Shown piece after piece: positions 1 through 64,000 of a DNA stretch of 64,000 bases. This stretch comes from a phage: the sequence record PZ452609.1. The stretch is one strand, 5' to 3'. The translations under genes were made by a program, and so were the position numbers. Below the pieces are notes generated by a model. That model did not search any database. It was not told where the DNA came from and saw only the letters and a program-made list of their open reading frames with translations. How positions within the stretch are numbered: the stretch's first letter is position 1; every line of letters begins with the position of its first letter.

Positions 1-1602
1 ATGGACTTAAATGCTGTTAAGCAGAAGCGAGTGGAAGATGTTAGGAAAGTCCTAGCTGGAGAGTTGGGGCTTTCTGATGAAGTAAAAGAAATTATCAAAT
101 CATTCGGTAAAGACCCCTCTAAATTCCTTCCAACTCAAATTCTGACTTTATTAAGATACACACCAGACCAAGTTCGCCTTATCTTTAAATTAATGACTGA
201 TAAGAACTATGTAGCCCCTCAGCCGGGTTCTCAAGAGGTCTTTTTAAACACTAATGCTGACTTGGTTCTCTATGGTGGTGCTGCTGGTGCTGGTAAGACT
301 GCTGCATTGTTAATGGACTCTTTAAGATTTATTGAAGACCCTAACTATAATGCTGTATATTTCCGTCGAAATACAACACAGTTACAAGGTGGTTTATGGC
401 CTGCTGCAAAGAAACTATTTGGTAAGTTTGGTGGGATTCCTCATGAGCAGAAGATGACTATCACATTCCCTTCTGGGGCGACTATCAAGTTTACCTACCT
501 AGAACTTGAAAAACACGCTGAAGGTCATCAGGGTATTGAATACTCAGCTATTTACTTTGACGAAGGTACACACTTCTCTGCTTCACAGATTTCATACCTA
601 CAAACCCGTCTACGTTCTGGTGCTGAAGGTGATTCATACATGAAGATTTCTATGAACCCAGACAGAGACCACTTTATTTACGATTGGGTAGAGCCATTCT
701 TAGATGAAGAAGGTTATCCAGACCCTGAAAAGTGTGGTCGTATTCGTTGGTATGTAATGAACGATGGTGTGATGGTTTCTGATTGGGAGAGAGACAAGAT
801 TCTTGAAATGTTCCCTCTTGAGATTCCTCAAACATACACCTTTATCTCTGGTACGATTGATGATAACCCAATCCTTGACTTCTTAGAGCCTAAGTACCGT
901 GGTAAGTTGGAAAACAACACCCCTGTAAACGTTGCAAGACTTCGTTTCGGTAACTGGAAGGCTCGTGCAGAAGGTTCAAACTATTGGCAAAGACAATGGT
1001 GTGAAATTGTTGATTCACTCCCAGAAGATGTATTTGATGTTAGAGCATGGGACTTAGCAGCAACTTTACCATCTGAGATTAACCCTAATCCAGACTGGAC
1101 AGCAGGTGTTAAGATGGGTAAATCTAAAAAAGACGGTTGCTATTATATCATTGATGTAGTAAGATTTAGAGATAGACCCTCTGGAGTCGAAACACAAATT
1201 AATTTGACTGCTGAAAGTGACGGTAAGCGAACTGGTATTTTTATCCCTCAAGACCCAGGCGCTGCTGGTAAATCCTACGCAACATCCCTCATCAGGAAAC
1301 TTGCCGAGAAAGGTTATCGTGCAAGAGCCAAACCAACAAATAAAGATAAAGTTACCCGCTTTGCGGGATTTTCTGCTGCTTCTGAAGCTGGACTTGTAAA
1401 AGTCTTGAGAGGTAGTTGGAATGAAGCTTACTTTCAAGAGCTTGAAGGCTTTTGTGGTGATGGTAAAACTAAAGATGACCAAGTGGATGCTACCAGTGAT
1501 GCTTTCAACAGTCTTAACGAAGTTAAATTATTCAAGCCACCATCAATGGGTGCTCACACAGATTTAGTGAGAGGAAACCCATATGAGGGGCTTAGACGTT
1601 GA
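1..1602 (+). CDS. terL: terminase large subunit (possibly 5'-truncated by window edge)
   Basis: Walker A P-loop YGGAAGAGKT near N-terminus; 533 aa; followed immediately by portal-size gene. Confidence 0.85.
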   Translation: MDLNAVKQKRVEDVRKVLAGELGLSDEVKEIIKSFGKDPSKFLPTQILTLLRYTPDQVRLIFKLMTDKNYVAPQPGSQEVFLNTNADLVLYGGAAGAGKTAALLMDSLRFIEDPNYNAVYFRRNTTQLQGGLWPAAKKLFGKFGGIPHEQKMTITFPSGATIKFTYLELEKHAEGHQGIEYSAIYFDEGTHFSASQISYLQTRLRSGAEGDSYMKISMNPDRDHFIYDWVEPFLDEEGYPDPEKCGRIRWYVMNDGVMVSDWERDKILEMFPLEIPQTYTFISGTIDDNPILDFLEPKYRGKLENNTPVNVARLRFGNWKARAEGSNYWQRQWCEIVDSLPEDVFDVRAWDLAATLPSEINPNPDWTAGVKMGKSKKDGCYYIIDVVRFRDRPSGVETQINLTAESDGKRTGIFIPQDPGAAGKSYATSLIRKLAEKGYRARAKPTNKDKVTRFAGFSAASEAGLVKVLRGSWNEAYFQELEGFCGDGKTKDDQVDATSDAFNSLNEVKLFKPPSMGAHTDLVRGNPYEGLRR

Positions 1603-1609
1603 TAGCTAG

Positions 1610-3085
1610 GTGAGAAGAATGGCAGATATTACAGAAACACAAGAAAGCTTACCACCATTTAGAATGGGTGAAGTAGGTTCTTTGGGTCTGAAGGTTAAGA
1701 ATGGAAGAATCTATGAAGAACCTCGTCAGGCACTAAGGTTCCCTGAAAGTATTAAAACTTTCCAATTAATGATGCGTGACCCTGCTGTAGCAGCATCTGT
1801 AAATATTATTAAGATGTTTGTCAGAAAAGTCAACTGGAGATTCGTACCTCCAAAGGGAAAAGAGCAAGACCCTAAAATGCTTGAAAGAGCAGACTTCTTT
1901 AATTCTTTAATGGATGACATGGAGCATGATTGGGCAGATTTTATTAATTCTGTAATGTCATTCTGCACTTATGGGTTCTGTGTTAACGAGAAAGTTTATA
2001 AGAAGCGACAGGGTAAAAAAGGAAAGTACCAGTCAAAATTTGATGATGGTCTAATTGGATGGGCTAAATTGCCAATCAGAAACCAATCAACACTTGATAA
2101 GTGGTATTTTGATGAAGACTTTAGAAAAGTTACAGGTGTTAGGCAGAATCTGAGAAATGTTTCACATATTGCTGGAGCAATTAATCTCGGAGAAAGACCA
2201 CTAACAAGAAAACTTCCACGAGCTAAATTCATGCTGTTCAAGTATGACGATGAATATGGAAATCCAGAAGGTCGTTCACCATTACTTAATGCTTATGTAC
2301 CGTGGAAGTATAAAGTTCAGATTGAAGAGTACGAAGCTGTTGGTGTTTCAAGAGACTTGGTAGGTATGCCAAAGATTGGTTTGCCACCAGATTATCTGGA
2401 TGAAAATGCAGAACCTGAAAAGAAAGCTTTCGTACAATACTGCAAAACTGTTGTTAATGATATGATTGCTAATGACAGAGCAGGTTTAATCTGGCCTAGA
2501 TATATCGACCCAGATACTAAAGAGGATATTTTCGAGTTCTCATTAGTTTCTAGACAGGGTGCTAAAGCATACGATACAGGTTCTATTATTGACAGATATT
2601 CCAAGCAGATTATGATGGCATTTATGTCAGATGTTCTTGCTATGGGTCAGTCAAAATACGGTTCATTCTCTCTTGCAGATTCTAAGACAAGCTTACTAGC
2701 GATGTCGGTAGATATTCTGCTGAAGCAAATTAAGAACGTAATTAACCGTGATTTAGTTGCACAGACTTATGCTCTTAATATGTGGGATGATGAAGAACAT
2801 GTACAAATCACATATGATGATATCGAAACTCCAGACCTTGAAGCAATTGGTTCTTATATTCAGAAGACTGTTGCAGTAGGTGCTTTGGAAGTTGACAAAG
2901 AGCTATCTAACAAGCTTAGAGAGCATATTGGTCTTCCTCCTGCTGATGAGTCTCAGCCAGTATCTGAAAAGCTTTCTCCAAATAGCCAAAGCCGCTCAGG
3001 AGATGGTTATAAGACCGCTGGAGAAGGTACTGCAAAGACACCTTCAGCGAAAGACCCAAGCACAGCAAATAAGGCAAATAAATAA
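1610..3085 (+). CDS. portal protein (putative); ATG at 1619 is a likelier start than GTG 1610
   Basis: 491 aa ORF directly downstream of terminase, upstream of protease and capsid; RBS aggtgag before ATG 1619. Confidence 0.55.
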   Translation: MRRMADITETQESLPPFRMGEVGSLGLKVKNGRIYEEPRQALRFPESIKTFQLMMRDPAVAASVNIIKMFVRKVNWRFVPPKGKEQDPKMLERADFFNSLMDDMEHDWADFINSVMSFCTYGFCVNEKVYKKRQGKKGKYQSKFDDGLIGWAKLPIRNQSTLDKWYFDEDFRKVTGVRQNLRNVSHIAGAINLGERPLTRKLPRAKFMLFKYDDEYGNPEGRSPLLNAYVPWKYKVQIEEYEAVGVSRDLVGMPKIGLPPDYLDENAEPEKKAFVQYCKTVVNDMIANDRAGLIWPRYIDPDTKEDIFEFSLVSRQGAKAYDTGSIIDRYSKQIMMAFMSDVLAMGQSKYGSFSLADSKTSLLAMSVDILLKQIKNVINRDLVAQTYALNMWDDEEHVQITYDDIETPDLEAIGSYIQKTVAVGALEVDKELSNKLREHIGLPPADESQPVSEKLSPNSQSRSGDGYKTAGEGTAKTPSAKDPSTANKANK

Positions 3086-3585
3086 TGGCTGAAGTTATCT
3101 CTATTTCAAATGCTACACGAGTGCATTCGTATAGAGGTGTTCTTATCGTTACTGACAAATTATCTGTAGAGGCTGGCTCAAGGGTCAGCCTTTCAGGTTA
3201 TGTAAGTGATGGTGGAACCTCTGACGTTTTCACTATTTGTAGGTTACTTGATGCACCAATGAGTGGAAAACCGTTTATTTTAGTGAATTGTAGTGAAATT
3301 GTTAAAATTCCATTTGACAGTTCATGCCTTTTGGGTGTAAAGTTATATAACTGCGAGAATAAACGTATCAATGTTAATAGCATTGAAGCCGCTTTCATTA
3401 CCCTCGATACTGCATTTCAATCTCCAATGACAGTTAATAAAGAAACAAACAGACTTGAATACATTTTTTCACAAAATGATTACAAAGTACTTGTCAAAGG
3501 TAAAGTATATGATATGATTGTAAATGTGGTAGATGAATCTGGTAACCATTCAACAGTCCTTAAACAAAAAGTAAGGTTTAATTAA
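3085..3585 (+). CDS. hypothetical head-module protein
   Basis: 166 aa ORF tightly packed (ATGA overlap) between portal and protease. Confidence 0.4.
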   Translation: MAEVISISNATRVHSYRGVLIVTDKLSVEAGSRVSLSGYVSDGGTSDVFTICRLLDAPMSGKPFILVNCSEIVKIPFDSSCLLGVKLYNCENKRINVNSIEAAFITLDTAFQSPMTVNKETNRLEYIFSQNDYKVLVKGKVYDMIVNVVDESGNHSTVLKQKVRFN

Positions 3586-3917
3586 TGGGAACATTAACTA
3601 TTGATGGTAAGAATAAAATCCTCGCCACGCTAACCCCAACGACTATTATTTTACACAATGTAGACCCAACGGCAGACCCTACAGCAAATAAGGTTACTCA
3701 GCCAGTGGCTATTTATTTTTCTGAACCGGATAACGGCTTAATTGCCTCAGAAGACACAGTTAATATTACTGTTCCAGCTTCTGCAACGGTCTCACACTAT
3801 AGCTTGTGGGATGCTAACGATAAATGCGTGGCAACTGGTGCTCTTAGCAAACCTCAATTCTTTGCTGAAGAAGGTATTTATGTTATCTCTTCAGTCTCTG
3901 TAGATTTAAACAAATAG
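3585..3917 (+). CDS. hypothetical head-module protein
   Basis: 110 aa ORF, start overlaps previous stop. Confidence 0.4.
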   Translation: MGTLTIDGKNKILATLTPTTIILHNVDPTADPTANKVTQPVAIYFSEPDNGLIASEDTVNITVPASATVSHYSLWDANDKCVATGALSKPQFFAEEGIYVISSVSVDLNK

Positions 3918-3928
3918 GGTGAGTAAAA

Positions 3929-5275
3929 ATGAGTTCGAATATCTTCAGACTTGCTGATAGATTATTCAACCAACCTTTACTAGCCACTGAATCATTAGCT
4001 CACTCAGCAGCAACTTATGTGAATAACAGATTGCTGGGTGATGTCCAAGCAGCAGTAAACTTTGATAAACCCAAAGGTGACGCAAGAAGTCTTTTAAAAG
4101 TAAAAGATGACATTGCTATTATCCCTATTATGGGTGGTTTAACCCATCGTATGACATTCATTGATGCAATGTGTACAGGTGGATTAAGCTCTTATGAAGG
4201 TTTGCGTAGAGGCTTTGACGAAGCTTTAGCAGATGAGTCAATTAAGACTATCGTTCTGCACATTGATTCTGGTGGTGGTGAAGCTTCAGGTTGCTTTGAA
4301 TTAGCACGTCACATTATGGCTTCAAGAGGCCAAAAGAAAATTATTGCTTATGTAGATGAGTTCGCTTGTTCCGCTGCATACGCTCTTGCATCTTCTGCTG
4401 AAGAAATTATTGCATCACCAGATGCAGATGTTGGTTCTATTGGTGTAATCATGGTTCATCAGGAATTAACTAAGGCATTTGAAAAGAATGGCGTAACAAT
4501 TAACGTCATCAAAGCTGGTGAGTTTAAAGGTATGGGTTCACCATTCCAAGCACTCTCAGAAGAAAGCAAAGAAAGACTTCAAAAGAGAATTAATGATACC
4601 TACGCAACCTTTACAGGTTTTGTAGCCGAATCTCGTAATCTCTCTGAAGAAGCTGTAAAGAATACTGAGGCGAATGTTTATTCTGCTCAGGAAGCTCTTG
4701 AACTTGGTTTAATTAACTCAATCATGTCTCAAGATGATTTCTTAAATTACTTACAAGGTTCTGAAGAGGCTCCTGTAAGTTTAAACGTTAACAATTCAGG
4801 TGAAGAAATGACTGAACAAGAAAAGCAAGAACTAGAGGCTTTGCGTCTTCAGGTTGCTCAAATGAAAGCCAAAGAACAGGAAGCTGCTTTGTCAGATTTG
4901 ACTAATAAGATTTCTGCTTCTGCTGAAGCTTTTGGATTTGATGCAAAAGAAGCTGCAACGACTATTTTAGGTGCTGGTCTTGATAACCCTCTGAGTGTTC
5001 TGTTTATGAATGCTATGGAAGGTGCTAACCAGAAACTTAATGAAACTATCGCGTCCCATGCTTCTGCAATGGAAGAAAAAGAATCAGAAATTACCAAGCT
5101 GAAAGAAACTGCTGGTGCTGTTCTTGAGCATTCTAATGCTATGGAAGAAATGGGTAATAACGGTGAAGCTGATTTGGTTGAAGAAGAAAAAGAACCAGCT
5201 AAGAATGCTTCCGAAGACACCGCTGAACAACGCAAACTGGCTCTCCAGAATGCTCTAAAATCTCTTATCAAATAA
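3929..5275 (+). CDS. prohead protease (S49/ClpP-type serine peptidase) with C-terminal coiled-coil scaffold-like tail
   Basis: IVLHIDSGGGEASG ... FACSAAYALASSAEEI ... SIGVIMVH motifs typical of SppA/S49; acidic Glu/Ala-rich coiled coil at C-terminus. Confidence 0.7.
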   Translation: MSSNIFRLADRLFNQPLLATESLAHSAATYVNNRLLGDVQAAVNFDKPKGDARSLLKVKDDIAIIPIMGGLTHRMTFIDAMCTGGLSSYEGLRRGFDEALADESIKTIVLHIDSGGGEASGCFELARHIMASRGQKKIIAYVDEFACSAAYALASSAEEIIASPDADVGSIGVIMVHQELTKAFEKNGVTINVIKAGEFKGMGSPFQALSEESKERLQKRINDTYATFTGFVAESRNLSEEAVKNTEANVYSAQEALELGLINSIMSQDDFLNYLQGSEEAPVSLNVNNSGEEMTEQEKQELEALRLQVAQMKAKEQEAALSDLTNKISASAEAFGFDAKEAATTILGAGLDNPLSVLFMNAMEGANQKLNETIASHASAMEEKESEITKLKETAGAVLEHSNAMEEMGNNGEADLVEEEKEPAKNASEDTAEQRKLALQNALKSLIK

Positions 5276-5286
5276 GGAACACAATA

Positions 5287-5664
5287 ATGGCATATCAAGG
5301 TTTTACTAAGTTAGGTAACAGAGAACCTCTGAATGATATCATTCTTTGGGAACAGATTACCCCAACAGGCCACTCTCGTAAAGAGTACACTCCAGTTGCT
5401 TCAACAGAATACCGTGTAGGTGAAGTTCTGAAAGCAGATGGTACTAAGGTACAAGCTAAAGAAGAAGCCCAAGCAGACTCTGTATGTATCGTTAATTTCT
5501 ACGCAGACCTGCAACTGTCTTATCATGGTCAGTTGAAAGTGGTAGGTATCCACCGTGATGCAGAACTGAAAGACCTGCTTACTCTTGAAGCGAACGTTGA
5601 TGCTGCTGCCGTCAAGACAGCTCTGGCTGCTAAAGGTATTGATTTCGTACCAACTGGCCTGTAA
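5287..5664 (+). CDS. small head protein (possible decoration protein)
   Basis: 125 aa ORF between protease and capsid gene. Confidence 0.35.
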   Translation: MAYQGFTKLGNREPLNDIILWEQITPTGHSRKEYTPVASTEYRVGEVLKADGTKVQAKEEAQADSVCIVNFYADLQLSYHGQLKVVGIHRDAELKDLLTLEANVDAAAVKTALAAKGIDFVPTGL

Positions 5665-5697
5665 TAACAATAATAAGACATTCTGGAGAATTTTACA

Positions 5698-6804
5698 ATG
5701 TTGACTAATTCTGAAAAAAGCAGATTTTTCCTTGCTGACCTTACTGGTGAAGTCCAGTCTATCCCAAATACTTATGGGTATATTTCCAACTTAGGTCTGT
5801 TCCGTTCAGCACCAATCACCCAAACTACTTTCCTTATGGACTTGACTGATTGGGATGTTAGCTTGCTTGATGCGGTAGACCGCGATAGCCGTAAAGCAGA
5901 GACTAGCGCACCTGAGCGTGTTCGTCAAATCAGCTTCCCAATGATGTACTTCAAAGAAGTTGAAAGCATTACTCCTGATGAGATTCAGGGTGTACGTCAG
6001 CCAGGAACTGCAAACGAACTGACTACTGAAGCTGTAGTACGTGCTAAGAAGCTGATGAAGATTCGTACCAAGTTCGATATTACTCGTGAGTTCCTGTTTA
6101 TGCAAGCTCTGAAGGGTAAAGTTGTTGATGCTCGTGGTACTCTGTATGCTGACCTGTACAAGCAGTTCGACGTTGAGAAGAAGACTGTTTACTTCGACCT
6201 TGACAACCCTAATGCTGACATTGACGCTGCTATTGAAGAACTGCGTATGCACATGGAAGACGAAGCTAAGACTGGCACTGTAATCAACGGTGAAGAAATT
6301 CACGTAGTTGTTGACCGCTTATTCTTCAGCAAACTGGTTAAACACCCTAAGATTCGTGACGCTTATCTTGCACAGCAGACTCCGCTGGCTTGGCAACAGA
6401 TTACTGGTTCTCTGAGAACTGGTGGTACTGACGGCGTTCAGGCTCACATGAACACTTTCTACTACGGTGGTGTTAAGTTTGTCCAGTACAACGGTAAGTT
6501 CAAAGACAAGCGTGGTAAGGTTCACACTCTGGTGAGCATTGATAGTGTAGCAGCAACTGTTGGTGTAGGTCATGCTTTCCCTAACGTTTCTATGCTGGGT
6601 GAAGCTAACAACATCTTCGAAGTGGCATATGGTCCATGCCCTAAGATGGGTTATGCAAATACACTTGGTCAGGAACTGTACGTATTCGAATACGAAAAAG
6701 ACCGTGACGAAGGTATTGACTTTGAAGCTCACTCTTACATGCTGCCATACTGCACACGTCCTCAGTTGCTGGTAGACGTTCGTTCTGACGCTAAACCAGA
6801 CTAA
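5698..6804 (+). CDS. major capsid protein (putative)
   Basis: 368 aa, strong RBS, position after prohead protease; size typical of HK97-fold capsid. Confidence 0.6.
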   Translation: MLTNSEKSRFFLADLTGEVQSIPNTYGYISNLGLFRSAPITQTTFLMDLTDWDVSLLDAVDRDSRKAETSAPERVRQISFPMMYFKEVESITPDEIQGVRQPGTANELTTEAVVRAKKLMKIRTKFDITREFLFMQALKGKVVDARGTLYADLYKQFDVEKKTVYFDLDNPNADIDAAIEELRMHMEDEAKTGTVINGEEIHVVVDRLFFSKLVKHPKIRDAYLAQQTPLAWQQITGSLRTGGTDGVQAHMNTFYYGGVKFVQYNGKFKDKRGKVHTLVSIDSVAATVGVGHAFPNVSMLGEANNIFEVAYGPCPKMGYANTLGQELYVFEYEKDRDEGIDFEAHSYMLPYCTRPQLLVDVRSDAKPD

Positions 6805-6825
6805 TATTCTTAAGGAGGGTTATGA

Positions 6826-7275
6826 ATGTGCTATACAGGCGACCCAGCCAATAACCCTCTTGATAGAGTAAGAATCCTCTGCACAGACACCAATAATGAT
6901 GAAATTCTTATTGAGCAGTCTGTGCTAGAGTGGTTCTATCTAGAATCTGGAAAGGATGAAAAGAAAGCAGCCATCAAAGCTCTTAAATATTTACTCTTTC
7001 AAGTAGCCAAGATGGGAGATGAGAAGGTTGGTGGTGTTTATTTACGTAACTCTTCCAGATTCAAATCTCTGAAAGCTGTTTATGACGACCTTGTTAAAAG
7101 CTCTGTTTCAGGACTACCCTATGCAGGTGGTATTAATCAGTGCGACATTGATATGCGTCGTCAAAATCCTTGCTCTGTCAAGAAATACACAGAATATGGT
7201 GATGCTGCCAGATACGAAGGCAGAGATTACTGCAACCGTGTTAATGGCGTATTTATTATCGAGCGAGATGAATAA
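6826..7275 (+). CDS. head-tail joining protein (putative)
   Basis: position between capsid and sheath genes. Confidence 0.35.
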   Translation: MCYTGDPANNPLDRVRILCTDTNNDEILIEQSVLEWFYLESGKDEKKAAIKALKYLLFQVAKMGDEKVGGVYLRNSSRFKSLKAVYDDLVKSSVSGLPYAGGINQCDIDMRRQNPCSVKKYTEYGDAARYEGRDYCNRVNGVFIIERDE

Positions 7276-7757
7276 TGGTTAAAAGGGTTATTCACCCCGC
7301 TAGAGCAAAATTAGTCGGGGCTATGAAGAACTTGCAAACGGCTAATGCTCAAGTTGGGTATTTTCAAGAACAAGGTCAACATAGCTCTGGTTTTTCTTAT
7401 CCTGCTTTAATGTATTTACAAGAAGTTATTGGGGTTCCTTCAGCTTCTGGTAAAGTATATCGTAGGTTGTTTGAAATCACTATGATGCTAAACAGACAGA
7501 CCTTGTTAGAGCAGACTAAGAAGAATCTCTATAAGCAACTTAGCAGTCTCAACACAGACCCTTCAAATACTTTAGAAGCATTTGCAAAGAATGCTCAGAA
7601 GGCAATTAAAAGGGGTTTTGGTAATTCTGCTATCCTCCCTCCTAACGCACCTTCCACAGTCAAGAAAAAAGGCTTTAACGCACCTCTTGTTGAGACAGGT
7701 GACTTAAGAGATAACCTTGCTTATAAAATTTCTACTAAGAAGGGTATTAAGAAATGA
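7275..7757 (+). CDS. head-tail joining protein (putative)
   Basis: position; overlapping start/stop. Confidence 0.35.
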   Translation: MVKRVIHPARAKLVGAMKNLQTANAQVGYFQEQGQHSSGFSYPALMYLQEVIGVPSASGKVYRRLFEITMMLNRQTLLEQTKKNLYKQLSSLNTDPSNTLEAFAKNAQKAIKRGFGNSAILPPNAPSTVKKKGFNAPLVETGDLRDNLAYKISTKKGIKK

Positions 7758-8155
7758 GACTCTTAAACAGACACAGCTTTGTAGTAAAGCGTAAAGTCTC
7801 TGAAGACGGTTATTACAATGATGATGGTGATTGGGTAGCTTCACAAGATATTGTAGAGGTTAACTGCAAAGGTAATATCCAGCCATATATCAAAGGTTCT
7901 GTAAAGAACGGTACACAGATTGCTTTACCGGAAGGTATCAGGCTTACCGATACAAGAATCCTGTATACTACATATAAACTTAGAACTTCAGATGATGTAG
8001 AGTGGAATGAGTCTGACATTGTTATGATTGATGGTCATGAGTATGAAGTATTTATGACTATGGATTGGTCACAGCAATTAGCCCATACGTCCCATTATGA
8101 ATATATCATTATTAGAAGGGATAAAATGAATGCAGTTAGAAACAGCAGAACTTGA
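7754..8155 (+). CDS. head-tail joining protein (putative)
   Basis: position; overlapping start/stop. Confidence 0.35.
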   Translation: MRLLNRHSFVVKRKVSEDGYYNDDGDWVASQDIVEVNCKGNIQPYIKGSVKNGTQIALPEGIRLTDTRILYTTYKLRTSDDVEWNESDIVMIDGHEYEVFMTMDWSQQLAHTSHYEYIIIRRDKMNAVRNSRT

Positions 8156-8729
8156 AAAAGGTCTAGTTAGAACCTTAGTGGATGTTATTGGTCACAGACT
8201 AGCTCGTGATAAAAATAATAGACCAAATGTAATTAGAGCTTACCCTTCTGATAACTCAAATGACAAAGGTTTAAAACCTGACCAGCCATTTATTACCGTA
8301 TATTGTCAAGATGCTGCAACACCTTATGGTTGGGTTCTTGATAAGTTTGTTGAGGATGATGTAGTTTGCTACAGAATTGCTTTTCAGATTCCAGTATTAA
8401 TTACGGTAAATGGTAAAGGTGCTCACAGTATTATGCTTGAGCTTAAACAACGATTAGAGATGAGTTCAGTCAGAGATTTAATTCTTGAAGAGACAGGAGC
8501 TACAGTTTTAGACACTGGAGCTATCCCGAATGACTATACCTATCTCAATACAGATTTCGAAAATTCTGCGCCTCTTGTTGTAACTCTTGTAAAAAATTCA
8601 GTCCTGAAAGATGAACGTGGGGGAATTATTGAACGTGTCATTGTTGATGGTGAATTAGTTTACGAAGAAGGACAAGAGCCACCAGAATATACTATCCATC
8701 TAGATGTAGACTCCAAAGGGGTAAAATAA
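8130..8729 (+). CDS. tail completion/neck protein (putative)
   Basis: position immediately upstream of sheath. Confidence 0.35.
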   Translation: MQLETAELEKGLVRTLVDVIGHRLARDKNNRPNVIRAYPSDNSNDKGLKPDQPFITVYCQDAATPYGWVLDKFVEDDVVCYRIAFQIPVLITVNGKGAHSIMLELKQRLEMSSVRDLILEETGATVLDTGAIPNDYTYLNTDFENSAPLVVTLVKNSVLKDERGGIIERVIVDGELVYEEGQEPPEYTIHLDVDSKGVK

Positions 8730-10082
8730 ATGTGGAATCCAATTGTTAATGTAGATATTACATTGAACACCGCAGGAACTACAAGAGAAGGTTTTGGGCT
8801 ACCACTATTTTTAGCTTCAACAGATAACTTTGAAGAAAGAGTCCGTGGTTACACTTCCTTAACTGAAGTTGCTGAAGATTTCGATGAAAACTCTGCTGCA
8901 TATAAGGCTGCTAAACAACTTTGGAGTCAGACTCCTAAAGTAACTCAGCTTTATATTGGTAGACGTGCTATGCAGTACACTGTATCAATTCCTGATGAGG
9001 TTACTGAGAGCACCGACTATTCTTTAACTGTAGCTGTGAGCGGTGGAGTTTCTCAGCCATTCCAGTACACTTCACAGTCAGAAGATACTGCTGAGAAGGT
9101 GCTACAGCAGCTTAAAACTCAGATTGAAGCAGAGCCTTCTGTAAAAGACCTTGTTACCGTCAATGTAACTGGTGCTGGTGGTTCAGCAACAATGGTAATC
9201 ACCAAAGCGGGTGACAATGACTTCGTGAAGGTTACCACTACAGCACAAACAGTGTCAATTGCAAGTACAACTGCTGACACAGCATCGACTGCTCTGGCAG
9301 CTATTGAGGCTTATTCAACTGACTGGTATTTCATTGCAGCAGAAGATAGAACTCAACAGTTTGTCTTAGCAATGGCTTCTGAGATTCAAGCTCGTAAGAA
9401 GATTTTCTTTACAGCTAACTCTGATGTAACAGCCCTACAAGGTACAGAATTAGCCAGTGCAAATGATGTTCCAGCACAGCTTGCTAAGAGTCAGTACACT
9501 CGTACCGTTTGCTTGTGGCATCACACAGCAGCAGAAGACTATCCAGAAATGGCATACATTGCTTATGGCGCTCCGTATGATGCAGGTTCAATTGCTTGGG
9601 GTAACGTACAGTTAACTGGCGTAGCTGCTTCTCTACAGCCATCTAATCAGAGACCTCTGACAAGTATTCAGAAGTCAGCTTTAGATGCACGTCACTGTAA
9701 CTTTATTGACCTTGATGGTGGTGTTCCAGTGGTTCGTAGAGGGATTACTTCTGGTGGGGAATGGATTGATATCATCCGTGGTGTTGACTGGTTAGAATCA
9801 GACCTGAAAACTTCTCTGAGAGACTTGCTAATTAACCAGAAGGGTGGTAAGATTACTTATGATGATACTGGTATTACCCGTATTCGTCAAGTCATTGAAA
9901 CCTCTCTGCAAAGAGCAGTCAACAGAAACTTCCTGTCATCTTACACAGTTAATGTTCCTAAAGCCTCTCAAGTTGCTTTGGCAGACAAGAAAGCTCGTAT
10001 CCTGAAAGACGTTACCTTCTCAGGTATCTTAGCAGGGGCTATCTTGGATGTTGACTTGAAAGGTACAGTGGCTTACGAATAA
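8730..10082 (+). CDS. tail sheath protein (putative)
   Basis: 450 aa ORF followed by ~150 aa tube-size ORF, then chaperone pair and tape measure: canonical myovirus order. Confidence 0.6.
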   Translation: MWNPIVNVDITLNTAGTTREGFGLPLFLASTDNFEERVRGYTSLTEVAEDFDENSAAYKAAKQLWSQTPKVTQLYIGRRAMQYTVSIPDEVTESTDYSLTVAVSGGVSQPFQYTSQSEDTAEKVLQQLKTQIEAEPSVKDLVTVNVTGAGGSATMVITKAGDNDFVKVTTTAQTVSIASTTADTASTALAAIEAYSTDWYFIAAEDRTQQFVLAMASEIQARKKIFFTANSDVTALQGTELASANDVPAQLAKSQYTRTVCLWHHTAAEDYPEMAYIAYGAPYDAGSIAWGNVQLTGVAASLQPSNQRPLTSIQKSALDARHCNFIDLDGGVPVVRRGITSGGEWIDIIRGVDWLESDLKTSLRDLLINQKGGKITYDDTGITRIRQVIETSLQRAVNRNFLSSYTVNVPKASQVALADKKARILKDVTFSGILAGAILDVDLKGTVAYE

Positions 10083-10097
10083 TAGAGGTAAATTGGA

Positions 10098-10544
10098 ATG
10101 GCTATGTATCAGCAATATTCCCCTAAAGACGTTGTGTGTAGCTGGAATGGTATTGCCATTGAAGGCTTTGCCCCAGACTCATTCTTACGTCTACAGAGAA
10201 CATCACCACTTGTGACACCAGTTGTAGGTGCAGGTGGTCAAGTTGCTCTGACAAGAAATGCAGACAAGACAGGTACTATTGAGATTGAGCTAATGCAGAC
10301 TTCTCTCTCTAACCAGATGCTTTCTGCAATTCAAGCTAAACAAGACAATATGGAACTTGAAGAAGATATCTCTTCTAACTTCGTAATCTACGACCCATCA
10401 GGCTCTGTTCTGGCAACTGGTATTAATGCTTGGTTGCAGGAATTACCACAGATTGAACTTGGTCGTGACCAGAACTCTAAAACTTGGATTTTTGGTTGTG
10501 AGAAGCTAGACTACACTTCTACAATTCCAGCGTCAAGTGTTTAA
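10098..10544 (+). CDS. tail tube protein (putative)
   Basis: 148 aa, follows sheath, followed by strong terminator. Confidence 0.55.
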   Translation: MAMYQQYSPKDVVCSWNGIAIEGFAPDSFLRLQRTSPLVTPVVGAGGQVALTRNADKTGTIEIELMQTSLSNQMLSAIQAKQDNMELEEDISSNFVIYDPSGSVLATGINAWLQELPQIELGRDQNSKTWIFGCEKLDYTSTIPASSV

Positions 10545-10554
10545 TAAATCCTAT

Positions 10555-10588
10555 AAGGGGGAGACTTTAAAAGGTCTTCCCCTTTTTT
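10555..10588 (+). terminator. intrinsic terminator after sheath/tube genes
   Basis: gggggagac-ttta-aaaggtcttcccc stem-loop followed by TTTTTT. Confidence 0.6.
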
Positions 10589-10617
10589 GTTTCTTTTAAA
10601 AGTATTAAGGAATCACA

Positions 10618-11016
10618 ATGAAAACAGAATCTAGAGTAATTAATGGTAAGAAAGTAAATATCGTTCTGCTTGGGGCGAGAGATGGTATTAAGATGTCTAT
10701 GAAGTTGGGTAAAATTGTTGTTCCAACCTTTGCACAGATGCTGTCAAGTCTGACTGATAAAGACAAGAAAGAAGCTCCAATGGTTCCATTTAAAGAACTT
10801 GTTGAAGCTTGTTTTGACAGAATTGAAGAAATTAACCTTGAAGAAATGGCTACATTACTATTTCAAGGGGCAACTGTCGATGACTTCCCACTTAATATTG
10901 ATACGTACTTCCAAGCAAACTACGGTGAGTTTATTGATTACTTAGCATTTGCGCTGGAGGCAAACTTCGGAAGTTTTTTCGAAGCAAGCATTTTCAAAAG
11001 CCTAACTTCTCAGTAA
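10618..11016 (+). CDS. tail assembly chaperone (G-like)
   Basis: 132 aa ORF between tube and tape measure; contains slippery heptamer T_TTT_TTC near its 3' end. Confidence 0.5.
   Translation: MKTESRVINGKKVNIVLLGARDGIKMSMKLGKIVVPTFAQMLSSLTDKDKKEAPMVPFKELVEACFDRIEEINLEEMATLLFQGATVDDFPLNIDTYFQANYGEFIDYLAFALEANFGSFFEASIFKSLTSQ
10974..10980 (+). other. putative programmed -1 ribosomal frameshift site (T TTT TTC)
   Basis: XXXYYYZ heptamer in frame with 10618 ORF; -1 frame runs stop-free into the 11019..11258 ORF. Confidence 0.5.
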
Positions 11017-11018
11017 AC

Positions 11019-11257
11019 ATGGGTAACACTCTACAGACACCACTAACTGATGCTGCTGTAGAGGCAACCTATGAAGAAGCAGACGAGATGAAATTTGTGC
11101 TTGCTATTTATGGTATGGAAGGGTGTAAAGAAACACTTGACCAACTCTTTGCTATGACATTCTCTGATTTATTATCATTGAGACAATTTCTTGAGATTCA
11201 GAGGTCGTATAAAGAGGAAATTGCTTACAACGAACTTAGAAGAGCAGGAAAAATGTA

Positions 11258-11258
<1 letters not shown>
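11019..11258 (+). CDS. tail assembly chaperone frameshift extension (GT-like) or independent small ORF
   Basis: 79 aa ORF in -1 frame relative to upstream chaperone, no intervening stop from slippery site. Confidence 0.45.
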
Positions 11259-16642
<5,384 letters not shown>

Positions 16643-16643
<1 letters not shown>

Positions 16644-18112
16644 TGGCAGGATTAACTACAACAGGATTACAAACTCTAAGATATCAGGAAATTTTTGATA
16701 ATATCAAATCAAGACTTCTTAGAGATATTTCACCAAACCTTGACGTCTCTGAAGATAGCCAATTAGGTCTCTTCCTAGCTTCAATTGCAAGGTCTTTAGC
16801 AGATACACACGAGATTCTATCAGAAATCTATGACGGCGGGACAATTGACAAGGCTGAAGGATTTAACCTTGATGATATTACAGCTTTGAATGCTGTATAC
16901 AGATATGTTGCTCAGGCAACAAGGGGTCAGGTTGAGTTCACTGGAACAACTGGTGCTACCATCTCTTCAACAACAAGATTGAGAAGTACTGCTGGAAATA
17001 TCTTTTATCCAGTTAACAATATTACCCTTACCCCATCATATTGTGTTGAAGCTGTTCTTGAAGTTAACTCTTTACGAACTGATGCAGATTATGTTATTAT
17101 TATTGATAACGTTATTTTCTCATATAAACCAACCTCATCAGACACAATTACCACACTCCTAACTAAATTAGCAGAGGCTATTAATGGTGGTATTGTAGCA
17201 AAAGCAGAAGTTATCAATGATGGAGCCGCATTAAGAGTCTATAAAGATGAGGGTGATATCATTGCAAGAACAAATCCTATGGTTGTCACTGCGACAACGT
17301 TTCTGACCTTTACAAAGATTACAACTATCTCAGATGTAGTAGCTGAAGAGGTTGGTGCTATTCCTGCTTTAGCTGGAACTCTTATTGAGATTGAGACAAC
17401 TGTTGATGGTCTTGACAGCATCTATAACAGGTATGACTTAACGACTGGTAGAAACGAAGAAACTGACACAGAACTTAGACAGAGATATTTAGAATCCTTA
17501 GCAGTTACTGGTGTAGGGACTTTGGATGCAATTGTAGCTGCTGTTAAAAGAGTTCAAGGTGTCTCAGATGCTTCAGGTGTTGAAAATGATACTGAAGAGA
17601 CAAACTCAGAAGGTCTTCCACCAAAATCTTTTAAGATTGTTGTAGTTGGTGGTCAAAATGATAATGTTGCTCAAGCAATCTGGGATACAAAACCTGCTGG
17701 TATCAGGGCTTATGGCTCAATTTTTGGTACAGCCTATGATTTAGGTGGTCTGGCACATAATATCTATTTTAGCAGACCAACACCAAAATACGCATTTGTT
17801 AAGGTGTCTTACTCATTATATGACGAAGAAAGTTTGACAATCCCTGAAGAAGATATCAGAGATAGTATTGTGCAAGGTATTAACGCCTACGGAAGAACTC
17901 TTAAGGTTGGTAATGATGTTATCCCTAACAGAATTTATGGGTACATCTATGACGTAATCAAAGGTATTGAGATTAATGAGGTGAAAGTAGCATTATCAAA
18001 CAGCCAATCAGTTCCACCTAGTGACGGACAATATACTACAGCAAGAATTACTGTTGACGGTGACCAATATACTGTTTGGGAAAGTAGCCAGTATGCCATC
18101 ACTAAGGAGTAA
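16643..18112 (+). CDS. baseplate wedge protein (gpJ-like, putative)
   Basis: 489 aa, position. Confidence 0.45.
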
Positions 18113-18114
18113 TA

Positions 18115-18698
18115 ATGTTTGAAAAGATTGATAGTGTTTATTATAAAACACTTGATGAAAGGACTGTAACACAGTTTAAAGATAAATTTATCTATACAAG
18201 TATCTTGAAAGCAATCACTGATGAGCTACAAACACTAGAGGATGTTTGCTGGCAGATGCACACAGAGAGAAATATCAGGACGTCAGTAGGTCAACAACTT
18301 GATAATATTGGCTCACTGATTAAAGTTCCTAGACCTTTAGGTGCTGATGATGAAACATACAGAGCTATGCTTTATATCCAAATCTTCCTAAGACGTTCTG
18401 ATACTACTCCAACATTCTTGCAAAAAGCAATTATGACATTGTATGGTGCAACTTTCTCTCAGATTTTTGAGCATATTACTCCTAAGACTGGTGGTATCGT
18501 TATCCGTATTAATACTAGAAAAAGCGTTCTTGATGCTGCATATACACTGTCAAAGATTTCTGCAACAACCACTGGTTCCGCTGTTATCTTAAGAGATGTT
18601 ACTTTAAATGGGACTGCTTGGACACCTGTAGAGGTTGCTGATTCATCACTTGCTATTGTTGATGATAAAGAGAACTGGTTTGTAACTGATGCTAACAG
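18115..18698 (+). CDS. baseplate/tail fibre-attachment protein, 3' end undetermined (runs into N gap)
   Basis: ORF open from 18115 into the N run; reading frame beyond the gap cannot be trusted. Confidence 0.4.
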
Positions 18699-18798
18699 NN
18701 NNNNNNNNNNNNNNNNNNNNNNNNNNNNNNNNNNNNNNNNNNNNNNNNNNNNNNNNNNNNNNNNNNNNNNNNNNNNNNNNNNNNNNNNNNNNNNNNNN
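18699..18798. other. 100-nt run of N (assembly gap or masked sequence)
   Basis: exactly 100 n characters. Confidence 0.95.
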
Positions 18799-18848
18799 CA
18801 AATTGTCAAAGGCAGAAAAGATAAATCACAACAAGAAGGAAATTCTTA

Positions 18849-19151
18849 ATGGCAGTTCTAAATTGGTCTACAAACGAAGTAGATACTGATGGTAATCAGT
18901 TAAAAGTTTTACCACCACCGGAAGTTCAAGAGACAGGTCTTTTAAAGGGTGAGCCTATGGGTAGACAGTGGTTCAACTATATTATCAACTACCTGCTGAA
19001 TAAAGTAAATGGCACTGTTGGTGAAGTTCGTTCATATGCAACTGAGCAACCAGATTTAGTGGCTAATGGCTGGAATCTCATTAAGTCTGAGACAGGGACT
19101 GCATCAACAAGTACAAGAAACCTTTACACATATGAATATGTAGGAGCTTAA
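18849..19151 (+). CDS. hypothetical tail protein
   Basis: 100 aa ORF between baseplate block and tail fibre. Confidence 0.3.
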
Positions 19152-19153
19152 TA

Positions 19154-20329
19154 ATGGCAGTAGGTGAAATTCAAATTAGTGCCTTGCCACAAGCGGCCTT
19201 ACCAGTTGATTTGAGTGATATCTTCCACCTTAAGCAAGGTGTTGAGGATAAAAGATGTACGCTTGAGCAGTTGTTAGCACCTCACGCATCTTTGAGGAAT
19301 AACCCTCATGGTGTAACTAAATCACAAGTAGGTCTTGATAATGTTATTAACTCTCTTCAATTAGTTGCAGCTAATAACTTGTCAGATATTGTAAGTGTTG
19401 CTGAGGCAAGAGCAAATCTACAAATTATGTCGTCAGAGGAAGTGAATAACTTAATTCAGCAACATATTGACGACAAAAGTAACCCACACAATACAACGAA
19501 AGCACAGGTTGGTTTAAGTAATGTTCAGAACTGGACAACATCTAATCTGTACAATGAAGATGCTGATAAGTATGCTACCGCGAAAGCAGTTAATAATTTA
19601 TACAAAGCTATCCAAGCGTCATATCCAGTAGGGACTATTCATCTATCTGTTAACTCTGCTAACCCATCCACTTACTTGCTTTGTGGAGGTACTTGGGAGT
19701 TAGTTTCTAAAGGTAGAGCACTAGTTGGTTATGATACAGATTCTAGACCTGTTGGTTCAACGTTTGGTTCTCAGACTGTAGCATTAACAAATAATAATTT
19801 ACCAGCACATACTCACTCTATCTATCTAACAGGTGGTGGTCATACACACTCTGCAAGTGTATCTATCTCTAGTTTTGATTATGGTTCAAAAAGTACATCA
19901 ACTTTTGATTACGGTACAAAAACGACTAATAGTGCTGGTGCTCACACTCACACGTTTAGTGGCACAACAAGTAATGCTGGTAACCACAACCATAGAGTCC
20001 CTATGAGGGGTAATGATAGGGGTGGCACAAACGCTATTACTGCATCTGCTGATGCTGGTGTTGGTAATGCTATGTATACTGATTTAGCTGGTGCTCACAC
20101 TCATAGCTTCTCAGGTACAACTGCATCATCTGGTGCTCATAGCCATACTGTCGCAATTGGTGCTCACAGCCACACTGTTAATATTGGTTCGCACAGTCAT
20201 ACAGGCACTGTTACTGTTTCTAGCTCTGAGCATACACACTCAGGGACATCTGGTTCTGTTGGTGGTGGTCAAGCTTTCAGTGTTGAGCAGCCATCTTTTG
20301 TAGTATATGTGTGGCAGAGAACAGCTTAA
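19154..20329 (+). CDS. tail fibre protein with tail-fibre repeats and His-box (HxH) C-terminal tip
   Basis: two NPHxxTKxQVGLxNVxN repeats; C-terminal GAHTHTFSG / GAHSHTV HxH repeats as in T-even distal fibre tips. Confidence 0.7.
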   Translation: MAVGEIQISALPQAALPVDLSDIFHLKQGVEDKRCTLEQLLAPHASLRNNPHGVTKSQVGLDNVINSLQLVAANNLSDIVSVAEARANLQIMSSEEVNNLIQQHIDDKSNPHNTTKAQVGLSNVQNWTTSNLYNEDADKYATAKAVNNLYKAIQASYPVGTIHLSVNSANPSTYLLCGGTWELVSKGRALVGYDTDSRPVGSTFGSQTVALTNNNLPAHTHSIYLTGGGHTHSASVSISSFDYGSKSTSTFDYGTKTTNSAGAHTHTFSGTTSNAGNHNHRVPMRGNDRGGTNAITASADAGVGNAMYTDLAGAHTHSFSGTTASSGAHSHTVAIGAHSHTVNIGSHSHTGTVTVSSSEHTHSGTSGSVGGGQAFSVEQPSFVVYVWQRTA

Positions 20330-20338
20330 TTTCTTTAC

Positions 20339-20361
20339 AGGGGCTTTATAGCCCCTTTTAA
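20339..20361 (+). terminator. stem-loop ggggct-ttat-agcccc followed by TTTT
   Basis: hairpin plus T-run between the two fibre genes; member of a recurring GGGGCTT..AAGCCCC element family. Confidence 0.5.
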
Positions 20362-20375
20362 GAGGAAAACTTATA

Positions 20376-22922
20376 ATGGCAGATTACAAATTGAGTCAAT
20401 TAAACTCAATCGACACAATTCGTTCAGAAGACCTATTGCACATCAGAGTTAAGAAAAGACCTGAAATGTTGGGTGACGAAGACCGTAGAATGACCTATCA
20501 AGACTTCTTAGCTTCCTTCAAACTAGAAAGGTTTGTTCAGATTGCTGGGAGTAATATGACTGGGGATTTAGGTATTGTCAAGTTACTTTACGGTGGTAAG
20601 GCAGTGTTTGACCCAACAGGTTCTTCTGAGATTACTATTGGGGATGTTTTAAAGACTTTTAAACTTAACGCAAGTGGTCTTAAACTAACTATTGCAGATG
20701 CTTCAAGGTCAGCAACTGTTTATCATACTCTGAATAAGCCAAGTCCTAATGAGCTTGGTATGAGAACTAATGAAGAGAATGACGCAAGATATGCAAGACT
20801 TGCTATCACAAACACATTCTCTGGGACTCAGAACATTCAAGGTGATGCTAACTTACTTCGCCTTAGAAACCAAAATGCAAATAATGCACAATATATTGAA
20901 GGTGTAAACCTAGATGGTTCGGCTAGATGGTGGGTTGGTATTGGTAGTAATGGCTCTGACGAAGTAAAGCTGTACAATAGCAAATACAACTCAGTCTTGA
21001 CTGTTGCAAGTAATATCTCTGTTAATAAGTCTTTAGCAATCACTGGTCAAGTTCAGCCTTCTGATTTCTCTAACTTAGATGCTAGATACTTTACTCAGAC
21101 GGCAGCTAATCAGAGATTTGCACAGTTAGCTGGCAATAATACTTTTACAGGTGCTAACACTTTCACTAACCTTGTTGCTAAGAAGAATGCTAATGCCATT
21201 ACTTTGCAGAATACTGATGCAAATACAGCACTTTACATTCTCGGTAAGAAGTCTGATGGAACAAATAAATGGTATGTTGGTACAGATTCTGACGAGACAC
21301 GTCTAAACATTTATAACTACCTTACAGGTTCACAGGTTTCACTAGGTACTACTATTGGTATCAATAAAACTGTGCAAATCACTGGACAAGTCCAACCTTC
21401 AGATTGGGCTAACATTGACTCTAGATATATTCCGGTAGCAACATTAAGTACGATTGCAAGAACTAATGCAAGGAATACTTTTAATGGTGTACAGACAGTT
21501 GTTACGGATAATGAAGGTCTGATTGTTAAAAACTCTACTCAGAATAGACCATTATATATTCGTGGTGTGGACACTACTAATGTATCAAGATGGTGGATTG
21601 GTGTTGGTGGTGCTGACACGAATGATGTTACCCTAAATAACAGTTATTCTGGAACCCAATTGGTTCTCGGGAATACAACATCATACATTAACAAAACATT
21701 GACTATTGCTGGACAAGTTCAACCTTCAGATTTCTCTAACTTAGATGCTAGATACTTTACGCAAAGTGCTAGTGATAGTAGATACCTAAGAATCAGAAGC
21801 ACTAGCTTCAATGTGGGAAACACTGATAAGTGGGCTAAAATTGCCACTGTTGTGATGCCACAATCAGCATCCACTGCTGTTATTGAGGTATTTGGTGGGT
21901 CAGGTTTTAATATTAATACACCAAACCAAGCAGGTAAATGTGAAATTGTTCTGCGAACTTCAAATAACAATCCAAAGGGCTTAAATGTTGTTGCTTGGAG
22001 AACATCAGAGAACACCATTGTCAGGGATATTGGTTATGTGAATACTTCTGGAGACACCTATGATATTTACTATCTTGCTGGTACGTATCAAAACAGCACA
22101 ACGACAAGGGTTCAGTCTTCTAGTAATGCAAGTGTACAGTTGTTTGAAGTCCCACAGACATTTGATGATGCTCCACAAGGTATTGTGAAGGGTACAATTG
22201 CAAAATACTACACAAGTTTGCAAAAACCAACCCCTTCAGATATTGGTGCATACACTAAAGCAGAGACTGACCAGAAGATTGCAGAAGCAATTAGTGACTC
22301 TACAGACCTGAATAAAATCTATCCAGTAGGTATTGTGACGTGGTTTAACAGTAATGTCAACCCAAACACAGCACTTCCTGGGTTAACTTGGACGTACCTG
22401 AATAATGGTGTTGGTAGAACTATTAGAATTGCAGCAGCAAACGGTTCAGATGTTGCTACAACTGGTGGTTCAGACTCTGTAACGTTGTCTGTTGGTAACT
22501 TACCTTCACACACGCACAGCTTCTCTGCTACTACTTCATCATTTGACTATGGTACTAAGACTTCTAGCACAACTGGTAACCACAACCACAACAGAGGTAC
22601 TATGGAGATTACTGGTTCATTTGGTTACTTCAGAAGTGACGCTAGTAGCTTCTACACAGCAAGTGGTGCATTCTACCTCGGTAGTCAGGCAGGTTCTAAA
22701 GGGTATACTGGTAACAACTTTACTAATGGTATCCCTGTCAACTTCAACGCATCAAGAAACTGGTCTGGTGTAACGAATACAACAGGTAACCACAGCCACA
22801 CTGTTGATATTGGTGCTCACAGCCACACAGTTAGCGGTAACACAGGTGGTACTGGTTCTGGTTCTGCATTTAGTGTTACTAACCAGTTCTATAAGTTAAT
22901 GGCTTGGGTAAGAACTGCTTAA
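20376..22922 (+). CDS. long tail fibre protein (receptor-binding), internal repeats and His-box tip
   Basis: 848 aa; repeated ITGQVQPSDFSNLDARYFTQ segments; C-terminal LPSHTHSFS / GAHSHTV motifs and SAFSV tail shared with the upstream fibre. Confidence 0.75.
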   Translation: MADYKLSQLNSIDTIRSEDLLHIRVKKRPEMLGDEDRRMTYQDFLASFKLERFVQIAGSNMTGDLGIVKLLYGGKAVFDPTGSSEITIGDVLKTFKLNASGLKLTIADASRSATVYHTLNKPSPNELGMRTNEENDARYARLAITNTFSGTQNIQGDANLLRLRNQNANNAQYIEGVNLDGSARWWVGIGSNGSDEVKLYNSKYNSVLTVASNISVNKSLAITGQVQPSDFSNLDARYFTQTAANQRFAQLAGNNTFTGANTFTNLVAKKNANAITLQNTDANTALYILGKKSDGTNKWYVGTDSDETRLNIYNYLTGSQVSLGTTIGINKTVQITGQVQPSDWANIDSRYIPVATLSTIARTNARNTFNGVQTVVTDNEGLIVKNSTQNRPLYIRGVDTTNVSRWWIGVGGADTNDVTLNNSYSGTQLVLGNTTSYINKTLTIAGQVQPSDFSNLDARYFTQSASDSRYLRIRSTSFNVGNTDKWAKIATVVMPQSASTAVIEVFGGSGFNINTPNQAGKCEIVLRTSNNNPKGLNVVAWRTSENTIVRDIGYVNTSGDTYDIYYLAGTYQNSTTTRVQSSSNASVQLFEVPQTFDDAPQGIVKGTIAKYYTSLQKPTPSDIGAYTKAETDQKIAEAISDSTDLNKIYPVGIVTWFNSNVNPNTALPGLTWTYLNNGVGRTIRIAAANGSDVATTGGSDSVTLSVGNLPSHTHSFSATTSSFDYGTKTSSTTGNHNHNRGTMEITGSFGYFRSDASSFYTASGAFYLGSQAGSKGYTGNNFTNGIPVNFNASRNWSGVTNTTGNHSHTVDIGAHSHTVSGNTGGTGSGSAFSVTNQFYKLMAWVRTA

Positions 22923-22929
22923 TCCCTTG

Positions 22930-22958
22930 TTGACTGATTGTTAAGATGGTGTTAATAT
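22930..22958 (+). promoter_or_regulatory. sigma70-like promoter TTGACT-N17-TAATAT flanked by 9-bp inverted repeat
   Basis: -35 ttgact 22930-35, -10 taatat 22953-58; inverted repeat aagatggtg / caccatctt (22943-51, 22975-83) brackets the -10. Confidence 0.45.
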
Positions 22959-23001
22959 TCTTTATGGGTATTCTCACCATCTTGGCTGATGAGGTGATTA
23001 A

Positions 23002-23196
23002 ATGCCTACAATCCTAGCAATTCTTCTAAAAAATCTAGGTAGCTTCTTCTGGAAACTCATTTTATCCCTTCTAAGTGAATACATGATTGAGAAAGTGTTC
23101 TTTAAGCTTGCAAGATACCTTGCGAGTAAAACAGATACACCTATTGATGATGAGTTCGTAGATAACTTAGAAAAAGCTTTTAAGGGGGAGAAATAA
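23002..23196 (+). CDS. small hydrophobic/amphipathic protein (possible holin-like or membrane protein)
   Basis: 64 aa, hydrophobic N-terminal half, RBS gaggtga. Confidence 0.35.
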   Translation: MPTILAILLKNLGSFFWKLILSLLSEYMIEKVFFKLARYLASKTDTPIDDEFVDNLEKAFKGEK

Positions 23197-23568
23197 ATGA
23201 AGTGGCTAGAGGAAGCTTTTAAAAATAATATTGGTGCAATTGTAGTTGGTATTTTTAGTGTTATTGGGATGTATACCACTATGCAAGTCTCAAGTGGTAA
23301 GCAGGAAGTGTCTGTCACAACAAAGTTACAGCAGCTAGATAATTATTCCAAAAGTAACTATTCAGCTATTCGTGATTTACAGTCTGACATGAGATTGATT
23401 CAGCTAGGGATGGAGAACCAGAAAGTTCAGTTAGAGAATGTTAAGGGTGAAAACGCAAAACTTACCAAAACCCTTGATAAATTCTCTGACAGTGTGAACA
23501 ATCTGGCTCAATCAGTATCAGCCTTGCAAGCTATTACTGAAAAGAACACAAAGAATACTGAAAAATAA
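23197..23568 (+). CDS. membrane-anchored coiled-coil protein
   Basis: single predicted TM (IGAIVVGIFSVIGMYTTMQV) followed by coiled coil; 123 aa. Confidence 0.4.
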   Translation: MKWLEEAFKNNIGAIVVGIFSVIGMYTTMQVSSGKQEVSVTTKLQQLDNYSKSNYSAIRDLQSDMRLIQLGMENQKVQLENVKGENAKLTKTLDKFSDSVNNLAQSVSALQAITEKNTKNTEK

Positions 23569-23573
23569 AATTT

Positions 23574-23603
23574 AAGGCTCCCGTAAAAAGGAGCCTTTTT
23601 TGT
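23574..23603. terminator. convergent-operon terminator (aggctcc-cgtaaaaa-ggagcct + T-run)
   Basis: perfect 7-bp stem, T-run on + strand; lies between convergent + and - gene blocks. Confidence 0.6.
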
Positions 23604-23605
23604 TT

Positions 23606-24505
23606 TTACTTACCTACTGACAGAGGTGCTTCAATCTTCCCTGCATGTTGGTAGTTGTTAATACCACCAATAAAATCACTTGCAGTAAGATGTTTCAGGT
23701 CACTCAGGGTGTTAAGCTGTACACCAATCTCAAAAGTAGGTGCATGGAACTCTTCATTGTTCATCAGTTCATAAACCTGTTTCATATGGTTCTGATAAAT
23801 CTGAGTATCTCCAAAGACACCTATCAAGTACCGTGGAGTGTATCCAGTCATCTTACAAAGAACTTCTAAGATGAAACCATAAGACGCAATATTAAACGGA
23901 AGTCCTAAAAAGGTGTCTACTGAACGTTGATACCACTGTAAGTCAACTTCACCCTCATTAGTGATATAAATCTGAAACAGAACATGACAAGGTGCTAAAG
24001 CCATTGAGTTTGCTGCAATATCTGCTGCATTCCAAGCATTAACAAGCATGTAACGGTCTGTGATATCACCCTTCATCTTCGTTACTAAGGCCTCTAGCTG
24101 GTCTACAACACAACCATTATGACCTTCAAAGTTTCTCCACTGAACCCCATAGATTCTCCCACCTGCATCTTCTAACCAATCTTGTTCAGAAGAATAATTA
24201 GAACTTAACCAGCGTTTAAAATCATCTGACCAGATAGTCCAGCGTTCCCCATCATTTTCACCCCAAGTGCGATAACGGAGTTCACCAAGTTTATTCTCAC
24301 CGTTCAGGAACCATAGAGCTTCCCCAATAACTTGCCGTGTAAACACCTGTTTAGATGTTAAAAGCGGGAAACCAGTTCGCATATCAAAACGAAACTTAGG
24401 TGGAGCAAATGCAGAGATAACATCTCCAGTTCGTGTAGTACGCAGTTCACCGACTGATAAAACATGGTTCAGGATATTTTTATAACTTGAATCTGCTTGT
24501 GACAT
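23606..24505 (-). CDS. thyA: thymidylate synthase
   Basis: active-site region APCHVLFQIY ... RSVDTFLGLPFNIASYG matches ThyA signature. Confidence 0.9.
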   Translation of the reverse strand: MSQADSSYKNILNHVLSVGELRTTRTGDVISAFAPPKFRFDMRTGFPLLTSKQVFTRQVIGEALWFLNGENKLGELRYRTWGENDGERWTIWSDDFKRWLSSNYSSEQDWLEDAGGRIYGVQWRNFEGHNGCVVDQLEALVTKMKGDITDRYMLVNAWNAADIAANSMALAPCHVLFQIYITNEGEVDLQWYQRSVDTFLGLPFNIASYGFILEVLCKMTGYTPRYLIGVFGDTQIYQNHMKQVYELMNNEEFHAPTFEIGVQLNTLSDLKHLTASDFIGGINNYQHAGKIEAPLSVGK

Positions 24506-24506
24506 A

Positions 24507-25052
24507 TCAAAAGTGTCCTTTTACTTGTGGAACATAAATCTCAAAGGTTGCTTTACCATCATCTGAGGGTCTTGACTGCACCTTTGCAAACACACGGCTA
24601 TCATACAGTTTATCGAAGAAGTTTTCAAAAGGTAAATACACAGTGGCCTCTTCAGTAACTTTATGGAAAACTGTATGGAAAACTACACCAGCATACGGCA
24701 AAGCATCGACAAGAACACCTGCACCACCAATTACAAAGACATCTTCATCAATAGAGCTATCAAGATACTTCAAAAATGCTCCAAAGGATTCTTTACTAGC
24801 CTTAGCATACATTACATCATCTTTGTCAAAGTCTATACCCAAATATGGAACAGAGTTCGTTAAGACGAGGTTTGTACGTTCTGGTAATGGTTTACTACCC
24901 AGAGTCTTAAAAGTTTCATTACCCATGACTACCAAGTTGCCTTTAGTGAGTCTCTTAAACTCTTGCATATCCTGTTTATGTCGAGGCCACGGCATACCAG
25001 TTGGAGTACCGAACTCCCCATGTTCACCACTTGCAAAGATTAATTTAATCAT
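24507..25052 (-). CDS. frd: dihydrofolate reductase
   Basis: N-terminal IKLIFASGEHGEFG..GMPW and VMGNETFKTLG..PLPER motifs typical of DHFR; adjacent to thyA. Confidence 0.8.
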   Translation of the reverse strand: MIKLIFASGEHGEFGTPTGMPWPRHKQDMQEFKRLTKGNLVVMGNETFKTLGSKPLPERTNLVLTNSVPYLGIDFDKDDVMYAKASKESFGAFLKYLDSSIDEDVFVIGGAGVLVDALPYAGVVFHTVFHKVTEEATVYLPFENFFDKLYDSRVFAKVQSRPSDDGKATFEIYVPQVKGHF

Positions 25053-25309
25053 TTTGTAAATCCTTTCTTAATGAACCAGTTGATAACATTCTTCACAGCT
25101 TTATTGCTATGGTATATTAAGTGTGGTGTAGGTTGGTATGAACCATAAGCCCAGAAAGCAATGATTTCATTACACTCTGTACACCTTGTACTCTCTTCAG
25201 CGATATGACCGTTGACTATTTCACTTACCTCGCCTTGCAAGTCTGTACACCCACAATGTGGACATCGGATAGGTGTTCCATCAGACTCATAGCAGTGTTC
25301 AATTTTCAT
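25049..25309 (-). CDS. zinc-ribbon protein
   Basis: CPHCGC ... CTEC pairs of Cys; 86 aa. Confidence 0.4.
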   Translation of the reverse strand: MKIEHCYESDGTPIRCPHCGCTDLQGEVSEIVNGHIAEESTRCTECNEIIAFWAYGSYQPTPHLIYHSNKAVKNVINWFIKKGFTK

Positions 25310-25825
25310 CTATTTAACCTCAAAAACTGGTTCAAGAACCAATATAAAGTCTACACAGTCATCTTCTTCATCCAGAATACCATCAAAGTTCTTAGGAACG
25401 AAGTCGAAGAGGCTCATCACAAAACAGTCAGAAGTAACCTTTATAGTTCCTCCCATGTTCTCTACAGTTAACACTGTACGACTTTCTTTTACCTCCCTCA
25501 GAAGATTACTCACAAAGTCATCTAAGAAGTACTTCATCAGTGACTTGAAACCTTTAGGGTAATCTGTACCAGAGTATGTTTCAATCTGAGGGACAAGCTT
25601 AACATTTATGCTAGTCTTTGTTAAGAATGCACTAGAGAACATACTGTCAGGTAGTTTACAAACAATCTTTCCAGTACCTTCATGTTCAATCTCAACAAAA
25701 CCAGCTTCATCGCCACATGTAACTATTTTAAAAGATGCTTCATTCTCATACTGTGAAGCCATAAACTTTTTAAGCATTTCTTTAAGGAAATCTGCATGAG
25801 CATCTTGTAAGTAGATATCAATCAT
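25310..25825 (-). CDS. hypothetical protein
   Basis: 171 aa ORF in tightly packed - strand operon. Confidence 0.4.
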   Translation of the reverse strand: MIDIYLQDAHADFLKEMLKKFMASQYENEASFKIVTCGDEAGFVEIEHEGTGKIVCKLPDSMFSSAFLTKTSINVKLVPQIETYSGTDYPKGFKSLMKYFLDDFVSNLLREVKESRTVLTVENMGGTIKVTSDCFVMSLFDFVPKNFDGILDEEDDCVDFILVLEPVFEVK

Positions 25826-25838
25826 AGTTAATCACCTA

Positions 25839-26198
25839 TTAAGGGAACAAACACTTAATGTCATCGTTTTTGAAAACGAAACTTGTGTAGTTGTGACCGT
25901 CAACATCCAGCCAAACAGCCTGAACATCTACACCATCAAGATTTTGGTAAAGCTCTTTGATGAAGTGGTCTTTTACAATCTGACTGCTAGTTGTTTCCAG
26001 CTTAATGTTCGAGATTGCTGAACCTACAGCCATGTAGCCCATGACACGTTTCTTCTCAGTGTGCTTAATCTTACCATCTTTGTAAGCCATAATGAGATTG
26101 GAAAGAATTTTTACACCGTAGTACTTTTCAAGGTGAGTAGGTGCACCATAAAAGCCTAATGCGAAGTTTTCAGAGTGGATAATGTTTTCACGTTTCAT
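25839..26198 (-). CDS. hypothetical protein
   Basis: 119 aa ORF. Confidence 0.4.
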   Translation of the reverse strand: MKRENIIHSENFALGFYGAPTHLEKYYGVKILSNLIMAYKDGKIKHTEKKRVMGYMAVGSAISNIKLETTSSQIVKDHFIKELYQNLDGVDVQAVWLDVDGHNYTSFVFKNDDIKCLFP

Positions 26199-26199
26199 A

Positions 26200-26499
26200 T
26201 TAATCTGCCAACCTTAAATTGAAATTAACACCAAATTTTTCACACACTTCCAACATATACTCAAGAGAGACATTCCCAGTGAGGTGGATTATGTTGGATA
26301 CACGAGCTTGAGAGATACCACAAATTTTAGCGACTTGTTCTTGAGAAAGACCTCTGGATTTAATCTCTCTCTTAAAACGATGTGCAACGAAGTCTCTCAT
26401 TTCGTCTACATCCATTGGACAAATATAACTCTCCATTTCAGCCTCTCTATCAGCCTCCCAATCATCTTGTGGAGCATAAGGGTCAAAAACCTCATTCAT
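26200..26499 (-). CDS. XRE-like helix-turn-helix DNA-binding protein
   Basis: LSQEQVAKICGISQARVSNI HTH motif at C-terminus; start at 26499 gives minimal overlap with upstream gene. Confidence 0.5.
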   Translation of the reverse strand: MNEVFDPYAPQDDWEADREAEMESYICPMDVDEMRDFVAHRFKREIKSRGLSQEQVAKICGISQARVSNIIHLTGNVSLEYMLEVCEKFGVNFNLRLAD

Positions 26500-26704
26500 C
26501 TTTCTTCTTCCGTTTACGTGAAGTATCAATTAATGAGTCTATGTTTGTAGCTCTGACCTTTTCACGTTCATCATTAAGATAATCATCAAGAGCCTTTTCA
26601 ATCTGTGAATCATCTTGACAGATGACTGTAAAGACTGTAAAGCCGTCTGTATCGTCAATTATCTTACCATAACCGCTTCTGGGATGTAACTTTTTAAGAG
26701 CCAT
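26492..26704 (-). CDS. hypothetical protein
   Basis: 70 aa ORF. Confidence 0.35.
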   Translation of the reverse strand: MALKKLHPRSGYGKIIDDTDGFTVFTVICQDDSQIEKALDDYLNDEREKVRATNIDSLIDTSRKRKKKDE

Positions 26705-26705
26705 A

Positions 26706-27089
26706 TCAAATACCTGTGCAGCTTCTGTTTTCTAAGAAATACTCAACACCATACATAGCTTTTTGCATCAAATCTTCTTTAAACTGGATACGGTGGTTGA
26801 GCATCGCCTGTACATCAATATCATCATGGTGCTTCTCTTTAATATTTGCAGATTGCAGGAAATACTCTGCAAGAACGCGATATTGATAGTCAGTCACCTT
26901 ATCAGTCATCTCTGTCAAAGACTCTTCAGAAATTGGTTTTAGTAGCTCACCATTAGCTAGAGCAACACCTTTTACAATCTGACAAGTATCCTCTGGGACA
27001 CCTGATAAGTTCACATTTGGCAGTTCTGTTGCATTGACTGGTAAATTCATTGCCATAACCATTGCAGCAGCTAATAAAATCTTTTTCAT
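26706..27089 (-). CDS. secreted/periplasmic protein with cleavable signal peptide
   Basis: N-terminus MKKILLAAAMVMAMNLPVNA-TE is a classic Sec signal peptide; 127 aa, two Cys. Confidence 0.45.
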   Translation of the reverse strand: MKKILLAAAMVMAMNLPVNATELPNVNLSGVPEDTCQIVKGVALANGELLKPISEESLTEMTDKVTDYQYRVLAEYFLQSANIKEKHHDDIDVQAMLNHRIQFKEDLMQKAMYGVEYFLENRSCTGI

Positions 27090-27134
27090 AATGACCTCAA
27101 AGTTATATTAAATTTTGTATTACATTGAGTATAA

Positions 27135-27181
27135 AAATAAGCTATAACACCTGACTTGTCAACAGATTTTATAGCTTATTT
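27135..27181 (-). terminator. 13-bp perfect inverted repeat (aaataagctataa / ttatagcttattt), terminator-like on - strand and operator-like
   Basis: stem 27135-47 / 27169-81, 21-nt loop containing ttgaca on - strand; followed on - strand by U-rich tail. Confidence 0.4.
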
Positions 27182-27205
27182 GGCAGATTTTTTATAAGGC
27201 TACTG

Positions 27206-27270
27206 CCATCCTTCCATACCAAACCCGACCTTACCTCACCTTATCTTACCTTACCCCACCCTACCAGACC
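27206..27270. repeat. tandem pentanucleotide array (NNACC)x13 on + strand, nearly G-free
   Basis: atacc aaacc cgacc ttacc tcacc ttatc ttacc ttacc ccacc ctacc agacc read directly. Confidence 0.8.
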
Positions 27271-27348
27271 TCATTAAAAGACCCTCTTCAAAGACCTTTT
27301 AAAAAGGTAAGTCTCATTTTAATGTAGCTGAGACTAACTACCCATACT

Positions 27349-27428
27349 GTACCGCACCTGACCCGACCTGACCAGACCTAACATTACCGTGCCACACCGT
27401 ACCGAACAGAACACTGCCATACCTCACA
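27349..27428. repeat. second tandem pentanucleotide array (NNACC)x16
   Basis: gtacc gcacc tgacc cgacc tgacc agacc ... acacc gtacc ... atacc; each array followed by a hairpin with conserved loop ACCCTCTT. Confidence 0.75.
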
Positions 27429-27495
27429 TCACTTAAAAACCCTCTTAGAAGACTCTTAAGTGATGCTGGTGAGTACCCGTTGGTTTATGCTGCTC

Positions 27496-27523
27496 AGTAT
27501 ACTCACCAAATTTTCTATGTCAA
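27496..27523 (-). promoter_or_regulatory. near-consensus sigma70 promoter TTGACA-N16-TATACT on - strand
   Basis: - strand reads ttgaca tagaaaatttggtgag tatact; fires leftward into repeat region. Confidence 0.5.
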
Positions 27524-27530
27524 CAACTTT

Positions 27531-27677
27531 TTATATAAAAGTCCTGATAGCTATATGTGTTACAAAACAGAATATTGTGAACAAAACACCCATTGCAAAA
27601 GATGTGTCCAAAAGCTTACTTGCAATGTATGACAATACAAAGACAACCAGTATAAACAGAATGACTGTACTGAACAT
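27531..27677 (-). CDS. small hydrophobic peptide (48 aa, not in ORF track)
   Basis: MFSTVILFILVVFVLSYIASKLL... begins 3 nt after ligase stop; two hydrophobic stretches. Confidence 0.25.
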   Translation of the reverse strand: MFSTVILFILVVFVLSYIASKLLDTSFAMGVLFTIFCFVTHIAIRTFI

Positions 27678-27680
27678 AGT

Positions 27681-28781
27681 TTACTCATAATCCCTAATAA
27701 CTAGCCCTACAGGAAACTGTAAAGAACCCTTACGAGTCATCTTCTGGAACTGAACCGTTAAAGGTTTCCCGATAAACTCATCAGGATGCTCAGCAAGGTA
27801 CTGTTTCTTCTCATGAGTAGTCTTCCATGAGACATCTACAAAGACGTTAGGAAGAGTCTCTACAACGAACTTACCATGACCACGTTTATCAGTCTTTACA
27901 CCAGTCACTTTAAACTCTTCAGTGTGCATCTTCTTGTGCTTAATCAAGAAGTATGAACGGTGACAACACTCATAGAAGGAGTCTTCAGAGATTGAACGGT
28001 ACATTGCACCTTCAAACTTAACTTCAACCCACTTATCATGAGCTTCATCAAATTCTTCCCAAGAGTTTACACGACGAGACTTAACAGGGACAACTTTACA
28101 GCCATCTCCCAAGTCATTCAATGGTGAAGTCTCAATAATATCCCTACGTTCAGGCCACGTCTTAGTGCTATCACAGATGTCATACCAGTAAAACTTAAGA
28201 AGATGTCTGTCTGGGTTGTCTTCATTTTTAATCATGGAGACAATATCTTCTAAGTCCCACCCATGAGCATAAACCTCCCCGTCAAACTCATCAACGTCTG
28301 CATGGAGTCTTAACATAGTCATAATGTCAGGTGTTAGCTCAGTAGGTATTTTATAAACAGTATTCTCACGAGAATAAGCCGTGAAACTAACTGAATCATC
28401 ACCTCTTGAAATTCTACAACGGACACCATCAAGTTTTGGTTGAGCATCAGCAGGGAACTTCAGATACTTTGCATGGCTAACCTTTGCAGCATCATGAGCA
28501 AGCTGTACACCTACCTTCTCAGTATTCTGTGCAGACTCTTTTGTGTAAGCGTAACCTTTACGGTCTACTTGTTTCTTATACTTAGCAGAAACTTCAAAGA
28601 GAGCTTGCTGTTCAGCGTTACGCTCATTCTTTTTACCGATGTTCTTAGGCTCTGCTGTGTACTCTTCAAACATCATCTTGCCATTTTCTTTACCATAGGT
28701 TGTGATAACTTTGTCACCTACAGCAACACATGACCAGACGTTGAAGGAACCATCTTTATTTTGTTTGTACAGAATTGTCAT
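27681..28781 (-). CDS. lig: ATP-dependent DNA ligase
   Basis: motif I KLDGVRC (KxDGxR adenylation site); ~366 aa like T7-type ligases; start 28781 has RBS gaggt. Confidence 0.8.
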   Translation of the reverse strand: MTILYKQNKDGSFNVWSCVAVGDKVITTYGKENGKMMFEEYTAEPKNIGKKNERNAEQQALFEVSAKYKKQVDRKGYAYTKESAQNTEKVGVQLAHDAAKVSHAKYLKFPADAQPKLDGVRCRISRGDDSVSFTAYSRENTVYKIPTELTPDIMTMLRLHADVDEFDGEVYAHGWDLEDIVSMIKNEDNPDRHLLKFYWYDICDSTKTWPERRDIIETSPLNDLGDGCKVVPVKSRRVNSWEEFDEAHDKWVEVKFEGAMYRSISEDSFYECCHRSYFLIKHKKMHTEEFKVTGVKTDKRGHGKFVVETLPNVFVDVSWKTTHEKKQYLAEHPDEFIGKPLTVQFQKMTRKGSLQFPVGLVIRDYE

Positions 28782-28986
28782 TTTTAACCTCTGAGTGATA
28801 CCAAGTGTCACAAGCATTACATGCGTAAAGCTCTAAGTCATTTTTATCTGGTTTATGGAAACAGTTTGACCCACAACGACACCGGAATAACTTACCATCA
28901 ACACGAAGAATGAATGTTTCAAGCTCACCCTCTTCTGTAAGGACGGCGTTATTATATTTGTTATCTTTATCCATTTGTACTCTCAC
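28756..28986 (-). CDS. zinc-finger protein
   Basis: CRCGSNC ... CNAC Cys pairs; 76 aa. Confidence 0.4.
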   Translation of the reverse strand: MRVQMDKDNKYNNAVLTEEGELETFILRVDGKLFRCRCGSNCFHKPDKNDLELYACNACDTWYHSEVKNDNSVQTK

Positions 28987-29130
28987 CTGTGTCAGATTTC
29001 ATATAAGACCTGTCGCTAAACCTTTTAATGAAATGTACAACGCATTTCGGTGTATCTTTTGCATCTTTGATGTGCAACCTTTCGAAACTGCGCACTGTGA
29101 AGGTTGCATCTGTCATTGTTTGCTTAGGTT

Positions 29131-29337
29131 TCATTTTCTCTTACCACCAATCTCTACGTCGATAACTTGAACATCACCAGCAACATCAAACTTATGAATG
29201 ATGCTCTCAACAGTATAAGTCCAACCATCAATGCGAACCAACTCACCTTCTCGTGGGACGATTGGATTACGTTGAGCTATGGTTGTAGTGGAGTGAACAA
29301 CATCATAACGATAGGTATAGTTTACTAATACTTCCAT
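29131..29337 (-). CDS. hypothetical protein (start chosen at 29337)
   Basis: RBS gaggt before ATG 29337; avoids long overlap with lipoprotein gene. Confidence 0.3.
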   Translation of the reverse strand: MEVLVNYTYRYDVVHSTTTIAQRNPIVPREGELVRIDGWTYTVESIIHKFDVAGDVQVIDVEIGGKRK

Positions 29338-29347
29338 CGTGAAAACC

Positions 29348-29605
29348 TCACTCAATAACCGTAGTATGTGATTGACCATTTTTGCCATAGCTATAAGATG
29401 TTGTTGTTTGAGAGTTTGGGCATCTGACAACAACAATATCTCTGCTTATAGCATCACCATTGAGTTTGTAGATTTTGCAGTCTTGCATCTCTGGAGGGAG
29501 GCTGTAAGAAGCATCTTTGTTTTCATAAGATGGGTTGCAGCCAGCCAGAAAAATTACTCCAAGTGCAACCATTGCTTTCACACAACTCTTAACCTTATTG
29601 TTCAC
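29348..29605 (-). CDS. lipoprotein (signal peptidase II substrate)
   Basis: MNNKVKSCVKAMVALGVIFLAGC: positively charged n-region, hydrophobic core, lipobox L-A-G-C; GTG start with RBS gagagg. Confidence 0.55.
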   Translation of the reverse strand: MNNKVKSCVKAMVALGVIFLAGCNPSYENKDASYSLPPEMQDCKIYKLNGDAISRDIVVVRCPNSQTTTSYSYGKNGQSHTTVIE

Positions 29606-29741
29606 GATAGTCTACCTCTCTGTATGTTTTTAAATAGTGAGTGATGAGTTCTGGTAAGTCACTACGTTTAACGTTTGAACGAAGAAGTGTCCAGTCAAAA
29701 CCTTTACCAACCCTTCCCCAGAGACTGTACATTTTCTTCAT
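29595..29741 (-). CDS. small basic protein (48 aa, not in ORF track)
   Basis: ATG overlaps upstream stop as ATGA; RBS ggag 6 nt upstream. Confidence 0.3.
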   Translation of the reverse strand: MKKMYSLWGRVGKGFDWTLLRSNVKRSDLPELITHYLKTYREVDYREQ

Positions 29742-29971
29742 AGCAACTCCAGAATATCAATACGTTCGCCTTTGAGTACTCCAGTACGGTCTTTTGCAAT
29801 CTTACCGTCAACGATAAGGATGTGTGTAGACCTTAAAGCGTCGTTGTTAAAGGTTTTTACGAACTTGCTAGGCATGACTACAATGGACATCTCCTGAATT
29901 AACTCTGGAGTGTAGCAGTTATCATGAAGTTGCTGAATAACGTCTGCAAGTGTCATTTTTGATGTCTCCAA
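29738..29971 (-). CDS. hypothetical protein
   Basis: 77 aa ORF. Confidence 0.35.
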   Translation of the reverse strand: METSKMTLADVIQQLHDNCYTPELIQEMSIVVMPSKFVKTFNNDALRSTHILIVDGKIAKDRTGVLKGERIDILELL

Positions 29972-30162
29972 TATTCAATATCTACAAGTTCTTGTGCAAT
30001 GCTTTTAAGGTTACTTTTAAGGAAAACTTTCTCACCACCAGACAGGGAAGTGTTATCAATGAGTCTACTCATTCTCTCAAACAACTTCTGCTTACGGTTC
30101 TTGATAGTTTCCTTTGAAGCACCTTTCATCATCGCTGCGTGGGTTCTTCCACGATGGCTCAT
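29953..30162 (-). CDS. hypothetical basic protein
   Basis: 69 aa ORF. Confidence 0.35.
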   Translation of the reverse strand: MSHRGRTHAAMMKGASKETIKNRKQKLFERMSRLIDNTSLSGGEKVFLKSNLKSIAQELVDIEYWRHQK

Positions 30163-30223
30163 AAGCCCTCCTATATAAGATATAGTATAAGGTACTCTTC
30201 CATGAGAACCTTGTCAATACTAA

Positions 30224-32933
30224 TTAGTGAACCTCAAGCCAGCTTTTACCAACCTTACCAGTACCTGTAACAAGTGTTTCTTTCTTAAGACCTAAGTTTT
30301 TAGAAGCTTGTCCATAATACCAGTCAGTAACTGCTTTCACTTCTGCCGTCATACTTTCTGGACATTCCCAACTTGTTTCATCGTGATATGCGCAGAGCAA
30401 ACGAGCACCAATAGCTGGTTGACGACCATTCAATTTCATCAAACCTTCGTCAATCATACGACGACAAGCAAGGTTGATTGCCTCATTTTGAATCTGAGCC
30501 TCTGAACCCATCAAAAGGTAGTTCAACAGTTTGTGTGGAGATTTACACCACAACCAAGCTCCAGCAACCTTTACGAAGCCCCCTTTAGAGATTGCAGCGG
30601 TCTTACCAAACACCTCTTCAAGTGCCTTCTTAGTTGCTTTGTAGTCAGCTTCCAAGTTATCTAATAGTTTCTTAATCTTTGGCAAACGCACAAAGTAAGT
30701 CTGTTTAGTTAATGCACCTTCCTGAGTAGTGGCTGCCTTAATAGTTTTAGCAAACTTTTCATCACCTGCACCGAACAGTAGTGCATAGATACCATTCTTA
30801 GCTTTCTTACGACCTTTGCTAATCTCATGAAGAAGATTCTCATCCTGAGTAGCTCGACAAGTCAAGATATCCTGCTCATCATTCAAGCTAAAGTAAATAC
30901 TGTTCAGTGTATGTGCATCAGTCCCTGAATAGACAACGTACAGGTCATTCTCAGAGTCATAGCGAAGGTACTTATCAATTTCTGGGTTTAGGTACTCATC
31001 AAAATGTTTGCAGTAATAGCGTCCATCTTCTTGACGAATAAACTCAATCTCTTCTTTACCTTGCGTTACCGCTTTGGTGAAGTCTTTGTCACCCATAAAG
31101 TTACAAAGGAGAACTAGCTGGGCTGAGTTCATGTCTACAGAGACAACATTAGTACCTTCTTCACAAATCCACACTGCCCTCATTGGTTCCCCATAGACAG
31201 CCGCACCAGACGGTACGTTTACAATACCATATTGTGTCATACGTCCAGTTGAAGTACCAAATACCATTGCACCAGCACTAAGGCGACCATCTGGACGAAT
31301 CTGGTTCAGCCAACCTTTCTCGTCATCCTTTGAGTTCTCAATAGTTCTGCGTCTGTGCATCAAAGTGTAGTACTTAGCAATCTTCTGTCCAAGCTCACCT
31401 TCAATCGTATCATAAGATGATTCAGTAAGTTTTGGTGAAGTACGGATTAAGCAAGGCTCAAGCAAATCTGTGTATTTCTTCACAGACCAGTTATGCTCAA
31501 TGTACTGTACACCTTCATGCTCAACATAGCTCAAACCACACCGCTCAACCATTTCCTGCCACTTAGGATGCTTTGTAATCATCTTTTTATTGTCTTTGAA
31601 ACGACAAACTTTGACAGGGCGACCATCTGAGTCTTTCTTGTAGTTCCAGTCATCTGGAATCCAACCAACTGATTTCAAGTAGTCTTTAACAACTGCTACC
31701 TGAGTCATACGAGAAACTTCAAACTCAATTGGTGTATATGGTGCATCAATCAAACCTGTGTAGCGACTCGACTCAAGCTCAAAGTGGTTAACAACGTGGC
31801 TATTATAGTACTTCACAGTTTTGACTGTTTTTACTGGCTTCCAGTCTTTGCATTTCTTACCAATCTTTGCGTTCAACTCATTGCAAATTGCACGAGCATC
31901 CTTCATTGCTACAAAGCCTTCCTTGTACTCTTCACCAGTTACAGAGTTGGTTGGTGTATAGCAATTTCTCTTTTCAATGTTAAAAATCTTTGTAGTTGGC
32001 TTACCAAATGGCTTGATTTCGTATGTCTGCATCTCACCGTTACGTACCTGTTGACGATACTTTGTTTTAGGGTACTTGGTAATTCTCTTCAGTCCATCTG
32101 CATGACCGAATGTTTCAACATACTCATTCCAAGCTTTTGCAAACTCTTCTCCAGTGACTTTACCTTTGGTCTTAATAGTTGGAGGTAGATGTGGTTCAAC
32201 CTCTGAAGCAAGTTCATTAGTCAATTTGTCAAGCTCCTTTACATGGAACTCCATAAGCTCTTTATCAGCTTTCCAACCATTGATAGCCTGTTGGCTCATC
32301 CAGAAAGATGTCTCTTTAGCTCGCATGTAAGTTTCATAAGTGTCTATACCACACTTCTTAAGCTTGAGATACTCGTTATCAAGTGCCCGTTTAGTTTTGG
32401 CGTTAATACGGATATCTTCTACAACACGAGTGAAGATTTCTGCATTCCACACACCCCAATGCTCAATCTCTGGTTTACGAACACCAACACGAGCACCCCA
32501 TGCAGCCAAACCATGAGCACCTTTATAACCCTTTGGAGTTGGTCTATCCATCCACTGAACACGAGACTGGATAAGAGAGTCCTGAAAGAAATTACTCCAC
32601 GGCTTACATTTTGGATTATCAAAGTTCCATAAATCCGGTGCAATGTGATTGAAAACCCACCAGTCATAACCGAGACCATTATGGATACAAAGTCGTTTTG
32701 CCTTCAACGCAAACTCAATACCTTCACGTAATCCACCCTTGATGTACTTAGTGTACTTGTGACCGAGAATAGGCTCATCAGTAAAGACCCATACTGGTGG
32801 TTCTTCGTCGTCAGATTTGTAGTCTGCAAAAGCCATTACGTGAACTTTAGTGAACTCAAGGAGTAAACCATCAGTTTCTGTATCACCAACCAAATGTAAG
32901 TTTTTAAAATCTACGTTTTCCATTTTTACTCCC
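30224..32933 (-). CDS. DNA polymerase, family A, with 3'-5' exonuclease domain
   Basis: Exo I motif DTETDGL near N-terminus; C-terminal CAYHDE (motif C HDE); start 32933 has RBS gagggag. Confidence 0.85.
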
Positions 32934-32983
32934 TCTAAAATCATTAACCCCATACATTACTGCAAAAAATTATAAAAAGCAAG

Positions 32984-33013
32984 TTGACAATGTACTTGAC
33001 AAGGTGTTAATCT
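32984..33013 (+). promoter_or_regulatory. putative promoter TTGACA-N18-TAATCT in divergent regulatory region
   Basis: A-rich UP-like tract upstream; lies between divergently oriented - and + gene blocks. Confidence 0.3.
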
Positions 33014-33118
33014 TTGCGAAGTGGGTTTTTACTTAAAAGGTTACTTAACAGTTTAACTATACAGATACTTTAAAACTCTTAAAAGATTATTTAATAGCTT
33101 TTAAAAAGCTTTAAAGTA

Positions 33119-33137
33119 TAACGTATAGAATACGTTA
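33119..33137. promoter_or_regulatory. perfect palindrome TAACGTAT-AGA-ATACGTTA (candidate operator)
   Basis: 8-bp arms, 3-bp spacer, ~45 bp upstream of ATG 33181; flanked by three TTACTTAA(A/C)AG repeats. Confidence 0.4.
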
Positions 33138-33180
33138 AGATAAAAGATTAAAACTTAATAGTTACTTAAAAGAGGCTTAC

Positions 33181-33603
33181 ATGCAGAAAATGTTTGTTCA
33201 CCCAGACATAGCTGACTTTGTTAGAGCTTTGCAGAAGTTGGAAGAACTTGACATTGCTGCTCAACGGGAATATGCTCACCATCACAGGAGAATGGTTGAT
33301 ATACAACATGAAATAGAGTTATCAGAAGACTATGAAGATGACTTAAAATGCTCTGTGTTCGAGCATATGAAAGACGTTGCTATAGCTAGACGTAAAGCTA
33401 AAGATACAGTTGCTTTACTAGATTCTCTTAAAAAGAGGTTGCAAAGTGGTACAGACCTGTGTAATCTAGCATCACTGATTAACGATGTTGAAACTTCTTG
33501 GGACAGGCATTACTATCCACGTTCTGAAAAGACACTTGACTTTTCTTCATCTGAAAACTTAAAATGCTCTAGAAAGAAACTTAACCAACTGAGAGAGAAA
33601 TAA
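33181..33603 (+). CDS. hypothetical protein
   Basis: 140 aa ORF, first gene of rightward block. Confidence 0.4.
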   Translation: MQKMFVHPDIADFVRALQKLEELDIAAQREYAHHHRRMVDIQHEIELSEDYEDDLKCSVFEHMKDVAIARRKAKDTVALLDSLKKRLQSGTDLCNLASLINDVETSWDRHYYPRSEKTLDFSSSENLKCSRKKLNQLREK

Positions 33604-33604
33604 T

Positions 33605-34405
33605 ATGAATACTACTGTAGACCAAATGCTTAAAGAAAAAGGTATTGATGAAGCATTTTTAATCAATGCTGTAGAAAGCATGGCTATGATTCTTCGTGGA
33701 AATAACTATACAGAACAGTTTATGCCAAAAAGCTATAACTTGCCTGAAGATAAAACTGATAACGGTGCTTTTGCAGAGCAGGTTAATATGATGTTGTCAG
33801 ATACTACACTTGCCCTTGCATCTATTGCAGTCGGTGTTGATGCGCTTGCAGAGTTCATTTTTTATGAAATGCAAAAGAATGACTATATCAGGATGTCAGA
33901 TGAAGAAAAGGAACTATTGCTGACTAAGGATACTGATTTCCTTATTGACACACTAATCTCATCAACAAGTGCTGTTATGGCAGTTCTTGAGAAGCGCATG
34001 GAAGAGAAACTTTCACGATATGAAAAACTTGATTGGGGCGTAGAAGAGTTAAGCCCACGAATCAAAGAAATTATCCAGCAAACTAAAGAGTCTTTGGAAG
34101 AAGCTGTTGAAAATGACTCTGTAGCTAATATAGAACCTCTTCAGGTGAAAGTTGCACTGATGATTCCAGCTATCTCTACGATGATGAATATCGTTGCACT
34201 AATCCAACTTTCACAGATGATGGGTGTAAGTATTGAGTTCATTGAAGAGATGACTGGTGGCGTTAGTATGCAAGCAATCAATGATGTTTTGGTGAACATC
34301 GGTGCTTCAATCATTGAAGAGAAACTACGCATTAACTTCGGTGATGATTTTGTGAAGCAAATCTCAGCTATGGCTGAAAAAGAGTCTGCTGAGCAACTGC
34401 ACTAA
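33605..34405 (+). CDS. hypothetical acidic protein
   Basis: 266 aa ORF. Confidence 0.4.
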   Translation: MNTTVDQMLKEKGIDEAFLINAVESMAMILRGNNYTEQFMPKSYNLPEDKTDNGAFAEQVNMMLSDTTLALASIAVGVDALAEFIFYEMQKNDYIRMSDEEKELLLTKDTDFLIDTLISSTSAVMAVLEKRMEEKLSRYEKLDWGVEELSPRIKEIIQQTKESLEEAVENDSVANIEPLQVKVALMIPAISTMMNIVALIQLSQMMGVSIEFIEEMTGGVSMQAINDVLVNIGASIIEEKLRINFGDDFVKQISAMAEKESAEQLH

Positions 34406-34422
34406 GTCTTTATAAATCTTAC

Positions 34423-34448
34423 AAGCCTCCTTAGTTGGGGGCTTTTTA
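34423..34448 (+). terminator. intrinsic terminator
   Basis: agccucc-uuaguu-gggggcu stem (one G-U) + TTTTT. Confidence 0.5.
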
Positions 34449-34466
34449 GTAATTAAGGGAGATAAA

Positions 34467-35210
34467 ATGAGTAATATTATCGCATTTACTGGAAAGGCAC
34501 GTTCTGGAAAAGACACCTCATGTTCTATTGTGAAGAACATCTTAGAGGATGAGTACGGCTACAATGTTGCTGTAATGGCCTTTGCAGACAACCTTAAACT
34601 GTCTGCATCAAAGATATTTGACCTGACTTGGAATGACCTGTATGGTGAAACTAAAGAGACTCCACAAGTATTTGACTTATCATATCCTGAACTGATGTTT
34701 AAAGTTACGGAAGCTATGGAGTTCACCTTCAGAGATGAACGTTACCATATGGACTTCAAGCTTATGTCAGAGTTAACCGGACGATTAATCATGGAGCTTA
34801 AGAAGGTTGCTAAACCTACCCTATTAACACGTCTGGGATTTAGTAAAAAGTATAAATTCTCATCAAGACAAATTCAACAGATTTGGGGTACTGAAGTTGT
34901 CCGTAAAGTAATGGGCGACAAGTTCTGGTCTAAAGACCTTGAAAAAAGAATGGTTAGATTCCATGAAATGTGCTCACTTAGAAATCAATATGGTTTTGTC
35001 TTAATCAGTGATTTAAGATTTGACTCTGAAGCTGAATGGCTGAGTAGATTTGCACACCAAACTATTGAAGTAAAAAGAGACAATGTGGACAAGGTTTCAT
35101 CACATGTTTCAGAAAATGGGATTTCTACAAAATATGAGCGTGACATTATTCATAATAATGGTACTCTTGCAGACCTTGAGAACAAGCTAAGAGCCATCAT
35201 TAAAGTTTAA
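34467..35210 (+). CDS. deoxynucleoside monophosphate kinase (T4 gene 1-like)
   Basis: N-terminal IIAFTGKARSGKDT P-loop and C-terminal IHNNGTLADLENKLR resemble T4 dNMP kinase. Confidence 0.7.
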   Translation: MSNIIAFTGKARSGKDTSCSIVKNILEDEYGYNVAVMAFADNLKLSASKIFDLTWNDLYGETKETPQVFDLSYPELMFKVTEAMEFTFRDERYHMDFKLMSELTGRLIMELKKVAKPTLLTRLGFSKKYKFSSRQIQQIWGTEVVRKVMGDKFWSKDLEKRMVRFHEMCSLRNQYGFVLISDLRFDSEAEWLSRFAHQTIEVKRDNVDKVSSHVSENGISTKYERDIIHNNGTLADLENKLRAIIKV

Positions 35211-35218
35211 AAGAGATA

Positions 35219-35419
35219 ATGAAGATGAGAGTAAAAGACAATTTTAAAGTTATTGACCACCGTTTAGTGGAACTCTCATCTCTTTCCAATGAGGTAATGA
35301 TTGAACGTCTTAAGAGAGTTGAATCACGAAGGAAAGAGATTGCAGATGAAATTCATGAACTGGACAAGATTGAAAATGGATTGAAGGCAGAACTACAACG
35401 AAGAGGTGCTAATGTCTAA
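35219..35419 (+). CDS. hypothetical coiled-coil protein
   Basis: 66 aa. Confidence 0.3.
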   Translation: MKMRVKDNFKVIDHRLVELSSLSNEVMIERLKRVESRRKEIADEIHELDKIENGLKAELQRRGANV

Positions 35420-37397
35420 AGGTCGTAAATTGAAAGAGGCTGGTCAGTTTGTTGGTCATTGCGCATGTCCACGTTGTGGTTCATCAGATGCTGGTTCAAT
35501 CTATCATCATGACGATGATTCTTATTCAATGACTTGCTTTAGTTGTAACAAAGGTTTCCCAGAGTGGGATTTTGATAAAGGACAAATCGTGAGCACTTAT
35601 TCTACTGGTTCAGACAATAAAAACCGTACTTTCCGTGGAATGGATTTAGACGATGTAAAAGAAAACCTAGAAGCAATGGACTTGAAAGATAGGAAGATTC
35701 CTGCAAAAGTCCTTGAACGCTTAGGTATCAAGGTTGACATTGACAGTGACGGTGAAATTGATGCGCACTTCTATCCAACTTACAAACGTAATGAAGATGG
35801 TAAGCTAGAACATGTTGGCTACCGTGTTCGTCACCGTTACCCAGAAGACCATCCAAAAGAGCACCTACGTGGTAAGCTAAAAGACTTTTCAGGTGGTGTT
35901 GGAGACATTAAAGGTGAACTGGCAATGTTCGGTTCATGGATTGCTCCAGAAGGTGGTAACCGTCTATTCATCTGGGAAGGTGAGATGGAATGTGCGACAG
36001 CAATCTATATGACCTCTCTTGCGATTAAAGACAAGTCTCGTCGTAAGAATTACTGTCATGTATCTGTTCCGTCAGGTGCAAACATTAAGTCTATCAAAGA
36101 TAACTATCAGTACATCACATCATTTGATGAAATTTACTTGTGCTTTGATAACGATGAAGCAGGTGCTAAAGCTACCAAAGAGGCTGCTGGTATCTTACCT
36201 ATTGAGAAGGTTCGTTTATTCCAGTATCCAGAGGGTGTAAAAGACCTTAACGAATGGTGGACAAAGTTCTATAAAGAGAAAGACACAGTTCTGGAAGGAT
36301 TTAAGCAGCGTATCTACAACGCACCTCGTTACTGTCCTGCTGGTATCAAGAACTTTGCAGATGGTTTTGAGGCAATGAAGAATCGTGGTCAGATTCCATT
36401 GATTCCTTTCCCAGAATCTTTCGGGGATTTGAACAGACTGACTTACGGTGGTTATGGTTTGGGTGAGATTACAACTATTGCAGCACCATCTTCAGTAGGT
36501 AAGTCAGCTTACACTCGTGAGATGATTTATTCAGCTTGGAAAGAAACTGATTACAATATCGGTGTAATTCCGGTTGAAGATACCTATGAAGAGTTGATGG
36601 AGATGCTCTGTGCAATCCACCTGAGCAAGCAGATTTCTGAGATTCCTTATGACGAACGTGATTGGGATGAATTGAAGGAGGCACACGCAGAACTGTCTAA
36701 AGGTCGTCGTATCCACATCGTTGACCATCAAGGGGCAATTGACCAAGATAACTTGCTGGAATTTGTTGATTATCTGGTTAACAGTTTAGACTGCAAGATT
36801 ATTATTCTTGACCCTATTACGTTGGCTCTGTCACGTTCAGATACGGATGAAGAGGAAGTTTTATCTGAGCTATTGCGTCGTTGCAAACGCTACCAGTATG
36901 CACAAGTGAACGTCTGTCACGTTCGTAAGAGTGCAGGTGGTCAGAAGGCTAACTCTGAAGGTGGGGATATCTCTGAAGAGGATATTAAAGGCTCTGGTGC
37001 GTATTTCCAGATTTCTATGAACAACATTCTGTTAATGCGTAACAAGGTTGACCCAGACCCTGTTAAGAAAAACTTGACAAAAATCAAGCTAACTAAATGT
37101 CGTCGTCATGGTAAGTCAACGGGTATTGCTGGTCATACTTGGTACAATCCAGATACAGGACGCCTCATCAAAGCATCTGGTTGCGGAGTTGACATTGATG
37201 GTGCAGCAGAAAATATTCGCCAACAGTTTGGTATTGGTGAAGCTGAAGACCATTATGATGACTCTTTGCCTCATTATGAGGATGAAGTGTTTGACCGTGA
37301 GACTGGTGAAGTCTATACTGAAGAGCAGCGTCAAAGCTCAACGATTCCACCTGTATTAAGTGAGGATGCAGATGACTGCCCATTCGAAACTGAGTGA
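35412..37397 (+). CDS. DNA primase-helicase (T7 gp4-like)
   Basis: N-terminal Zn ribbon CPRCGSSD...CFSC, TOPRIM LCFDNDEAG, helicase Walker A APSSVGKSAYT. Confidence 0.85.
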   Translation: MSKGRKLKEAGQFVGHCACPRCGSSDAGSIYHHDDDSYSMTCFSCNKGFPEWDFDKGQIVSTYSTGSDNKNRTFRGMDLDDVKENLEAMDLKDRKIPAKVLERLGIKVDIDSDGEIDAHFYPTYKRNEDGKLEHVGYRVRHRYPEDHPKEHLRGKLKDFSGGVGDIKGELAMFGSWIAPEGGNRLFIWEGEMECATAIYMTSLAIKDKSRRKNYCHVSVPSGANIKSIKDNYQYITSFDEIYLCFDNDEAGAKATKEAAGILPIEKVRLFQYPEGVKDLNEWWTKFYKEKDTVLEGFKQRIYNAPRYCPAGIKNFADGFEAMKNRGQIPLIPFPESFGDLNRLTYGGYGLGEITTIAAPSSVGKSAYTREMIYSAWKETDYNIGVIPVEDTYEELMEMLCAIHLSKQISEIPYDERDWDELKEAHAELSKGRRIHIVDHQGAIDQDNLLEFVDYLVNSLDCKIIILDPITLALSRSDTDEEEVLSELLRRCKRYQYAQVNVCHVRKSAGGQKANSEGGDISEEDIKGSGAYFQISMNNILLMRNKVDPDPVKKNLTKIKLTKCRRHGKSTGIAGHTWYNPDTGRLIKASGCGVDIDGAAENIRQQFGIGEAEDHYDDSLPHYEDEVFDRETGEVYTEEQRQSSTIPPVLSEDADDCPFETE

Positions 37398-37467
37398 TAG
37401 TTATAAAAGAGAGGGGTTCACACCCTTCTTTGAAGAAAAAAGTTTAAATAAATTTCAGGAAGAGTGT

Positions 37468-37496
37468 TTGACAAAGGTTGATAGGTTCTATAGAAT
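37468..37496 (+). promoter_or_regulatory. sigma70-like promoter TTGACA-N17-TAGAAT
   Basis: -35 37468-73, -10 37491-96; ATG 37504 lies ~8 nt downstream (possible leaderless small ORF). Confidence 0.45.
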
Positions 37497-37649
37497 GCTC
37501 TACATGAAATGTGATGGAGGTGTTGAGGTAGAAGAAAAGTTCCACCACAGTATTATCACAGTCACTATTACTATACCTCAGCATAATATTGGTTGGCTGT
37601 TTATAATGAAAGAAAATGTGTTTGAATATCAAGTATATCGGAGAATATC

Positions 37650-37799
37650 ATGAAACACTCTAAAGCATTTGAAAAAGTTTTTGGGGATTCCTTAAAAGCC
37701 ACTGCTGGAAAACCAGCAAAGTACTATGAAGAGAAGCGTGTAAGAACTGGAAAAACTGCACGTAAAGCAGCTTCTAAAGATAAGCACAACTTCCAGTAA
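37650..37799 (+). CDS. small basic protein (49 aa, not in ORF track)
   Basis: MKHSKAFEKVFGDSLKATAGKPAKYYEEKRVRTGKTARKAASKDKHNFQ; RBS ggag; start overlaps upstream stop as ATGA. Confidence 0.3.
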   Translation: MKHSKAFEKVFGDSLKATAGKPAKYYEEKRVRTGKTARKAASKDKHNFQ

Positions 37800-37806
37800 T
37801 TAATCT

Positions 37807-37835
37807 TTGACAATAGAGTATCAACAAATTAGAAT
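37807..37835 (+). promoter_or_regulatory. sigma70-like promoter TTGACA-N17-TAGAAT upstream of SSB gene
   Basis: -35 37807-12, -10 37830-35. Confidence 0.5.
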
Positions 37836-37871
37836 TGGTACTCTTCATAAATTGAGATAGAGGTTTAAATA

Positions 37872-38729
37872 ATGTCTAAAGTTGTTAAAATGAAAGCTCC
37901 GGTAGAGAAGTACAACGGTACTGAACGTCAAACTCTGCGTTACCTGCTGAAAGATGTATGGTTTTATTACCTGAATACTTCACCACGTCCGGGAAAAGGT
38001 AAGTCTATTGATAAGAAATTCCCAGGCAAAGACTGTAACTACAGCGTTTCAATTCTGGCAGAAGATGGTAACAAGCTGTTTAAAGAGTTTACTAAGTCTA
38101 AGAAAAACCCAGAAGGTTGGGATAAAGTTACTACTGAAGCAGTTGATGCAGATGACTTCGAAGAGAAGTTTGGTTGCAAACCACCATTTGAAGCAGACAC
38201 TTACTACATCTTGAAAGTAAGTCGTGCAGCAGCTTATAAAGATGGTGCTGTATGGACAGCTAAACAGTCATTCCCTGTAATGCTGATTGAAGAAGTAAAT
38301 GGTAAGCGTGTAGCTGTTAAGCAGCCGATGAAGAAAATCAAAGCTCAAGCATCTGACAAACATGAAGATGATAAGAACTATGATGTAATTCATCCAGATA
38401 TTGCAGTTGGTAACGGTTCTTTTGGTAGCGTGATTCTTTCTACTCACTTCTACACTTTTGAGAACAATGTTCTGACAAAACCTATTCAGGAACAGTTTAT
38501 CATTGATACTCTTGTACCTTACACTGGTGGTAACGGTGCTAACGGTGAACCTGAACTGGATGAAGACGAACTGGCTATGCTTGGTCTTGATGGTGTCGAA
38601 GATAACGGTGAAATCACTGAAGAAGACGCAACAGACCATAAATCTTCGAATGATTCTGATGATGGCGATGACGAAGATTTGCCAGACCCAGATGACGAAG
38701 AAGATGAAGACTTCGATACAGAAGACTAA
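37872..38729 (+). CDS. single-stranded DNA-binding protein (putative) with acidic C-terminal tail
   Basis: 285 aa, C-terminus DSDDGDDEDLPDPDDEEDEDFDTED typical of phage SSB tails; own promoter and terminator. Confidence 0.5.
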   Translation: MSKVVKMKAPVEKYNGTERQTLRYLLKDVWFYYLNTSPRPGKGKSIDKKFPGKDCNYSVSILAEDGNKLFKEFTKSKKNPEGWDKVTTEAVDADDFEEKFGCKPPFEADTYYILKVSRAAAYKDGAVWTAKQSFPVMLIEEVNGKRVAVKQPMKKIKAQASDKHEDDKNYDVIHPDIAVGNGSFGSVILSTHFYTFENNVLTKPIQEQFIIDTLVPYTGGNGANGEPELDEDELAMLGLDGVEDNGEITEEDATDHKSSNDSDDGDDEDLPDPDDEEDEDFDTED

Positions 38730-38746
38730 TCTCTAAAAGTTACTTT

Positions 38747-38775
38747 AAAGCCCTGTACTTAGTATGGGGCTTTTT
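38747..38775 (+). terminator. intrinsic terminator-like hairpin
   Basis: aaagccc-N13-gggcttt then TT. Confidence 0.4.
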
Positions 38776-38791
38776 CATATGGAGAGCCATA

Positions 38792-39832
38792 ATGGAGAAG
38801 TACACATTAACAAAGCTTCCCGATTCAGTTACACATGTCTTTATTGACTCTGACAGTATTGCCTATAAAGGTGCTTGTGTAGTTGAGAAAGCAAAGTATA
38901 AATACGTTAATAAACTCACAGCAGAAGAGTCTGAACCATTTGATAATGCGAAAGATGCTGCAAGATGGTTAGCAGACCAGAGAATCCTTGTGGAAGAGCT
39001 TGGCCTGACATTTGAGGAAGATGAATGGGAAAGACAAACTTGGAAAGAAGCTAAGAGTGAAAAAGAAGCTATCATGGCTACTCAACAGGTGCTTCAGGAA
39101 TGGCTTAAGATTGTTGGTAAAGAAAGAACTTGGGTAGGTTATTTAACAGAGAAGGGTGTGCATAAACATAAAGACATTAAAGGTCTTGAGCACCAATATC
39201 AAGGTAATCGTAAAGATGCTGTCACACCAACACACTTAGTCGCTTGTCGTGAATACCTTTTATCCAGACCAGAGTTCAAGCTCTTAAAGGGGGGCTTCGA
39301 AGCCGATTCAATCGTAATTGCTAAAGCTGAAAAGATGGGTAAGAAGGCTGCTCTTATGAGTATTGACAAAGACCTTCGACAAGCTGAAGGAACTTATTGT
39401 ATTGATATGACTTATGAAAAATCACCACTAATCTTTATTGCTGATAATAATGTTGGTGATATCTGGGATTGTCCTATCAAATCAAAACCAAAAGCTGCAA
39501 AAACAGTTGGTGTAGGTTTTAAATTCTTGTGCTATCAGGCTGTTGCTGGAGATAATGCAGACAACTACTTCGGACTTAAAGGTGCTGGTAAAGTGGCTGT
39601 GATGAATGCTTTAGATGGTAAAGAGACCTACAAAGAGTGTCTTGATGCTATCTATGAACTCTATGCTAAAAAAGACTCTTACACCTATGTATCATGGGAT
39701 GGACAGACAGTTACAAAGACACCGTTAGAGCTAATGGAACAGCATTTCTGGATAGCTTATCAAGAAAGAAATCCAAAAGATAATTTCTCTTTTAAGAAAT
39801 ATAATTGGGAGCCGTGTATGAATGAAGATTAA
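38792..39832 (+). CDS. 5'-3' exonuclease / flap endonuclease (FEN/RNase H-like, putative)
   Basis: N-terminal VFIDSDSIAYKGA resembles the hh-D-G/S-x-x-h-A-Y-R motif of 5' nuclease domains. Confidence 0.45.
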   Translation: MEKYTLTKLPDSVTHVFIDSDSIAYKGACVVEKAKYKYVNKLTAEESEPFDNAKDAARWLADQRILVEELGLTFEEDEWERQTWKEAKSEKEAIMATQQVLQEWLKIVGKERTWVGYLTEKGVHKHKDIKGLEHQYQGNRKDAVTPTHLVACREYLLSRPEFKLLKGGFEADSIVIAKAEKMGKKAALMSIDKDLRQAEGTYCIDMTYEKSPLIFIADNNVGDIWDCPIKSKPKAAKTVGVGFKFLCYQAVAGDNADNYFGLKGAGKVAVMNALDGKETYKECLDAIYELYAKKDSYTYVSWDGQTVTKTPLELMEQHFWIAYQERNPKDNFSFKKYNWEPCMNED

Positions 39833-40319
39833 AGGATTTGGCAATTGCCCCACCTATGGTCATTGGGTGTCTTTATGTGGGGAAGTTGACCCCACTAAAC
39901 ATTTTGGTTTTGTCTATTTAGTACACTGTAAGAAAACCGGACAATATTATATCGGAAAGAAACAGCTTAATAGTGTGACTAAAAGAAAAGTTGCTGGCAA
40001 GACTCGGAAGAAGGTAGTCACTAAGGAGAGTGATTGGATGACTTATGAAACTTCTTCTGAGTATATTAAAAAAGATATTGAGAGCTTTGGAAAAGAATTT
40101 TTTGACTTTTACATTATTCAGACCTACTACACAAAAGGTGGCCTAGTCTATGGTGAAGCAAATCTTCAACATAAATTCGATGTAATGACAAAAAGGATTG
40201 ACTCTAAGCTCAGACTCTTCTACAATGCCAATATTGCAGCAATTAAGTTTATTACTAAAGAAACTTATGAAGATGCTGAAAAAAGAATCCATAAGGTAAT
40301 GAAAGCAAACTGTGCTTGA
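39822..40319 (+). CDS. GIY-YIG domain endonuclease-like protein
   Basis: FGFVYLVHCKKTGQYYIGKK matches GIY-(x10)-YIG spacing. Confidence 0.4.
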   Translation: MKIKGFGNCPTYGHWVSLCGEVDPTKHFGFVYLVHCKKTGQYYIGKKQLNSVTKRKVAGKTRKKVVTKESDWMTYETSSEYIKKDIESFGKEFFDFYIIQTYYTKGGLVYGEANLQHKFDVMTKRIDSKLRLFYNANIAAIKFITKETYEDAEKRIHKVMKANCA

Positions 40320-40325
40320 TAACTA

Positions 40326-40589
40326 TTGAGAGAGAATAAAATGTTTAATAAAAGCAAAGCTGTGAGTCATGTAGCAAAAGTTGACAGTAAGATTGAAGAA
40401 CTTGAGCGCATTCTTGCAAATGCTAGAGAGTCGATAATTAAAGAAGTTGAAGCTGTTGAATCTCAAATGCAGCACCTAATGCTTAAACGCCAAGAGCTAC
40501 GTGAACATCTGGAATATATTGAAACACGAGAGCTAAAGGTTAACAGATATTTTAAGGAGTCCAAATGTTTAACTCAAGAGAATCAGTAA
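40326..40589 (+). CDS. hypothetical coiled-coil protein
   Basis: 87 aa. Confidence 0.3.
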   Translation: MRENKMFNKSKAVSHVAKVDSKIEELERILANARESIIKEVEAVESQMQHLMLKRQELREHLEYIETRELKVNRYFKESKCLTQENQ

Positions 40590-41320
40590 AAAACTGGAAT
40601 CTTCGTTGCGGAAAAACTCAAAAACAACCATACAGTAATGAGTATTGGGAGTCTTTGAAATCTCAATCTCTGTGTATGCTTGAAGAAGCAAAAGAGCTTG
40701 TAAAAGCGATTGAAGAGAAAGACCCCATTGAGACACTGGATGCTCAGGCAGATTTGCAATATGTTCTTGACGGTTTGATTTACCTGTCACAACATGACCA
40801 TAACGGTGCTATGAAAGCTGTTTGCCATAATAATGACCTGAAATACACAGACGATTATGAAGAAGCTTTAAAACGTCTTGCAGATATTGAGAAGCGTACT
40901 GGTCAAGATTGTATTGTCAGAATGTCAGTAGTTGATGGTAAAGAGTGGTACGCAATTGTTCGTGTAGCCGATGGGAAGATTATGAAGCAATCGAATCTCC
41001 CAAAAGTACAGCTTGGTGAATACATTGTAGAACTTGAAAGCCAAGAACTTTTTGTGGTAGTATCTGAGACATGCGTTATCTGCAAAGGTATTGTAGGTAG
41101 CTTAAAGGATTTGGGTGTAGATGGTTTTGTAGAAGTTAATCCAATTACCTCTAAAGCAGATAAAGATTTCTGTAAAGAGAACGGACTATGGATTGCAGAT
41201 ATTGTCTACTATGATGGTGAGCAGTTCCATGTAACCTCATACCCGAAACTGAATTATGATGCTAATAACCTGAAGTGCTGGTTAAAAGGGGTTGGTTATA
41301 ATGGATTCACAGAACATTAA
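40565..41320 (+). CDS. MazG-like nucleotide pyrophosphohydrolase domain protein (putative)
   Basis: EEAKELVKAIEE...DAQADLQYVLDGLIYL resembles the EExxE...ExxD pattern of all-alpha NTP pyrophosphatases. Confidence 0.4.
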   Translation: MFNSRESVKNWNLRCGKTQKQPYSNEYWESLKSQSLCMLEEAKELVKAIEEKDPIETLDAQADLQYVLDGLIYLSQHDHNGAMKAVCHNNDLKYTDDYEEALKRLADIEKRTGQDCIVRMSVVDGKEWYAIVRVADGKIMKQSNLPKVQLGEYIVELESQELFVVVSETCVICKGIVGSLKDLGVDGFVEVNPITSKADKDFCKENGLWIADIVYYDGEQFHVTSYPKLNYDANNLKCWLKGVGYNGFTEH

Positions 41321-41624
41321 TAAAGAAGGTGTGGCTCAGAAGAGCCACTTCTCAAACTACAATATTTCTATGACGGTGTTTATGAATGACCCGTTACTAG
41401 AAAAATATGGTGAGACTCCAGATACACTTCTGGACAATGAACAAGTTTTAAAAGCAGTCCTGTACAAATACGGGATTGATATTGAGAAAGAATATTCTTT
41501 TGAAATCTGCCAACACAGGAATACTTTTGGTAAAGTTGTAATGGCTCCACTATTCATGGGTGTAGAAAGAACTGACTATGGTTGGTTATATCTAAAAAGA
41601 AACTTGGAGAAATACCGTGTCTAA
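41292..41624 (+). CDS. hypothetical protein
   Basis: 110 aa. Confidence 0.35.
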   Translation: MVIMDSQNINKEGVAQKSHFSNYNISMTVFMNDPLLEKYGETPDTLLDNEQVLKAVLYKYGIDIEKEYSFEICQHRNTFGKVVMAPLFMGVERTDYGWLYLKRNLEKYRV

Positions 41625-41952
41625 AGCAAAAAAGCTATCTTATGATGACATTATCTCAGGTGCTAAATTAGGTGTTGATAGTATCGGACAAGATGTTAAG
41701 CACGGTGACACAGTTATGTACTGTGACGACCGAAGAGGCAGAAGCGCAATCTTGTTTGGAAGAATTGTTTGCAAAATGCGAGGCAATTACGTTGTTGCAG
41801 ACATGGATGTGAATGTCACACAAAAACTTGAAACAATTATGGATGATAGTACACCATCATGGTTCCTGAATTGTATGCACACCTCTTCAGTCACAAAGGT
41901 AAGTGATAAGTTTTACGATATGTGGCAGAATGAGCAAATTTTCAAGATTTAA
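41617..41952 (+). CDS. hypothetical protein
   Basis: 111 aa. Confidence 0.35.
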   Translation: MSKAKKLSYDDIISGAKLGVDSIGQDVKHGDTVMYCDDRRGRSAILFGRIVCKMRGNYVVADMDVNVTQKLETIMDDSTPSWFLNCMHTSSVTKVSDKFYDMWQNEQIFKI

Positions 41953-41958
41953 ACTAGG

Positions 41959-41980
41959 GAGCCTCTTCGGAGGCTCTTTT
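41959..41980 (+). terminator. intrinsic terminator (gagcctc-UUCG-gaggctc + TTTT)
   Basis: perfect stem with UUCG tetraloop and T-run. Confidence 0.65.
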
Positions 41981-41998
41981 CATCTGTAGGATTTAAAA

Positions 41999-44233
41999 AT
42001 GATTAAGACAATTAAAAAATCAAACGGCACAGTAGTAAGCTTTGACCCAGAAAGACTGAATAAGTGGGCATCATGGGCAGACAAGCGTGGAATTATCTGG
42101 TCAGAAGTCACTATGGAAGCTATGAAACGTGTCTATGAAGGTTGCACCACAAAAGAGATGCACCAAGCCATGATTGATGTTTGTGTTGATAAACAAACTC
42201 AAGAGTACTCAGATATGGCTGGACGGCTACTTCTGGGTATTATCTACAAAGAAGCCTTTGGAGGCTTTACTAAGGTTCCTACGCTGATTACCTTCGTTAA
42301 AAATATGGAGAGAGCAGGACTTTGGGAGAAGATGGATTATTCACAGGAAGAGCTTGAATATCTGCAAGGTTACATCGTACACTCAAAAGATATCTCTTAC
42401 GGCTATGCAGTATTGAAACAGTTCAGAGACAAGTATGGTATCCGTGATATTAAAACTGGAAGACTTTTTGAGTCACCACAATTTATGTTTATGGGCATGG
42501 CTATGAAAGCCTTTGAGAAGCAACCAAAGCACCGTAGACTACAAGATGTTATCAAGCTGTACACTTACCTATCTGACCTGAAGATTAACGCTCCTACGCC
42601 TTATTTAAACGGTTTAAGAGCAACTAAATCAGGCTATGCGTCATGCTGTTTGATTAAGGCAAATGATACTGCTGAATCACTTGGTATTGCTGCAAAGGTT
42701 GCTTATGATATGACTACAAAGCAAGCTGGTATTGGTATGCTGATGGAGACTCGCACTATTGGTGATGGTATCCGTCAAAATACGATTGAGCACATGGGTA
42801 AGCTACCTTATTACAAGCTTGTACGTTCATCTGTAGAGGCAAACAAACAGAAGAGTCGTGGTGGTTCAGCTAATAACTTCTACACTGCTCTAGACCCGCA
42901 GATTGAAGATTTACTGCGTTTGAAGCACCCTACAACGGTTCCTTCTAAACGTATTAATGAGATGGACTACTCATTCGGTACAAACGATTATTTCTGGCAG
43001 TGTGTTCAGTATGATACAGATTGGTTGCTATTCTCTTACAAAGATGCACCAAAACTCTATGACATGTTCTACACAGCATCTGCTGATGAGTTTGCTATGG
43101 CAGTTGGTCATGCAGTACATTCAGGTGTTAAACACAGACGAGTCAAGGCTCGTGAAATTGCTAAGCTGTTTATTCAACAGCGTTATGCTACAGGTCGTGT
43201 GTATCCATTCTTCACTAACAATGCAAACACACATACACCATTTAAAGAACCATTGAAGATGTCAAATCTTTGTATGGAAATTGTATTGCCAGTGTATGGT
43301 TTTGAGAAAGAGACAGACCTTTACAGAGACGATGCTGTGAAAGAGGATGGTGAGGTAGCTCTTTGCTTCCTAGCTAGTTTGGTTGCAGGGAGAATTTCAG
43401 AAGATGAATACGCTGACGTTGCTTATTATGCTCTTGCAATGGTTGACTCCGTTATTGACCTTATGGATTATCCGTATCCGTCGATGCGTAACCATGTTCA
43501 GAAGCGTCGTTCTGTTGGGATTGGCCTTACAAATGTGGCTCATTACCTTGCGAAGAACTACGTGAACTATTCTTCAAGAGCAGGTAAGACGAAGCTTCAT
43601 GAGCTTGCTGAAATGCACTCTTACTACTTACACGAAGCTTCTTTGAGACTTGCTAAAGAACGTGGTGTACCTGAGTATATGAAGTTCACTAAGTATCCTG
43701 AAGGGTGGGTTCCTCCAAAGACAGCTAACAAGAAGATTGATGAAAAGCATGATGCGAAACTACGATATGATTGGGATGACTTAGCACAACGTATCAAAGA
43801 GAATGGTGGAATCCGAAACTCTGTATTAGAAGCTTACATGCCTAATGAGAGTTCTTCACTAGCAACTAATACGACAAATGGCTTGTACCCAATTCGTGAC
43901 TTTATTTTAACTAAAAAGTCTGCAACTGGTAACGTACTGTTTATTGTTCCAGATTATGAAGAGTTGAAGTATGTCTATGAAATTGCTTGGGATATTGACA
44001 CCTTTGATATGATTGATTGTTATGCAATTGTTCAAAAGTTCACTGGTCAAGCTATCTCTTCAGACTTCTATGTTGACTATGCAAAGTCTAAGAAGGTATC
44101 ATTGGCTCAAGCTCTGAAGTACATGATTTATGCCAACTCGGTAGGTATGAAAACCATGTACTACCTTAACAGTCGCATTGGTGTAGGTAAATCTGCACTG
44201 CAAGATGCTTATTGCGAGGGCTGCGGTGTTTAG
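41999..44233 (+). CDS. nrdA: ribonucleotide reductase class Ia large subunit
   Basis: 744 aa; N-terminal ATP-cone-like region; followed by nrdB and glutaredoxin-like gene. Confidence 0.85.
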   Translation: MIKTIKKSNGTVVSFDPERLNKWASWADKRGIIWSEVTMEAMKRVYEGCTTKEMHQAMIDVCVDKQTQEYSDMAGRLLLGIIYKEAFGGFTKVPTLITFVKNMERAGLWEKMDYSQEELEYLQGYIVHSKDISYGYAVLKQFRDKYGIRDIKTGRLFESPQFMFMGMAMKAFEKQPKHRRLQDVIKLYTYLSDLKINAPTPYLNGLRATKSGYASCCLIKANDTAESLGIAAKVAYDMTTKQAGIGMLMETRTIGDGIRQNTIEHMGKLPYYKLVRSSVEANKQKSRGGSANNFYTALDPQIEDLLRLKHPTTVPSKRINEMDYSFGTNDYFWQCVQYDTDWLLFSYKDAPKLYDMFYTASADEFAMAVGHAVHSGVKHRRVKAREIAKLFIQQRYATGRVYPFFTNNANTHTPFKEPLKMSNLCMEIVLPVYGFEKETDLYRDDAVKEDGEVALCFLASLVAGRISEDEYADVAYYALAMVDSVIDLMDYPYPSMRNHVQKRRSVGIGLTNVAHYLAKNYVNYSSRAGKTKLHELAEMHSYYLHEASLRLAKERGVPEYMKFTKYPEGWVPPKTANKKIDEKHDAKLRYDWDDLAQRIKENGGIRNSVLEAYMPNESSSLATNTTNGLYPIRDFILTKKSATGNVLFIVPDYEELKYVYEIAWDIDTFDMIDCYAIVQKFTGQAISSDFYVDYAKSKKVSLAQALKYMIYANSVGMKTMYYLNSRIGVGKSALQDAYCEGCGV

Positions 44234-44287
44234 TTTTAACAACTATGAGGGTCGTAAAAGACCCTCTAAAAATAACTTTGGAGAGAG

Positions 44288-44546
44288 TATGAAGGACTTA
44301 ATAGCAAATCATGAGTGGCCAATTTATCTGCTCTACAAACCTCGGAAAACGTTGTACTATGTAAGTAGCACAGATATGATGATAAAACAAAATGATGACT
44401 CATGGGTTGATGGTGTGTCATACATCTCTACAGCAGATGGTAAAATCTATGCAAGACCATATGAAATGTTCAATGAAGAAAATTGGGAAGTTCTAGACCG
44501 AAAACAAGCCTTAGAAATGATAAAGAAAGGAGAAATCACACTATGA
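44288..44546 (+). CDS. hypothetical protein between nrdA and nrdB
   Basis: RBS ggagagag before ATG 44288; stop overlaps nrdB start as ATGA. Confidence 0.35.
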
Positions 44547-45616
44547 TTAACCAACACCCAATCTTTTTAGGTGGTGAGAGAAAGACATTTGACTCACTTA
44601 ATAAGCACTACCCAAAAATCTTTGAGCTATATAAACAACAAAAAGCGCAAGACTGGTCAGAAGATGAGTTTCCTTTTGAACAATCACGTCTTGATTTTGA
44701 GAGTGTGCCAGCATCAATGTCAGGTGTAATGCTTGAGATTCTTAAGTGGCAGTGGGAAGCAGATACCCAAGTTGCTAAGAGCTTGGCATTCGCCTTTGCA
44801 CCATTCATCTCTGATGACATCTATGCAACTGCAATTATGAAGCAGTCTGAGATTGAAAACCTACATGCTCTTACTTACTCAGAGATTGTAAGGCAATGTA
44901 TTAAAAACCCTGAAACAATCTTAGATGAGATTAACCAGAATGTTGCTGTACAAGACCGATTAAAAACTGTGAATCGTGTTCTTGAAGAATTACTGGATGA
45001 AGGTATAAACTATCGCCTGAGTTATGTCCGTGATTCACTTCTTGACAAAGACCCTTTACACTTCCATAAAGTGATTCTGAAAGGGCTGTTTGCAGTGACT
45101 GCACTTGAAGGTATATCTTTTATGGCATCCTTTGCATGTACTTTTGCACTTGATGCTCAAGATAAATTTCAGGGTATTGCTCAAGCTGTCCAGAAAATTA
45201 TGCTTGACGAAATCCTTCACACTAAAATTGATATTGAAGTTTTAAAAGAAACTTTAAGAGATGATGAGTGGCAGAAAGCTTTTCAACAAATTCTTCCAGA
45301 GATTAAAGTAATCTTAGATGAAGTAGTTGAAAGTGAAGAGAAATGGTCGTATTATATCTTCTCTGAAGGACGTGCTGTAGTTGGGTTAAATACAAAACTT
45401 CTTCATGAGTGGGTTTACTATAATGCTGCCCCACTGTATGATATGTTTGGTATTCCCAGAGATTTTGTAGCTCCTAAAGAACCACCTTTGAAGTATATGA
45501 TTAAGAAGATGGAAATTGATAAAGAGCAGAATGCTAATCAGGAGCAACAGAACGGTGCGTACCTGTTGAATACTGTTGTAGATGATTTGAATAGTGGATT
45601 TTTAGAGGTTCCTTAA
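44543..45616 (+). CDS. nrdB: ribonucleotide reductase class Ia small subunit
   Basis: 357 aa from ATG 44543 with RBS aaaggag; position after nrdA. Confidence 0.8.
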   Translation: MINQHPIFLGGERKTFDSLNKHYPKIFELYKQQKAQDWSEDEFPFEQSRLDFESVPASMSGVMLEILKWQWEADTQVAKSLAFAFAPFISDDIYATAIMKQSEIENLHALTYSEIVRQCIKNPETILDEINQNVAVQDRLKTVNRVLEELLDEGINYRLSYVRDSLLDKDPLHFHKVILKGLFAVTALEGISFMASFACTFALDAQDKFQGIAQAVQKIMLDEILHTKIDIEVLKETLRDDEWQKAFQQILPEIKVILDEVVESEEKWSYYIFSEGRAVVGLNTKLLHEWVYYNAAPLYDMFGIPRDFVAPKEPPLKYMIKKMEIDKEQNANQEQQNGAYLLNTVVDDLNSGFLEVP

Positions 45617-45858
45617 TGACTTATGTGATTTACTCCAAAACTGGATGCCCTCAGTGTGAGACTGCAAAGAATTTTGCAAAAACTCGTGGTATTGACCATG
45701 TTGTGAGAATGTTAGGGCAGGATTATGAACTGTCAGACCTGATGGATATTGCACAGATGCCAGTTCGTCAGATGCCATTCATCATGAAAACTGATGGACA
45801 AAACCTAAAGCCTGTTGGGACGCTACAGAATTTTATGGCAGAGGTGAATAATGCTTAA
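45616..45858 (+). CDS. nrdH: glutaredoxin-like protein (NrdH-type)
   Basis: SKTGCPQCETAK CxxC redox motif near N-terminus; 80 aa; adjacent to nrdB. Confidence 0.6.
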   Translation: MTYVIYSKTGCPQCETAKNFAKTRGIDHVVRMLGQDYELSDLMDIAQMPVRQMPFIMKTDGQNLKPVGTLQNFMAEVNNA

Positions 45859-46057
45859 ACGCATTTGGGAAGGTTTGGTTGTTGATGCACCAGCTATTGT
45901 GATTGGTATGCTGATTGTTAACCTATTTACTGATTTTGAACAAGGTTCATTGTTTGGGGCCATGTTACTATGGGTTATCTTTGAAATATTAGAGATACAG
46001 TTAGGCATCACTGAAAAACTTAGAAAACTCGTTTCTAAGTTTTCTAAAAAGATTTAA
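45851..46057 (+). CDS. small membrane protein (two predicted TM segments)
   Basis: 68 aa, hydrophobic stretches AIVIGMLIVNLF and LFGAMLLWVIF, charged C-terminus. Confidence 0.35.
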   Translation: MLKRIWEGLVVDAPAIVIGMLIVNLFTDFEQGSLFGAMLLWVIFEILEIQLGITEKLRKLVSKFSKKI

Positions 46058-46064
46058 AATGAAA

Positions 46065-46086
46065 GGGTCTCTTCGGAGACCTTTTT
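46065..46086 (+). terminator. intrinsic terminator (gggtctc-UUCG-gagacc + TTTTT)
   Basis: stem with UUCG tetraloop and T-run. Confidence 0.65.
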
Positions 46087-46105
46087 AGCATGTAAAGGGG
46101 CAATA

Positions 46106-48250
46106 ATGAACAAAGTACAGATTATTAAAAAGAACGGCTCACTTGAAGAACCCGATATCAAAAAAGTTTTAGCAGCAGTAGCTAAGTCAGCTAACAGGGT
46201 TGGATATAAAGAACTTCCACCAGATGTTACCCAAGCTCTTGAGTCAGCATTTATGAGGATTTTGGTAAAGTCCACTAAGCAGAATAATTTGCTTATCTCG
46301 GTAAATGATATTCACAGTATTGTTGAAGGTGCTTTGGCAGAGGTCAATCACGAGATTTATGAGTCTTACTCAACATACAGAAATTACCGTAAAGAGGTTG
46401 CTCAAAATTGGGACGAACTCTACCAGAAGACTAAAGATACACTCTTCTTAGGTGACCGTGAAAATGCTAACTTTGACAGCAGTTTAATTTCTACGAAAGG
46501 TTCAATTATCCGTGGTTACCTGACTAAAGAAATCTTTAAACAGTATCATCTAACACCAGAGGAACTTGAAGCCATTGAGAAAGGCTTTATCTATATCCAC
46601 GATTTGAGAGACCTGATTTTTGGTGGTATTAACTGTTGCCTGTTTGACATTGGTAAAGTACTAAAAGGTGGCTTTGAAATGTCCGGCATTGAGTACTGTG
46701 AACCTAAATCTGTACTGTCAGCGTTGCAGGTTATTGGTGACGTAGTACTTTCAGCAACTGCACAGCAATTTGGTGGTTTTACTTTAGCAGAGATTGATAA
46801 GGTACTTGTACCGTATGCTAAGAAGTCTCTACGCTATCATGCTGAGAAAGCATCATCTTATGGTATTCCTAAAGAGCATTACCACAATTATGTAATGGAG
46901 CAGTTACAAATTGAACTGACTCAAGGTTTTCAGTCACTTGAGATGAAACTAAATACCGTACCTTGTAGCCGTGGTGATTTTGCATTCACAACTTTAACAT
47001 TTGGTTTACTTGACTCAGATATGTCTAATGAGGATAATCGACTACAATACATGATTGCAAGTACTCTCCTAGATGTTCGTATGAATGGACAAGGCAAGAG
47101 TAAAAAACCTGTTGTATTCCCTAAACTGGTTTATATTTATGACCAGAAGAGACATGATGAGAATATCTGTCAAGGTCACCTGTACAGTAAAGCTATTGAG
47201 TGTTGCTCTAAAGCAATGTACCCAGATTTCTTAAGTGTGTCTGGTCATGGTGCTGTAGCAGAGGCTTTTGAGCGTTCTGGTAAGGTAATTTCACCGATGG
47301 GTTGCAGAGCCTTCTTATCTCCATATTTTAATGAGGATGGGGAAGAGTTTTACGTTGGTCGTGCTAACATTGGTGCTGTATCTTTGAACTTGCCAATGAT
47401 TTACCAGTACTCTAAAGAGAATGGTTTAGATTTCTGGAAAGAGCTTGATAAGTACCTAGAGATGATTCGCAACTTCCACAAGAAACGCTACGAAATGATT
47501 GCTAATATGCCAGCAAGTTCTAACCCTCTTGCGTTCACACAAGGTGGTCTGTACAAAGGAACTAAGAAACCTACTGACAAGGTTGGTTGGGATATTGTGA
47601 AGTCCTTCACAGCTTCTTTTGGTGTTACTGCGCTTGATGAGTTGTCTGTTCTTGCTGAAGGTAAACGACTTCATGAAGTTGGAAGCTATAGTTTTGCATA
47701 TGATGTTCTGGCATACATTAACATGAAAACCGAAGAGTTTAAAAATGAAGATGGCTTCTTATATGCCGTCTATGGTACTCCAGCAGAATCACTATGTGGG
47801 ACTCAGCTAAAACAGTTCAGAGATATGTTTGGGGTTATCAAAGGTGTTTCCGATAAGGAATACTTTACAAACAGTTTCCATATGAATGTTGCAGCAGACA
47901 TCTCACCATTTGAGAAGCAGGACTTAGAAGAGCCATTCTTCCATATCTGTAGAGGCGGTAGAATCCAGTATGTAAGAGTAGCTAACCCAGAAAACTTATC
48001 AGCACTTAAGAGCTGTATTACAAGAGGGATGTTGAAAGGTTTCTATCAGGGACTTAACTTTGACTTAGCAATCTGTGAACATTGTGGTAACAGGCCAAAG
48101 GCTGATGTTGAAGAATGTGAAGTTTGTCACTCACATGATATCTCTGTGATTAACAGGGTGTGTGGGTATCTTGGATGGACTAAGATTAAAGGTGAATCCC
48201 GAATGAACGATGCAAAAATCGCTGAGATTCGTGACAGAGTTTCTATGTAA
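46106..48250 (+). CDS. nrdD: anaerobic ribonucleotide reductase (class III)
   Basis: C-terminal Zn ribbon CEHC...CEVC followed by glycyl-radical motif RVCGYLG. Confidence 0.85.
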   Translation: MNKVQIIKKNGSLEEPDIKKVLAAVAKSANRVGYKELPPDVTQALESAFMRILVKSTKQNNLLISVNDIHSIVEGALAEVNHEIYESYSTYRNYRKEVAQNWDELYQKTKDTLFLGDRENANFDSSLISTKGSIIRGYLTKEIFKQYHLTPEELEAIEKGFIYIHDLRDLIFGGINCCLFDIGKVLKGGFEMSGIEYCEPKSVLSALQVIGDVVLSATAQQFGGFTLAEIDKVLVPYAKKSLRYHAEKASSYGIPKEHYHNYVMEQLQIELTQGFQSLEMKLNTVPCSRGDFAFTTLTFGLLDSDMSNEDNRLQYMIASTLLDVRMNGQGKSKKPVVFPKLVYIYDQKRHDENICQGHLYSKAIECCSKAMYPDFLSVSGHGAVAEAFERSGKVISPMGCRAFLSPYFNEDGEEFYVGRANIGAVSLNLPMIYQYSKENGLDFWKELDKYLEMIRNFHKKRYEMIANMPASSNPLAFTQGGLYKGTKKPTDKVGWDIVKSFTASFGVTALDELSVLAEGKRLHEVGSYSFAYDVLAYINMKTEEFKNEDGFLYAVYGTPAESLCGTQLKQFRDMFGVIKGVSDKEYFTNSFHMNVAADISPFEKQDLEEPFFHICRGGRIQYVRVANPENLSALKSCITRGMLKGFYQGLNFDLAICEHCGNRPKADVEECEVCHSHDISVINRVCGYLGWTKIKGESRMNDAKIAEIRDRVSM

Positions 48251-48404
48251 AACTTGACATGGTGGTGTGAGTCTTGATAGGCTTACATCACCTTTTTTAT
48301 TGGATGTTAGATATGGCAGAGAGTATTATTGGGTTGTTCATAGGTTCTGTCTTACTAGGGTTCTTTTTAGGACTCTCTTATTGTGAATTAAGAGGCAAGT
48401 TAAA

Positions 48405-48605
48405 ATGTTTAAAATATCAAAAGCGTTGATATACATTCTCCACATTCTAATCTTCTTCTTTGGGGTTAGTGTTATGGTATGGGGTTTTTCAGACCCACAA
48501 TGGAGTTTCGCATATCAGGGTCAGATGGATTTATGGTCATGCTTCAAACCATTTTTAGGGTTAGTCATAGCATTCAGTGCATTGCCAACTAAGGTGAAAT
48601 TATGA
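48405..48605 (+). CDS. small membrane protein
   Basis: 66 aa with two hydrophobic segments. Confidence 0.3.
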   Translation: MFKISKALIYILHILIFFFGVSVMVWGFSDPQWSFAYQGQMDLWSCFKPFLGLVIAFSALPTKVKL

Positions 48606-48997
48606 TTAAGTTGAACAAAAAACAGTTAGAGTGGATTAAAGATTATGCCTCAGAGTGTGGCTCTTGCGAAAAGAATCACGTAAGATATTCAACATTCCAT
48701 ACGACCTTCACATTGTACATCAGCGACAACGTTCTAAGTGATTCCGTAGAAGATGGCGTAGCGTTACCTAATGAATTGCTTGACAAATTAGCTGTAGTCT
48801 CTGGAACTTGGTCTGAAGAAGACGGTCATGAATTATCTAACGATGTTGTCTTCTACACTCTTGAAAACATTATGAATCCAGAGTACATTATACTAATGAC
48901 TTGTGCACAAGATTGTGTGCCATTACAAAACTTCATTAAAGAACACTGCGAAGAATTTATTACTAAACAGGTTCCTTGTCAGGTGGTGTTTGAATGA
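48602..48997 (+). CDS. hypothetical protein
   Basis: 131 aa. Confidence 0.35.
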   Translation: MIKLNKKQLEWIKDYASECGSCEKNHVRYSTFHTTFTLYISDNVLSDSVEDGVALPNELLDKLAVVSGTWSEEDGHELSNDVVFYTLENIMNPEYIILMTCAQDCVPLQNFIKEHCEEFITKQVPCQVVFE

Positions 48998-49293
48998 GTA
49001 AAACAATTCGAAGAAAAGGTTTAAAGAACGTTCATGGACTCTATGAGTGGAGAAATGAGGTACGTAACAGAGAAAATGCTTCAGATGTCTACTTCCATTC
49101 TGATATGATGTCCAGAAAAGGTGGCTCTTACGACTTCACAAGCCAGCCTTGTAGAGAGATTAAGAAGGCCACTAAACGTCTTACAAGAACACAAATAAGG
49201 CAGCTTTCTAAGACATCCTTCTTAGATGAAGATTTTGATATTGATAGCAAGTCTCCAAAGAAAGCCGCTAAGAACACTTATATGTATTGGTGA
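48994..49293 (+). CDS. hypothetical protein
   Basis: 99 aa. Confidence 0.35.
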   Translation: MSKTIRRKGLKNVHGLYEWRNEVRNRENASDVYFHSDMMSRKGGSYDFTSQPCREIKKATKRLTRTQIRQLSKTSFLDEDFDIDSKSPKKAAKNTYMYW

Positions 49294-49302
49294 GGTAACT
49301 AG

Positions 49303-49788
49303 ATGAATTACATGGAGATTCGACCATTTGACACAGCTAATGGTGAAGGGGTTCGTGTAAGCCTCTTCGTAGCTGGTTGTAAGCATCACTGTGAAGGTTG
49401 CTTTAATAAGGAATCTTGGAAGTTTAATGCTGGTAAAGAGTTCACTTATGCAAACCTTTATGGCATCATTAAGTTAATGGATGATAATGCCATCAGTGGG
49501 CTGTCAATACTTGGTGGAGAACCTCTAGATGATAGAAATATTCAAGAGGTTACCAACATATGCAAACGTATTAAAACCGTTTACCCAGAAAAATCTATCT
49601 GGCTCTGGACAGGTTTTCAGTTACATGAAAAAATTCACCTTGATGTGATGAAATATGTTGACGTGGTGATTGATGGTAAGTATGATTCATCTAAACCAAC
49701 AGTTAAACCGTATCGTGGTTCAGATAACCAAAACCTCTGGAGAAAAGAGTACGGATGGCAAGGTGATTGTCAGTGGAGAGCAGAGTAA
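49303..49788 (+). CDS. nrdG: anaerobic ribonucleotide reductase activating protein (radical SAM)
   Basis: CKHHCEGC (CxxxCxxC) radical-SAM cluster motif; 161 aa; near nrdD. Confidence 0.75.
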   Translation: MNYMEIRPFDTANGEGVRVSLFVAGCKHHCEGCFNKESWKFNAGKEFTYANLYGIIKLMDDNAISGLSILGGEPLDDRNIQEVTNICKRIKTVYPEKSIWLWTGFQLHEKIHLDVMKYVDVVIDGKYDSSKPTVKPYRGSDNQNLWRKEYGWQGDCQWRAE

Positions 49789-49912
49789 ATCTCGTTATAA
49801 AGTAGGTTATCGGTAAAAGCCACTTTACAATGTTCTACAGAACAAACTTAACCGTTGGTATCACTGAAGAAGAACTTAAAACATTTTGTGAAAAGATTGA
49901 GAGAGATATGAA

Positions 49913-50176
49913 ATGGGACTCTGGAATAGTTTTAAATCAAAAGTGAAAGCAGCACTAGCTTCATTAGGTATGCTCACTGGTGTTGATGTGACTCATCTTA
50001 TGCAGAACTTCAAGATGGATGAGAAACTGGCTAATGAGATTATGAAAAGCATCTATGTAGGCCGTGGCAAAGGTGGTAAGAAGCAAGCCCATCGTCCGAC
50101 TGGTGCAGCAGCAATTAAACGCGCAGCTAAGAAAGCTCGTAACCGTAACCGTAAACGTAATAAGAAGGCTAAATAA
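49913..50176 (+). CDS. small protein with highly basic C-terminal tail
   Basis: C-terminus KRAAKKARNRNRKRNKKAK. Confidence 0.35.
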   Translation: MGLWNSFKSKVKAALASLGMLTGVDVTHLMQNFKMDEKLANEIMKSIYVGRGKGGKKQAHRPTGAAAIKRAAKKARNRNRKRNKKAK

Positions 50177-50178
50177 TC

Positions 50179-50499
50179 ATGAGCAAAGTTTATAACACTC
50201 GTAAATTACAGATTTTCTTACTGTGCCAGTTTATGGCTAGAGAACATAACTCCTACTATTGTGGTACAGGATTCATTAGTGATAATGATGGCTCATATCT
50301 CCCATTCAAAGAGGCTGTAAAACTCTTCAATGAAGAGAAAAGCTCTGAGAAAGATATTGAAAAGGTTAAATTAACCTATAGTAAGAAAGATAAGAAGATT
50401 ATCTGCCTAGATAACTTTGTGAAAGTTACCAAAGAAACTAAAGAGTTAATGGAAGAAAGTGAAATTCCATTCACAAGAATCTTGAAAGTAGCTCAGTAA
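50179..50499 (+). CDS. hypothetical protein
   Basis: 106 aa. Confidence 0.35.
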   Translation: MSKVYNTRKLQIFLLCQFMAREHNSYYCGTGFISDNDGSYLPFKEAVKLFNEEKSSEKDIEKVKLTYSKKDKKIICLDNFVKVTKETKELMEESEIPFTRILKVAQ

Positions 50500-50550
50500 A
50501 CAGATACTATAAGGGGACTGTAAAGGTTCCCTTTTTATTTTGGAGGTAAA

Positions 50551-51066
50551 ATGTATCTGTCAAACCTGAAACGTTCGGTTGCAATGTCAGTTCTAAGACT
50601 CAGCTTTGATGAGCGTCAAGAGTTTATAGACTCCCACAAATATGACCCTTCAAATTCTAATCACATGGTTCTTTGGAATCGTGGTAACTTACGTGAAAGA
50701 GCACTTGTCCGTTATTACCCACACTACACAATAGATAACCTGTATGAATGGTGTGTTGTGAAGAACACCATTGCAACACTGAACAATCTTTGCAGGTATA
50801 CGGGTAAGCAAATATTTACATTAGGTCATCACAAACCTGTTACAAAAGGTGGTGAACATCACTGTGCAAACTGGTTTATCCAAACTAAAGCTGATAACCA
50901 GAAGCAAGGAGATAGCCTCCTAAGTATCCCTAAGATGACCTATGAAGAGCAAGAGAAATATATCAAAAATAATATGCCAGATGTGCTTGACAACAACTAT
51001 ACAGATTTGGCAATATCTCTCCTGTTGAAGTTCGAGACAGTTTATAGGGCAACTTATAATGACTAA
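50551..51066 (+). CDS. HNH endonuclease-like protein
   Basis: GHHKPVTKGGEHHCANWFIQTKADNQKQ resembles HNH/His-Me finger core. Confidence 0.4.
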   Translation: MYLSNLKRSVAMSVLRLSFDERQEFIDSHKYDPSNSNHMVLWNRGNLRERALVRYYPHYTIDNLYEWCVVKNTIATLNNLCRYTGKQIFTLGHHKPVTKGGEHHCANWFIQTKADNQKQGDSLLSIPKMTYEEQEKYIKNNMPDVLDNNYTDLAISLLLKFETVYRATYND

Positions 51067-51337
51067 AGAAAAGTGGGAGATTTTACCATTAGTCAGTGAA
51101 GGAGGTAATGGTTGTGAAATGTACATGATACGTGGTCATGTTCCAGAGCCAATTGCACTTGAGATGGTAAACAACTTTACAGATGGTTCTTACAAAGACT
51201 TAGGCGAACCAACTGTCAAGCAACAATGGGTTAAACCTGTACCAGACAGCACAGGTAACTGTAGTGTACTTTATCACGTTGTAGACCCTGCAAAATGCAA
51301 ATCTGCAATGGCAGTAACAAACGTAACTTTTGATTGA
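51059..51337 (+). CDS. hypothetical protein
   Basis: 92 aa. Confidence 0.35.
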   Translation: MTKEKWEILPLVSEGGNGCEMYMIRGHVPEPIALEMVNNFTDGSYKDLGEPTVKQQWVKPVPDSTGNCSVLYHVVDPAKCKSAMAVTNVTFD

Positions 51338-52230
51338 GAGAGAAAACTATGAAAACATCTATCCGTGTTACAGTTCATTCACCAACTAAAGGGACTCATG
51401 AAGAAGAGTTTAACATCGTCCAATTCCCTTCTGGTGAGATTGGTGGACACTTTTCGCCAGAGTTTGTTGATTTTACTGCTTATGCAGCATCATCCATCAA
51501 CAATGTGATTATGATTGTAAAAGGTTATGACAAGGACACATTGTTTGCTGTGGCACTTGCTAAAGAAGCAATTGATGATTTAATTCCTCATGATTATGCT
51601 TTAAAGACTGTCATCTTTTACTACTTACCAAATGCACGATATGACCGTCACATGTTTAAAGGTGACGCAGCAGCTTTAAAGGTTTTTGCTAAACAGATTA
51701 ATGCAATGGGATTTGGCGCAGTCTGTGCAGTTGACCCTCACAGCTATGTACCAGATAACCTGTTTAACTGCTTCCAGAGTATTCCTCAAAAGGAGATTGC
51801 AGTCCACTATGCAAATGACCCACTGGTTGATTACTTAGTAGCCCCAGATGCAGGTGCTGCTAAGAAGGTTGCAGAGACCGCTAAAGAGGTGGATAAACCA
51901 TATATCACAATGTCTAAGGTGCGTAACCTTAAGACTGGTGAAATTACTGGTATGCGAATCCTTGATGATGTTGATTTGACAGATAAAACCGTCATGATTC
52001 TGGATGATATCTGTGATGGTGGTCGAACCTTCATAGAAGCAGCTAAGCATCTCCGTGAAGCAGGTACAAAACGTGTGGAACTCTATGTAACACATGGTAT
52101 CTTCTCTAAAGATGTTGAAAACCTTCTTGACAATGGTATTGACCATATCTACACTACAAACTCTTTAGGGGAAGCTAAAGACCGTGGCTTAACACATTAT
52201 GGTCAAGTTACTGTAGCAAACCTTGATTGA
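51334..52230 (+). CDS. ribose-phosphate pyrophosphokinase-like enzyme (PRPP synthetase family; possible ADP-ribose pyrophosphokinase)
   Basis: PRTase-type binding motif VMILDDICDGGRTF; 298 aa; immediately upstream of Nampt-like gene. Confidence 0.7.
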   Translation: MREKTMKTSIRVTVHSPTKGTHEEEFNIVQFPSGEIGGHFSPEFVDFTAYAASSINNVIMIVKGYDKDTLFAVALAKEAIDDLIPHDYALKTVIFYYLPNARYDRHMFKGDAAALKVFAKQINAMGFGAVCAVDPHSYVPDNLFNCFQSIPQKEIAVHYANDPLVDYLVAPDAGAAKKVAETAKEVDKPYITMSKVRNLKTGEITGMRILDDVDLTDKTVMILDDICDGGRTFIEAAKHLREAGTKRVELYVTHGIFSKDVENLLDNGIDHIYTTNSLGEAKDRGLTHYGQVTVANLD

Positions 52231-52239
52231 AACTTTATA

Positions 52240-52260
52240 GGGGCTTAAAAGCCCCATTTT
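52240..52260 (+). terminator. stem-loop ggggc-ttaaaa-gcccc + ATTTT between the two NAD-module genes
   Basis: hairpin and T-run; member of recurring GGGGCTT..AAGCCCC family. Confidence 0.4.
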
Positions 52261-52275
52261 GAGAGAGATTAAAAG

Positions 52276-54057
52276 ATGACTAAATCACTTTATGCAGTAC
52301 CAGCAGGTTTAAATGCAGATGCTTACAAATCTGGTCATGTTTACCAGTATCCTAGTGCAACAGAATACTTGATGTTCAACCTGACACCACGTAGTGATAA
52401 ATGGTTTAACAGCCCTTTAGCAATTGACGGTGTAGTGGCTTTTGGTATTCAACGTTTTGTTAAAGATTACTTGATAGACCACTGGAATGCCACTTTCTTT
52501 GAACGTGATAAAAAAGAAGCCATTGATGAAATCTTAGAAGTCATGAATGGTGTTCTGGGTAAAGATGCTATCGGTCGAGAGCATTGGGAAGCACTTCACG
52601 ACTTAGGTTATCTACCAGTTGAAGTATACGCTGTAGAAGAAGGCACAGTTGTTCCAATGCGTGTCCCGATGATTGTCTTTCAGAACACTGTTTCAGGTTT
52701 TCATTGGGTAGCAGGTTATCTGGAAGATGCTTTCTCTGCTGAAATTTGGAAGGCTTGCACCATTGCAACTATTGCATTGCATTACAAACGCATCTGTAAG
52801 AAGTGGGCTGACCTTACTTGTGACAATGACTTACATTTACCTTATCAGTGCCATGATTTTGCTATGCGTGGTATGTCCGGCTTTACTGATGACGCATTTA
52901 ACGCTGTAGGTCACTTAACCAGCTTTAAAGGGACTGATAGCTTCCCTGCTGTATACACGGCTAAACGAATCTATGGACAGTCCTACCCAATCTCTGATAT
53001 TGGTAGCTCTGTACCAGCCACTGAGCACTCTGTAATGTGTGCAAACATTGCTTGGGAAGGTGGTAATGAGTTGATTGAAGAAGAAAGACGCTTTAAAGGT
53101 GAGTTACAAACCTTCCGTCGTTTCTTAACAGAAACTTACCCAACAGGTATTGCAAGTATTGTTTCAGATACTTATAACTTCTGGAGAACTGTGTCAGAAA
53201 TCTTACCAGCACTTCGTAAAGAAATTATGGAACGTGATGGCAAACTGGTAATTCGCCCTGACTCTGGAGACCCTGTACATATTGTCACAGGTTATAAAGC
53301 AATCCACTTAGAATGTGCTAAGAAGGCTTATTACGAGCACCTAAGCAAGCTGGAAGTCAGTGACACAATGTTGAATGCTGTTCTTAACATGAAGCTTGAA
53401 AACATCAACTATGGTATTGCTGGATGGCTACTGTCAGAAGGCTACGAAATGGTTGTTGACAGAGAAGACTTTGAAGTTGCTGATACAGTGATGTTGAAGA
53501 ACGCTTATATGGTTGGTTCTGCAAACGTTGTAACACGCCCTGTAGCAGAGATTGATGGAGCTATTAAGACCTTGTATAACATCTTTGGAGGAACTATCAA
53601 CTCTAAAGGTTTTAAGGTACTGGATGAGCACATTGGACTTATCTATGGCGACTCTATCACGTTGGAACGTGCAAACGAAATCCTGAAGCGTCTGTATGAA
53701 ATGGGGTTTGCAAGCTCTAACGTGGTGTTTGGTGTAGGCTCTTACACTTACCAGTACATGACTCGTGACACCTTTGCATTTGCTGTCAAAGCAACTCTTG
53801 CAAGCATTGGTGGCAAAGAGATTATGCTTGCAAAAGACCCTAAAACAGATAGTGGTGTTAAGAAATCTGCCTTTGGTGGTGTAGCACCTATGTGGGATGG
53901 TGAGAATTTGAAAGCTGTAGATGGCTATGGATTCCAGAGCTTTGCAGATGCACTTGAACATCCAGCTTGTGCTTTACGTTTAGTCTTTAGCGACTCTGAG
54001 CAGTACGGTTACACAACTCTTGGTGATATTCGAAATAATATTGACAAGCAGCTTTAA
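52276..54057 (+). CDS. nadV: nicotinamide phosphoribosyltransferase-like enzyme (Nampt/NadV family)
   Basis: 593 aa; family assignment by overall similarity of pattern (e.g. VSDTYNFW) and by pairing with Prs-like gene. Confidence 0.6.
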   Translation: MTKSLYAVPAGLNADAYKSGHVYQYPSATEYLMFNLTPRSDKWFNSPLAIDGVVAFGIQRFVKDYLIDHWNATFFERDKKEAIDEILEVMNGVLGKDAIGREHWEALHDLGYLPVEVYAVEEGTVVPMRVPMIVFQNTVSGFHWVAGYLEDAFSAEIWKACTIATIALHYKRICKKWADLTCDNDLHLPYQCHDFAMRGMSGFTDDAFNAVGHLTSFKGTDSFPAVYTAKRIYGQSYPISDIGSSVPATEHSVMCANIAWEGGNELIEEERRFKGELQTFRRFLTETYPTGIASIVSDTYNFWRTVSEILPALRKEIMERDGKLVIRPDSGDPVHIVTGYKAIHLECAKKAYYEHLSKLEVSDTMLNAVLNMKLENINYGIAGWLLSEGYEMVVDREDFEVADTVMLKNAYMVGSANVVTRPVAEIDGAIKTLYNIFGGTINSKGFKVLDEHIGLIYGDSITLERANEILKRLYEMGFASSNVVFGVGSYTYQYMTRDTFAFAVKATLASIGGKEIMLAKDPKTDSGVKKSAFGGVAPMWDGENLKAVDGYGFQSFADALEHPACALRLVFSDSEQYGYTTLGDIRNNIDKQL

Positions 54058-54069
54058 AAGTATATGATA

Positions 54070-54094
54070 AGAGGCTCCTACGGGAGCCTTTTTA
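54070..54094 (+). terminator. intrinsic terminator (aggctcc-UACG-ggagcct + TTTT)
   Basis: perfect stem and T-run. Confidence 0.65.
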
Positions 54095-54110
54095 ATTTCT
54101 GGAGAATGCT

Positions 54111-54455
54111 ATGGACAACCTTTCCATATGGTTTAACAATAAACCTGTACAACCGAAATACTTACAAGTTGCCTATACAGACATCCTTAAAGTTCTCGGT
54201 AAAGAAAAGTTTGAAAAGTTTTGTGAAGGTATCTACAATCACCACTGCCAATTTGCTACAAAAGAAGGTATGTTTGTCATAGAACAGTTCTTTGGCAGAG
54301 ACCCAGATGACTACGAAGAGATTAGCTTTGTAATGAAATACATGATAGAGTATATTGAAAATCGTGGATTCGAAGTTAATCCTGAATTTTATGAACATGA
54401 GGGTGTACCTTTAGCAAAAGGTTTCGATGGCATACTCATTAACTGGACTTGGTGA
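54111..54455 (+). CDS. hypothetical protein
   Basis: 114 aa. Confidence 0.35.
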   Translation: MDNLSIWFNNKPVQPKYLQVAYTDILKVLGKEKFEKFCEGIYNHHCQFATKEGMFVIEQFFGRDPDDYEEISFVMKYMIEYIENRGFEVNPEFYEHEGVPLAKGFDGILINWTW

Positions 54456-54796
54456 AAACTATGAAAATCAAAGAGATGAACATCAACATTATCTTAGAAG
54501 AACGTTGGGAGAACATTAAGAAACCTGAAGATGGTAAAAAGTTCCTTAACAAAATTTTAGTAGCAGCTAAAGAAGAACTGACTGGCAAGATTGCAGCAGC
54601 AATCACAATAAAAGTTTGTGTAAAAGGTCTTCCAGACCATCACCAATTTGCACTTGACGAGTTTAAAAAAAGCTTCTACAATCCAAACAAACAGATGCTT
54701 GAAAGTAACTTTGCAGTATCTACAAGTATCGTCCATGACAGAAGCTTTATCCTTTACAAAAACATGAGGGGTGAGTCATGCAAGCATATTGGGTAG
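54449..54796 (+). CDS. hypothetical protein
   Basis: 115 aa. Confidence 0.35.
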   Translation: MVKTMKIKEMNINIILEERWENIKKPEDGKKFLNKILVAAKEELTGKIAAAITIKVCVKGLPDHHQFALDEFKKSFYNPNKQMLESNFAVSTSIVHDRSFILYKNMRGESCKHIG

Positions 54797-54954
54797 AAAT
54801 TTTACTGTCACTTGGTAGTGTAGCAGTCCTTGTTTATCTTCTTTGTAAGTACTTTGCAGAACACAAGAAGTGTGACTACTGTAACGGAGAAGGGTATACA
54901 AGAGCAGGTTGTTGCCCTATGTGTGGTGGTTCTGGTAAAATGTTTAATAAGTAA
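54778..54954 (+). CDS. small membrane-anchored zinc-finger protein (58 aa, not in ORF track)
   Basis: N-terminal hydrophobic helix, C-terminal CDYCNGEG...CPMCGGSG (two CxxCxGxG-like units); RBS gaggggtgag. Confidence 0.3.
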   Translation: MQAYWVEILLSLGSVAVLVYLLCKYFAEHKKCDYCNGEGYTRAGCCPMCGGSGKMFNK

Positions 54955-54982
54955 TTTAACAGTAAACTAAGAGGAAAGTATT

Positions 54983-57349
54983 ATGCGCATGGTAAATGAC
55001 CACGCAGAAGTGATTAAGAGTTCAACTTCTTTAGAGACGTCTCAAGCACAGATTACAATGACACCTGAGATGTTCAGCCTTTTGAGTTCTGGTGTATATA
55101 CCTTTAAAGAAAGGGCAGTGATTCGTGAACTGTCATGTAACGCAGTAGATGCTCAGAAAGAAGCTGGAAAAGAGAACATTCCGTTCCATGTGCATTTACC
55201 TACTCGTTTTGAGCCTTACTTTGAAGTTCGTGATTTTGGAACTGGATTGACTCATGATAAAGTTATGAGTTTGTACCTAAACTACGGGGCTTCTACGAAG
55301 AATGACTCTAATGACTACATTGGTGCAATGGGTATCGGCTCAAAATCCCCATTTGCAATTGCTCAGTCATTCACAGTATCTAGCTATGTTGATGGTGTTG
55401 TTAATAAGTACTCTGTTTATCTTGAGAATGGTATCCCTCAAGTAACTAAGCTGACCACTAACCCAACAAAAGAACCTAATGGTTTAGCTGTACGTGTGGC
55501 AGTTGCTGACCACCGTATCTCAAAGTTCTTTGAAGAAGCTGGAAATGTGTACTCATACTTCACTGTAAAACCAGAAAGTAATATTGAGTACGACGATGTA
55601 TTAGCAGATATGAACGTCATTGCCCGTGAAGAAGGTGTTTATGATGCCATGATTCATAAGCAAAGCTGGCGTTCTAGTGGTAACAGGACAGAGTTTAATG
55701 TGGTGATGGGTAATATTGCCTATCCAGTGAACATGGAAGCATTACTTGGTGATGATTTCTTCAAAGTCTTGCCAGAGTTTTTCCGTAGGAGCGTAGACCT
55801 TGTAAACATCTACATGCCTATTGGTTCAGTTGCTATAGCAGCTTCTCGTGAAGCATTGCAGATGAATGATACGACAAAAAATGTTATCATCGAGGCTACC
55901 AAAAAGATAACTGAAGCAATTACAAAGGATGTTATCAAGAAAGTTAATAGCCAACCTACACTCATGGATGCTGCACAGGCTTATGCAGAGCTACGTTTGA
56001 ACTCACGAGAGATGTTTAATGCTGTGTGTCCAAAGCTAGAGTGGGGAGGCATTAAGCTTGATTCTCTGGAAGAAGAATTGTTAAACATTCGTCGTGGAAT
56101 TATCTACGCAGAAGACGGCTCAGTCATTTATGAACGTGACGGTAAAGGCAATATTAAGGTTGATAGGAACGGGAACAATATCCCTAAAGTAGATTATCTT
56201 TATGACCCAGTTGCTTATGTCAAGTTCAACTCTTTAGAGAGTAAGATTCGTGCAACAGCACTTTCCTACACTCAAGAGGCAAGCATGTTCAATATCTTTG
56301 GTGCAATGCGTAAAAGCCAAATTGAACAGTTTTTGTTCGTGATTAATGACCGTCGCAATAAAAACGGTACTGAGAAGACTGTAGGACGCAATCAAATTTT
56401 GCGTGGTGCATGTCGAGACTACGCCAGTGAGTCAAATCTGTTTCACAGATACAATGGTATTGTCTTTGTATTCTCGACTGAAAAAGAGTTAGATGATTTA
56501 ATCAATCTACACAAACTTGATAAAAGCTTGTTAAAGATTGTGAAGATGTCTGATAAGGAACACCACTATCAGCGTAAAGAAGCTGTAAGGGGTGTTGTAA
56601 AACTCTGGAAAGCTGTTCCAGCAGAAACTAAAGCTTCATACAAAGAGGTGTCAGAAGACTTAGACACAATTGAAGAGCCTCAGCTTTATATTAAGGCAGT
56701 AGGTGACACAGTTGATGGTAGATGTTTTTGCTCATCTCCAGAGGATGTAGCTAAGTCAGTTGCTAATGTTACAGGCAAGACAGTCTATGTTTTCCGAAAA
56801 GCAAATTGGAAAAAGATACCAGAAGACTGGATTGAAGTAGATGAGAAGCTCTTGAACGACAGCTTAACTGATGTTCATTGGATTAACCATAACAGGTATA
56901 TGACACGCATCTACATGGATGGTGTCCTCGACCTTACAAGCAGTTGGATTATTGCCAGAAACTTTACGTTCAATAACAGGAAGATTTCTCGCGGGTATTG
57001 TTATTCAAGGGATACTATTAAGACAATCTTCTTAGAAGGGAATGAAGATGCTGTTGAGGCAATGTTCGGTAAGATTCAGTATGTGGCTGCACCGTTTGCA
57101 TACACTTACACTATCAGTGTTCTTCAGGATTTGAAGTCATGCCTTGATAATGACACAAAACTGTACAAAAAGATTAAAAAAGCAGGTGACCGCATGGTTA
57201 TCAAGCTGACAAACTATCTTTCAAAAAGAAAACAAGAAAACTTCTTGCTTTCACACTTAGATTGGAATAAAGTATCACCTATCGAAGTGAGTAAGTTTTT
57301 AGGCTTTAATGTGAAATGTGTTCCAGAAGGTACAACAATTTACGATTAA
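54983..57349 (+). CDS. rIIA: rIIA-like protein with N-terminal GHKL-type ATPase domain
   Basis: GHKL N-box IRELSCNAVDA, G1 DFGTGLT, G2 GAMGIGSKSPF; 788 aa, followed by rIIB-size gene. Confidence 0.45.
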   Translation: MRMVNDHAEVIKSSTSLETSQAQITMTPEMFSLLSSGVYTFKERAVIRELSCNAVDAQKEAGKENIPFHVHLPTRFEPYFEVRDFGTGLTHDKVMSLYLNYGASTKNDSNDYIGAMGIGSKSPFAIAQSFTVSSYVDGVVNKYSVYLENGIPQVTKLTTNPTKEPNGLAVRVAVADHRISKFFEEAGNVYSYFTVKPESNIEYDDVLADMNVIAREEGVYDAMIHKQSWRSSGNRTEFNVVMGNIAYPVNMEALLGDDFFKVLPEFFRRSVDLVNIYMPIGSVAIAASREALQMNDTTKNVIIEATKKITEAITKDVIKKVNSQPTLMDAAQAYAELRLNSREMFNAVCPKLEWGGIKLDSLEEELLNIRRGIIYAEDGSVIYERDGKGNIKVDRNGNNIPKVDYLYDPVAYVKFNSLESKIRATALSYTQEASMFNIFGAMRKSQIEQFLFVINDRRNKNGTEKTVGRNQILRGACRDYASESNLFHRYNGIVFVFSTEKELDDLINLHKLDKSLLKIVKMSDKEHHYQRKEAVRGVVKLWKAVPAETKASYKEVSEDLDTIEEPQLYIKAVGDTVDGRCFCSSPEDVAKSVANVTGKTVYVFRKANWKKIPEDWIEVDEKLLNDSLTDVHWINHNRYMTRIYMDGVLDLTSSWIIARNFTFNNRKISRGYCYSRDTIKTIFLEGNEDAVEAMFGKIQYVAAPFAYTYTISVLQDLKSCLDNDTKLYKKIKKAGDRMVIKLTNYLSKRKQENFLLSHLDWNKVSPIEVSKFLGFNVKCVPEGTTIYD

Positions 57350-57354
57350 AGTGT

Positions 57355-57384
57355 TTGACAAGGGGCTTTGAAGCCCCTTAGAAT
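57355..57384 (+). promoter_or_regulatory. promoter TTGACA-N18-TAGAAT with hairpin in spacer
   Basis: -35 57355-60, spacer is aggggct-ttga-agcccct palindrome, -10 tagaat 57379-84. Confidence 0.45.
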
Positions 57385-57428
57385 AGCCTCACAAATTGAT
57401 TGATTAACTAACAAGAGAGAGTAATAAG

Positions 57429-58538
57429 ATGACTACTAAAACTAAAGCACAGATTGACGCAGAAATTTACAAACTGGTTAAAGAAGGTAAGCTGACTAAA
57501 ACAGCTATTGCACAGAAGTTCAATACTTCAACCCGTTCAGTTGGTCGTGCTGTAGAGCGTCATGAAGCAACCTTAAAAGGCAAGAAGAAGGCAACTTCTA
57601 CACCAGCTACGAAGACTTTGAAACAATTTGCTAAGACTTTTAAAAAGAAAGCTGGCAAACCAGTTGAAAAGGTCGTTAAAGACACTGTACAGAAAGCTCC
57701 AGTAAATAAACTGCACGAAGCTATGCAGAAAGATGACAAGATTGAGTACATGATTACTGGTGATTCTGTAATTATGACTTATGGTTCAGAATCTGAAATT
57801 GTTGAGTCTACTCATCCGAACTATCAAGAGATTGTAGTTCATGTTGTGAAAGGTCAGTTCAAGAAAGCATTTGAACTGATGAACATTCGTAAGTCTATCG
57901 AAAACTTCACTCAGGGTGCTATCACAATCAAAGGCGACAAGCTATTCTACGGTGCTGTTGAGATGCGTTCTACTCTGGTTGACCGTATTCTTCACATGAT
58001 GAAAACTGGCGATAAAGGTTTTGAACGACTTGTAATGTTCTTCGAAAAACTGATGGAAAACCCATCTAAAGATTCTGTAGAACAACTTTGGGGATTTGTA
58101 TCTCACCTTGATGTTGAAATTGATGAAGAAGGCTACATCATTGGTTGGAAGAAAGTCTCTACTCGTGAAGGCAAGCTGGTTGACTCTCACACCTACAAAG
58201 TGCCTAATGATTTGGGTAACATTGTAGAAATGCCACGTTGGATGGTTGATAATAACCGTAACGTAACTTGCTCTCAAGGTCTTCATGTTGGTGCTTGGGA
58301 TTATGTTCGTTGCTTCTCAGGTGATACAATCCTGAAGGTTCGCGTACATCCACGAGATGTTGTATCTGTTCCAACTGATTACAATGATATGAAGATGCGT
58401 TCCTCTCGTTATGAAGTTGCAGCAATCGTTGATAATCAACGTAAAGTGCTGGAAGCATGGGACGGTAAGACTGAAGCTTTGCATGTCATCGTTGGCACTG
58501 CTGGTGAACTCATCTCTCAACGTAAACGTGAAATCTAA
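57429..58538 (+). CDS. rIIB-like protein (putative), N-terminal HTH-like region and basic linker
   Basis: 369 aa directly downstream of rIIA-like gene; assignment by synteny only. Confidence 0.35.
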   Translation: MTTKTKAQIDAEIYKLVKEGKLTKTAIAQKFNTSTRSVGRAVERHEATLKGKKKATSTPATKTLKQFAKTFKKKAGKPVEKVVKDTVQKAPVNKLHEAMQKDDKIEYMITGDSVIMTYGSESEIVESTHPNYQEIVVHVVKGQFKKAFELMNIRKSIENFTQGAITIKGDKLFYGAVEMRSTLVDRILHMMKTGDKGFERLVMFFEKLMENPSKDSVEQLWGFVSHLDVEIDEEGYIIGWKKVSTREGKLVDSHTYKVPNDLGNIVEMPRWMVDNNRNVTCSQGLHVGAWDYVRCFSGDTILKVRVHPRDVVSVPTDYNDMKMRSSRYEVAAIVDNQRKVLEAWDGKTEALHVIVGTAGELISQRKREI

Positions 58539-58544
58539 TAAGTA

Positions 58545-58568
58545 ATTTCTTAAAAGGCTGCTTCGGCG
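58545..58568 (+). terminator. intrinsic terminator (aggcugc-UUCG-gcggccu + T-run)
   Basis: stem with one G-U pair, UUCG loop, TTTTTT. Confidence 0.6.
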
Positions 58569-58579
58569 GCCTTTTTTAT

Positions 58580-58607
58580 TTGTATTTTGTGCAGAGTGCT
58601 GTATAAT
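58580..58607 (+). promoter_or_regulatory. putative promoter TTGTAT-N16-TATAAT
   Basis: perfect -10 tataat 58602-07. Confidence 0.35.
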
Positions 58608-58638
58608 TGATGTCACGATAAACTAAACAGGAGAACCA

Positions 58639-59187
58639 ATGAAGAAATTGATTCTAGGTTTGTGCTTAATGTTTACAGCACACTTATCTTATGCAGTTGA
58701 CTGCCCAGAACTATCAATTAGCCAAAAAGTGAACATGTTAAAAGCTTACCAGTATGGTGAGAATAACATGGGTAAAGGTTGGGGTATCACTCTAGCAGCT
58801 ATAGCCTTACAAGAGTCAGAGTTAGGTCTGAAGGTAGAAAATAAAAAGACCCATGACTATGGTATCTTCCAGAATCACTTGAAGACTGTTGTAAAGCGTA
58901 ACAAAATTAGTCCTAATGTTGCTAAAAAGAAACTCTTAAAAGATTTTGACTATGCCGCAAAAGAAACACATAAAGAGCTTGAGTTTTGGACGAAGGTGCA
59001 TGGTCACCCAAAGTCAAAGAAGACTTTACAAAAAGTTTTAGCATCATATAATGCTGGGTATTCGTACAGAATCCCTAAAGCTAAGAAATATTCTCAAGAT
59101 GTCTATAACAACATGAAAGTTATTGCTCAATGTGAATTTGCAACAAACATTTCTAAGGTAAACCATGAAAAAATTAAAAAAGTCTGA
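58639..59187 (+). CDS. secreted lytic transglycosylase-like protein (putative endolysin)
   Basis: signal peptide MKKLILGLCLMFTAHLSYA; SLT-like core AIALQESELG...DYGIFQ. Confidence 0.5.
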   Translation: MKKLILGLCLMFTAHLSYAVDCPELSISQKVNMLKAYQYGENNMGKGWGITLAAIALQESELGLKVENKKTHDYGIFQNHLKTVVKRNKISPNVAKKKLLKDFDYAAKETHKELEFWTKVHGHPKSKKTLQKVLASYNAGYSYRIPKAKKYSQDVYNNMKVIAQCEFATNISKVNHEKIKKV

Positions 59188-59860
59188 TGAAGTCCTGTGC
59201 CACGCTTATGACTTACATCCTCATGAGTTAGGTCTTGATTCCTGTGTATGGACTCCAGAACAGTGTAGGGATTTTGAAGACACTGCAAGAGAAGTTGTAT
59301 GTTCACTGGAAGAGTTCCACACATCAGAACCAATTGTGAACGTTGTGGACAAAGAGACTGGACAAACTATAGGTGTAAGGCGCGATAGTTTAGTCATAGT
59401 CAATAAAGACCTTGTAGAAAAAGGTAACCTCATCTTAGCAGATATTGATGGTGTTCTTACAAATTTTAATCACGAAGATTGCTCAACGGAATTGACTGAT
59501 GGTTCATTCTCACAGTACACTAATCTTCTTGATTCTGTAAGAGCAAAGCCAACATATGTTTTCAACATTATTGATGCAATTGCAAATCATGCAGCAGTTG
59601 GACTCTTGACAGCAAGAGGTGAATCTCAGAGAATACCTACTGAGATGTTTTTAAGGCACAATATAGAGCATGATTACTTGCTTTTTATGCGTGGTTTTGG
59701 AACTAACTCTATAAGTGCAGAAAGTTTGAAAGTGAGGATGATTCAGTCTTGCATTCTTCCTTACTTTAATATAGTATGCTTTATAGAAGATACAGAGAAT
59801 AATGTTCAGAAGGTAAACAGAATCCTTCCACACATTAAAACTATGTTAGTTAAACATTGA
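59165..59860 (+). CDS. HAD-superfamily phosphatase-like protein
   Basis: motif I ADIDGVLT, motif II LLTARG, later FIEDTENN. Confidence 0.45.
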   Translation: MKKLKKSDEVLCHAYDLHPHELGLDSCVWTPEQCRDFEDTAREVVCSLEEFHTSEPIVNVVDKETGQTIGVRRDSLVIVNKDLVEKGNLILADIDGVLTNFNHEDCSTELTDGSFSQYTNLLDSVRAKPTYVFNIIDAIANHAAVGLLTARGESQRIPTEMFLRHNIEHDYLLFMRGFGTNSISAESLKVRMIQSCILPYFNIVCFIEDTENNVQKVNRILPHIKTMLVKH

Positions 59861-60336
59861 GAGAAGAACTTATGAACAATATTATTACGGTAGCACTGGA
59901 CGATACGGCAAACAAATCTGAAGTAGTTCGTAAAATGATTCAAGGTAACTTTGAAGGTAAAATTTTCCGTGCTGTTAATGTAAAAGCTGATGGTAGCATT
60001 CGTGAATATCGTGCATTGTTGAACGTTAAGAAGCACGTAAAAGGTGTTGGTTCAACGACTGCACACAAAGAAAACCTGATGACTATCTATGATATGGGTA
60101 AGGCTTCAGAGTTAGGTGCTGAAGGTATCGTTAAAGAAGGTGCTCCGTATCGCTCTTTCAATCTGGAAACTACTCTTATGCTTTCCTTTACAAGTGGTTC
60201 CAAAACAATCACTTATCTCTTTACTGATGCTGCAACGGTATCTGCTATTAAGGATAGCACTGTCAAAGCTGGCGTAGTTGCTGCTGCAAAAGCTTCTTCG
60301 ATGGCTGCAAATATCCTTGCTAAAGTCCTCGGTTAA
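59857..60336 (+). CDS. hypothetical protein
   Basis: 159 aa. Confidence 0.35.
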   Translation: MREELMNNIITVALDDTANKSEVVRKMIQGNFEGKIFRAVNVKADGSIREYRALLNVKKHVKGVGSTTAHKENLMTIYDMGKASELGAEGIVKEGAPYRSFNLETTLMLSFTSGSKTITYLFTDAATVSAIKDSTVKAGVVAAAKASSMAANILAKVLG

Positions 60337-60347
60337 GGTTAAGATAC

Positions 60348-60370
60348 AGGCTCCTTCGGGAGCCTTTTTC
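60348..60370 (+). terminator. intrinsic terminator (aggctcc-UUCG-ggagcct + TTTT)
   Basis: perfect stem, UUCG loop, T-run. Confidence 0.65.
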
Positions 60371-60388
60371 ATTTCAGGAGATTGTTAA

Positions 60389-60736
60389 ATGACATTTAAA
60401 GAGTTCTGTCAAGCTACTTTCATAATTGTTTTCTTAGTTGGGGCAGGTGTCTGGGGAGGATACTCTTACAGAGACTACCAAGTTGCTGAAACTGAGCTAA
60501 ACAACCAGAAGCTAATAAGTGTTGCTAAAGATGCTTATCAGGAAGGATTAGCTACACTGAGCACCAATTACAAAAATGATTTGAAAGACGTGCTTGCTAA
60601 GAATAAGCACACAAAAGAGGTACTGACATATGAAAAGACTAAGCCAGAGTTTTATAATGTTTGTGTTACTGATAACTATGTCAGGGTGTTCAACGAACAA
60701 AGTGAGCAATACATTCAAAAACTCCCAAGTAAGTGA
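60389..60736 (+). CDS. i-spanin-like protein (Rz-like, putative)
   Basis: N-terminal TM anchor FIIVFLVGAGVWGG then helical periplasmic domain; 3' end overlaps a lipoprotein ORF in another frame. Confidence 0.4.
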   Translation: MTFKEFCQATFIIVFLVGAGVWGGYSYRDYQVAETELNNQKLISVAKDAYQEGLATLSTNYKNDLKDVLAKNKHTKEVLTYEKTKPEFYNVCVTDNYVRVFNEQSEQYIQKLPSK

Positions 60737-60896
60737 AAGTGATAAGTACACTCAGGAAGATGTAAGATATGCTGTCAAAGGTAACACTGGTGCAGACTTA
60801 TCAGAAGCCCTTGAGTTTTATCGTGACGGGTACTATCAGTGTACTATGAAAGCTAACAACTTGATTGATATGATTTTATTAGGGAATAAGCAGTAA
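60630..60896 (+). CDS. o-spanin-like lipoprotein (Rz1-like, putative), embedded/overlapping
   Basis: MKRLSQSFIMFVLLITMSGC lipobox-like signal; begins inside the preceding gene in +1 frame. Confidence 0.35.
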   Translation: MKRLSQSFIMFVLLITMSGCSTNKVSNTFKNSQVSESDKYTQEDVRYAVKGNTGADLSEALEFYRDGYYQCTMKANNLIDMILLGNKQ

Positions 60897-61168
60897 TGAC
60901 ACAAAGTAATGATGAAACTTTCTACACAGAAGGTTACTTACTTCTACCGAGACCGAAAGATACTTACATGAGGATTGATTTCTTACCTACGATTATGGAT
61001 AATGTAATGTGTCACATCTTTATGCAAGGTATCACAGCACAGCTTAAGCATGTTGGTAAAGAGTGCAAAATAAAGGTTGACACTCATCCAGAAATCAAAG
61101 AGAATCACTACACATGGTTCCTACCAGACTCTAAAGAAATCTTAGCAGTTCTTAAAACGAGGAAATGA
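60896..61168 (+). CDS. hypothetical protein
   Basis: 90 aa. Confidence 0.3.
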   Translation: MTQSNDETFYTEGYLLLPRPKDTYMRIDFLPTIMDNVMCHIFMQGITAQLKHVGKECKIKVDTHPEIKENHYTWFLPDSKEILAVLKTRK

Positions 61169-61479
61169 TTATGCAATTCCAGCCAACAAATCGTGGATTT
61201 TCTTATGCAGAATTTAAAGATGCTAAAGGGGAAATTTGTACTTTACAAGAGAGTTCATCATACGAACCATGTATCTGGTTAGGTGCTAAAGAGGTCTCTG
61301 TTCAGTACCTAGATAATGGCTGGAAAACACTTGATATCCCAGCATTAGTTGGTAAAGATTTTATAGGTAATCAAAGAATGAAGCTCAATCAAGAACAGGT
61401 AAAAGAGTTGTTGCCGTACCTTCAATACTTTGCTGAAAATGGTGAATTACCAACAGAGGAACTTACAAATGCAGATTAA
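61165..61479 (+). CDS. hypothetical protein
   Basis: 104 aa. Confidence 0.3.
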   Translation: MIMQFQPTNRGFSYAEFKDAKGEICTLQESSSYEPCIWLGAKEVSVQYLDNGWKTLDIPALVGKDFIGNQRMKLNQEQVKELLPYLQYFAENGELPTEELTNAD

Positions 61480-61795
61480 TGGAAGAGACTTTGTAGCCGT
61501 TTACTACGAGAAAGGTAAAGAAGTTGGCGTAGCGCAAGTATCTTATGGCAATGGTGGGTGGCTATATGGAACAATCGCAGTAGTTGGAACGAGAAGTGAT
61601 ACAAAAACTTTTAAAGATTGTGTTGACCTTCTTGAAGAATCCATTCAGAATCATTGGTGTCTGATATGGATGACTGACAACGAAGTGATAGAACGCTTCA
61701 AAAAGATTGATATCAACATTGATAGTATTGAGCATGTTGATTTATATGAGCTAACTGAGAAGGTAAACTATGAGAGTAATTCTAGCCAGAGATAA
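61469..61795 (+). CDS. hypothetical protein
   Basis: start ATG 61469 with RBS gagga. Confidence 0.3.
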   Translation: MQINGRDFVAVYYEKGKEVGVAQVSYGNGGWLYGTIAVVGTRSDTKTFKDCVDLLEESIQNHWCLIWMTDNEVIERFKKIDINIDSIEHVDLYELTEKVNYESNSSQR

Positions 61796-61997
61796 AAAGA
61801 CACGGAAACTCATCCGGTCAGCAGTATTCATTGGAAGAAATGAAGTCATCCCGTTTACAGCAAACGATGTGATAGCCTACAGGAAAAACTTAGTGTTTAG
61901 TGATTGCTTGCGTGGCTTCATCTCCCAACCGTTGGAAGATTTTAAAAGCCGTTGTGGTAAAGGTATCATCATTCAAGAGGCAATTATCAATGGCTGA
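61770..61997 (+). CDS. hypothetical protein
   Basis: 75 aa. Confidence 0.3.
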   Translation: MRVILARDKKTRKLIRSAVFIGRNEVIPFTANDVIAYRKNLVFSDCLRGFISQPLEDFKSRCGKGIIIQEAIING

Positions 61998-62190
61998 CTT
62001 CTGCAAAGACTGTTCTATCGAAATGTTCGGACGTGATACAGGTGACTTAAAAGGTCTTATCACTGAAGATGACTTTAAAGCTGGTTATGCAATGCCAGTA
62101 ATCTGTGAAGGTTGTGGGTGCATCTGGGTAGACCACGAAGGACAACGTGTAAAACCTTCAGAAGACAAAGAATCTTGGGAGAGATGTTAA
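61990..62190 (+). CDS. small zinc-binding protein
   Basis: CKDC ... CEGCGC Cys clusters; RBS agagg. Confidence 0.3.
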   Translation: MADFCKDCSIEMFGRDTGDLKGLITEDDFKAGYAMPVICEGCGCIWVDHEGQRVKPSEDKESWERC

Positions 62191-62976
62191 ATGGGTATTG
62201 TAAAAATAATTAATGGTGATATCTTTGCCGCATTTGATAAAGGTAAGTTTGACATCATCGGTCACGGTTGCAACTGTATGAATTTAATGGGTGCAGGTAT
62301 CGCTGACAAGATTTCTAAACTTTACCCAAAAGCATATGAGACCGATACAGAAGTTTATCTGTATGCAGGTGGTATAGGACACAAACCCTGTGAAAATTTA
62401 CTGGGTAATTTCTCTGTAGCACGTTTAAAACAAGGTCGTATAGCTAACCTTTACACTCAGCTTAAGACTGGTAAAGATGCCCGATACAGTGCTTTAGAGT
62501 CATCTTTGAAACAGCTTAACAGATACTGTGAAGTTAATCAGTTGAAGAAGGTTGGTTTACCTATGATTGGTGCAGGTATCGGTGGACTTGACCCTCAAGC
62601 CGTCACAGTTATCATTAATCAGGTGATGAAGAGTGTAGATGTTTATCTGTATGTCTACGAAGGAGAGATGTACCACAAGTTACGCTCAGGTTGGAATAAC
62701 TACTGTGAACCAGAATACTTTGCAGGTGTAGTAACGTTCAAAGATGATACAGTTACCCTCTTCAGACGAAGAAAAGGTAAGATACATCAAAGTAACCCTC
62801 CGGTTGAGAAGATGTCTCTAAGTAACGCTCTAGTTACCCACCTGTCGAAGAGCAATCACAGGATAGCCGTAACATTTGGCAGTGATGCAGATACATATAT
62901 TTATGCAAGAACTGATGAGGATATCGAGACGGTCTTCTCTTCACCAGAAGTTACCTTCTTAGACGCAAAGAACTAA
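62191..62976 (+). CDS. macro domain-like protein (ADP-ribose binding/processing, putative)
   Basis: N-terminal INGDIFAAF..FDIIGHGCNCMNLMGAGIADKI and later GLPMIGAGIGG resemble macro-domain Gly-rich motifs. Confidence 0.4.
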   Translation: MGIVKIINGDIFAAFDKGKFDIIGHGCNCMNLMGAGIADKISKLYPKAYETDTEVYLYAGGIGHKPCENLLGNFSVARLKQGRIANLYTQLKTGKDARYSALESSLKQLNRYCEVNQLKKVGLPMIGAGIGGLDPQAVTVIINQVMKSVDVYLYVYEGEMYHKLRSGWNNYCEPEYFAGVVTFKDDTVTLFRRRKGKIHQSNPPVEKMSLSNALVTHLSKSNHRIAVTFGSDADTYIYARTDEDIETVFSSPEVTFLDAKN

Positions 62977-63045
62977 GAAACTCTGTATAATATTCACAAT
63001 AGACTAAGCCTTCTTTATCTGGTAAATTTTTCAGGTAAGGAGGGC

Positions 63046-63230
63046 TTTTTCATTTCAGGATTGTGCAGGTAGAGTTCTGTAGAGAAATCTGTAGAGAGAA
63101 TTTTGAACTCCAAAGAGAAAATTCATTTTCAAACTGTGCAGGTAATCTCCAAAGAGCTTTTTCATTTTCAAAACGTGCAGACCCCGCTCAGGTCGGGCAA
63201 GAAAAATCATTTTAGAATCGTGCAGGTAGG
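63046..63230. repeat. four direct repeats of a ~22-nt motif TTCATTT(T)CAnAnnGTGCAGGTA
   Basis: copies at about 63049, 63122, 63162, 63207 with unequal spacing (73, 40, 45 nt). Confidence 0.7.
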
Positions 63231-63404
63231 TTTTTATAGAGAGCCAGACCAACCCCTCTCCCCCTCTTACTCCACCTCTCCCCAAAAGTCAAGAGAAAAA
63301 TTTGTAGCGGGTTGAAAAATAATTCTTGATTTGTGTTCTGTTTTGTGGTAGTCGTGCGCGCCCGTTCATTTCCCAACCTTACAAAAAATATTTAATAAAA
63401 ACCG

Positions 63405-63433
63405 TTGACACGCCAAACAAGTTTACGTACTAT
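63405..63433 (+). promoter_or_regulatory. near-consensus sigma70 promoter TTGACA-N17-TACTAT with A/T-rich UP-like tract
   Basis: -35 63405-10, -10 63428-33, upstream acaaaaaatatttaataaaaa. Confidence 0.55.
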
Positions 63434-63482
63434 TTGCATCAGACGGGCAAGCAAGCCCACTTCCTAAACTGGAGAATCGAAA

Positions 63483-63689
63483 ATGCTTTATAGTCGTGAA
63501 TTGATGGTTACAACTAACGTTAACACAAAGGTAAAACGTTTTTACATGCAAGTATGTGGCGCATGGTCTAGAATATCAGAGGCTGACTATTGCAACTATG
63601 TAGAAACAGCTATAAACTCTAATTGCTACCTTACAAGAAATACAAGAAAGTACATAAGACAGACAGCAGTTTATTACTACGATGCCTAA
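63483..63689 (+). CDS. hypothetical protein
   Basis: 68 aa, RBS ggaga. Confidence 0.35.
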   Translation: MLYSRELMVTTNVNTKVKRFYMQVCGAWSRISEADYCNYVETAINSNCYLTRNTRKYIRQTAVYYYDA

Positions 63690-63780
63690 TAAAGTACTTT
63701 ACAAGGGGCTTAAAAGCTGATATCTTAAGCCCCAGATAAAGAGCTTTACCAAATCAACCCTTAAACTAGGAGATTCAAAA

Positions 63781-64000
63781 ATGGCATATCGTGCACCTAA
63801 ATTCATCAACAAAGACAACTTTCGCAACGCACTGGAGAAGTCACTTGATGAGAATTTTAAAGGTAACGTTATTGTTGTTCACTCGTTTAATTTTAAGTAT
63901 GATATCAATGGGAATAAAATTAACCATTACACGGCGACAATGCTAGATGGTACTCTTTCAAGTGAAAAAGCCATTTTACATGCACTTGCTGGACGTGGTA
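63781..64000 (+). CDS. hypothetical protein, 3'-partial at window edge
   Basis: ATG 63781 with RBS aggag, open to end of window. Confidence 0.35.
   Translation, partial: MAYRAPKFINKDNFRNALEKSLDENFKGNVIVVHSFNFKYDINGNKINHYTATMLDGTLSSEKAILHALAGRG

What the first reader, a model, noticed from the sequence alone, without database searches (positions are those of the whole stretch)
10974..11258. Conserved -1 programmed frameshift joining the two tail assembly chaperone ORFs
The ORF track shows two separate ORFs between the tube and tape measure genes. The first ends just after a canonical slippery heptamer T_TTT_TTC (10974-10980); the -1 frame from that point is open and runs straight into the 11019-11258 ORF. 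This reproduces the G/GT chaperone frameshift conserved across tailed phages, predicting a fusion protein 10618..10979 plus 10979..11258.
Basis: partly seen in the sequence, partly recalled or inferred. Interest (0 to 1): 0.45.

Follow-up and report, generated by a model that had tools for sequence, protein, structure and literature searches.

The report
Tail chaperone -1 frameshift, Felix O1-type phage
The two small genes between the tail tube and tape measure genes of this Felix O1-like coliphage are joined by a conserved slippery T_TTT_TTC site that makes a longer tail assembly chaperone, a real but well-known feature already described for this phage family.

Summary
The window is Escherichia typing phage 1 (Felixounavirus). 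ORF1 (10618-11016, Pfam Phage_TAC_15) and ORF2 (11019-11258) lie between the sheath and tube genes and the tape measure gene. ORF2 is in the -1 frame of ORF1. T_TTT_TTC (10974-10980) sits in the ORF1 frame inside the 79-nt stretch where both frames are open.

One such heptamer there is only modestly unlikely by chance (about 0.09). Comparison settles it:
- All 47 distinct sequence contexts from relatives (23-100% protein identity) keep NNT TTT TTY in phase.
- The -1 frame always stays open to the tape measure gene.
- Third-codon-position identity peaks at the site (0.77-0.87 against about 0.35).
- ORF2's ATG has no Shine-Dalgarno sequence and is missing in most relatives.

No downstream RNA structure is present in this lineage. 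A GGAGG 13 nt upstream is a possible stimulator.

The predicted product is a 213-aa fusion, join(10618..10980,10980..11258). The same site is annotated in Citrobacter phage Moogle (2015). A 2025 paper reports the conserved GTTTTT motif across 231 Andersonviridae. This phage's own record lists two separate genes.

Verdict: real, ordinary, already known. No direct experimental proof was found.

The parts
10618..11016 (+). ORF1, the short (G-like, 'TAC-N') tail assembly chaperone, 132 aa, made by standard translation
   Evidence: ORF. Pfam PF21822 Phage_TAC_15, E=1.2e-19; phrog_1613 tail assembly chaperone, E=8e-49. SD-like AAGGA upstream, -6.1 kcal/mol.
10938..11016 (+). Overlap in which both the ORF1 frame and the -1 frame are open (26 codons); any productive -1 shift must occur here
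   Evidence: -1 frame open from 10938 after TGA 10935-10937; ORF1 stop TAA at 11014-11016.
10956..10960 (+). GGAGG, a Shine-Dalgarno-like pentamer 13 nt upstream of the heptamer; candidate upstream stimulator (inferred, not shown)
   Evidence: sequence; the Glu codon here is GAG followed by G in 40 of 47 distinct contexts, against 39% GAG elsewhere in the same genes. Absent in the Hafnia and Erwinia phage relatives. Spacing lies within the 6-17 nt range used by Sharma et al. 2014.
10974..10980 (+). Slippery heptamer T_TTT_TTC (ORF1 codons TTT 10975-10977 and TTC 10978-10980); both tRNA-Phe can re-pair on TTT TTT after a -1 slip
   Evidence: Conserved in phase in 47/47 distinct contexts (39 TTTTTTC, 8 TTTTTTT). 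Phe-Phe invariant in the protein alignment. Synonymous-site conservation peaks here.
10980..11258 (+). -1 frame extension (T-like, 'TAC-C' part), 92 codons plus stop, read after the slip; contains the annotated ORF2 (11019-11258)
   Evidence: phrog_4963 tail assembly chaperone, E=2.8e-55. The ATG at 11019 has no SD (+0.7 kcal/mol, about 5th percentile of the window's genes), is ATA in the 99%-identical L024, and is absent in most relatives.
10618..11258 (+). Predicted fusion chaperone, join(10618..10980,10980..11258), 213 aa
   Evidence: Phage CL1 carries the same protein as one continuous ORF because of a T7 run. The homologous Moogle fusion equals deposited YP_009145710.1.
10098..10544 (+). 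Tail tube gene (context, upstream neighbour)
   Evidence: PF11681; phrog_280. Sheath gene 8730-10082 lies just upstream (phrog_205).
11258..13486 (+). Tape measure protein gene (context); its ATG overlaps the stop of the -1 extension (ATGTAATG)
   Evidence: PF20155 TMP_3; phrog_4036, E=0.

Best explanation
This is the tail assembly chaperone locus of a Felix O1-like myovirus. It uses a programmed -1 ribosomal frameshift of the lambda G/GT type. Most ribosomes translate ORF1 to its stop and make the 132-aa short chaperone. A minority slip back one base on U_UUU_UUC (10974-10980), with tRNA-Phe in the P site on UUU and in the A site on UUC, both re-pairing on UUU. They resume at CGA (10980) and read 92 further codons to the stop at 11256-11258. 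The result is a 213-aa fusion whose C-terminal part is the annotated 'ORF2'. By analogy with lambda, the shared N-terminal part coats the tape measure protein, the extra C-terminal domain recruits the tube protein, and neither form ends up in the virion. Shown here: the anatomy, the family membership of ORF1, and strong purifying selection on the slip site, its phase and the open -1 frame. Inferred: that the shift is ribosomal, its efficiency, the roles of the two forms, and that the upstream GGAGG rather than a downstream structure helps the shift in this lineage.
For: Position between the tube and tape measure genes. ORF1 matches PF21822 Phage_TAC_15. ORF2 matches phrog_4963 tail assembly chaperone. 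The heptamer is in phase and the -1 frame is open. The same in-phase TTTTTTC sits at the homologous Phe-Phe in Felixounavirus, Suspvirus, Mooglevirus, Kolesnikvirus, the Hafnia, Yersinia and Pectobacterium phages and in Vequintavirinae (CR8, Av-05), each with a -1 extension of 92-124 codons ending at the tape measure gene. In 47 distinct contexts from 80 IMG/VR loci, the first Phe codon is TTT in 47/47 (41% elsewhere in these genes) and the preceding codon ends in T in 47/47 (37% elsewhere), even in relatives with 60-78% GC in the 50 nt downstream of the site. Third-position identity among 16 representatives is 0.77-0.87 at codons 118-124, against about 0.35 background. Blastn of the distant Erwinia phages matches only 10963-11003, at 92.7%. 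The ORF2 ATG has no SD, is ATA in a 99%-identical relative, and in most relatives the first possible start lies 20-70 codons into the extension. [quoted passage not shown] PMC12846349 reports the conserved GTTTTT motif in the TAC-N genes of 231 Andersonviridae, the family that holds Felixounavirus. U_UU.Y is the second most shift-prone tetramer class in E. coli.
Against: There is no experimental detection of the fusion in this or any relative in what I could read. No downstream stimulatory structure is present: the 80 nt after the site fold no better than shuffles (z=+0.8), and the alignment fold gives -3 kcal/mol with no covariation. Efficiency may therefore be low. In this phage an ATG lies 2 nt after the ORF1 stop, so some independent re-initiation of a 79-aa ORF2 product cannot be excluded. 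The IMG/VR loci were seeded with a peptide pattern that includes Phe-Phe and the sequences are related, so the 47/47 counts are not independent trials. Only codon choice and phase are unbiased.
Confidence: 0.88

Rival explanations
1. The same fusion is made by transcriptional slippage. RNA polymerase adds one extra U on the T6 tract, so a fraction of mRNAs carry U7 and encode the fusion in one frame.
For: The site is a homopolymer. A 1-nt insertion gives exactly the same protein, as the T7 sequence of phage CL1 shows. Eight of 47 contexts have TTTTTTT, and one of these is followed by a further T, giving T8. A weak hairpin followed by the T run was picked up by the terminator scan at 10954-10970. 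Sharma et al. note that U7 and A7 are avoided in E. coli genes, possibly because of transcriptional slippage.
Against: The run is only 6 T in 39 of 47 contexts and has not lengthened over wide divergence. Efficient bacterial slippage sites known to me have about 9 or more identical bases (own knowledge). The phase is fixed (NNT TTT TTY in 47/47), which matters for tRNA re-pairing but not for the polymerase. Many distant relatives have a hairpin beginning about 7 nt after the heptamer, the classical spacing for a ribosomal stimulator. The terminator-like hit is within chance (2 found, 0.9 +/- 1.0 expected).
Confidence: 0.07
2. There is no recoding. ORF1 and ORF2 are two separate proteins, with ORF2 starting at ATG 11019 by termination-reinitiation coupling (TAA AC ATG). 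The T-run is conserved only because Phe-Phe is needed in ORF1.
For: This phage's own records and the three further Felixounavirus records I sampled annotate two CDSs. The ATG lies 2 nt after the ORF1 stop. The exact 79-aa ORF2 product is deposited in many databases, which reflects annotation only.
Against: Phe-Phe does not require TTT at the first codon or a T before it, yet both hold in 47/47 contexts. The ATG has no SD, is ATA in L024, and is absent in the Erwinia, Hafnia, Pectobacterium and most metagenomic relatives. In those the conserved P-x-T-[DE]-x-A-V motif of the extension lies upstream of any start codon. phiEa21-4 has no callable ORF2 at all, yet keeps 94 open codons in the -1 frame.
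Confidence: 0.04

Closest known systems
Citrobacter phage Moogle / Michonne tape measure chaperone with annotated frameshift (Mooglevirus, Ounavirinae; PMC4319497)
   Same: It is a homologous gene pair (76% protein identity of the fusion). It has the same TTTTTTC at the same Phe-Phe and the same -1 extension ending at the tape measure gene. The deposited joined protein YP_009145710.1 equals the fusion predicted from that heptamer.
   Different: Moogle's record carries the joined CDS. The record of this phage (KP869100 / NC_041979) lists two separate CDSs, and its exact 213-aa fusion is not in the 15-billion-protein collection.
Conserved GTTTTT frameshift motif in TAC-N genes of Vandenendeviridae (Pakpunavirus Adele) and 231 Andersonviridae (PMC12846349, 2025)
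   Same: It is the same motif near the 3' end of TAC-N, with the same argument from an always-open -1 frame. Felixounavirus belongs to Andersonviridae.
   Different: That work is also purely computational. I did not find there the codon-phase statistics, the missing start codons or the stimulator analysis given here.
Phage lambda G/GT (Levin, Hendrix & Casjens 1993; Xu, Hendrix & Duda 2004, 2013, 2014, as summarised in PMC5009743)
   Same: Two overlapping ORFs lie between the major tail gene and the tape measure gene. [quoted passage not shown] The chaperones are absent from virions.
   Different: Lambda is a siphovirus and its heptamer is G_GGA_AAG (own knowledge). I did not test sequence similarity to lambda gpG. 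ORF1 here belongs to a different Pfam TAC family (PF21822). The function and ratio here are inferred only.
Phage P2 E / E+E' (myovirus; -1 shift on TTTTTTG; Christie et al. 2002, from my own knowledge)
   Same: It is a contractile-tail phage with a U6N slip site and the same gene order (sheath, tube, chaperone pair, tape measure).
   Different: The last base differs (G against C). I did not test homology to P2 gpE.
E. coli dnaX -1 frameshift (upstream SD-like stimulator plus downstream hairpin)
   Same: An SD-like GGAGG lies 13 nt upstream of the heptamer, within the 6-17 nt range treated as stimulatory.
   Different: There is no downstream hairpin here. The GGAGG is not conserved in all relatives. 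In dnaX the shifted product is shorter; here it is longer.

Membership tests
G/GT-type tail assembly chaperone frameshift (Xu, Hendrix & Duda 2004) | Pair of ORFs located between the major tail/tube gene and the tape measure gene | tested here: met
   Sheath 8730-10082, tube 10098-10544, ORF1 10618-11016, ORF2 11019-11258, tape measure 11258-13486.
G/GT-type tail assembly chaperone frameshift (Xu, Hendrix & Duda 2004) | Second ORF overlaps the 3' end of the first in a shifted frame | tested here: met
   The -1 frame is open from 10938 to 11258, giving a 79-nt overlap with ORF1.
G/GT-type tail assembly chaperone frameshift (Xu, Hendrix & Duda 2004) | Slippery sequence (X_XXY_YYZ) in the overlap, in the phase of the first ORF | tested here: met
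   T_TTT_TTC at 10974-10980 is the only such heptamer in the overlap.
G/GT-type tail assembly chaperone frameshift (Xu, Hendrix & Duda 2004) | Slip site and frame arrangement conserved among diverged relatives | tested here: met
   47/47 distinct contexts keep it, and the -1 extension is always open for 76-124 codons. Synonymous-site conservation peaks at the site.
G/GT-type tail assembly chaperone frameshift (Xu, Hendrix & Duda 2004) | Second ORF lacks its own translation start signals | tested here: inconclusive
   In this phage an ATG exists at 11019 but has no SD (+0.7 kcal/mol). The ATG is lost in L024 and is absent in most relatives. Re-initiation after the adjacent stop cannot be excluded in silico.
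G/GT-type tail assembly chaperone frameshift (Xu, Hendrix & Duda 2004) | Fusion protein made at a low fixed ratio and needed for tail assembly | not testable with these tools
   This needs proteomics, reporters and phage genetics. I found no such data for Felix O1-like phages.
Pfam PF21822 Phage_TAC_15 | Score above the curated gathering threshold over most of the model | tested here: met
   71.5 bits against a cut-off of 22; residues 9-124 match model positions 1-124 of 127.
dnaX-like stimulated -1 frameshift | SD-like sequence 6-17 nt upstream of the heptamer | tested here: met
   GGAGG at 10956-10960 with a 13-nt spacer. GAG+G is kept in 40/47 contexts against 39% GAG usage elsewhere. Its function is not testable here.
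dnaX-like stimulated -1 frameshift | Stable downstream hairpin or pseudoknot 5-9 nt after the heptamer | tested here: not met
   MFE -10.2 kcal/mol over 80 nt, z=+0.8. The first 50 nt give -3.2 kcal/mol, z=+0.7. There is no conserved structure or covariation in 12 relatives and no Rfam frameshift element. Distant GC-rich relatives do have such hairpins.
Programmed transcriptional slippage | Long homopolymer run (about 9 or more identical bases in known bacterial cases; own knowledge), independent of codon phase | tested here: not met
   The run is T6 here and T6 in 39 of 47 contexts, the rest being T7-T8. The phase is strictly fixed.

The most novel reading that the evidence does not exclude
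Within one chaperone family (PF21822-like), the U6Y slip site is frozen while the stimulator has been swapped between lineages. GC-rich relatives carry a 7-9 bp hairpin starting about 7 nt downstream. The Felix O1 group has no downstream structure and instead relies on the upstream SD-like GGAGG (13-nt spacer). A further contribution could come from the unusually conserved 23 nt after the site, CGAAGCAAGCAUUUUCAAAA, which also holds a second U_UUC tetramer at 10992-10995. This would be a natural series for studying how stimulators of -1 frameshifting are exchanged.
Probability: 0.3. Interest if true: 0.35.

Novelty: already known. Interest (0 to 1): 0.15.

Why it matters
The main value is for annotation. 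The record of this phage and the three further Felixounavirus records I sampled list two separate 'chaperone' genes, and the 213-aa fusion of this phage is absent from protein databases. It should be annotated as join(10618..10980,10980..11258) with ribosomal slippage. Biologically it adds nothing new in kind. It is one more well-supported case of the conserved tail chaperone frameshift, and it has already been noted for this family. Felix O1-like phages are used for Salmonella and E. coli typing and biocontrol, so correct structural annotation has some practical use.

Tried and rejected
- **Downstream stimulatory structure.** Single-sequence folds and an alignment fold of 12 relatives found nothing beyond shuffles and no covariation. 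I rejected it for this lineage.
- **Rfam scan of 10500-11400.** The only hit was a sub-threshold chance match to GibS sRNA over the terminator (26.9 against 115 bits).
- **PDB sequence search with ORF1.** No meaningful hit.
- **Xu et al. 2004.** I could not read it, so I could not check whether Felix O1 was in their original list.
- **Sharma et al. 2014.** A text search for a measured efficiency of U_UUU_UUC found no explicit value. Only class statements were found.
- **tRNA genes in the window that might affect Phe decoding.** None found.
- **Terminator-like hairpin plus T run at 10954-10979.** I considered it as a pause or slippage element. It is weak (G-U pairs) and within chance expectation.
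- **Phage CL1's single fused ORF as natural proof.** It more likely reflects a homopolymer sequencing error.

Full report
**What the window is.** The region 10000-11700 is 100% identical to Escherichia (O157) typing phage 1 (KP869100 / NC_041979, Felixounavirus TP1). It is 96-99% identical to Felix O1, wV8 and about 200 other Felix O1-like myoviruses. In the current NCBI taxonomy the genus sits in Ounavirinae, family Andersonviridae.

**The observation.**
- The gene order is sheath (8730-10082), tube (10098-10544), ORF1 (10618-11016, 132 aa), ORF2 (11019-11258, 79 aa) and tape measure protein (11258-13486).
- ORF1 matches Pfam PF21822 Phage_TAC_15 (71.5 bits, cut-off 22) and phrog_1613. ORF2 matches phrog_4963. 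Both PHROG families are named tail assembly chaperone.
- ORF2 is in the -1 frame of ORF1. That frame is open from 10938 to the stop at 11256-11258.
- The heptamer T_TTT_TTC occupies 10974-10980, with ORF1 codons TTT (10975-10977) and TTC (10978-10980). It is therefore in the X_XXY_YYZ phase inside the 79-nt overlap.
- A -1 slip gives ...ANFGSFF-RSKHFQKPNFSVNMGNT..., a protein of 213 aa.

**Is it more than chance?** From this sequence alone the case is only modest. In-frame X_XXY_YYZ heptamers occur 64 times in about 19,000 codon positions of the window's long ORFs, after discarding 32 artefacts from a run of N. About 0.09 would be expected in a 26-codon overlap. In-frame TTTTTTC occurs only once in the window.

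**Comparative evidence.** This is decisive.
1. In annotated phages of five other Ounavirinae lineages (Suspvirus, Mooglevirus, Kolesnikvirus, the Hafnia, Yersinia and Pectobacterium phages) and in two Vequintavirinae (CR8, Av-05; 25-26% ORF1 identity), the same in-phase TTTTTTC sits at the homologous Phe-Phe. The -1 frame runs 92-124 codons and ends at the tape measure gene.
2. A scan of IMG/VR with the ORF1 alignment gave 80 loci and 47 distinct sequence contexts.
   - All 47 have NNT TTT TTY (39 TTTTTTC, 8 TTTTTTT) and a -1 extension of 76-116 codons.
   - The scan was seeded with a peptide pattern that includes Phe-Phe, so the presence of Phe-Phe is not informative. The codon choice is informative.
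   - The first Phe is TTT in 47/47, against 41% TTT elsewhere in the same genes.
   - The preceding Ser/Cys codon ends in T in 47/47, against 37% elsewhere.
   - This holds even in relatives whose 50 nt downstream of the site are 60-78% GC.
   - The sequences are related, so these are not independent trials, but they span 23-100% protein identity.
3. Among 16 representatives under 95% identical, third-codon-position identity is 0.77-0.87 at codons 118-124 (the slip site is codons 120-121). The background is about 0.35.
4. Blastn of the distant Erwinia phages matches only window 10963-11003, at 92.7%.

**ORF2 is not an independent gene.**
- Its ATG has no Shine-Dalgarno sequence. The duplex with the anti-SD is +0.7 kcal/mol, weaker than in about 95% of the window's genes. 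ORF1 gives -6.1 and the tape measure gene -5.1.
- In a 99%-identical metagenomic relative (L024) the ATG is ATA.
- In the Erwinia, Hafnia and Pectobacterium phages and in most metagenomic relatives, the first ATG/GTG/TTG of the -1 extension lies 20-70 codons inside it. That is downstream of the conserved P-x-T-[DE]-x-A-V motif.
- phiEa21-4 has no annotated ORF2 at all but keeps 94 open codons.
- In this particular phage, the stop of ORF1 and the ATG are 2 nt apart. Some re-initiation cannot be ruled out in silico.

**Mechanism.** The best-supported mechanism is tandem -1 slippage of the two tRNA-Phe from UUU-UUC to UUU-UUU.
- U_UU.Y is the second most shift-prone A-site class in E. coli, and motifs with homogeneous X and Z bases are generally more shift-prone (Sharma et al. 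2014).
- I found no downstream stimulator. The 80 nt after the site fold at -10.2 kcal/mol (z=+0.8) and the first 50 nt at -3.2 kcal/mol. An alignment fold of 12 relatives gives -3 kcal/mol without covariation. Rfam has no match.
- In contrast, many GC-rich distant relatives have a 7-9 bp hairpin that begins about 7 nt after the heptamer (for example CCGCGAGCG...CGCUCGCGG, z down to -5).
- Upstream, GGAGG lies at 10956-10960, 13 nt before the heptamer. The Glu codon there is GAG followed by G in 40 of 47 contexts, against 39% GAG elsewhere. This fits a dnaX-like SD stimulator, which Sharma et al. searched for 6-17 nt upstream. It is missing in the Hafnia and Erwinia phage relatives, so it remains an inference.
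- The 23 nt after the site are unusually conserved. This may simply reflect double coding.

**Rivals.**
- Transcriptional slippage on T6 would give the same protein. It is disfavoured by the short, non-expanding run (T6 in 39 of 47 contexts), by the strictly fixed codon phase, and by ribosome-type downstream hairpins in distant relatives.
- The two-separate-proteins reading is disfavoured by the codon-level conservation and by the missing start codons.

**What is already known.**
- The Moogle record carries a joined CDS. Its deposited protein YP_009145710.1 is exactly the fusion I predicted from the homologous TTTTTTC, and Michonne has an equivalent 212-aa entry.
- A 2025 paper on Pakpunavirus Adele reports an invariant GTTTTT motif in TAC-N genes of Vandenendeviridae and of 231 Andersonviridae phages. 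It cites the Mooglevirus annotations.
- The general phenomenon is the lambda G/GT paradigm.
- By contrast, this phage's own records and the three further Felixounavirus records I sampled list two separate CDSs. Its exact fusion sequence is not in the 15-billion-protein collection.
- I found no experimental demonstration for Felix O1-like phages.

**Verdict.** The feature is real, ordinary and already described for this family. Its value is to correct the annotation. Interest is low.

Noticed in passing
L008 (Escherichia phage CL1, OK040806) 957-963; homologous to window 10974-10980: CL1 has T7 instead of T6 at the slip site, so its chaperone is annotated as one continuous 213-aa ORF nearly identical (99.1%) to the predicted fusion. 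In that sequence a -1 slip gives only an 8-codon tail, and the normal short form could not be made. It is probably a homopolymer sequencing or assembly error, but if real it would be a GT-only phage.
   Followed up: partly
window 10555-10594: A strong intrinsic-terminator-like hairpin (13-bp stem, then TTTTGTTTCT) lies between the tube gene and the chaperone gene. Some related records list a terminator feature under the matched region. It may lower chaperone and tape measure transcription relative to sheath and tube. The weak Rfam GibS hit is this hairpin.
   Followed up: partly
window 18699-18798: A run of exactly 100 N (masked sequence) lies inside a + strand ORF (18115-18849).
   Followed up: no
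L024 (IMGVR_UViG_3300045988_004167), homologous to window 11019-11021: A 99%-identical Felixounavirus contig has ATA instead of the ORF2 start ATG. This is consistent with ORF2 being translated only through the frameshift.
   Followed up: partly
L053, L064, L072-L090, L094 and others (IMG/VR relatives), 7-40 nt after their heptamers: GC-rich distant relatives of the same chaperone family carry a stable 7-9 bp hairpin starting about 7 nt after the U6Y heptamer (z down to -5). The Felix O1 group has none. The stimulator appears to be lineage-specific around an invariant slip site.
   Followed up: partly
window 10992-10995: A second, tetramer-type slip motif U_UUC (ORF1 codon TTC preceded by T) lies 12 nt after the heptamer, inside the overlap and in the highly conserved stretch CATTTTCAAAA. 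A -1 shift there would enter the same extension. I did not analyse it further.
   Followed up: no
L013 (Citrobacter phage BSwM KMM4) 701-970: ORF1 is truncated at 89 aa by a frame change upstream of the slip site, and tblastn needs three pieces. It is probably an indel error in the record.
   Followed up: no
cluster 2: A protein in the 90%-identity cluster that holds this phage's ORF1/ORF2 homologues is deposited under Staphylococcus hyicus (WP_252560994.1). An enterobacterial phage sequence in a Staphylococcus assembly probably reflects contamination.
   Followed up: no

Follow-up and report, generated by a model that had tools for sequence, protein, structure and literature searches.

Short and long tail fibers of a Felix O1-like coliphage combine T4 gp37-type tips with modular evolution

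Two adjacent genes on the 64,000-nucleotide stretch of phage DNA analyzed here (PZ452609.1; "the window") very probably encode the short and long tail fibers of a Felix O1-type myovirus, with tips of the T4 gp37 type, a modular shaft, and cassettes that are swapped in register. The evolution of these fibers is modular, in that heads and shaft cores diverge, while the sequences around them (collar, HxH, C terminus, and linkers) are conserved. A preliminary description of this DNA had pointed to histidine motifs shared by the two fibers and to internal duplications in the long fiber as substrates for recombination. Its observation is real and its interpretation is right in outline, and essentially all of it has already been described in work on phages Bas63 (2025), VpaE1 (2015), and T4. 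Fiber tips set a phage's range of target bacteria, and phages of the Felix O1 type serve in the typing and biocontrol of Salmonella and Escherichia coli O157.

Phage identity and gene context

The window belongs to a Felixounavirus (Felix O1-like coliphage) and has 99.5 to 99.7% nucleotide identity with wV8 and with phages used for typing E. coli O157. The short tail fiber gene (19154 to 20329, plus strand) is a 391-amino-acid open reading frame that matches phrog_2097 (tail fiber; E = 1e-138) and is homologous to wV8 gene 82, whose record reads [quoted passage not shown]; it is equivalent to the short tail fiber (STF) of Bas63. The long tail fiber gene (20376 to 22922, plus strand) is an 848-amino-acid open reading frame that matches phrog_4277 (E = 0), is homologous to wV8 gene 83, and is equivalent to the Bas63 long tail fiber (LTF). 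Both genes are annotated as tail fiber proteins in wV8. The gene order in the window is baseplate J-like protein, baseplate protein, 100-amino-acid protein, STF, and LTF, and the two fiber genes lie side by side downstream of baseplate wedge genes, as does the gp26/gp27 pair of Bas63.

For comparison, we used 17 genomes, with loci labeled L001 onward; L008 is VpaE1 (100% match). The fiber N termini, the presumed baseplate-binding regions, are 90 to 100% conserved in L001 to L012 and 75 to 92% conserved in L013 to L016. The open reading frames at 23002 to 23568 encode small membrane or coiled-coil proteins, and a search for the function of the two small open reading frames downstream of the long fiber returned nothing. 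For a gp38-like chaperone in the window, a tblastn search with T4 gp38 gave only an E value of 0.95. A scan for promoter and terminator consensus sequences was not above shuffled controls, and the terminator annotated between the fiber genes of wV8 was not recovered.

Tandem domains in the long-fiber shaft

Pfam places three matches to PF20744 (gp37_trimer) in the shaft of the long fiber (E = 1.8e-75 overall). Together with a repeat alignment, they delimit three tandem units of about 110 amino acids, all on the plus strand: R1 (residues 129 to 241; 20760 to 21098), R2 (residues 242 to 354; 21099 to 21437), and R3 (residues 355 to 463; 21438 to 21764). The spacing of the units is 339 and 327 nucleotides, and their amino acid identity is 42 to 44%. 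Each ends in a 60-nucleotide linker, namely, ITGQVQPSDFSNLDARYFTQ (21039 to 21098), ITGQVQPSDWANIDSRYIPV (21378 to 21437), and IAGQVQPSDFSNLDARYFTQ (21705 to 21764). The preliminary description had reported near-identical duplications of about 60 nucleotides in this gene, and two such copies do exist: the R1 and R3 linkers, which encode I[TA]GQVQPSDFSNLDARYFTQ, are identical at 53 of 60 positions and have an exact run of 32 nucleotides. A third, weaker copy, the R2 linker (42 to 45 of 60 identical), had been missed, and the copies are linkers between tandem domains. We conclude that the apparent duplications are the conserved linker ends of three tandem shaft domains, probably of the beta-helix type, and not recent duplications. 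The LTF of Bas63 contains beta-helix repeats with conserved helix-and-turn motifs between them (PMC12609058).

Alternatively, as the preliminary description had implied, the copies could have arisen recently, by duplication within the gene or by gene conversion, and could feed unequal crossing-over that alters fiber length. The closeness of the R1 and R3 linkers, set beside unit remainders that have no significant DNA similarity, speaks for such an origin, as do the R1 and R3 linkers of L007 (56 of 60 identical) and the best match between cores at different positions (67.5% for L013 R1 versus L003 R3, against the usual value of about 43%), a hint of exchange that is occasionally out of register. 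However, no change in repeat number by unequal crossover is found among the 17 genomes, each of which keeps exactly three linkers; variable repeat numbers are likewise absent from the account of Bas63 (PMC12609058), and the shaft units are old, to judge by their amino acid divergence. Furthermore, linkers within a genome (35 to 56 of 60 identical) are about as similar as orthologous linkers from different phages (mean of 45 to 50 of 60), as expected if purifying selection maintains a helix-and-turn motif for structural reasons. A recent duplication is thus improbable, and we retain the interpretation of conserved linker ends.

The shaft is followed by an all-beta accessory domain, or knob (residues ~473 to 628; 21792 to 22259, plus strand), for which AF2 modeling gave all-beta blocks with pLDDT values of 73 to 91 and Foldseek found a match to the WceF/tailspike accessory domain (6tgf; E = 3e-6, probability of 1.0). 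The knob is about 70% identical in L004, L009, and L012 and 25 to 50% identical in L013, and it is absent or replaced (0 to 15%) in L005 to L008, L010, L011, and L014 to L016. When the whole long-fiber sequence was searched against the PDB, neither the T4 gp34 rod (5NXH) nor any deposited chain of a Bas63 fiber was matched.

Homology of both C termini to the T4 gp37 tip

In the tip of T4 gp37 (PDB 2XGF), a collar leads into a needle of six strands, whose HxH iron sites hold seven Fe ions, and then into a head (PMC6957217; PMC12609058). Sequence searches align it with residues 145 to 362 of the short fiber (E = 1.8e-26) and with the long fiber (E = 4e-6), and a profile of long-fiber homologs matches it over chain residues 22 to 242 (E = 1.7e-53). 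The seven Fe-site motifs of T4 (883, 915, 929, 966, 980, 989, and 998) align with HxH motifs of the window fibers, whose C-terminal ~250 residues also align with each other (29% identity; E = 1e-16). Judged by these alignments, both fiber C termini are homologous to the receptor-binding tip of T4 gp37. This bears out the link to metal-coordinating T-even tips that had been drawn previously, although the HxH repeats had been read as the fiber tips themselves. Because of this homology, the HxH runs are better assigned to the needle than to the extreme tip. The receptor-contacting part is predicted to be the His-free, hypervariable head that separates the ascending HxH run from the descending one, with the C terminus of the chain returning toward the collar.

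The short fiber has nine HxH motifs (residues 219, 230, 264, 278, 315, 329, 338, 347, and 360) against 1.4 expected from shuffles, and the long fiber has four (residues 712, 736, 806, and 815) against 0.11 expected; at least nine and at least four, respectively, occurred in 0 of 5,000 shuffles. The remaining long open reading frames in the window have at most two each. Repeated GAHSHTV and HxH motifs in both fibers had been described previously, and GAHSHTV is indeed found twice in the short fiber and once in the long fiber; HTHSFSGTT is exact in the short fiber only, with HTHSFSATT as its counterpart in the long fiber. Similarly, both fibers do end alike, but the ending quoted as SAFSV...WVRTA is only nearly exact, the common form being AFSV...W.RTA (QAFSVEQPSFVVYVWQRTA versus SAFSVTNQFYKLMAWVRTA). 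In both fibers, a collar of the gp10/gp11/gp12/gp37 type precedes the needle, the short- and long-fiber collars can be aligned, and GxHxH motifs occupy ascending and descending segments around a His-free head (four motifs, a 34-residue head, and five motifs in the short fiber; two, 67 residues, and two in the long fiber).

In the short fiber (all features on the plus strand), the collar (residues ~145 to 218; 19586 to 19807) is of the gp10/gp37-collar type (Pfam Gp10_C, PF21939; 67.6 bits, E = 2.8e-18), its AF2 model matches the C-terminal domain of T4 gp10 (2fkk; Foldseek probability of 0.99), and 82 to 92% of its residues are conserved in relatives. The ascending strand (19808 to 19993) carries the first four HxH motifs and FDYG[ST]K repeats and aligns with T4 H883/885, H915/917, and H929/931, with one extra rung inserted. 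The head (residues 281 to 314; 19994 to 20095), the predicted receptor-contacting tip, lacks His and aligns with T4 head residues 932 to 965; its identity is 22 to 42% in most relatives, versus about 90% for the N terminus, and five head types are found among the 17 genomes. The descending strand (20096 to 20239) carries the other five motifs, including 27-nucleotide tandem GAHSHTVxI units, which TRF reports as a period of 27 with 2.4 copies at 20131 to 20196. The C-terminal tail (20240 to 20326), ending in GGGQAFSVEQPSFVVYVWQRTA, aligns with the T4 gp37 C terminus, ending in KNIAFNYIVRLA, and W248, R250, and A252 are invariant or nearly so in 59 homologs.

The corresponding parts of the long fiber, also on the plus strand, begin with a collar (residues ~640 to 711; 22293 to 22508) that aligns with that of the short fiber and scores 25 bits for Pfam Gp10_C, for which the cutoff is 27; its identity is 98 to 100% in L002 and L004 to L012 and 65 to 75% in L013 to L016. 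An ascending strand (22509 to 22589) with two HxH motifs and one FDYGTK unit leads to a large head (residues 739 to 805; 22590 to 22790) that lacks HxH and is 8 to 42% identical in most relatives and about 100% identical in O157-infecting relatives. A descending strand with two HxH motifs (22791 to 22835) is followed by the C-terminal tail (22836 to 22919), ending in GSGSAFSVTNQFYKLMAWVRTA, as aligned with the short fiber and T4; the last eight residues (841 to 848) are 88 to 100% conserved in all full-length relatives. The long fiber lacks three of the seven HxH levels of T4, including both head-proximal ones, and the junction of needle and head may therefore differ from that of T4.

Monomer AF2 modeling of the short-fiber tip (pLDDT of 74) predicts beta-strands along both HxH runs; a Foldseek search of the PDB with this model returned only gp10-type collars and unrelated long beta-hairpin toxins, not 2XGF. 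The model of the long-fiber distal half (pLDDT of 63) is informative for the knob only, and the heads have pLDDT values below 50 in the monomer tip models.

An alternative gives the HxH motifs a structural role only, as a repeated beta-strand element, or has them bind some metal besides iron (Zn, for example); either way, they would take no part in receptor recognition, and the likeness to T4 would not go beyond the fold. We consider this decidedly unlikely. In its favor, T4 gp12 holds Zn at an HxH site, and homologous tips differ in how many HxH levels they have (nine in all 17 short fibers and four, six, or seven in the long fibers), so that individual rungs must be dispensable. Against this, His and Gly in the GxHxH units show no variation or at least 90% conservation across 59 to 60 diverse homologs, the motifs align residue for residue with the Fe ligands of T4, and in T4 both the histidines that bind Fe and the head residues are essential, alanine substitution of H929/H931 being lethal (PMC6957217).

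With the tips taken as gp37-type, each fiber would be a homotrimer whose C-terminal ~210 to 250 residues form the receptor-binding tip. Each chain would run from the collar through an ascending GxHxH beta-strand to the small His-free head and back to the collar along a descending GxHxH strand, so that six strands make up the needle. Each HxH level (two His from each of three chains) may coordinate one axial metal ion, Fe2+ in T4, which predicts up to nine sites in the short fiber and four in the long fiber, the latter having a shorter needle and the larger head. The metal rungs would rigidify the needle and keep it in register, and contact with the receptor, which is the lipopolysaccharide core in relatives, would fall to the head. 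The long-fiber shaft would comprise its three domains, with a beta-helix fold as in Bas63 (PMC12609058), joined by GQVQPSDxxNxDxRY linkers and followed by the beta-sandwich knob.

Exchange of heads and shaft domains

Sliding-window identity along both fiber genes is mosaic. A triplet test compared the window with L004 and L005. From gene 81 to the end of the short fiber (328 sites to 25), and again in the long-fiber tip (133 to 1), the window groups with L004, but in the R1 core it groups with L005 (103 to 5), which marks the R1 core as recombinant (heterogeneity P of ~1e-91). Shaft cassettes at R1, R2, and R3 fall into 6, 12, and 12 types, respectively, among the 17 genomes and are freely combined, and the differences between L002 and the window are almost confined to R2. 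Heads also appear in different settings. Those of the short and long fibers are of the same type in L005 and L009 (81 to 94% amino acid identity), the long-fiber head of VpaE1 is 91% identical to that of T4 gp37, and the long-fiber head of the window shares 71 to 80% identity with heads in tail fibers of E. coli prophages, which carry a different collar; the knob is 44% identical to those fibers. The alignment across relatives that had been proposed as a check for module exchange strongly supports it; across the 17 genomes, shaft domains and heads recombine in the manner of cassettes.

Locally faster point mutation, through diversifying selection or relaxed constraint, is a most improbable source of the patchiness seen in head and shaft-core divergence. 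In its favor, the variable segments coincide with surface-exposed domains, and the explanations offered in the Bas63 paper are tolerance of mutations, variable host recognition, or escape from defense, without recourse to recombination (PMC12609058). Against it, the window R1 core is phylogenetically incongruent (98% identical to those of L005 and L009, which are ~85% identical elsewhere, and 43 to 47% identical to those of the closest relatives, L003 and L004), identity shifts sharply at the conserved linkers, cassette types recur in different combinations, and heads are shared with T4 and with prophages of unrelated lineages at 71 to 91% identity.

Cassette recombination very probably proceeds by homologous recombination between coinfecting phages, swapping cassettes in register and reassorting receptor specificity. 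The earlier suggestion that the shared modules and repeats are recombination substrates holds for this in-register exchange between genomes. It does not hold for the two fibers of the window, which are poor substrates for mutual exchange because their DNA shares only a 20-nucleotide exact match and ~86% identity over ~40 nucleotides; on these grounds, we reject recombination between them as a significant route. A further proposal, which we regard as speculative and somewhat doubtful, is that the three shaft domains are not inert spacers but combinatorial cassettes reassorted at the linkers under diversifying selection, via glycan contact or defense targeting, and that heads move freely between short and long fibers, Felixounaviruses, T-even phages, and prophages. 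For host-range engineering, the boundaries suggested by these data place specificity in the 34- to 67-residue head between conserved HxH sequences and make shaft domains exchangeable at the linkers. For the lineage of wV8 and the O157 typing phages, the results confirm the Bas63 cryo-EM and earlier sequence work and leave current understanding unchanged.

Comparison with known fibers

The closest structural reference is Bas63 (Escherichia phage JohannRWettstein, Felixounavirus), for which cryo-EM (Sci Adv, 2025) resolved STF gp26 and LTF gp27 with collar, HxH needle, and head (PMC12609058). It has the genus, gene order, and two-fiber architecture of the window. However, it has seven (STF) and six (LTF) di-His motifs, whereas the window has nine and four, and the window long fiber has a larger, 67-residue head and a beta-sandwich knob that is missing from many relatives. 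The Bas63 paper counts five beta-helix domains, whereas the three PF20744 units found by Pfam in the window are counted from sequence. Tips and beta-helix cores were found to be highly variable there, at constant repeat number, and the variability of the shaft was noted as unexpected and left without explanation (PMC12609058); recombination, to which we attribute it, was not invoked.

VpaE1 (vB_EcoM_VpaE1; Viruses, 2015) is likewise a Felix O1-like phage with two gp37-like fibers. The C termini of its gp74 and gp75 were already noted to be homologous to the T4 gp37 adhesin, and both proteins have conserved N termini with variable middle and C-terminal parts (PMC4690856). Its long fiber differs in having a T4-type 34-residue head, six HxH motifs, and no wV8-type knob. 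Side tail fibers of E. coli prophages (PF07484 Collar with PF03335/PF03406 repeats, e.g., P0149 to P0167) resemble the window long fiber in the knob and in the large head with its flanking HxH, at the identities given above, but they have a T4-gp37-like collar, other N-terminal shafts, and temperate phage backgrounds.

In the "His-box" model for gp37/gp38 of T-even phages, Tetart, Desplats, and Krisch (J Mol Biol, 1998) reportedly proposed GxHxH motifs flanking variable adhesin segments as recombination sites for host specificity. The window fibers, too, have conserved GxHxH-encoding motifs around variable segments; the model concerned T-even phages, whereas here the same logic applies to Felixounavirus tips and to shaft-domain linkers.

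Finally, the T4 gp37 tip has the same order of elements as the window tips (collar, ascending HxH, head, descending HxH, and hydrophobic C-terminal tail), and its head equals that of the short fiber in length (34 residues). It differs in having seven HxH levels rather than nine (short) or four (long), and the window collars are of the gp10_C type (PF21939). The window has no gene for a gp38 chaperone, which is a trait of T4 and not of the fold, and folding may therefore differ from that in T4. Each window fiber is a single gene product placed directly on the baseplate, whereas the T4 fiber is a jointed assembly of four proteins.

Architecture of the fiber tips

Both tail fibers, the short fiber (391 aa, 19154 to 20329) and the long fiber (848 aa, 20376 to 22922; both on the plus strand), end in related tips with HxH motifs, as the preliminary description had claimed. 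The short fiber carries nine of these motifs (aa 219, 230, 264, 278, 315, 329, 338, 347, and 360) and the long fiber four (aa 712, 736, 806, and 815), against means of 1.4 and 0.11, respectively, after residue shuffling; the observed counts were obtained in 0 of 5,000 shuffles. No further long reading frame of the window contains more than two such motifs. Over their last ~250 residues, the two fibers are 29% identical (E = 1e-16), and this alignment takes in a common end, AFSV...W.RTA, so that the SAFSV...WVRTA-type ending described earlier is also borne out. In alignments of 59 to 60 homologs, conservation of the His and Gly of the GxHxH units is complete or no lower than 90%. The HxH observation is confirmed as real and far above chance.

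Residues 145 to 362 of the short fiber match residues 785 to 1026 of T4 gp37 (PDB 2XGF, the crystal structure of the long-tail-fiber tip) with an E value of 1.8e-26. The long fiber matches the same chain at 4e-6, and a profile built from 60 homologs of its distal half covers nearly the whole chain (E = 1.7e-53). A gp10-type collar (Pfam PF21939) precedes the first HxH motif, with 67.6 bits in the short fiber and 25 bits in the long fiber (cutoff, 27). When T4 gp37 is aligned to both tips, its HxH motifs at 883, 915, 929, 966, 980, 989, and 998 line up with motifs found here. All seven are present in the short fiber, which has two further units, one ascending and one descending. The long fiber has counterparts of 883, 915, 980, and 989; the two motifs nearest the head and the final motif are missing. 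The His-free insert between the ascending and descending HxH runs is 34 aa long in the short fiber, which is the length of the T4 head, and 67 aa long in the long fiber.

Seven iron atoms are coordinated along the T4 gp37 needle, whose chain reverses direction at the head; function requires the residues of the head as well as the neighboring H929/H931 (PMC6957217; PMC12609058). By homology, the HxH repeats of both fibers would form the shaft (needle) of the tip, with each head insert at the end that contacts the receptor and the “...W.RTA” tail at the C terminus folded back near the collar; trimerization and metal binding are predicted on the same basis. Both tips are homologous to that of T4 gp37, with the HxH runs assigned to the needle and not to the tip itself.

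In a monomer AlphaFold2 model of the short-fiber tip (mean pLDDT, 74), both HxH runs form beta-strands and the head is of low confidence. Foldseek searches against the PDB matched its collar to the C-terminal domain of T4 gp10 (2fkk; probability, 0.99; 34% identity); 2XGF was absent from the PDB matches of this monomer model, and those remaining were long beta-hairpins from pore-forming toxins. The corresponding model of the long-fiber distal half had a mean pLDDT of 63 and a poor tip.

Shaft repeats of the long fiber

The near-identical ~60-nt duplications reported earlier do exist: the copies at 21039 to 21098 and 21705 to 21764 share 53 of 60 positions, 32 of them in a single unbroken stretch; the encoded peptide is I[TA]GQVQPSDFSNLDARYFTQ. 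They are, however, three rather than two, with a more diverged copy at 21378 to 21437 (42 to 45 of 60 identical), and they form the linkers of three old tandem domains. These ~110-aa units, R1 (20760 to 21098), R2 (21099 to 21437), and R3 (21438 to 21764), have start-to-start spacings of 339 and 327 nt and only 42 to 44% protein identity outside their conserved ends; Pfam PF20744 (gp37_trimer) finds three copies in the long fiber (E = 1.8e-75). From the motif counts, the C-terminal alignment, and the comparison of the copies, the initial observation is therefore confirmed, with a third copy and the tandem-unit context added.

For comparison, 16 related loci (L001 to L016) were taken from IMG/VR with the conserved 100-aa protein upstream of the fibers as the query; one of them, L008, is vB_EcoM-VpaE1 (100% match). 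Three GQVxPxDxxNxDxRY linkers occur at the same positions in all 17 genomes. The R1 and R3 linkers of one genome agree at 35 to 56 of 60 nt, much as orthologous linkers do between phages (mean, 45 to 50 of 60). These similar levels agree better with purifying selection on a structural element than with recent duplication.

In the N-terminal part of the short fiber (19154 to 19570, aa 45 to 130), the motif NPHxxTKxQVGLxNV occurs twice (aa ~50 to 64 and ~110 to 124), in a region covered by PHROG matches to many unrelated tail fiber families. They probably correspond to the motifs that have been called “helix and turn” in the short tail fiber of Bas63.

Module exchange among relatives

His-box motifs as recombination sites are said to go back to the work of Tetart et al. 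in 1998 on T-even phages, and the preliminary description proposed shared modules and repeats as substrates for exchange. Exchange between the short and long fibers of this genome is not favored by their sequences, since the longest stretch common to the two genes is a 20-nt exact match, with ~86% identity over ~40 nt. The proposal does hold between genomes, in register. Sliding identity between the window and its relatives shows conserved N termini and collars, with short-fiber head identity falling to 22 to 42% in most relatives. In the long fiber, the R1, R2, and R3 cores are divergent with conserved linkers between them, the collar is 98 to 100% conserved, and the head is 8 to 42% identical; identity is 58 to 98% over aa 801 to 840 and 88 to 100% over the last eight residues.

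Informative sites group the window with L004 against L005 at a ratio of 328:25 from gene 81 through the short fiber and 133:1 in the long-fiber tip; in the R1 core, they group it with L005 against L004 (103:5). The site partition is heterogeneous along the three sequences (chi-square, 467; P ~ 1e-91), and the pattern of divergence conflicts with the overall relatedness of the genomes. Differences between the window and L002 are almost confined to the R2 core. Clustering at 80% identity across the 17 genomes gives 6, 12, and 12 cassette types at R1, R2, and R3, in differing combinations. This phylogenetic incongruence shows that shaft variability is due to cassette exchange. The highest match between cores at different positions is 67.5% (an R1 core and an R3 core) against a usual ~43%, so out-of-register exchange may happen, though rarely. 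A role for the cassettes in recognition or defense evasion, with combinatorial reassortment, is a tentative and rather doubtful proposal. In L003, the long fiber gene (7528 to 9898) is split into two ORFs of 541 and 259 aa, through either a frameshift or an error in assembly.

The model of the long-fiber distal half contains a confident all-beta domain (fiber aa ~471 to 610), the knob (21792 to 22259; fiber aa ~473 to 628), which lies between the shaft repeats and the collar. Foldseek matches it to a beta-sandwich, the accessory domain of the tailspike-like protein WceF (6tgf; E = 3e-6; probability, 1.0); it also resembles structurally the accessory domain of Acinetobacter phage tailspikes. 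In sliding identity, the knob is either ~70% identical or replaced: identity is about 70% in L004, L009, and L012 and 25 to 50% in L013, and the domain is absent or replaced in L005 to L008, L010, L011, and L014 to L016. The knob may be a second glycan-binding site.

Heads are exchanged as well. In L005 and L009, the short- and long-fiber heads are of one 31-aa type (SVGGRYGGDSIGGKQRVQVSGTNQISSVAGD; 81 to 94% amino acid identity), with ~80% nucleotide identity over ~200 nt (short fiber, ~7050 to 7250; long fiber, ~9500 to 9900); both fibers presumably bind the same receptor. The long-fiber heads of VpaE1 (9277 to 9876) and L010 are 91% identical to the T4 gp37 head over 58 aa, so that a Felixounavirus and a Tequatrovirus share a head domain. 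For the 67-aa long-fiber head of the window with its flanking HxH motifs, identity to tail fibers of E. coli prophages ranges from 71% (P0149) to about 80% (P0150). These fibers carry a different collar, of PF07484 type, and their knob is 44% identical to that of the window. Against T-even distal fibers of the JS09/slur03 type, the head is 38 to 44% identical.

Phage identity and gene neighborhood

The region from 19154 to 22922 has 99.5 to 99.7% DNA identity to phage wV8 and to the E. coli O157 typing phages 1, 8, 11, 12, and 15. These phages are Felix O1-like myoviruses and belong to the genus Felixounavirus. In the wV8 record, genes 82 and 83 are the counterparts of the two fiber ORFs; both are labeled “tail fiber protein,” and gene 82 also “similar to putative tail fiber protein GP37 [Felix 01].”

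Upstream lie baseplate genes encoding a Baseplate_J-like wedge protein, a baseplate protein, and the 100-aa protein. A 100-N run (18699 to 18798) within the baseplate protein gene, the wV8 gene 80 homolog, replaces 220 real bases by comparison with wV8; for this reason the ORF looks truncated and frame-shifted (244 versus 284 aa), and window coordinates 3' of 18798 are 120 nt lower than those in the real genome.

Downstream are two small ORFs of unknown function (23002 to 23196 and 23197 to 23568; phrog_402 and phrog_4038); one of the products has what looks like a hydrophobic segment at its N terminus, together with a coiled-coil-like region. The ORFs are followed by a terminator-like hairpin (23574 to 23597) and, on the opposite strand, by thymidylate synthase and dihydrofolate reductase genes. 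Just 3' of the long fiber, positions 22923 to 23100 are 95 to 100% identical in 16 of 16 relatives, some of which reach only ~70 to 85% in adjacent genes.

Comparison with known fiber systems

The fiber system of the window is already known. Simoliunas et al. (2015) found both Felix O1-like fiber proteins to be C-terminally homologous to the T4 gp37 adhesin, the N termini being conserved and the middle and C-terminal parts varying (PMC4690856). A 2025 cryo-EM study of Bas63 described a collar, HxH needle, and head in both fibers and high variability in the tips and, “unexpectedly,” in the beta-helix repeats, whose number is constant; as possible explanations it offers mutation tolerance, host recognition, or defense escape, and it does not mention recombination (PMC12609058). 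The earlier interpretation is right in outline, with three corrections: the HxH repeats are assigned to the needle, the “duplications” are linkers, and exchange is between genomes and in register. Added for this lineage are 9 and 4 HxH levels, compared with 7 and 6 di-His motifs in Bas63 (PMC12609058), a large long-fiber head of prophage type, a tailspike-like beta-sandwich knob, and explicit phylogenetic incongruence behind the variability of the shaft.

Follow-up and report, generated by a model that had tools for sequence, protein, structure and literature searches.

We favor, at a probability of roughly 0.55, a reading in which a short minus-strand interval of phage DNA encodes a Sec-exported periplasmic protein and, immediately upstream, an RNA hairpin that is built into a sigma-70 promoter (P2). 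The same reading holds that the conserved cassette around this promoter also acts as a linker, and that the palindrome forming the hairpin is not an operator for the helix-turn-helix (HTH) protein encoded nearby. The interval was examined within a stretch of 64,000 nucleotides (sequence record PZ452609.1), which we call the window and whose coordinates are used throughout.

A gene for a putative exported protein in Felix O1-like phages

The DNA derives from a Felixounavirus. The 2.2 kb surrounding the finding match 259 phage records, mostly at 93-97% identity, and nearly all of these are Felixounavirus genomes (Felix O1, wV8, and relatives). The hosts of the matching phages belong to Escherichia, Salmonella, Shigella, and Citrobacter. 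The genes and the translation signal that matter here are the following:

26706..27089, minus strand: gene for the 127-aa protein with predicted export (Felix O1 ORF87, wV8 gp094; phrog_4332)
27095..27098, minus strand: Shine-Dalgarno sequence GAGG, 5 nt upstream of the ATG
26492..26704, minus strand: gene for a 70-aa protein (phrog_4473), second of a conserved trio
26200..26499, minus strand: gene for a 99-aa XRE-type HTH protein, third of the trio

The 127-aa gene is the first of a tightly packed operon, with stop/start junctions to the next genes that are adjacent or overlapping. It is followed by the genes for the 70-aa protein and the HTH protein, three small genes, and those for DHFR and thymidylate synthase. 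The same gene order recurs in P0008, a distant metagenomic lineage whose protein is 30-33% identical, where the putative secreted protein precedes a 63-aa protein, the HTH protein, more small genes, DHFR, and thymidylate synthase. A preliminary description of this DNA had placed an XRE-type HTH protein about 600 bp downstream, and this proved correct. The protein matches Pfam family HTH_3 (XRE-type) with E=4.9e-10, and its ATG lies 590 nt downstream of the ATG of the 127-aa open reading frame. The window also encodes a lipoprotein at 29348-29605.

ORF87/gp094 is labeled “hypothetical protein” in all records. In the literature, we found no transcriptome for these phages, no functional study of the 127-aa gene, and no description of the palindrome. 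In S. Typhi infected with Felix O1, an RT-PCR signal for ORF87 has been reported, which peaked at 25 min (PMC3185647, Table 3).

Evidence for a cleavable Sec signal peptide

The open reading frame divides into two predicted segments:

27030..27089, minus strand: signal peptide, residues 1-20, MKKILLAAAMVMAMNLPVNA, with the predicted signal peptidase I (SPase I) cut after VNA; kept in all lineages
26709..27029, minus strand: mature domain of 107 aa (12.2 kDa, pI 4.7), modeled as a bundle of three helices; Cys36 and Cys124 are invariant

Substrates of the Sec pathway and SPase I carry a positively charged n-region, a hydrophobic h-region of 7-15 residues, and small uncharged residues at positions -3 and -1, whereas a lipobox would mean processing by SPase II. 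The product of the 127-aa open reading frame begins with MKKILLAAAMVMAMNLPVNA followed by TE. Its n-region contains two lysines (KK at residues 2-3), and the h-region, ILLAAAMVMAM, provides a hydrophobic core of about 10 residues with a mean Kyte-Doolittle value of 2.7. The predicted cleavage site, between the A and the T of V-N-A-T, satisfies the -3/-1 rule and would leave a mature N terminus of TELPNV. Neither a lipobox (L-x-x-C) at the cleavage site nor a twin-arginine (RR) motif is present. The mature part contains no further hydrophobic segment, the highest hydropathy over 19 residues being 0.71. The n-region, h-region, and cleavage site therefore all fit the clear Sec signal peptide that had been proposed for this protein.

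The same kind of architecture was seen in 10 of 10 divergent orthologues: in each lineage, MKK is kept, the hydrophobic core spans about 10 residues, and residues 18-20 form an AxA-type site. Both the signal peptide and the two invariant cysteines are retained in orthologues with only 28-43% identity. That both features persist at about 30% identity argues strongly, if indirectly, for export to the oxidizing periplasm. We infer that the product would be exported by Sec and cut by SPase I, and that the mature product would be an acidic 12-kDa periplasmic three-helix bundle in which a disulfide is probable. The further suggestion that secretion is unusual for an early phage protein was overstated, given that T4 Spackle, T4 RI, and the lipoprotein at 29348-29605 serve as precedents.

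Predicted fold, relatives, and divergence of the mature protein

With an alignment of 33 sequences, AlphaFold2 predicted helices at residues 31-45, 55-86, and 93-121, with a pLDDT of 85 overall and above 90 over the mature domain. Prediction from the single sequence was uninformative (pLDDT only 38). The mature domain has exactly two cysteines in every lineage, which are Cys36 and Cys124 in the present protein.

Sequence and profile searches revealed no relative of the 127-aa protein in Pfam, NCBIfam, or the PDB, and its sole family assignment is phrog_4332, for which no function is annotated. Relatives recovered by word-indexed and exhaustive HMMER searches, which covered billions of proteins, are essentially phage proteins. 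For example, the exhaustive HMMER search of 1.8 billion representatives gave six matches: five were relatives from phages or a fragment, and one was marginal (E 8e-4, over a 34-residue stretch in a 1571-aa protein). By tblastn, the protein was found in 259 phage genomes, with at least 91% identity in Felixounavirus and 29-36% in Mooglevirus and Suspvirus. As judged by these searches, the family is confined to Felix O1-like phages (Ounavirinae) of enterobacteria. Fold searches with the model of the mature domain yielded generic helical bundles only, and Spackle was absent among the structural matches.

The 127-aa gene diverges fastest among the neighboring genes compared. Between genera, its product is 30-35% identical, whereas the ligase reaches 86-89% and the HTH protein 60-79%. 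This rapid divergence fits an interaction with a variable partner. We favor the view that the protein may be a binder or inhibitor of an envelope-located partner, with a role in exclusion or in the control of lysis.

Two T4 proteins are useful for comparison. Spackle (Sp, gp61.3) is a periplasmic superinfection-exclusion protein, and RI is an antiholin that controls lysis. Spackle resembles the predicted product in being small, early-expressed, helical, and periplasmic, and in having a cleavable Sec signal peptide. However, neither hhalign nor the fold searches revealed homology between the two. Membership in the Spackle family was rejected, as hhalign aligned only the signal peptides, with a probability of 16%. 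RI is likewise a small, secreted, helical periplasmic protein, and the present phage also carries rIIA and rIIB. However, the 127-aa protein has no sequence similarity to RI (hhalign probability 0.3%, by which membership in this family was also rejected).

A palindrome that overlaps a near-consensus promoter

Upstream of the 127-aa gene, a palindrome and the core elements of P2 occupy the same DNA:

27169..27181, minus strand: 5′ arm of a 13-bp perfect inverted repeat, AAATAAGCTATAA, with an inner extension at 27163-27167
27135..27147, minus strand: 3′ arm, TTATAGCTTATTT, with an inner extension at 27149-27153
27125-27134, minus strand: U-rich tract UUAUACUCAA, which prolongs the UUAUUU that ends the 3′ arm
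27157..27162, minus strand: P2 -35 hexamer TTGACA, inside the hairpin loop and conserved in the distant lineage L044
27134..27139, minus strand: P2 -10 hexamer TATTTT, after a 17-nt spacer and overlapping the 3′ arm of the hairpin

The 13-bp perfect inverted repeat of the preliminary description is present at 27135-27147 and 27169-27181, and the TTGACA that it reported within the loop of the repeat was found at 27162-27157. When extended to 19 nt, the repeat is 89% complementary and its arms are 9 nt apart. Specifically, one mismatch is followed by five further inward pairs, which leave a 9-nt loop, UUGACAAGU. Among perfect inverted repeats with a loop of 40 nt or less, this is the longest in the 64-kb window, and first-order Markov shuffles yield only 0.035 repeats of at least 13 bp per 64 kb by chance.

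P2 has the form TTGACA-N17-TATTTT and matches the sigma-70 consensus at 10 of 12 positions. It carries a consensus-based “promoter” annotation in one GenBank record (ASO1B), which is the only annotation that we found. A second hexamer, TATACT (27128-27133), was ruled out as the -10 element of P2 by its distance of 23 nt from the -35 hexamer. This hexamer appears to be homologous to the -10 element of a second type of promoter, described below. Closer to the gene, its 5′ UTR contains an AT-rich dyad at 27101-27124.

An upstream promoter, pentamer arrays, and other promoter-overlapping stem-loops

Farther upstream lies another promoter, P1, which is separated from P2 by a repetitive leader:

27467..27523, minus strand: promoter P1, with TTGACA at 27518-27523, a spacer of 16 nt, and TATACT at 27496-27501
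27208..27423, minus strand: two arrays of (G/R)GTNN pentamers (27208-27275 and 27336-27423), separated by conserved hairpin units

P1 has an inverted repeat of its own (27500-27508 and 27467-27475) that spans its -10 element and start site. The leader between P1 and P2 (27208..27423) is hypervariable and equals the element called “DR_4” in wV8. Across related phages, the distance from P1 to the ATG falls into four length classes. The shortest, 82-84 nt, is of the Mooglevirus type and lacks both P2 and the arrays. Felix O1, with one array, represents a class of about 275 nt, and the present phage, with two arrays, a class of about 420 nt. In the longest class (1670-1980 nt), a pair of genes for proteins of 200 and 146 aa is flanked by array units (“DR_4” in wV8).

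In phages without P2, P1 stands directly before the gene, and a different stem-loop encloses its -10 element and start site. This P1-type stem-loop occurs with five unrelated arm sequences, all of which pair, and RNAalifold identified double compensatory changes in six of the nine outer pairs. Such covariation of the arms indicates selection for pairing, not for a binding sequence. The P1-type stem is not followed by a U-tract, which suggests that termination may not be a shared function of the stems that overlap promoters. Three more composites of a promoter and a hairpin, with unrelated stems, were found on the plus strand at about 48254, 54041, and 57355. Stem-loops placed over promoters would thus seem to be a local rule in these phages.

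The arrays raise the possibility that the leader has a function as RNA. Under this alternative, a noncoding RNA of about 360 nt would run from P1, with a start near 27489, to about 27130 and end at the palindrome, which would serve as its terminator, while the 127-aa protein would represent a separate, new family of periplasmic proteins for exclusion or lysis control. We regard this combination as improbable. The body of such an RNA may consist of the two hypervariable arrays of 11-14 GGUNN pentamers and the conserved hairpins between them. A GGUNN array, with its triplet, 2-nt spacer, and about 11 repeats, resembles the sites of TRAP-type ring-shaped RNA-binding proteins. Possible roles of the arrays include titrating an RNA-binding protein of the host or phage, as a decoy or sponge, and folding into two-tetrad G-quadruplexes.

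RNA pairing and the question of an HTH operator

In RNA of the sense strand, the palindrome is predicted to form a hairpin of 13+5 bp (-18 kcal/mol, z = -3.5), which is directly followed by a U-rich tract (...UUAUUU/UUAUACU). The most informative comparison is with L044, whose protein is 30-33% identical to the present one and whose homologous site reads AAAGGCTGTAAAATCTGTTGACACGAAGGGTTTTATGGCCTATTTTTATACC. This site keeps the hairpin (-19.7 kcal/mol), a tract of AUUUUUAUAC, and the promoter TTGACA-N17-TATTTT. Relative to the present sequence, it has one compensatory change from A-U to G-C, three G.U wobbles, and three lost pairs. The half-sites of the L044 DNA differ from each other, and the differing positions still pair as G.U in RNA, a pairing that is available only to RNA of the sense strand. 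These changes are suggestive of selection on RNA structure. Covariation at the P2 hairpin is, however, known from one divergent lineage only and lacks significance, as 135 of 500 shuffles did equally well.

About 45 closer sequences have invariant arms, with variation at positions in the loop and flanks. A pattern scan of IMG/VR (AAAATCTGTTGACAB) gave unrelated matches only and no copy of the cassette that carries P2. A metagenome scan added one new variant of the P1 type and no new variant of P2. Rfam has no match in 26900-27750, and a scan for consensus terminators did not call the hairpin.

The symmetry of the DNA can also be read as that of an operator, by which P2 would be autoregulated through the XRE-type HTH protein of its own operon or through some other protein of phage or host origin. 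The preliminary description had named the HTH protein as a candidate binder of the palindrome. Several features agree with this proposal: the dyad symmetry is perfect and overlaps the core promoter, the HTH gene is part of the operon and keeps its position in every lineage, and invariant arms around a variable loop are also what a protein-binding site would show among the 45 or so closer sequences. However, the centers of the arms are 34 bp apart and enclose 21 bp of non-symmetric DNA, which is atypical for a dimer of a 99-aa XRE protein. Half-sites of such dimers are typically 10-11 bp apart, or about one helical turn. Nor are additional half-sites evident, as a search of the 64 kb with up to two mismatches gave six matches compared to 4.0 expected, and the only exact matches are the two arms. 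Moreover, the HTH protein and its invariant recognition helix (ISQxRVSNI) are retained at Mooglevirus loci without the palindrome. In L044, the positions at which the half-sites have diverged from each other are exactly those where G.U pairing is still available to the RNA, and the covarying arms of the Mooglevirus P1-type stem-loop likewise favor pairing over a binding sequence. On these grounds, binding by the HTH protein is not supported, and we consider an operator of any kind to be improbable as the explanation for the palindrome.

Termination, attenuation, or processing at the hairpin

If the palindrome acts as an RNA hairpin, its function might be sought first among intrinsic terminators. 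The preliminary description had proposed a terminator for upstream transcripts that overlaps the -35 element of the promoter. The stem-loop, the U-tract, and the promoter are all retained in L044, which upholds the architecture of this proposal. The assignment as a terminator is less secure, given that the stem is A/U-rich and falls below canonical terminators in its score. As in the intrinsic terminators of E. coli and its phages, the hairpin has an A-rich stretch on its 5′ side, is directly followed on its 3′ side by a U-rich tract, and lies at the end of an upstream transcription unit. In contrast to them, its stem is long and A/U-rich rather than G+C-rich (four G-C pairs), its loop has 9 nt, its U-tract is interrupted, and its score is below threshold. 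The d'Aubenton-Carafa score, from our own re-implementation of the formula, ranges from -20 to -40, compared to +11 to +25 for three canonical terminators of the present phage and Felix O1. Among the published terminators of Felix O1, one scores similarly low, at -25. The hairpin may thus be a terminator or attenuator, and to call it an attenuator or processing hairpin is as defensible as to call it a terminator.

A related alternative is that the hairpin is an element for RNA processing or stability, such as an RNase III site of the kind found between the early genes of T7. Transcripts that read through would be cut, and a protective 3′ hairpin would be left on the upstream RNA. The almost uninterrupted pairing over about 19 bp, broken by a single internal mismatch, fits this idea, as do the weak classical terminator score and the equivalent stem-loop of the Mooglevirus P1 type, which covaries strongly and has no U-tract. 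The RNase III hairpins of the T7 early region are comparable in duplex length (about 20 bp), in having an internal mismatch, and in lying between transcription units of the early operon. However, the T7 sites do not overlap promoters, and cleavage at the present site is a candidate activity only. In addition, the U-rich tract 3′ of the stem is kept in the distant lineage, whereas a site used purely for processing needs none. We judge a processing element, rather than a terminator, to be unlikely, though it deserves serious consideration.

A conserved cassette at the edge of a hyperplastic region

P2 and its hairpin are part of a larger conserved unit:

27128..27220, minus strand: conserved cassette of about 93 nt, GGTATGGAAGGATGGCAG...TATACT, comprising a small hairpin (27203-27208 and 27181-27186), the palindrome, and P2

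This cassette is present at 95% identity or more in 231 of the 259 related records and is single-copy in nearly all of them. It is 100% identical among Felixounavirus, Suspvirus, and some Mooglevirus phages, even though the flanking coding DNA is only about 50% identical, and this intergenus identity ends at the -10 element and start site. Wherever the arrays are present, the cassette follows them, 71-76 nt before the ATG. It bounds a hyperplastic intergenic region, which occurs in four length classes between the ligase and the 127-aa gene, one of them with a two-gene insert.

These properties recall the promoter-early stem-loops (PeSLs) of T4-type phages (Arbiol et al. 2010, PMC2839356; Comeau et al. 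2014, PMC4122927). PeSLs join a strong sigma-70 promoter to a stem-loop, which in some cases overlaps the -35 or -10 element, and the stem-loops terminate upstream transcription and mediate modular shuffling and recombination in hyperplastic regions (PMC2839356, PMC4122927). The present cassette similarly fuses a predicted strong, near-consensus sigma-70 promoter to a stable stem-loop that overlaps the -35 and -10 elements. It also precedes small uncharacterized genes and lies at the edge of an indel-prone region, with its own sequence conserved while the flanking genes differ. Unlike PeSLs, which form a dispersed repeat family, the cassette of Ounavirinae is single-copy, and the only multi-copy sequences near it within the genome are the neighboring repeat units. 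Its stem is A/U-rich, compared to the G(n)-loop-C(n) form of PeSLs.

It is conceivable that the palindrome has no regulatory role of its own and persists as a recombination linker, or as a cruciform-forming site, that is exchanged between phages. Identity of the cassette across genera extends even to positions that vary neutrally within Felixounavirus, and the sharp boundary of identity at the start site and the hyperplastic nature of the locus are also what such exchange would produce. However, the diverged version in L044 keeps the pairing, the tract, and the promoter spacing, which indicates selection on structure rather than hitch-hiking. For this reason, we find a role as linker alone very improbable, and in the reading that we favor, linkage is an additional property of a regulatory cassette.

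Proposed mechanism and significance

According to this favored reading, the palindrome would be the DNA form of an RNA hairpin stem (13+5 bp with a U-rich tract) located within the near-consensus sigma-70 promoter P2. Transcripts from P1 would cross the hypervariable (GGUNN)n leader and be stopped, attenuated, or processed at the hairpin. RNA polymerase would then re-initiate at P2, permitting expression of the operon from the secreted protein through thymidylate synthase. The cassette of about 93 nt would double as a conserved linker at the hyperplastic edge, as PeSL cassettes do in T4-type phages. Promoter/stem-loop cassettes in T4-like phages and small secreted phage proteins are already known, and specialists are unlikely to be surprised by the features described here.

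Felix O1-like phages are widely used for typing, biocontrol, and therapy of Salmonella and E. coli. To our knowledge, their transcription signals and most of their early genes are uncharacterized. With composite cassettes bordering a hyperplastic region, the PeSL concept would reach beyond T4-type phages, and differences in gene content between therapeutic phages that are otherwise nearly identical would find an explanation. The fast-diverging secreted protein could plausibly exclude superinfecting phages or modulate the envelope, which would be relevant to the design of phage cocktails.

A predicted stem-loop encloses the -10 and start site of P1

The upstream promoter, P1, carries a predicted secondary structure that is present in the window and in five corresponding loci of related phages:

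27467-27523, - strand: P1-type promoter AAAGTTGTTGACA-N16-TATACT with stem-loop
L031, L035, L037, L175 and L177, about 2414-2503: P1-type promoter with stem-loop

Both the -10 element and the start site are enclosed by the stem-loop. Its arms occur as five unrelated sequences, yet pairing is retained in all five, and double compensatory changes are found at six of the nine outer base pairs. The structure lacks a U-tract, and its 5′ arm is positioned upstream of where transcription starts; only read-through RNA or single-stranded DNA could therefore adopt it.

Three additional TTGACA promoters in the window are overlapped by stable hairpins, whose placement relative to the promoter elements differs:

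about 48254, + strand: terminator-like stem with a T-tract, overlapping the spacer and -10
about 54041, + strand: terminator-like stem with a T-tract, positioned after the -10
about 57355, + strand: G/C-rich stem between the -35 and -10

Pentamer arrays and hairpin units between P1 and P2

The region between P1 and P2, the promoter that overlaps the 13-bp palindrome, carries two types of repeated element:

27208-27275 and 27336-27423, - strand: two (G/R)GTNN pentamer arrays, 11-14 pentamers
27276-27335 and 27427-27465, - strand: conserved hairpin units beside the arrays

Matches to the GGTNNGGTNNGGTNNGGT pattern, allowing at most one mismatch, number 16 in the window (0.12 expected), and every one falls within the arrays. 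Among approximately 45 related loci, the arrays occur in 25 distinct versions, and the number of arrays varies from phage to phage. Position 2 of the pentamer is G in 84% of cases and position 3 is T in 82%, with the NN positions unconstrained across these same loci. This pattern of retained and free positions indicates that the periodicity of the arrays is under selection and that their sequence is hypervariable.

The hairpin units have the sequences CATCACTTAAGAGTCTTCTAAGAGGGTTTTTAAGTGATG and GTCTCAGCTACATTAAAATGAGAC followed by AAAAGGTCTTTGAAGAGGGTCTTTTAAT, and the motif GTCTTynAAGAGGGT recurs in each. The record for phage ASO1B lists one such unit as a rho-independent terminator, and the wV8 record labels the arrays simply as the repeat “DR_4.” A scan of 26900-27750 against Rfam yielded no match to the arrays. 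The arrays are candidates for binding a protein as RNA, for folding into a G-quadruplex, or for acting as a substrate for recombination.

Many genomes of Felixounavirus and Suspvirus phages, bumzen and phiSUSP1 among them, carry two genes inserted between array units:

L023 (wV8 locus), 1068-2113: two-gene cassette encoding proteins of 200 and 146 aa

Neither the window nor Felix O1 has this cassette. Upstream of it is a small-hairpin variant, TGGTAG…CTACCA versus TGGCAG…CTGCCA, which represents a compensatory change and which occurs without the P2 palindrome.

An AT-rich dyad in the 5′ UTR

The stretch from the start site to the Shine-Dalgarno sequence of the secreted-protein gene contains another symmetric element:

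27101-27124, - strand: AT-rich dyad, consensus TATATA-N5-8-TATATA

The dyad is also found in the homologous 5′ UTRs of L004, L006, L007, L032, and the distant lineage L044, and it is kept in all lineages regardless of the type of promoter that precedes it. Its geometry would suit an HTH dimer better than does the 13-bp palindrome. Alternatively, the dyad could be a small RNA hairpin.

Small ORFs for putative membrane-associated proteins nearby

The window contains 100 consecutive N at 18699-18798, corresponding to an assembly gap or a masked stretch. Two additional small ORFs lie near P1 or in the same early gene cluster:

27531-27677, - strand: 48-aa, very hydrophobic ORF (MFSTVILFILVVFVLSYIASKLL…), directly after the DNA ligase gene
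29348-29605, - strand: ORF of 85 aa, bearing a classical lipoprotein signal (…VIFLAGC|N), same early gene cluster

The 48-aa ORF is conserved in wV8. In Citrobacter phage Maleficent, the annotation “membrane protein” is given to a small ORF in the equivalent position, and a gene at the position corresponding to the 85-aa ORF is annotated as “membrane lipoprotein.” A receptor-blocking or exclusion function is a candidate role for the putative 85-aa lipoprotein.

Follow-up and report, generated by a model that had tools for sequence, protein, structure and literature searches.

The window, the 64-kb stretch of DNA analysed here, belongs to a Felix O1/wV8-like Felixounavirus, and the locus under study occupies its minus strand between a DNA ligase gene and the gene for a 127-aa protein (Table 1). 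An earlier note, made from the bare sequence, had described the gap of ~590 bp between these genes as lacking a convincing ORF. That description has to be given up: a conserved 48-aa hydrophobic ORF (phrog_22006) follows the ligase gene, just outside the segment on which the note had focused. The ORF is probably a real small membrane-protein gene, since it differs from its wV8 copy mostly by synonymous changes; it is absent from phage SUSP1 and several relatives. Past the ORF lies a compact unit in which a promoter is followed by two modules, each made of a hairpin, a tract of pentanucleotide repeats and a structured tail. We call the two modules vrRNA-B and vrRNA-A, after the RNAs of the VIPR system to which they proved homologous.

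Table 1. Features of the locus and its flanking genes, in the order in which they are met along the minus strand.
Feature	Position	Strand	Details
DNA ligase gene	28817->27681	-	
48-aa hydrophobic ORF MFSTVILFILVVFVLSYIASKLLDTSFAMGVLFTIFCFVTHIAIRTFI	27677->27531	-	directly after the ligase gene; phrog_22006, E = 2e-32
Entire locus	27523->27135	-	promoter, leader/hairpin 1, array B, tail T1, hairpin 2, array A, tail T2, inverted repeat
Promoter TTGACA-16-TATACT, sigma-70-type	27523->27496 (27496..27523)	-	11/12 match; predicted start near 27489
Leader of ~60 nt ending in hairpin 1	27466->27427	-	18 bp, 3-nt loop, G-U pairs; -17.7 kcal/mol, z = -6.1
vrRNA-B repeat tract	27428->27344	-	17 in-register (G/U)G(U/C)NN pentamers
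Array B units			TGTGA GGTAT GGCAG TGTTC TGTTC GGTAC GGTGT GGCAC GGTAA TGTTA GGTCT GGTCA GGTCG GGTCA GGTGC GGTAC AGTAT
vrRNA-B guide dinucleotides			GA AT AG TC TC AC GT AC AA TA CT CA CG CA GC AC AT
vrRNA-B 3' tail, class T1, 34 nt: GGGTAGTTAGTCTCAGCTACATTAAAATGAGACT	27343->27310	-	hairpin AGTCTCA/TGAGACT and pseudoknot GTAG/CTAC
Leader hairpin 2, homologous to hairpin 1	27306->27271	-	13 bp, 3-nt loop; -7.1 kcal/mol, z = -1.2, weak alone
vrRNA-A repeat tract	27270->27216	-	11 in-register pentamers
Array A units			GGTCT GGTAG GGTGG GGTAA GGTAA GATAA GGTGA GGTAA GGTCG GGTTT GGTAT
vrRNA-A guide dinucleotides			CT AG GG AA AA AA GA AA CG TT AT
vrRNA-A 3' tail, class T2, 35 nt: GGAAGGATGGCAGTAGCCTTATAAAAAATCTGCCA	27215->27181	-	hairpin TGGCAG/CTGCCA and pseudoknot AAGG/CCTT
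13-bp perfect inverted repeat, then T-run	27181->27135	-	arms 27181-27169 / 27147-27135; z = -5.5; terminator-like unit end
127-aa protein gene	27089->26706	-	

The repeats set this locus apart from the remainder of the window. GGT recurring at period 5 scored 9 of 10 at the locus, against a maximum of 3-5 in 200 shuffles of the window; no score of 4 or higher was found elsewhere in the window on either strand, and periods 4, 6 and 7 of GGT in the window gave nothing comparable. The two GGTNN arrays described earlier are thus real and in register on the minus strand, with their extents revised to 17 and 11 units. Array A runs on into GGAAG GATGG, and both of these units are part of the tail. 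Searches of the whole window returned no Rfam match and, with ARAGORN, no tRNA or tmRNA gene. CRISPR-type repeats of ~24-48 nt with spacers were not found either, as a tandem-repeat finder and reading of the sequence showed only 5- and 10-nt periodicity. In the GenBank records of relatives the element is annotated only as “repeat_region”, as “DR_4” or, in phage KhF3, as “possible binding site of StbAB”, and the genome papers of Felix O1, wV8 and UAB_Phi87 leave it undescribed.

The near-consensus promoter noted earlier was borne out, being kept in 27 of the 29 related loci that we examined, and the identical promoter TTGACA-16-TATACT lies upstream of SUSP1 vrRNA1. An 8-bp inverted repeat (GGTGAGTA ... 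TACTCACC, 27468-27507, minus strand) overlaps the -10 box with one arm and has its second arm in the leader predicted to be transcribed; it could be an operator or a chance match. The hairpins were confirmed in part. Both fold, and since they do so with a 3-nt loop, the conserved AAGAGGG motif that had been placed in the loops lies outside them, in the 3' stem arm, where it is partly G-U paired. Hairpin 1 stands directly 5' of repeat tract B, and its sequence recurs before SUSP1 vrRNA1 and, in many related loci, before one vrRNA; because of the G-U pairs in its stem, it would be functional only as minus-strand RNA. Hairpin 2 stands directly 5' of repeat tract A and is kept before most internal vrRNAs of the related loci. 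In these loci a 5' hairpin of one of two homologous forms precedes every vrRNA, and it might serve as a signal for processing or delimit the Vipr filament; no role for it was found in sections of the discovery preprint or by a term search of the structural preprint on VIPR (both cited below).

At the other end of the unit, the inverted repeat with its U-rich tail is as described earlier, and the SUSP1 and wV8 loci end in the same inverted-repeat sequence. It is not a typical terminator: because it is A+T-rich with a 21-nt loop, a terminator scan made no call. Within the loop of the inverted repeat lies a second promoter-like site, TTGACA-17-TATTTT (10/12; 27162->27134, minus strand), which faces the 127-aa gene, so that the vrRNA unit overlaps at its end with the beginning of the following gene (27134-27162).

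VIPR is a system of RNA-guided DNA recognition that was reported only in 2026, in preprints, and has been proposed to be older than CRISPR. As described in the discovery preprint, it consists of Vipr (a ~20-kDa RAMP homologue), an accessory vap and vrRNAs, each vrRNA being made of 9-16 YNNGG repeats and a conserved tail that forms a pseudoknot in the SUSP1 clade (bioRxiv 10.64898/2026.04.26.720920). The same preprint states that the dsDNA target is encoded in the NN dinucleotides, one base being skipped per repeat, and that a satellite phage is the target for 18 of the 20 vrRNAs of the SUSP1 clade with identifiable targets (10.64898/2026.04.26.720920). Escherichia phage SUSP1, which carries a type II VIPR, is the model in both 2026 preprints, and its RNAs are documented there by sRNA-seq, co-purification with Vipr, reporter silencing and cryo-EM (10.64898/2026.04.26.720920, 10.64898/2026.04.26.720927). 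A small RNA of ~100 nt co-purifying with Vipr is shown in the discovery preprint only for SUSP1 and P. fulva (10.64898/2026.04.26.720920). According to the structural preprint, cryo-EM places one protomer on each repeat, with GGY flipped into protein pockets, of which the Y pocket admits pyrimidines only (10.64898/2026.04.26.720927). Each SUSP1 GGY is held by one or two Vipr protomers, and the NN pairs form a gapped dsDNA guide (10.64898/2026.04.26.720920, 10.64898/2026.04.26.720927).

SUSP1 and the window phage are both Ounavirinae, and the correspondence between their loci is close. The segment 27525->27430 of the window is the same sequence as the promoter, leader and hairpin of SUSP1 vrRNA1 (almost identical overall), tail T1 of vrRNA-B recurs unchanged in two SUSP1 downstream vrRNAs, and tail T2 of vrRNA-A is identical to that of the last SUSP1 vrRNA. 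The 195-aa protein of SUSP1 has the residues H17, E71, M72, R138, C173, D177, W178 and R179 listed in the structural preprint and is 97.9% identical to wV8 gp096. With these residues and this identity, wV8 gp096 (195 aa) is, judged by sequence, Vipr, and gp095 (146 aa) is Vap1. The whole module occurs twice in wV8, flanking vipr-vap (gp096, gp095), with a 58-bp direct repeat annotated as DR_4. No Pfam family was found for Vipr, Vap1, the 127-aa protein or the 48-aa protein. Four other candidate identities were dropped on comparison with SUSP1 and with the literature, namely a binding site for a TRAP-like ring protein (dropped when this comparison identified the vrRNA), an R-loop origin suggested by the G-rich non-template strand, Chi-like or Shine-Dalgarno-like arrays, and a type III antitoxin RNA.

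We parsed 29 related loci, in which every vrRNA consists of a hairpin, 10-21 GGYNN units and a tail of one of four classes (T1, T1b, T2, T3). Across 62 unique arrays from the related loci, the five positions were G in 78%, G in 98% and T or C in 100%, followed by two mixed positions. The 5-nt periodicity, whose presence in related phages the earlier note had proposed as a check, is therefore conserved. Among 16 distinct tails, 91.5% of the cells of the hairpin and pseudoknot are paired, with changes on both sides in 9 of 11 pairs; none of 500 shuffles reached the observed values, and sliding the partners by 1-3 columns left 28-38% paired. The tail hairpin and pseudoknot are thus supported by covariation. 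Overall, the earlier proposal of a non-coding minus-strand RNA locus, running from promoter to terminator and with a functional 5-nt periodicity, is supported. In the second vrRNA of phage Bas63 (L150), the pair GGTTA GGTAT occurs about five times in a row, in a tract lengthened to 18 units, which looks like a slippage expansion.

A scan of IMG/VR with the pattern (GGTNN)5GGT returned about 120 or more contigs. Many of them come from unrelated phages, where degenerate GGYNN arrays count 11-17 units, frequently follow one another in tandem and frequently lie immediately 5' of an ORF. A profile seeded with wV8 gp096 detected a Vipr homologue in the fetched flank of 29 of the ~120 contigs. Since these loci were found by their repeat pattern and encode a Vipr homologue, the association between array and Vipr reproduces independently of the literature. 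Another class of GGTNN repeats in IMG/VR (L008, L013, L024, L028, L030, L050-L052, L067, L087, L090, L094 and others) has a near-fixed GGTTAGGTTAGGTAAGGTTAGGTTAGGTAAGG, lies inside ORFs of ~250-300 aa with other short direct repeats before it, and does not resemble a vrRNA.

The guides of the window can be read against a parasitic phage satellite of E. coli. This element of ~11 kb carries recombinase, HTH, tape-measure and baseplate-hub genes and is present in ~474-502 of 5,426 E. coli genomes. At the DNA level, its hub gene shares up to 95.8% identity with window positions 13507-14050, which are the N-terminal ~545 nt of the baseplate-hub gene in the phage. Under the name “phage baseplate protein” this satellite gene occurs in ~474 E. 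coli chromosomes (represented by L143-L147 and L153-L157), and the satellite, which is very mosaic, is inserted at lafU/dinB, yciI/tonB or yecN/yecD. The satellite was found via its hub gene, and we scanned ten variants of it under the 1-nt-skip rule. For vrRNA-B, 30 of 34 NN positions match at 8383-8433 of one satellite (L156), in frame within the coding sequence of a 185-aa gene; the skipped base falls on the codon wobble position, and the homologous site matches at 27-30 of 34 positions in six satellites. For vrRNA-A, 20 of 22 positions match at 10477-10509 of another satellite (L157), where the match spans both the ribosome-binding site and the ATG of a 236-aa gene. None of 1000 unit-shuffled guides reached 30/34 for vrRNA-B or 20/22 for vrRNA-A, and skip lengths of 0, 2 and 3 gave only noise in the same scan. 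Searched against the window itself, the two guides showed no self-target (fractions 0.59 and 0.73).

Two of the satellites carry a vrRNA of their own, on the minus strand of their loci (L154, ~4619-4954; L155, ~6477-6812), and neither has a Vipr gene. These single vrRNAs have a sigma-70-like promoter, 12-13 GGYNN units, a T3-type tail and a canonical terminator, and one of the T3-type tails shows compensatory changes in its hairpin. A satellite that has a vrRNA and lacks Vipr implies that the use of a helper's Vipr in trans already occurs in nature. Against the window and Bas63 the satellite-borne guides matched only at noise level (at most 17/22), and there is therefore no sign that satellites target the helper phage.

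What the window locus lacks is the protein half of the system. Between the ligase gene and the 127-aa gene it contains neither vipr nor vap, whereas wV8, SUSP1 and about half of the relatives have both in the middle of the locus. With the wV8 Vipr and Vap as queries, tblastn found neither gene in the 64-kb window (best E 0.65-3.3), which covers the genome up to its last ~23 kb. A profile of 29 diverse Viprs, run against all window ORFs of at least 50 aa, gave a best E of 0.41, compared with 4e-61 for the wV8 control. In the vipr+ records listed and in all 17 parsed vipr+ loci, vipr occurs once per record and at this same locus. The O157 typing phages 1 and 12, to which the window is most closely related overall (~97% identity), both carry vipr.

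The same orphan layout was found in humlepung, Bas63, fBSPA4, UAB_Phi87 and five IMG/VR contigs, as well as in JK55 (three vrRNAs) and FSL SP-010 (one vrRNA). Bas63, whose genome is complete, lacks Vipr throughout and has a single GGY-periodic locus. Among 231 phage records that hold the region, only ~118, all Ounavirinae, gave a Vipr hit, which leaves ~113 without; the orphan state apparently occurs in roughly half of Felix O1-like phages, as judged from these records. Orphans are more frequent among Salmonella-named phages (~58/75) than among Escherichia-named ones (~38/115; Fisher p = 2e-9). Beyond the phages, blastn of the vipr gene found no match in 5,426 E. coli genomes, and therefore no close host-encoded Vipr; a profile search of 10 satellites found none either (best E = 0.11).

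The vrRNA with a T3 tail always abuts vipr and is absent from every orphan locus, and a single crossover involving repeated tails or hairpins would be enough to turn a vipr+ locus into any of the orphan architectures (T1+T2; T2 alone; T1+T1b+T2). Arrays classed as orphan have a GGY fraction of 0.80 and linked ones 0.76 (p = 0.5), and 11 of the 12 loci classed as orphan retain an intact promoter; both tallies count as orphan the locus L138, a truncated piece of the vipr+ phage VpaE1. In the comparison of guide targets, which treats L138 as vipr+, 13 of 20 orphan guides and 35 of 48 vipr-linked guides reached an NN match of at least 80% in satellites; in 97 kb of flanking chromosome, one guide of each group did.

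Taken together, these results make it highly probable that the locus holds two SUSP1-clade vrRNAs aimed at an E. coli satellite; vipr and vap were presumably lost by recombination, and the guides would need Vipr supplied in trans to have any effect. On this reading, one strong minus-strand promoter would serve both vrRNAs, each of which would comprise a 5' hairpin, a GGYNN tract and a pseudoknotted 3' tail; for the window phage, their transcription and processing are predicted from the resemblance to SUSP1. As with the near-identical SUSP1 RNAs, a Vipr protomer would occupy each pentamer with GGY flipped out, and the exposed NN would pair with dsDNA, every third base being skipped, so that the target gene is silenced. 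The window guides would be directed at the ~11-kb satellite, vrRNA-B at the 185-aa gene and vrRNA-A at the 236-aa gene. The loss of vipr and vap would have proceeded by homologous recombination between repeated elements of the vrRNA scaffold, the 58-bp DR_4 of wV8 being such a repeat. This would have left the guide pair intact and probably still transcribed, with a co-infecting vipr+ relative as a possible source of Vipr. A still-transcribed recombination scar is the most likely account of the orphan state. One observation goes against it: useless guides would be expected to decay, and no decay is seen in the GGY positions, the promoters or the share of guides on target.

This lack of decay is where a different account of the orphan state begins, namely that a vrRNA pair without Vipr is maintained, its guides either riding free on the Vipr of a co-infecting Felixounavirus or serving as a decoy that titrates or redirects the Vipr of a rival, by analogy with phage-encoded RNA anti-CRISPRs. 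We consider such a role possible though rather unlikely. The ~113 of 231 region records without a Vipr hit suggest a common and persistent state, the arrays, promoters and tails of orphans are as intact as linked ones and their guides equally on target, and one identical guide is common to the orphans humlepung, Bas63 and JK55, which come from three countries. The satellites L154 and L155, with a vrRNA bearing a phage-type T3 tail, promoter and terminator and with no Vipr, likewise imply borrowing in trans. However, the intactness is equally explained by recent and recurrent deletions combined with gene flow from vipr+ relatives, and one orphan guide of UAB_Phi87, nearly the same as a linked guide, fits such gene flow. 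The excess of Salmonella-named orphans is in keeping with a relaxation of selection in the absence of the E. coli satellite, and the 5,426 E. coli genomes offer no close vipr DNA from which Vipr could be supplied. A decoy, moreover, would have no obvious beneficiary, as the guides target the satellite and not other phages.

Readings that dispense with VIPR altogether fare worse. The earlier note had suggested that the G2N3 periodicity forms two-quartet G-quadruplexes and that the AAGAGGG hairpins act as a Shine-Dalgarno-like sponge for ribosomes or proteins, which now appears very improbable. Two-tier folding of G2N3 is possible in principle when Vipr is not bound, but the conserved motif is GGY rather than GG: position 3 is a pyrimidine in 100% of the 62 arrays, which a quadruplex does not need and which fits the purine-excluding pocket of the cryo-EM structure, where the GGY of SUSP1 is flipped out in Vipr. 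Target information that agrees with the 1-nt-skip code resides in the NN positions, and AAGAGGG sits in a predicted stem and not in a loop. The note's other suggestion, an origin or packaging element, belongs with the wider idea of an element acting at the DNA level (a replication origin, a packaging signal or a binding site for a partition protein), and we regard this as the least probable of the readings weighed here. The locus is intergenic, stands beside replication genes and has a strand-asymmetric, G-rich non-template strand, and the KhF3 annotation names StbAB. Nothing points specifically to an origin or to packaging, however; the G-U pairs and compensatory changes make sense only in an RNA of one strand, the homologous SUSP1 sequences were detected as Vipr-bound small RNAs according to the preprints, and in wV8 the module is duplicated around vipr-vap.

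The kind of element is therefore known, from the 2026 preprints only; the novelty lies in its occurrence without the protein and in how often this is seen. In a term search of the discovery preprint, orphan or stand-alone vrRNAs came up nowhere in the main text; because the discovery pipeline started from Vipr proteins, orphan vrRNAs were invisible to it. Reading of the raw sequence alone picked out an element that was later identified as a VIPR guide RNA. The window adds vrRNA genes without an effector gene, apparently present in about half of Felix O1-like phages, whose guides still carry valid anti-satellite codes, and this leads to a testable question, whether they are scars, shared guides or decoys. 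The “DR_4” repeat region, long unexplained, can now be labelled by genome annotators. Should the orphan state prove to be a maintained strategy, which we think is the less probable outcome, it would constitute an RNA-only free-rider or anti-VIPR layer in the conflict among phages and satellites, including in Bas63, a model phage of the BASEL collection.

Compared with the vrRNAs of SUSP1, those of the window share the promoter, leader hairpin, GGYNN tract of 9-16 or more units, pseudoknotted tails and terminal inverted repeat, the position of the locus between the DNA ligase gene and the phrog_4332 gene, and guides that target an E. coli satellite by the 1-nt-skip code. Unlike SUSP1, the window has no vipr (phrog_4652) or vap1 (phrog_5926) at the locus or elsewhere in its 64 kb, and it has two vrRNAs with new guide dinucleotides where SUSP1 has one plus three. 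A parallel for a vrRNA without Vipr is found in the satellites L154 and L155, whose vrRNAs are mentioned in the discovery preprint: they too have a phage-type tail, and Vipr is encoded neither in the satellites nor in the 64-kb window. The satellite vrRNAs are single, have their own promoter and a canonical terminator, and meet a Vipr-encoding helper by design, whereas the carrier of the window vrRNAs is itself a helper-type phage.

Resemblances also extend to systems outside VIPR. CRISPR crRNAs combine a variable part with a constant handle and work with proteins of the RAMP fold, and orphan CRISPR arrays without effector genes occur. The vrRNA guides similarly have a variable part and a constant handle, and here too the cognate gene is missing; unlike CRISPR, they have no repeat-spacer layout, and their information is interleaved, two nucleotides in every five, with a gap at every third base of the target. 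Phage-encoded RNA anti-CRISPRs are solitary repeat units, and a decoy-like part for the window vrRNAs is suggested by analogy with them only. The binding site of TRAP in the Bacillus trp leader consists of (G/U)AG triplets with 2-nt spacers, in ~11 or more in-register repeats that each engage one subunit. The vrRNA tract has the same plan of a triplet plus two nucleotides, repeated in register with one protein subunit per repeat. It differs from the TRAP site, which is bound by an 11-mer ring and acts in attenuation, in that its motif is GGY, its protein forms a RAMP filament, its spacers are informative and its context is not one of attenuation.
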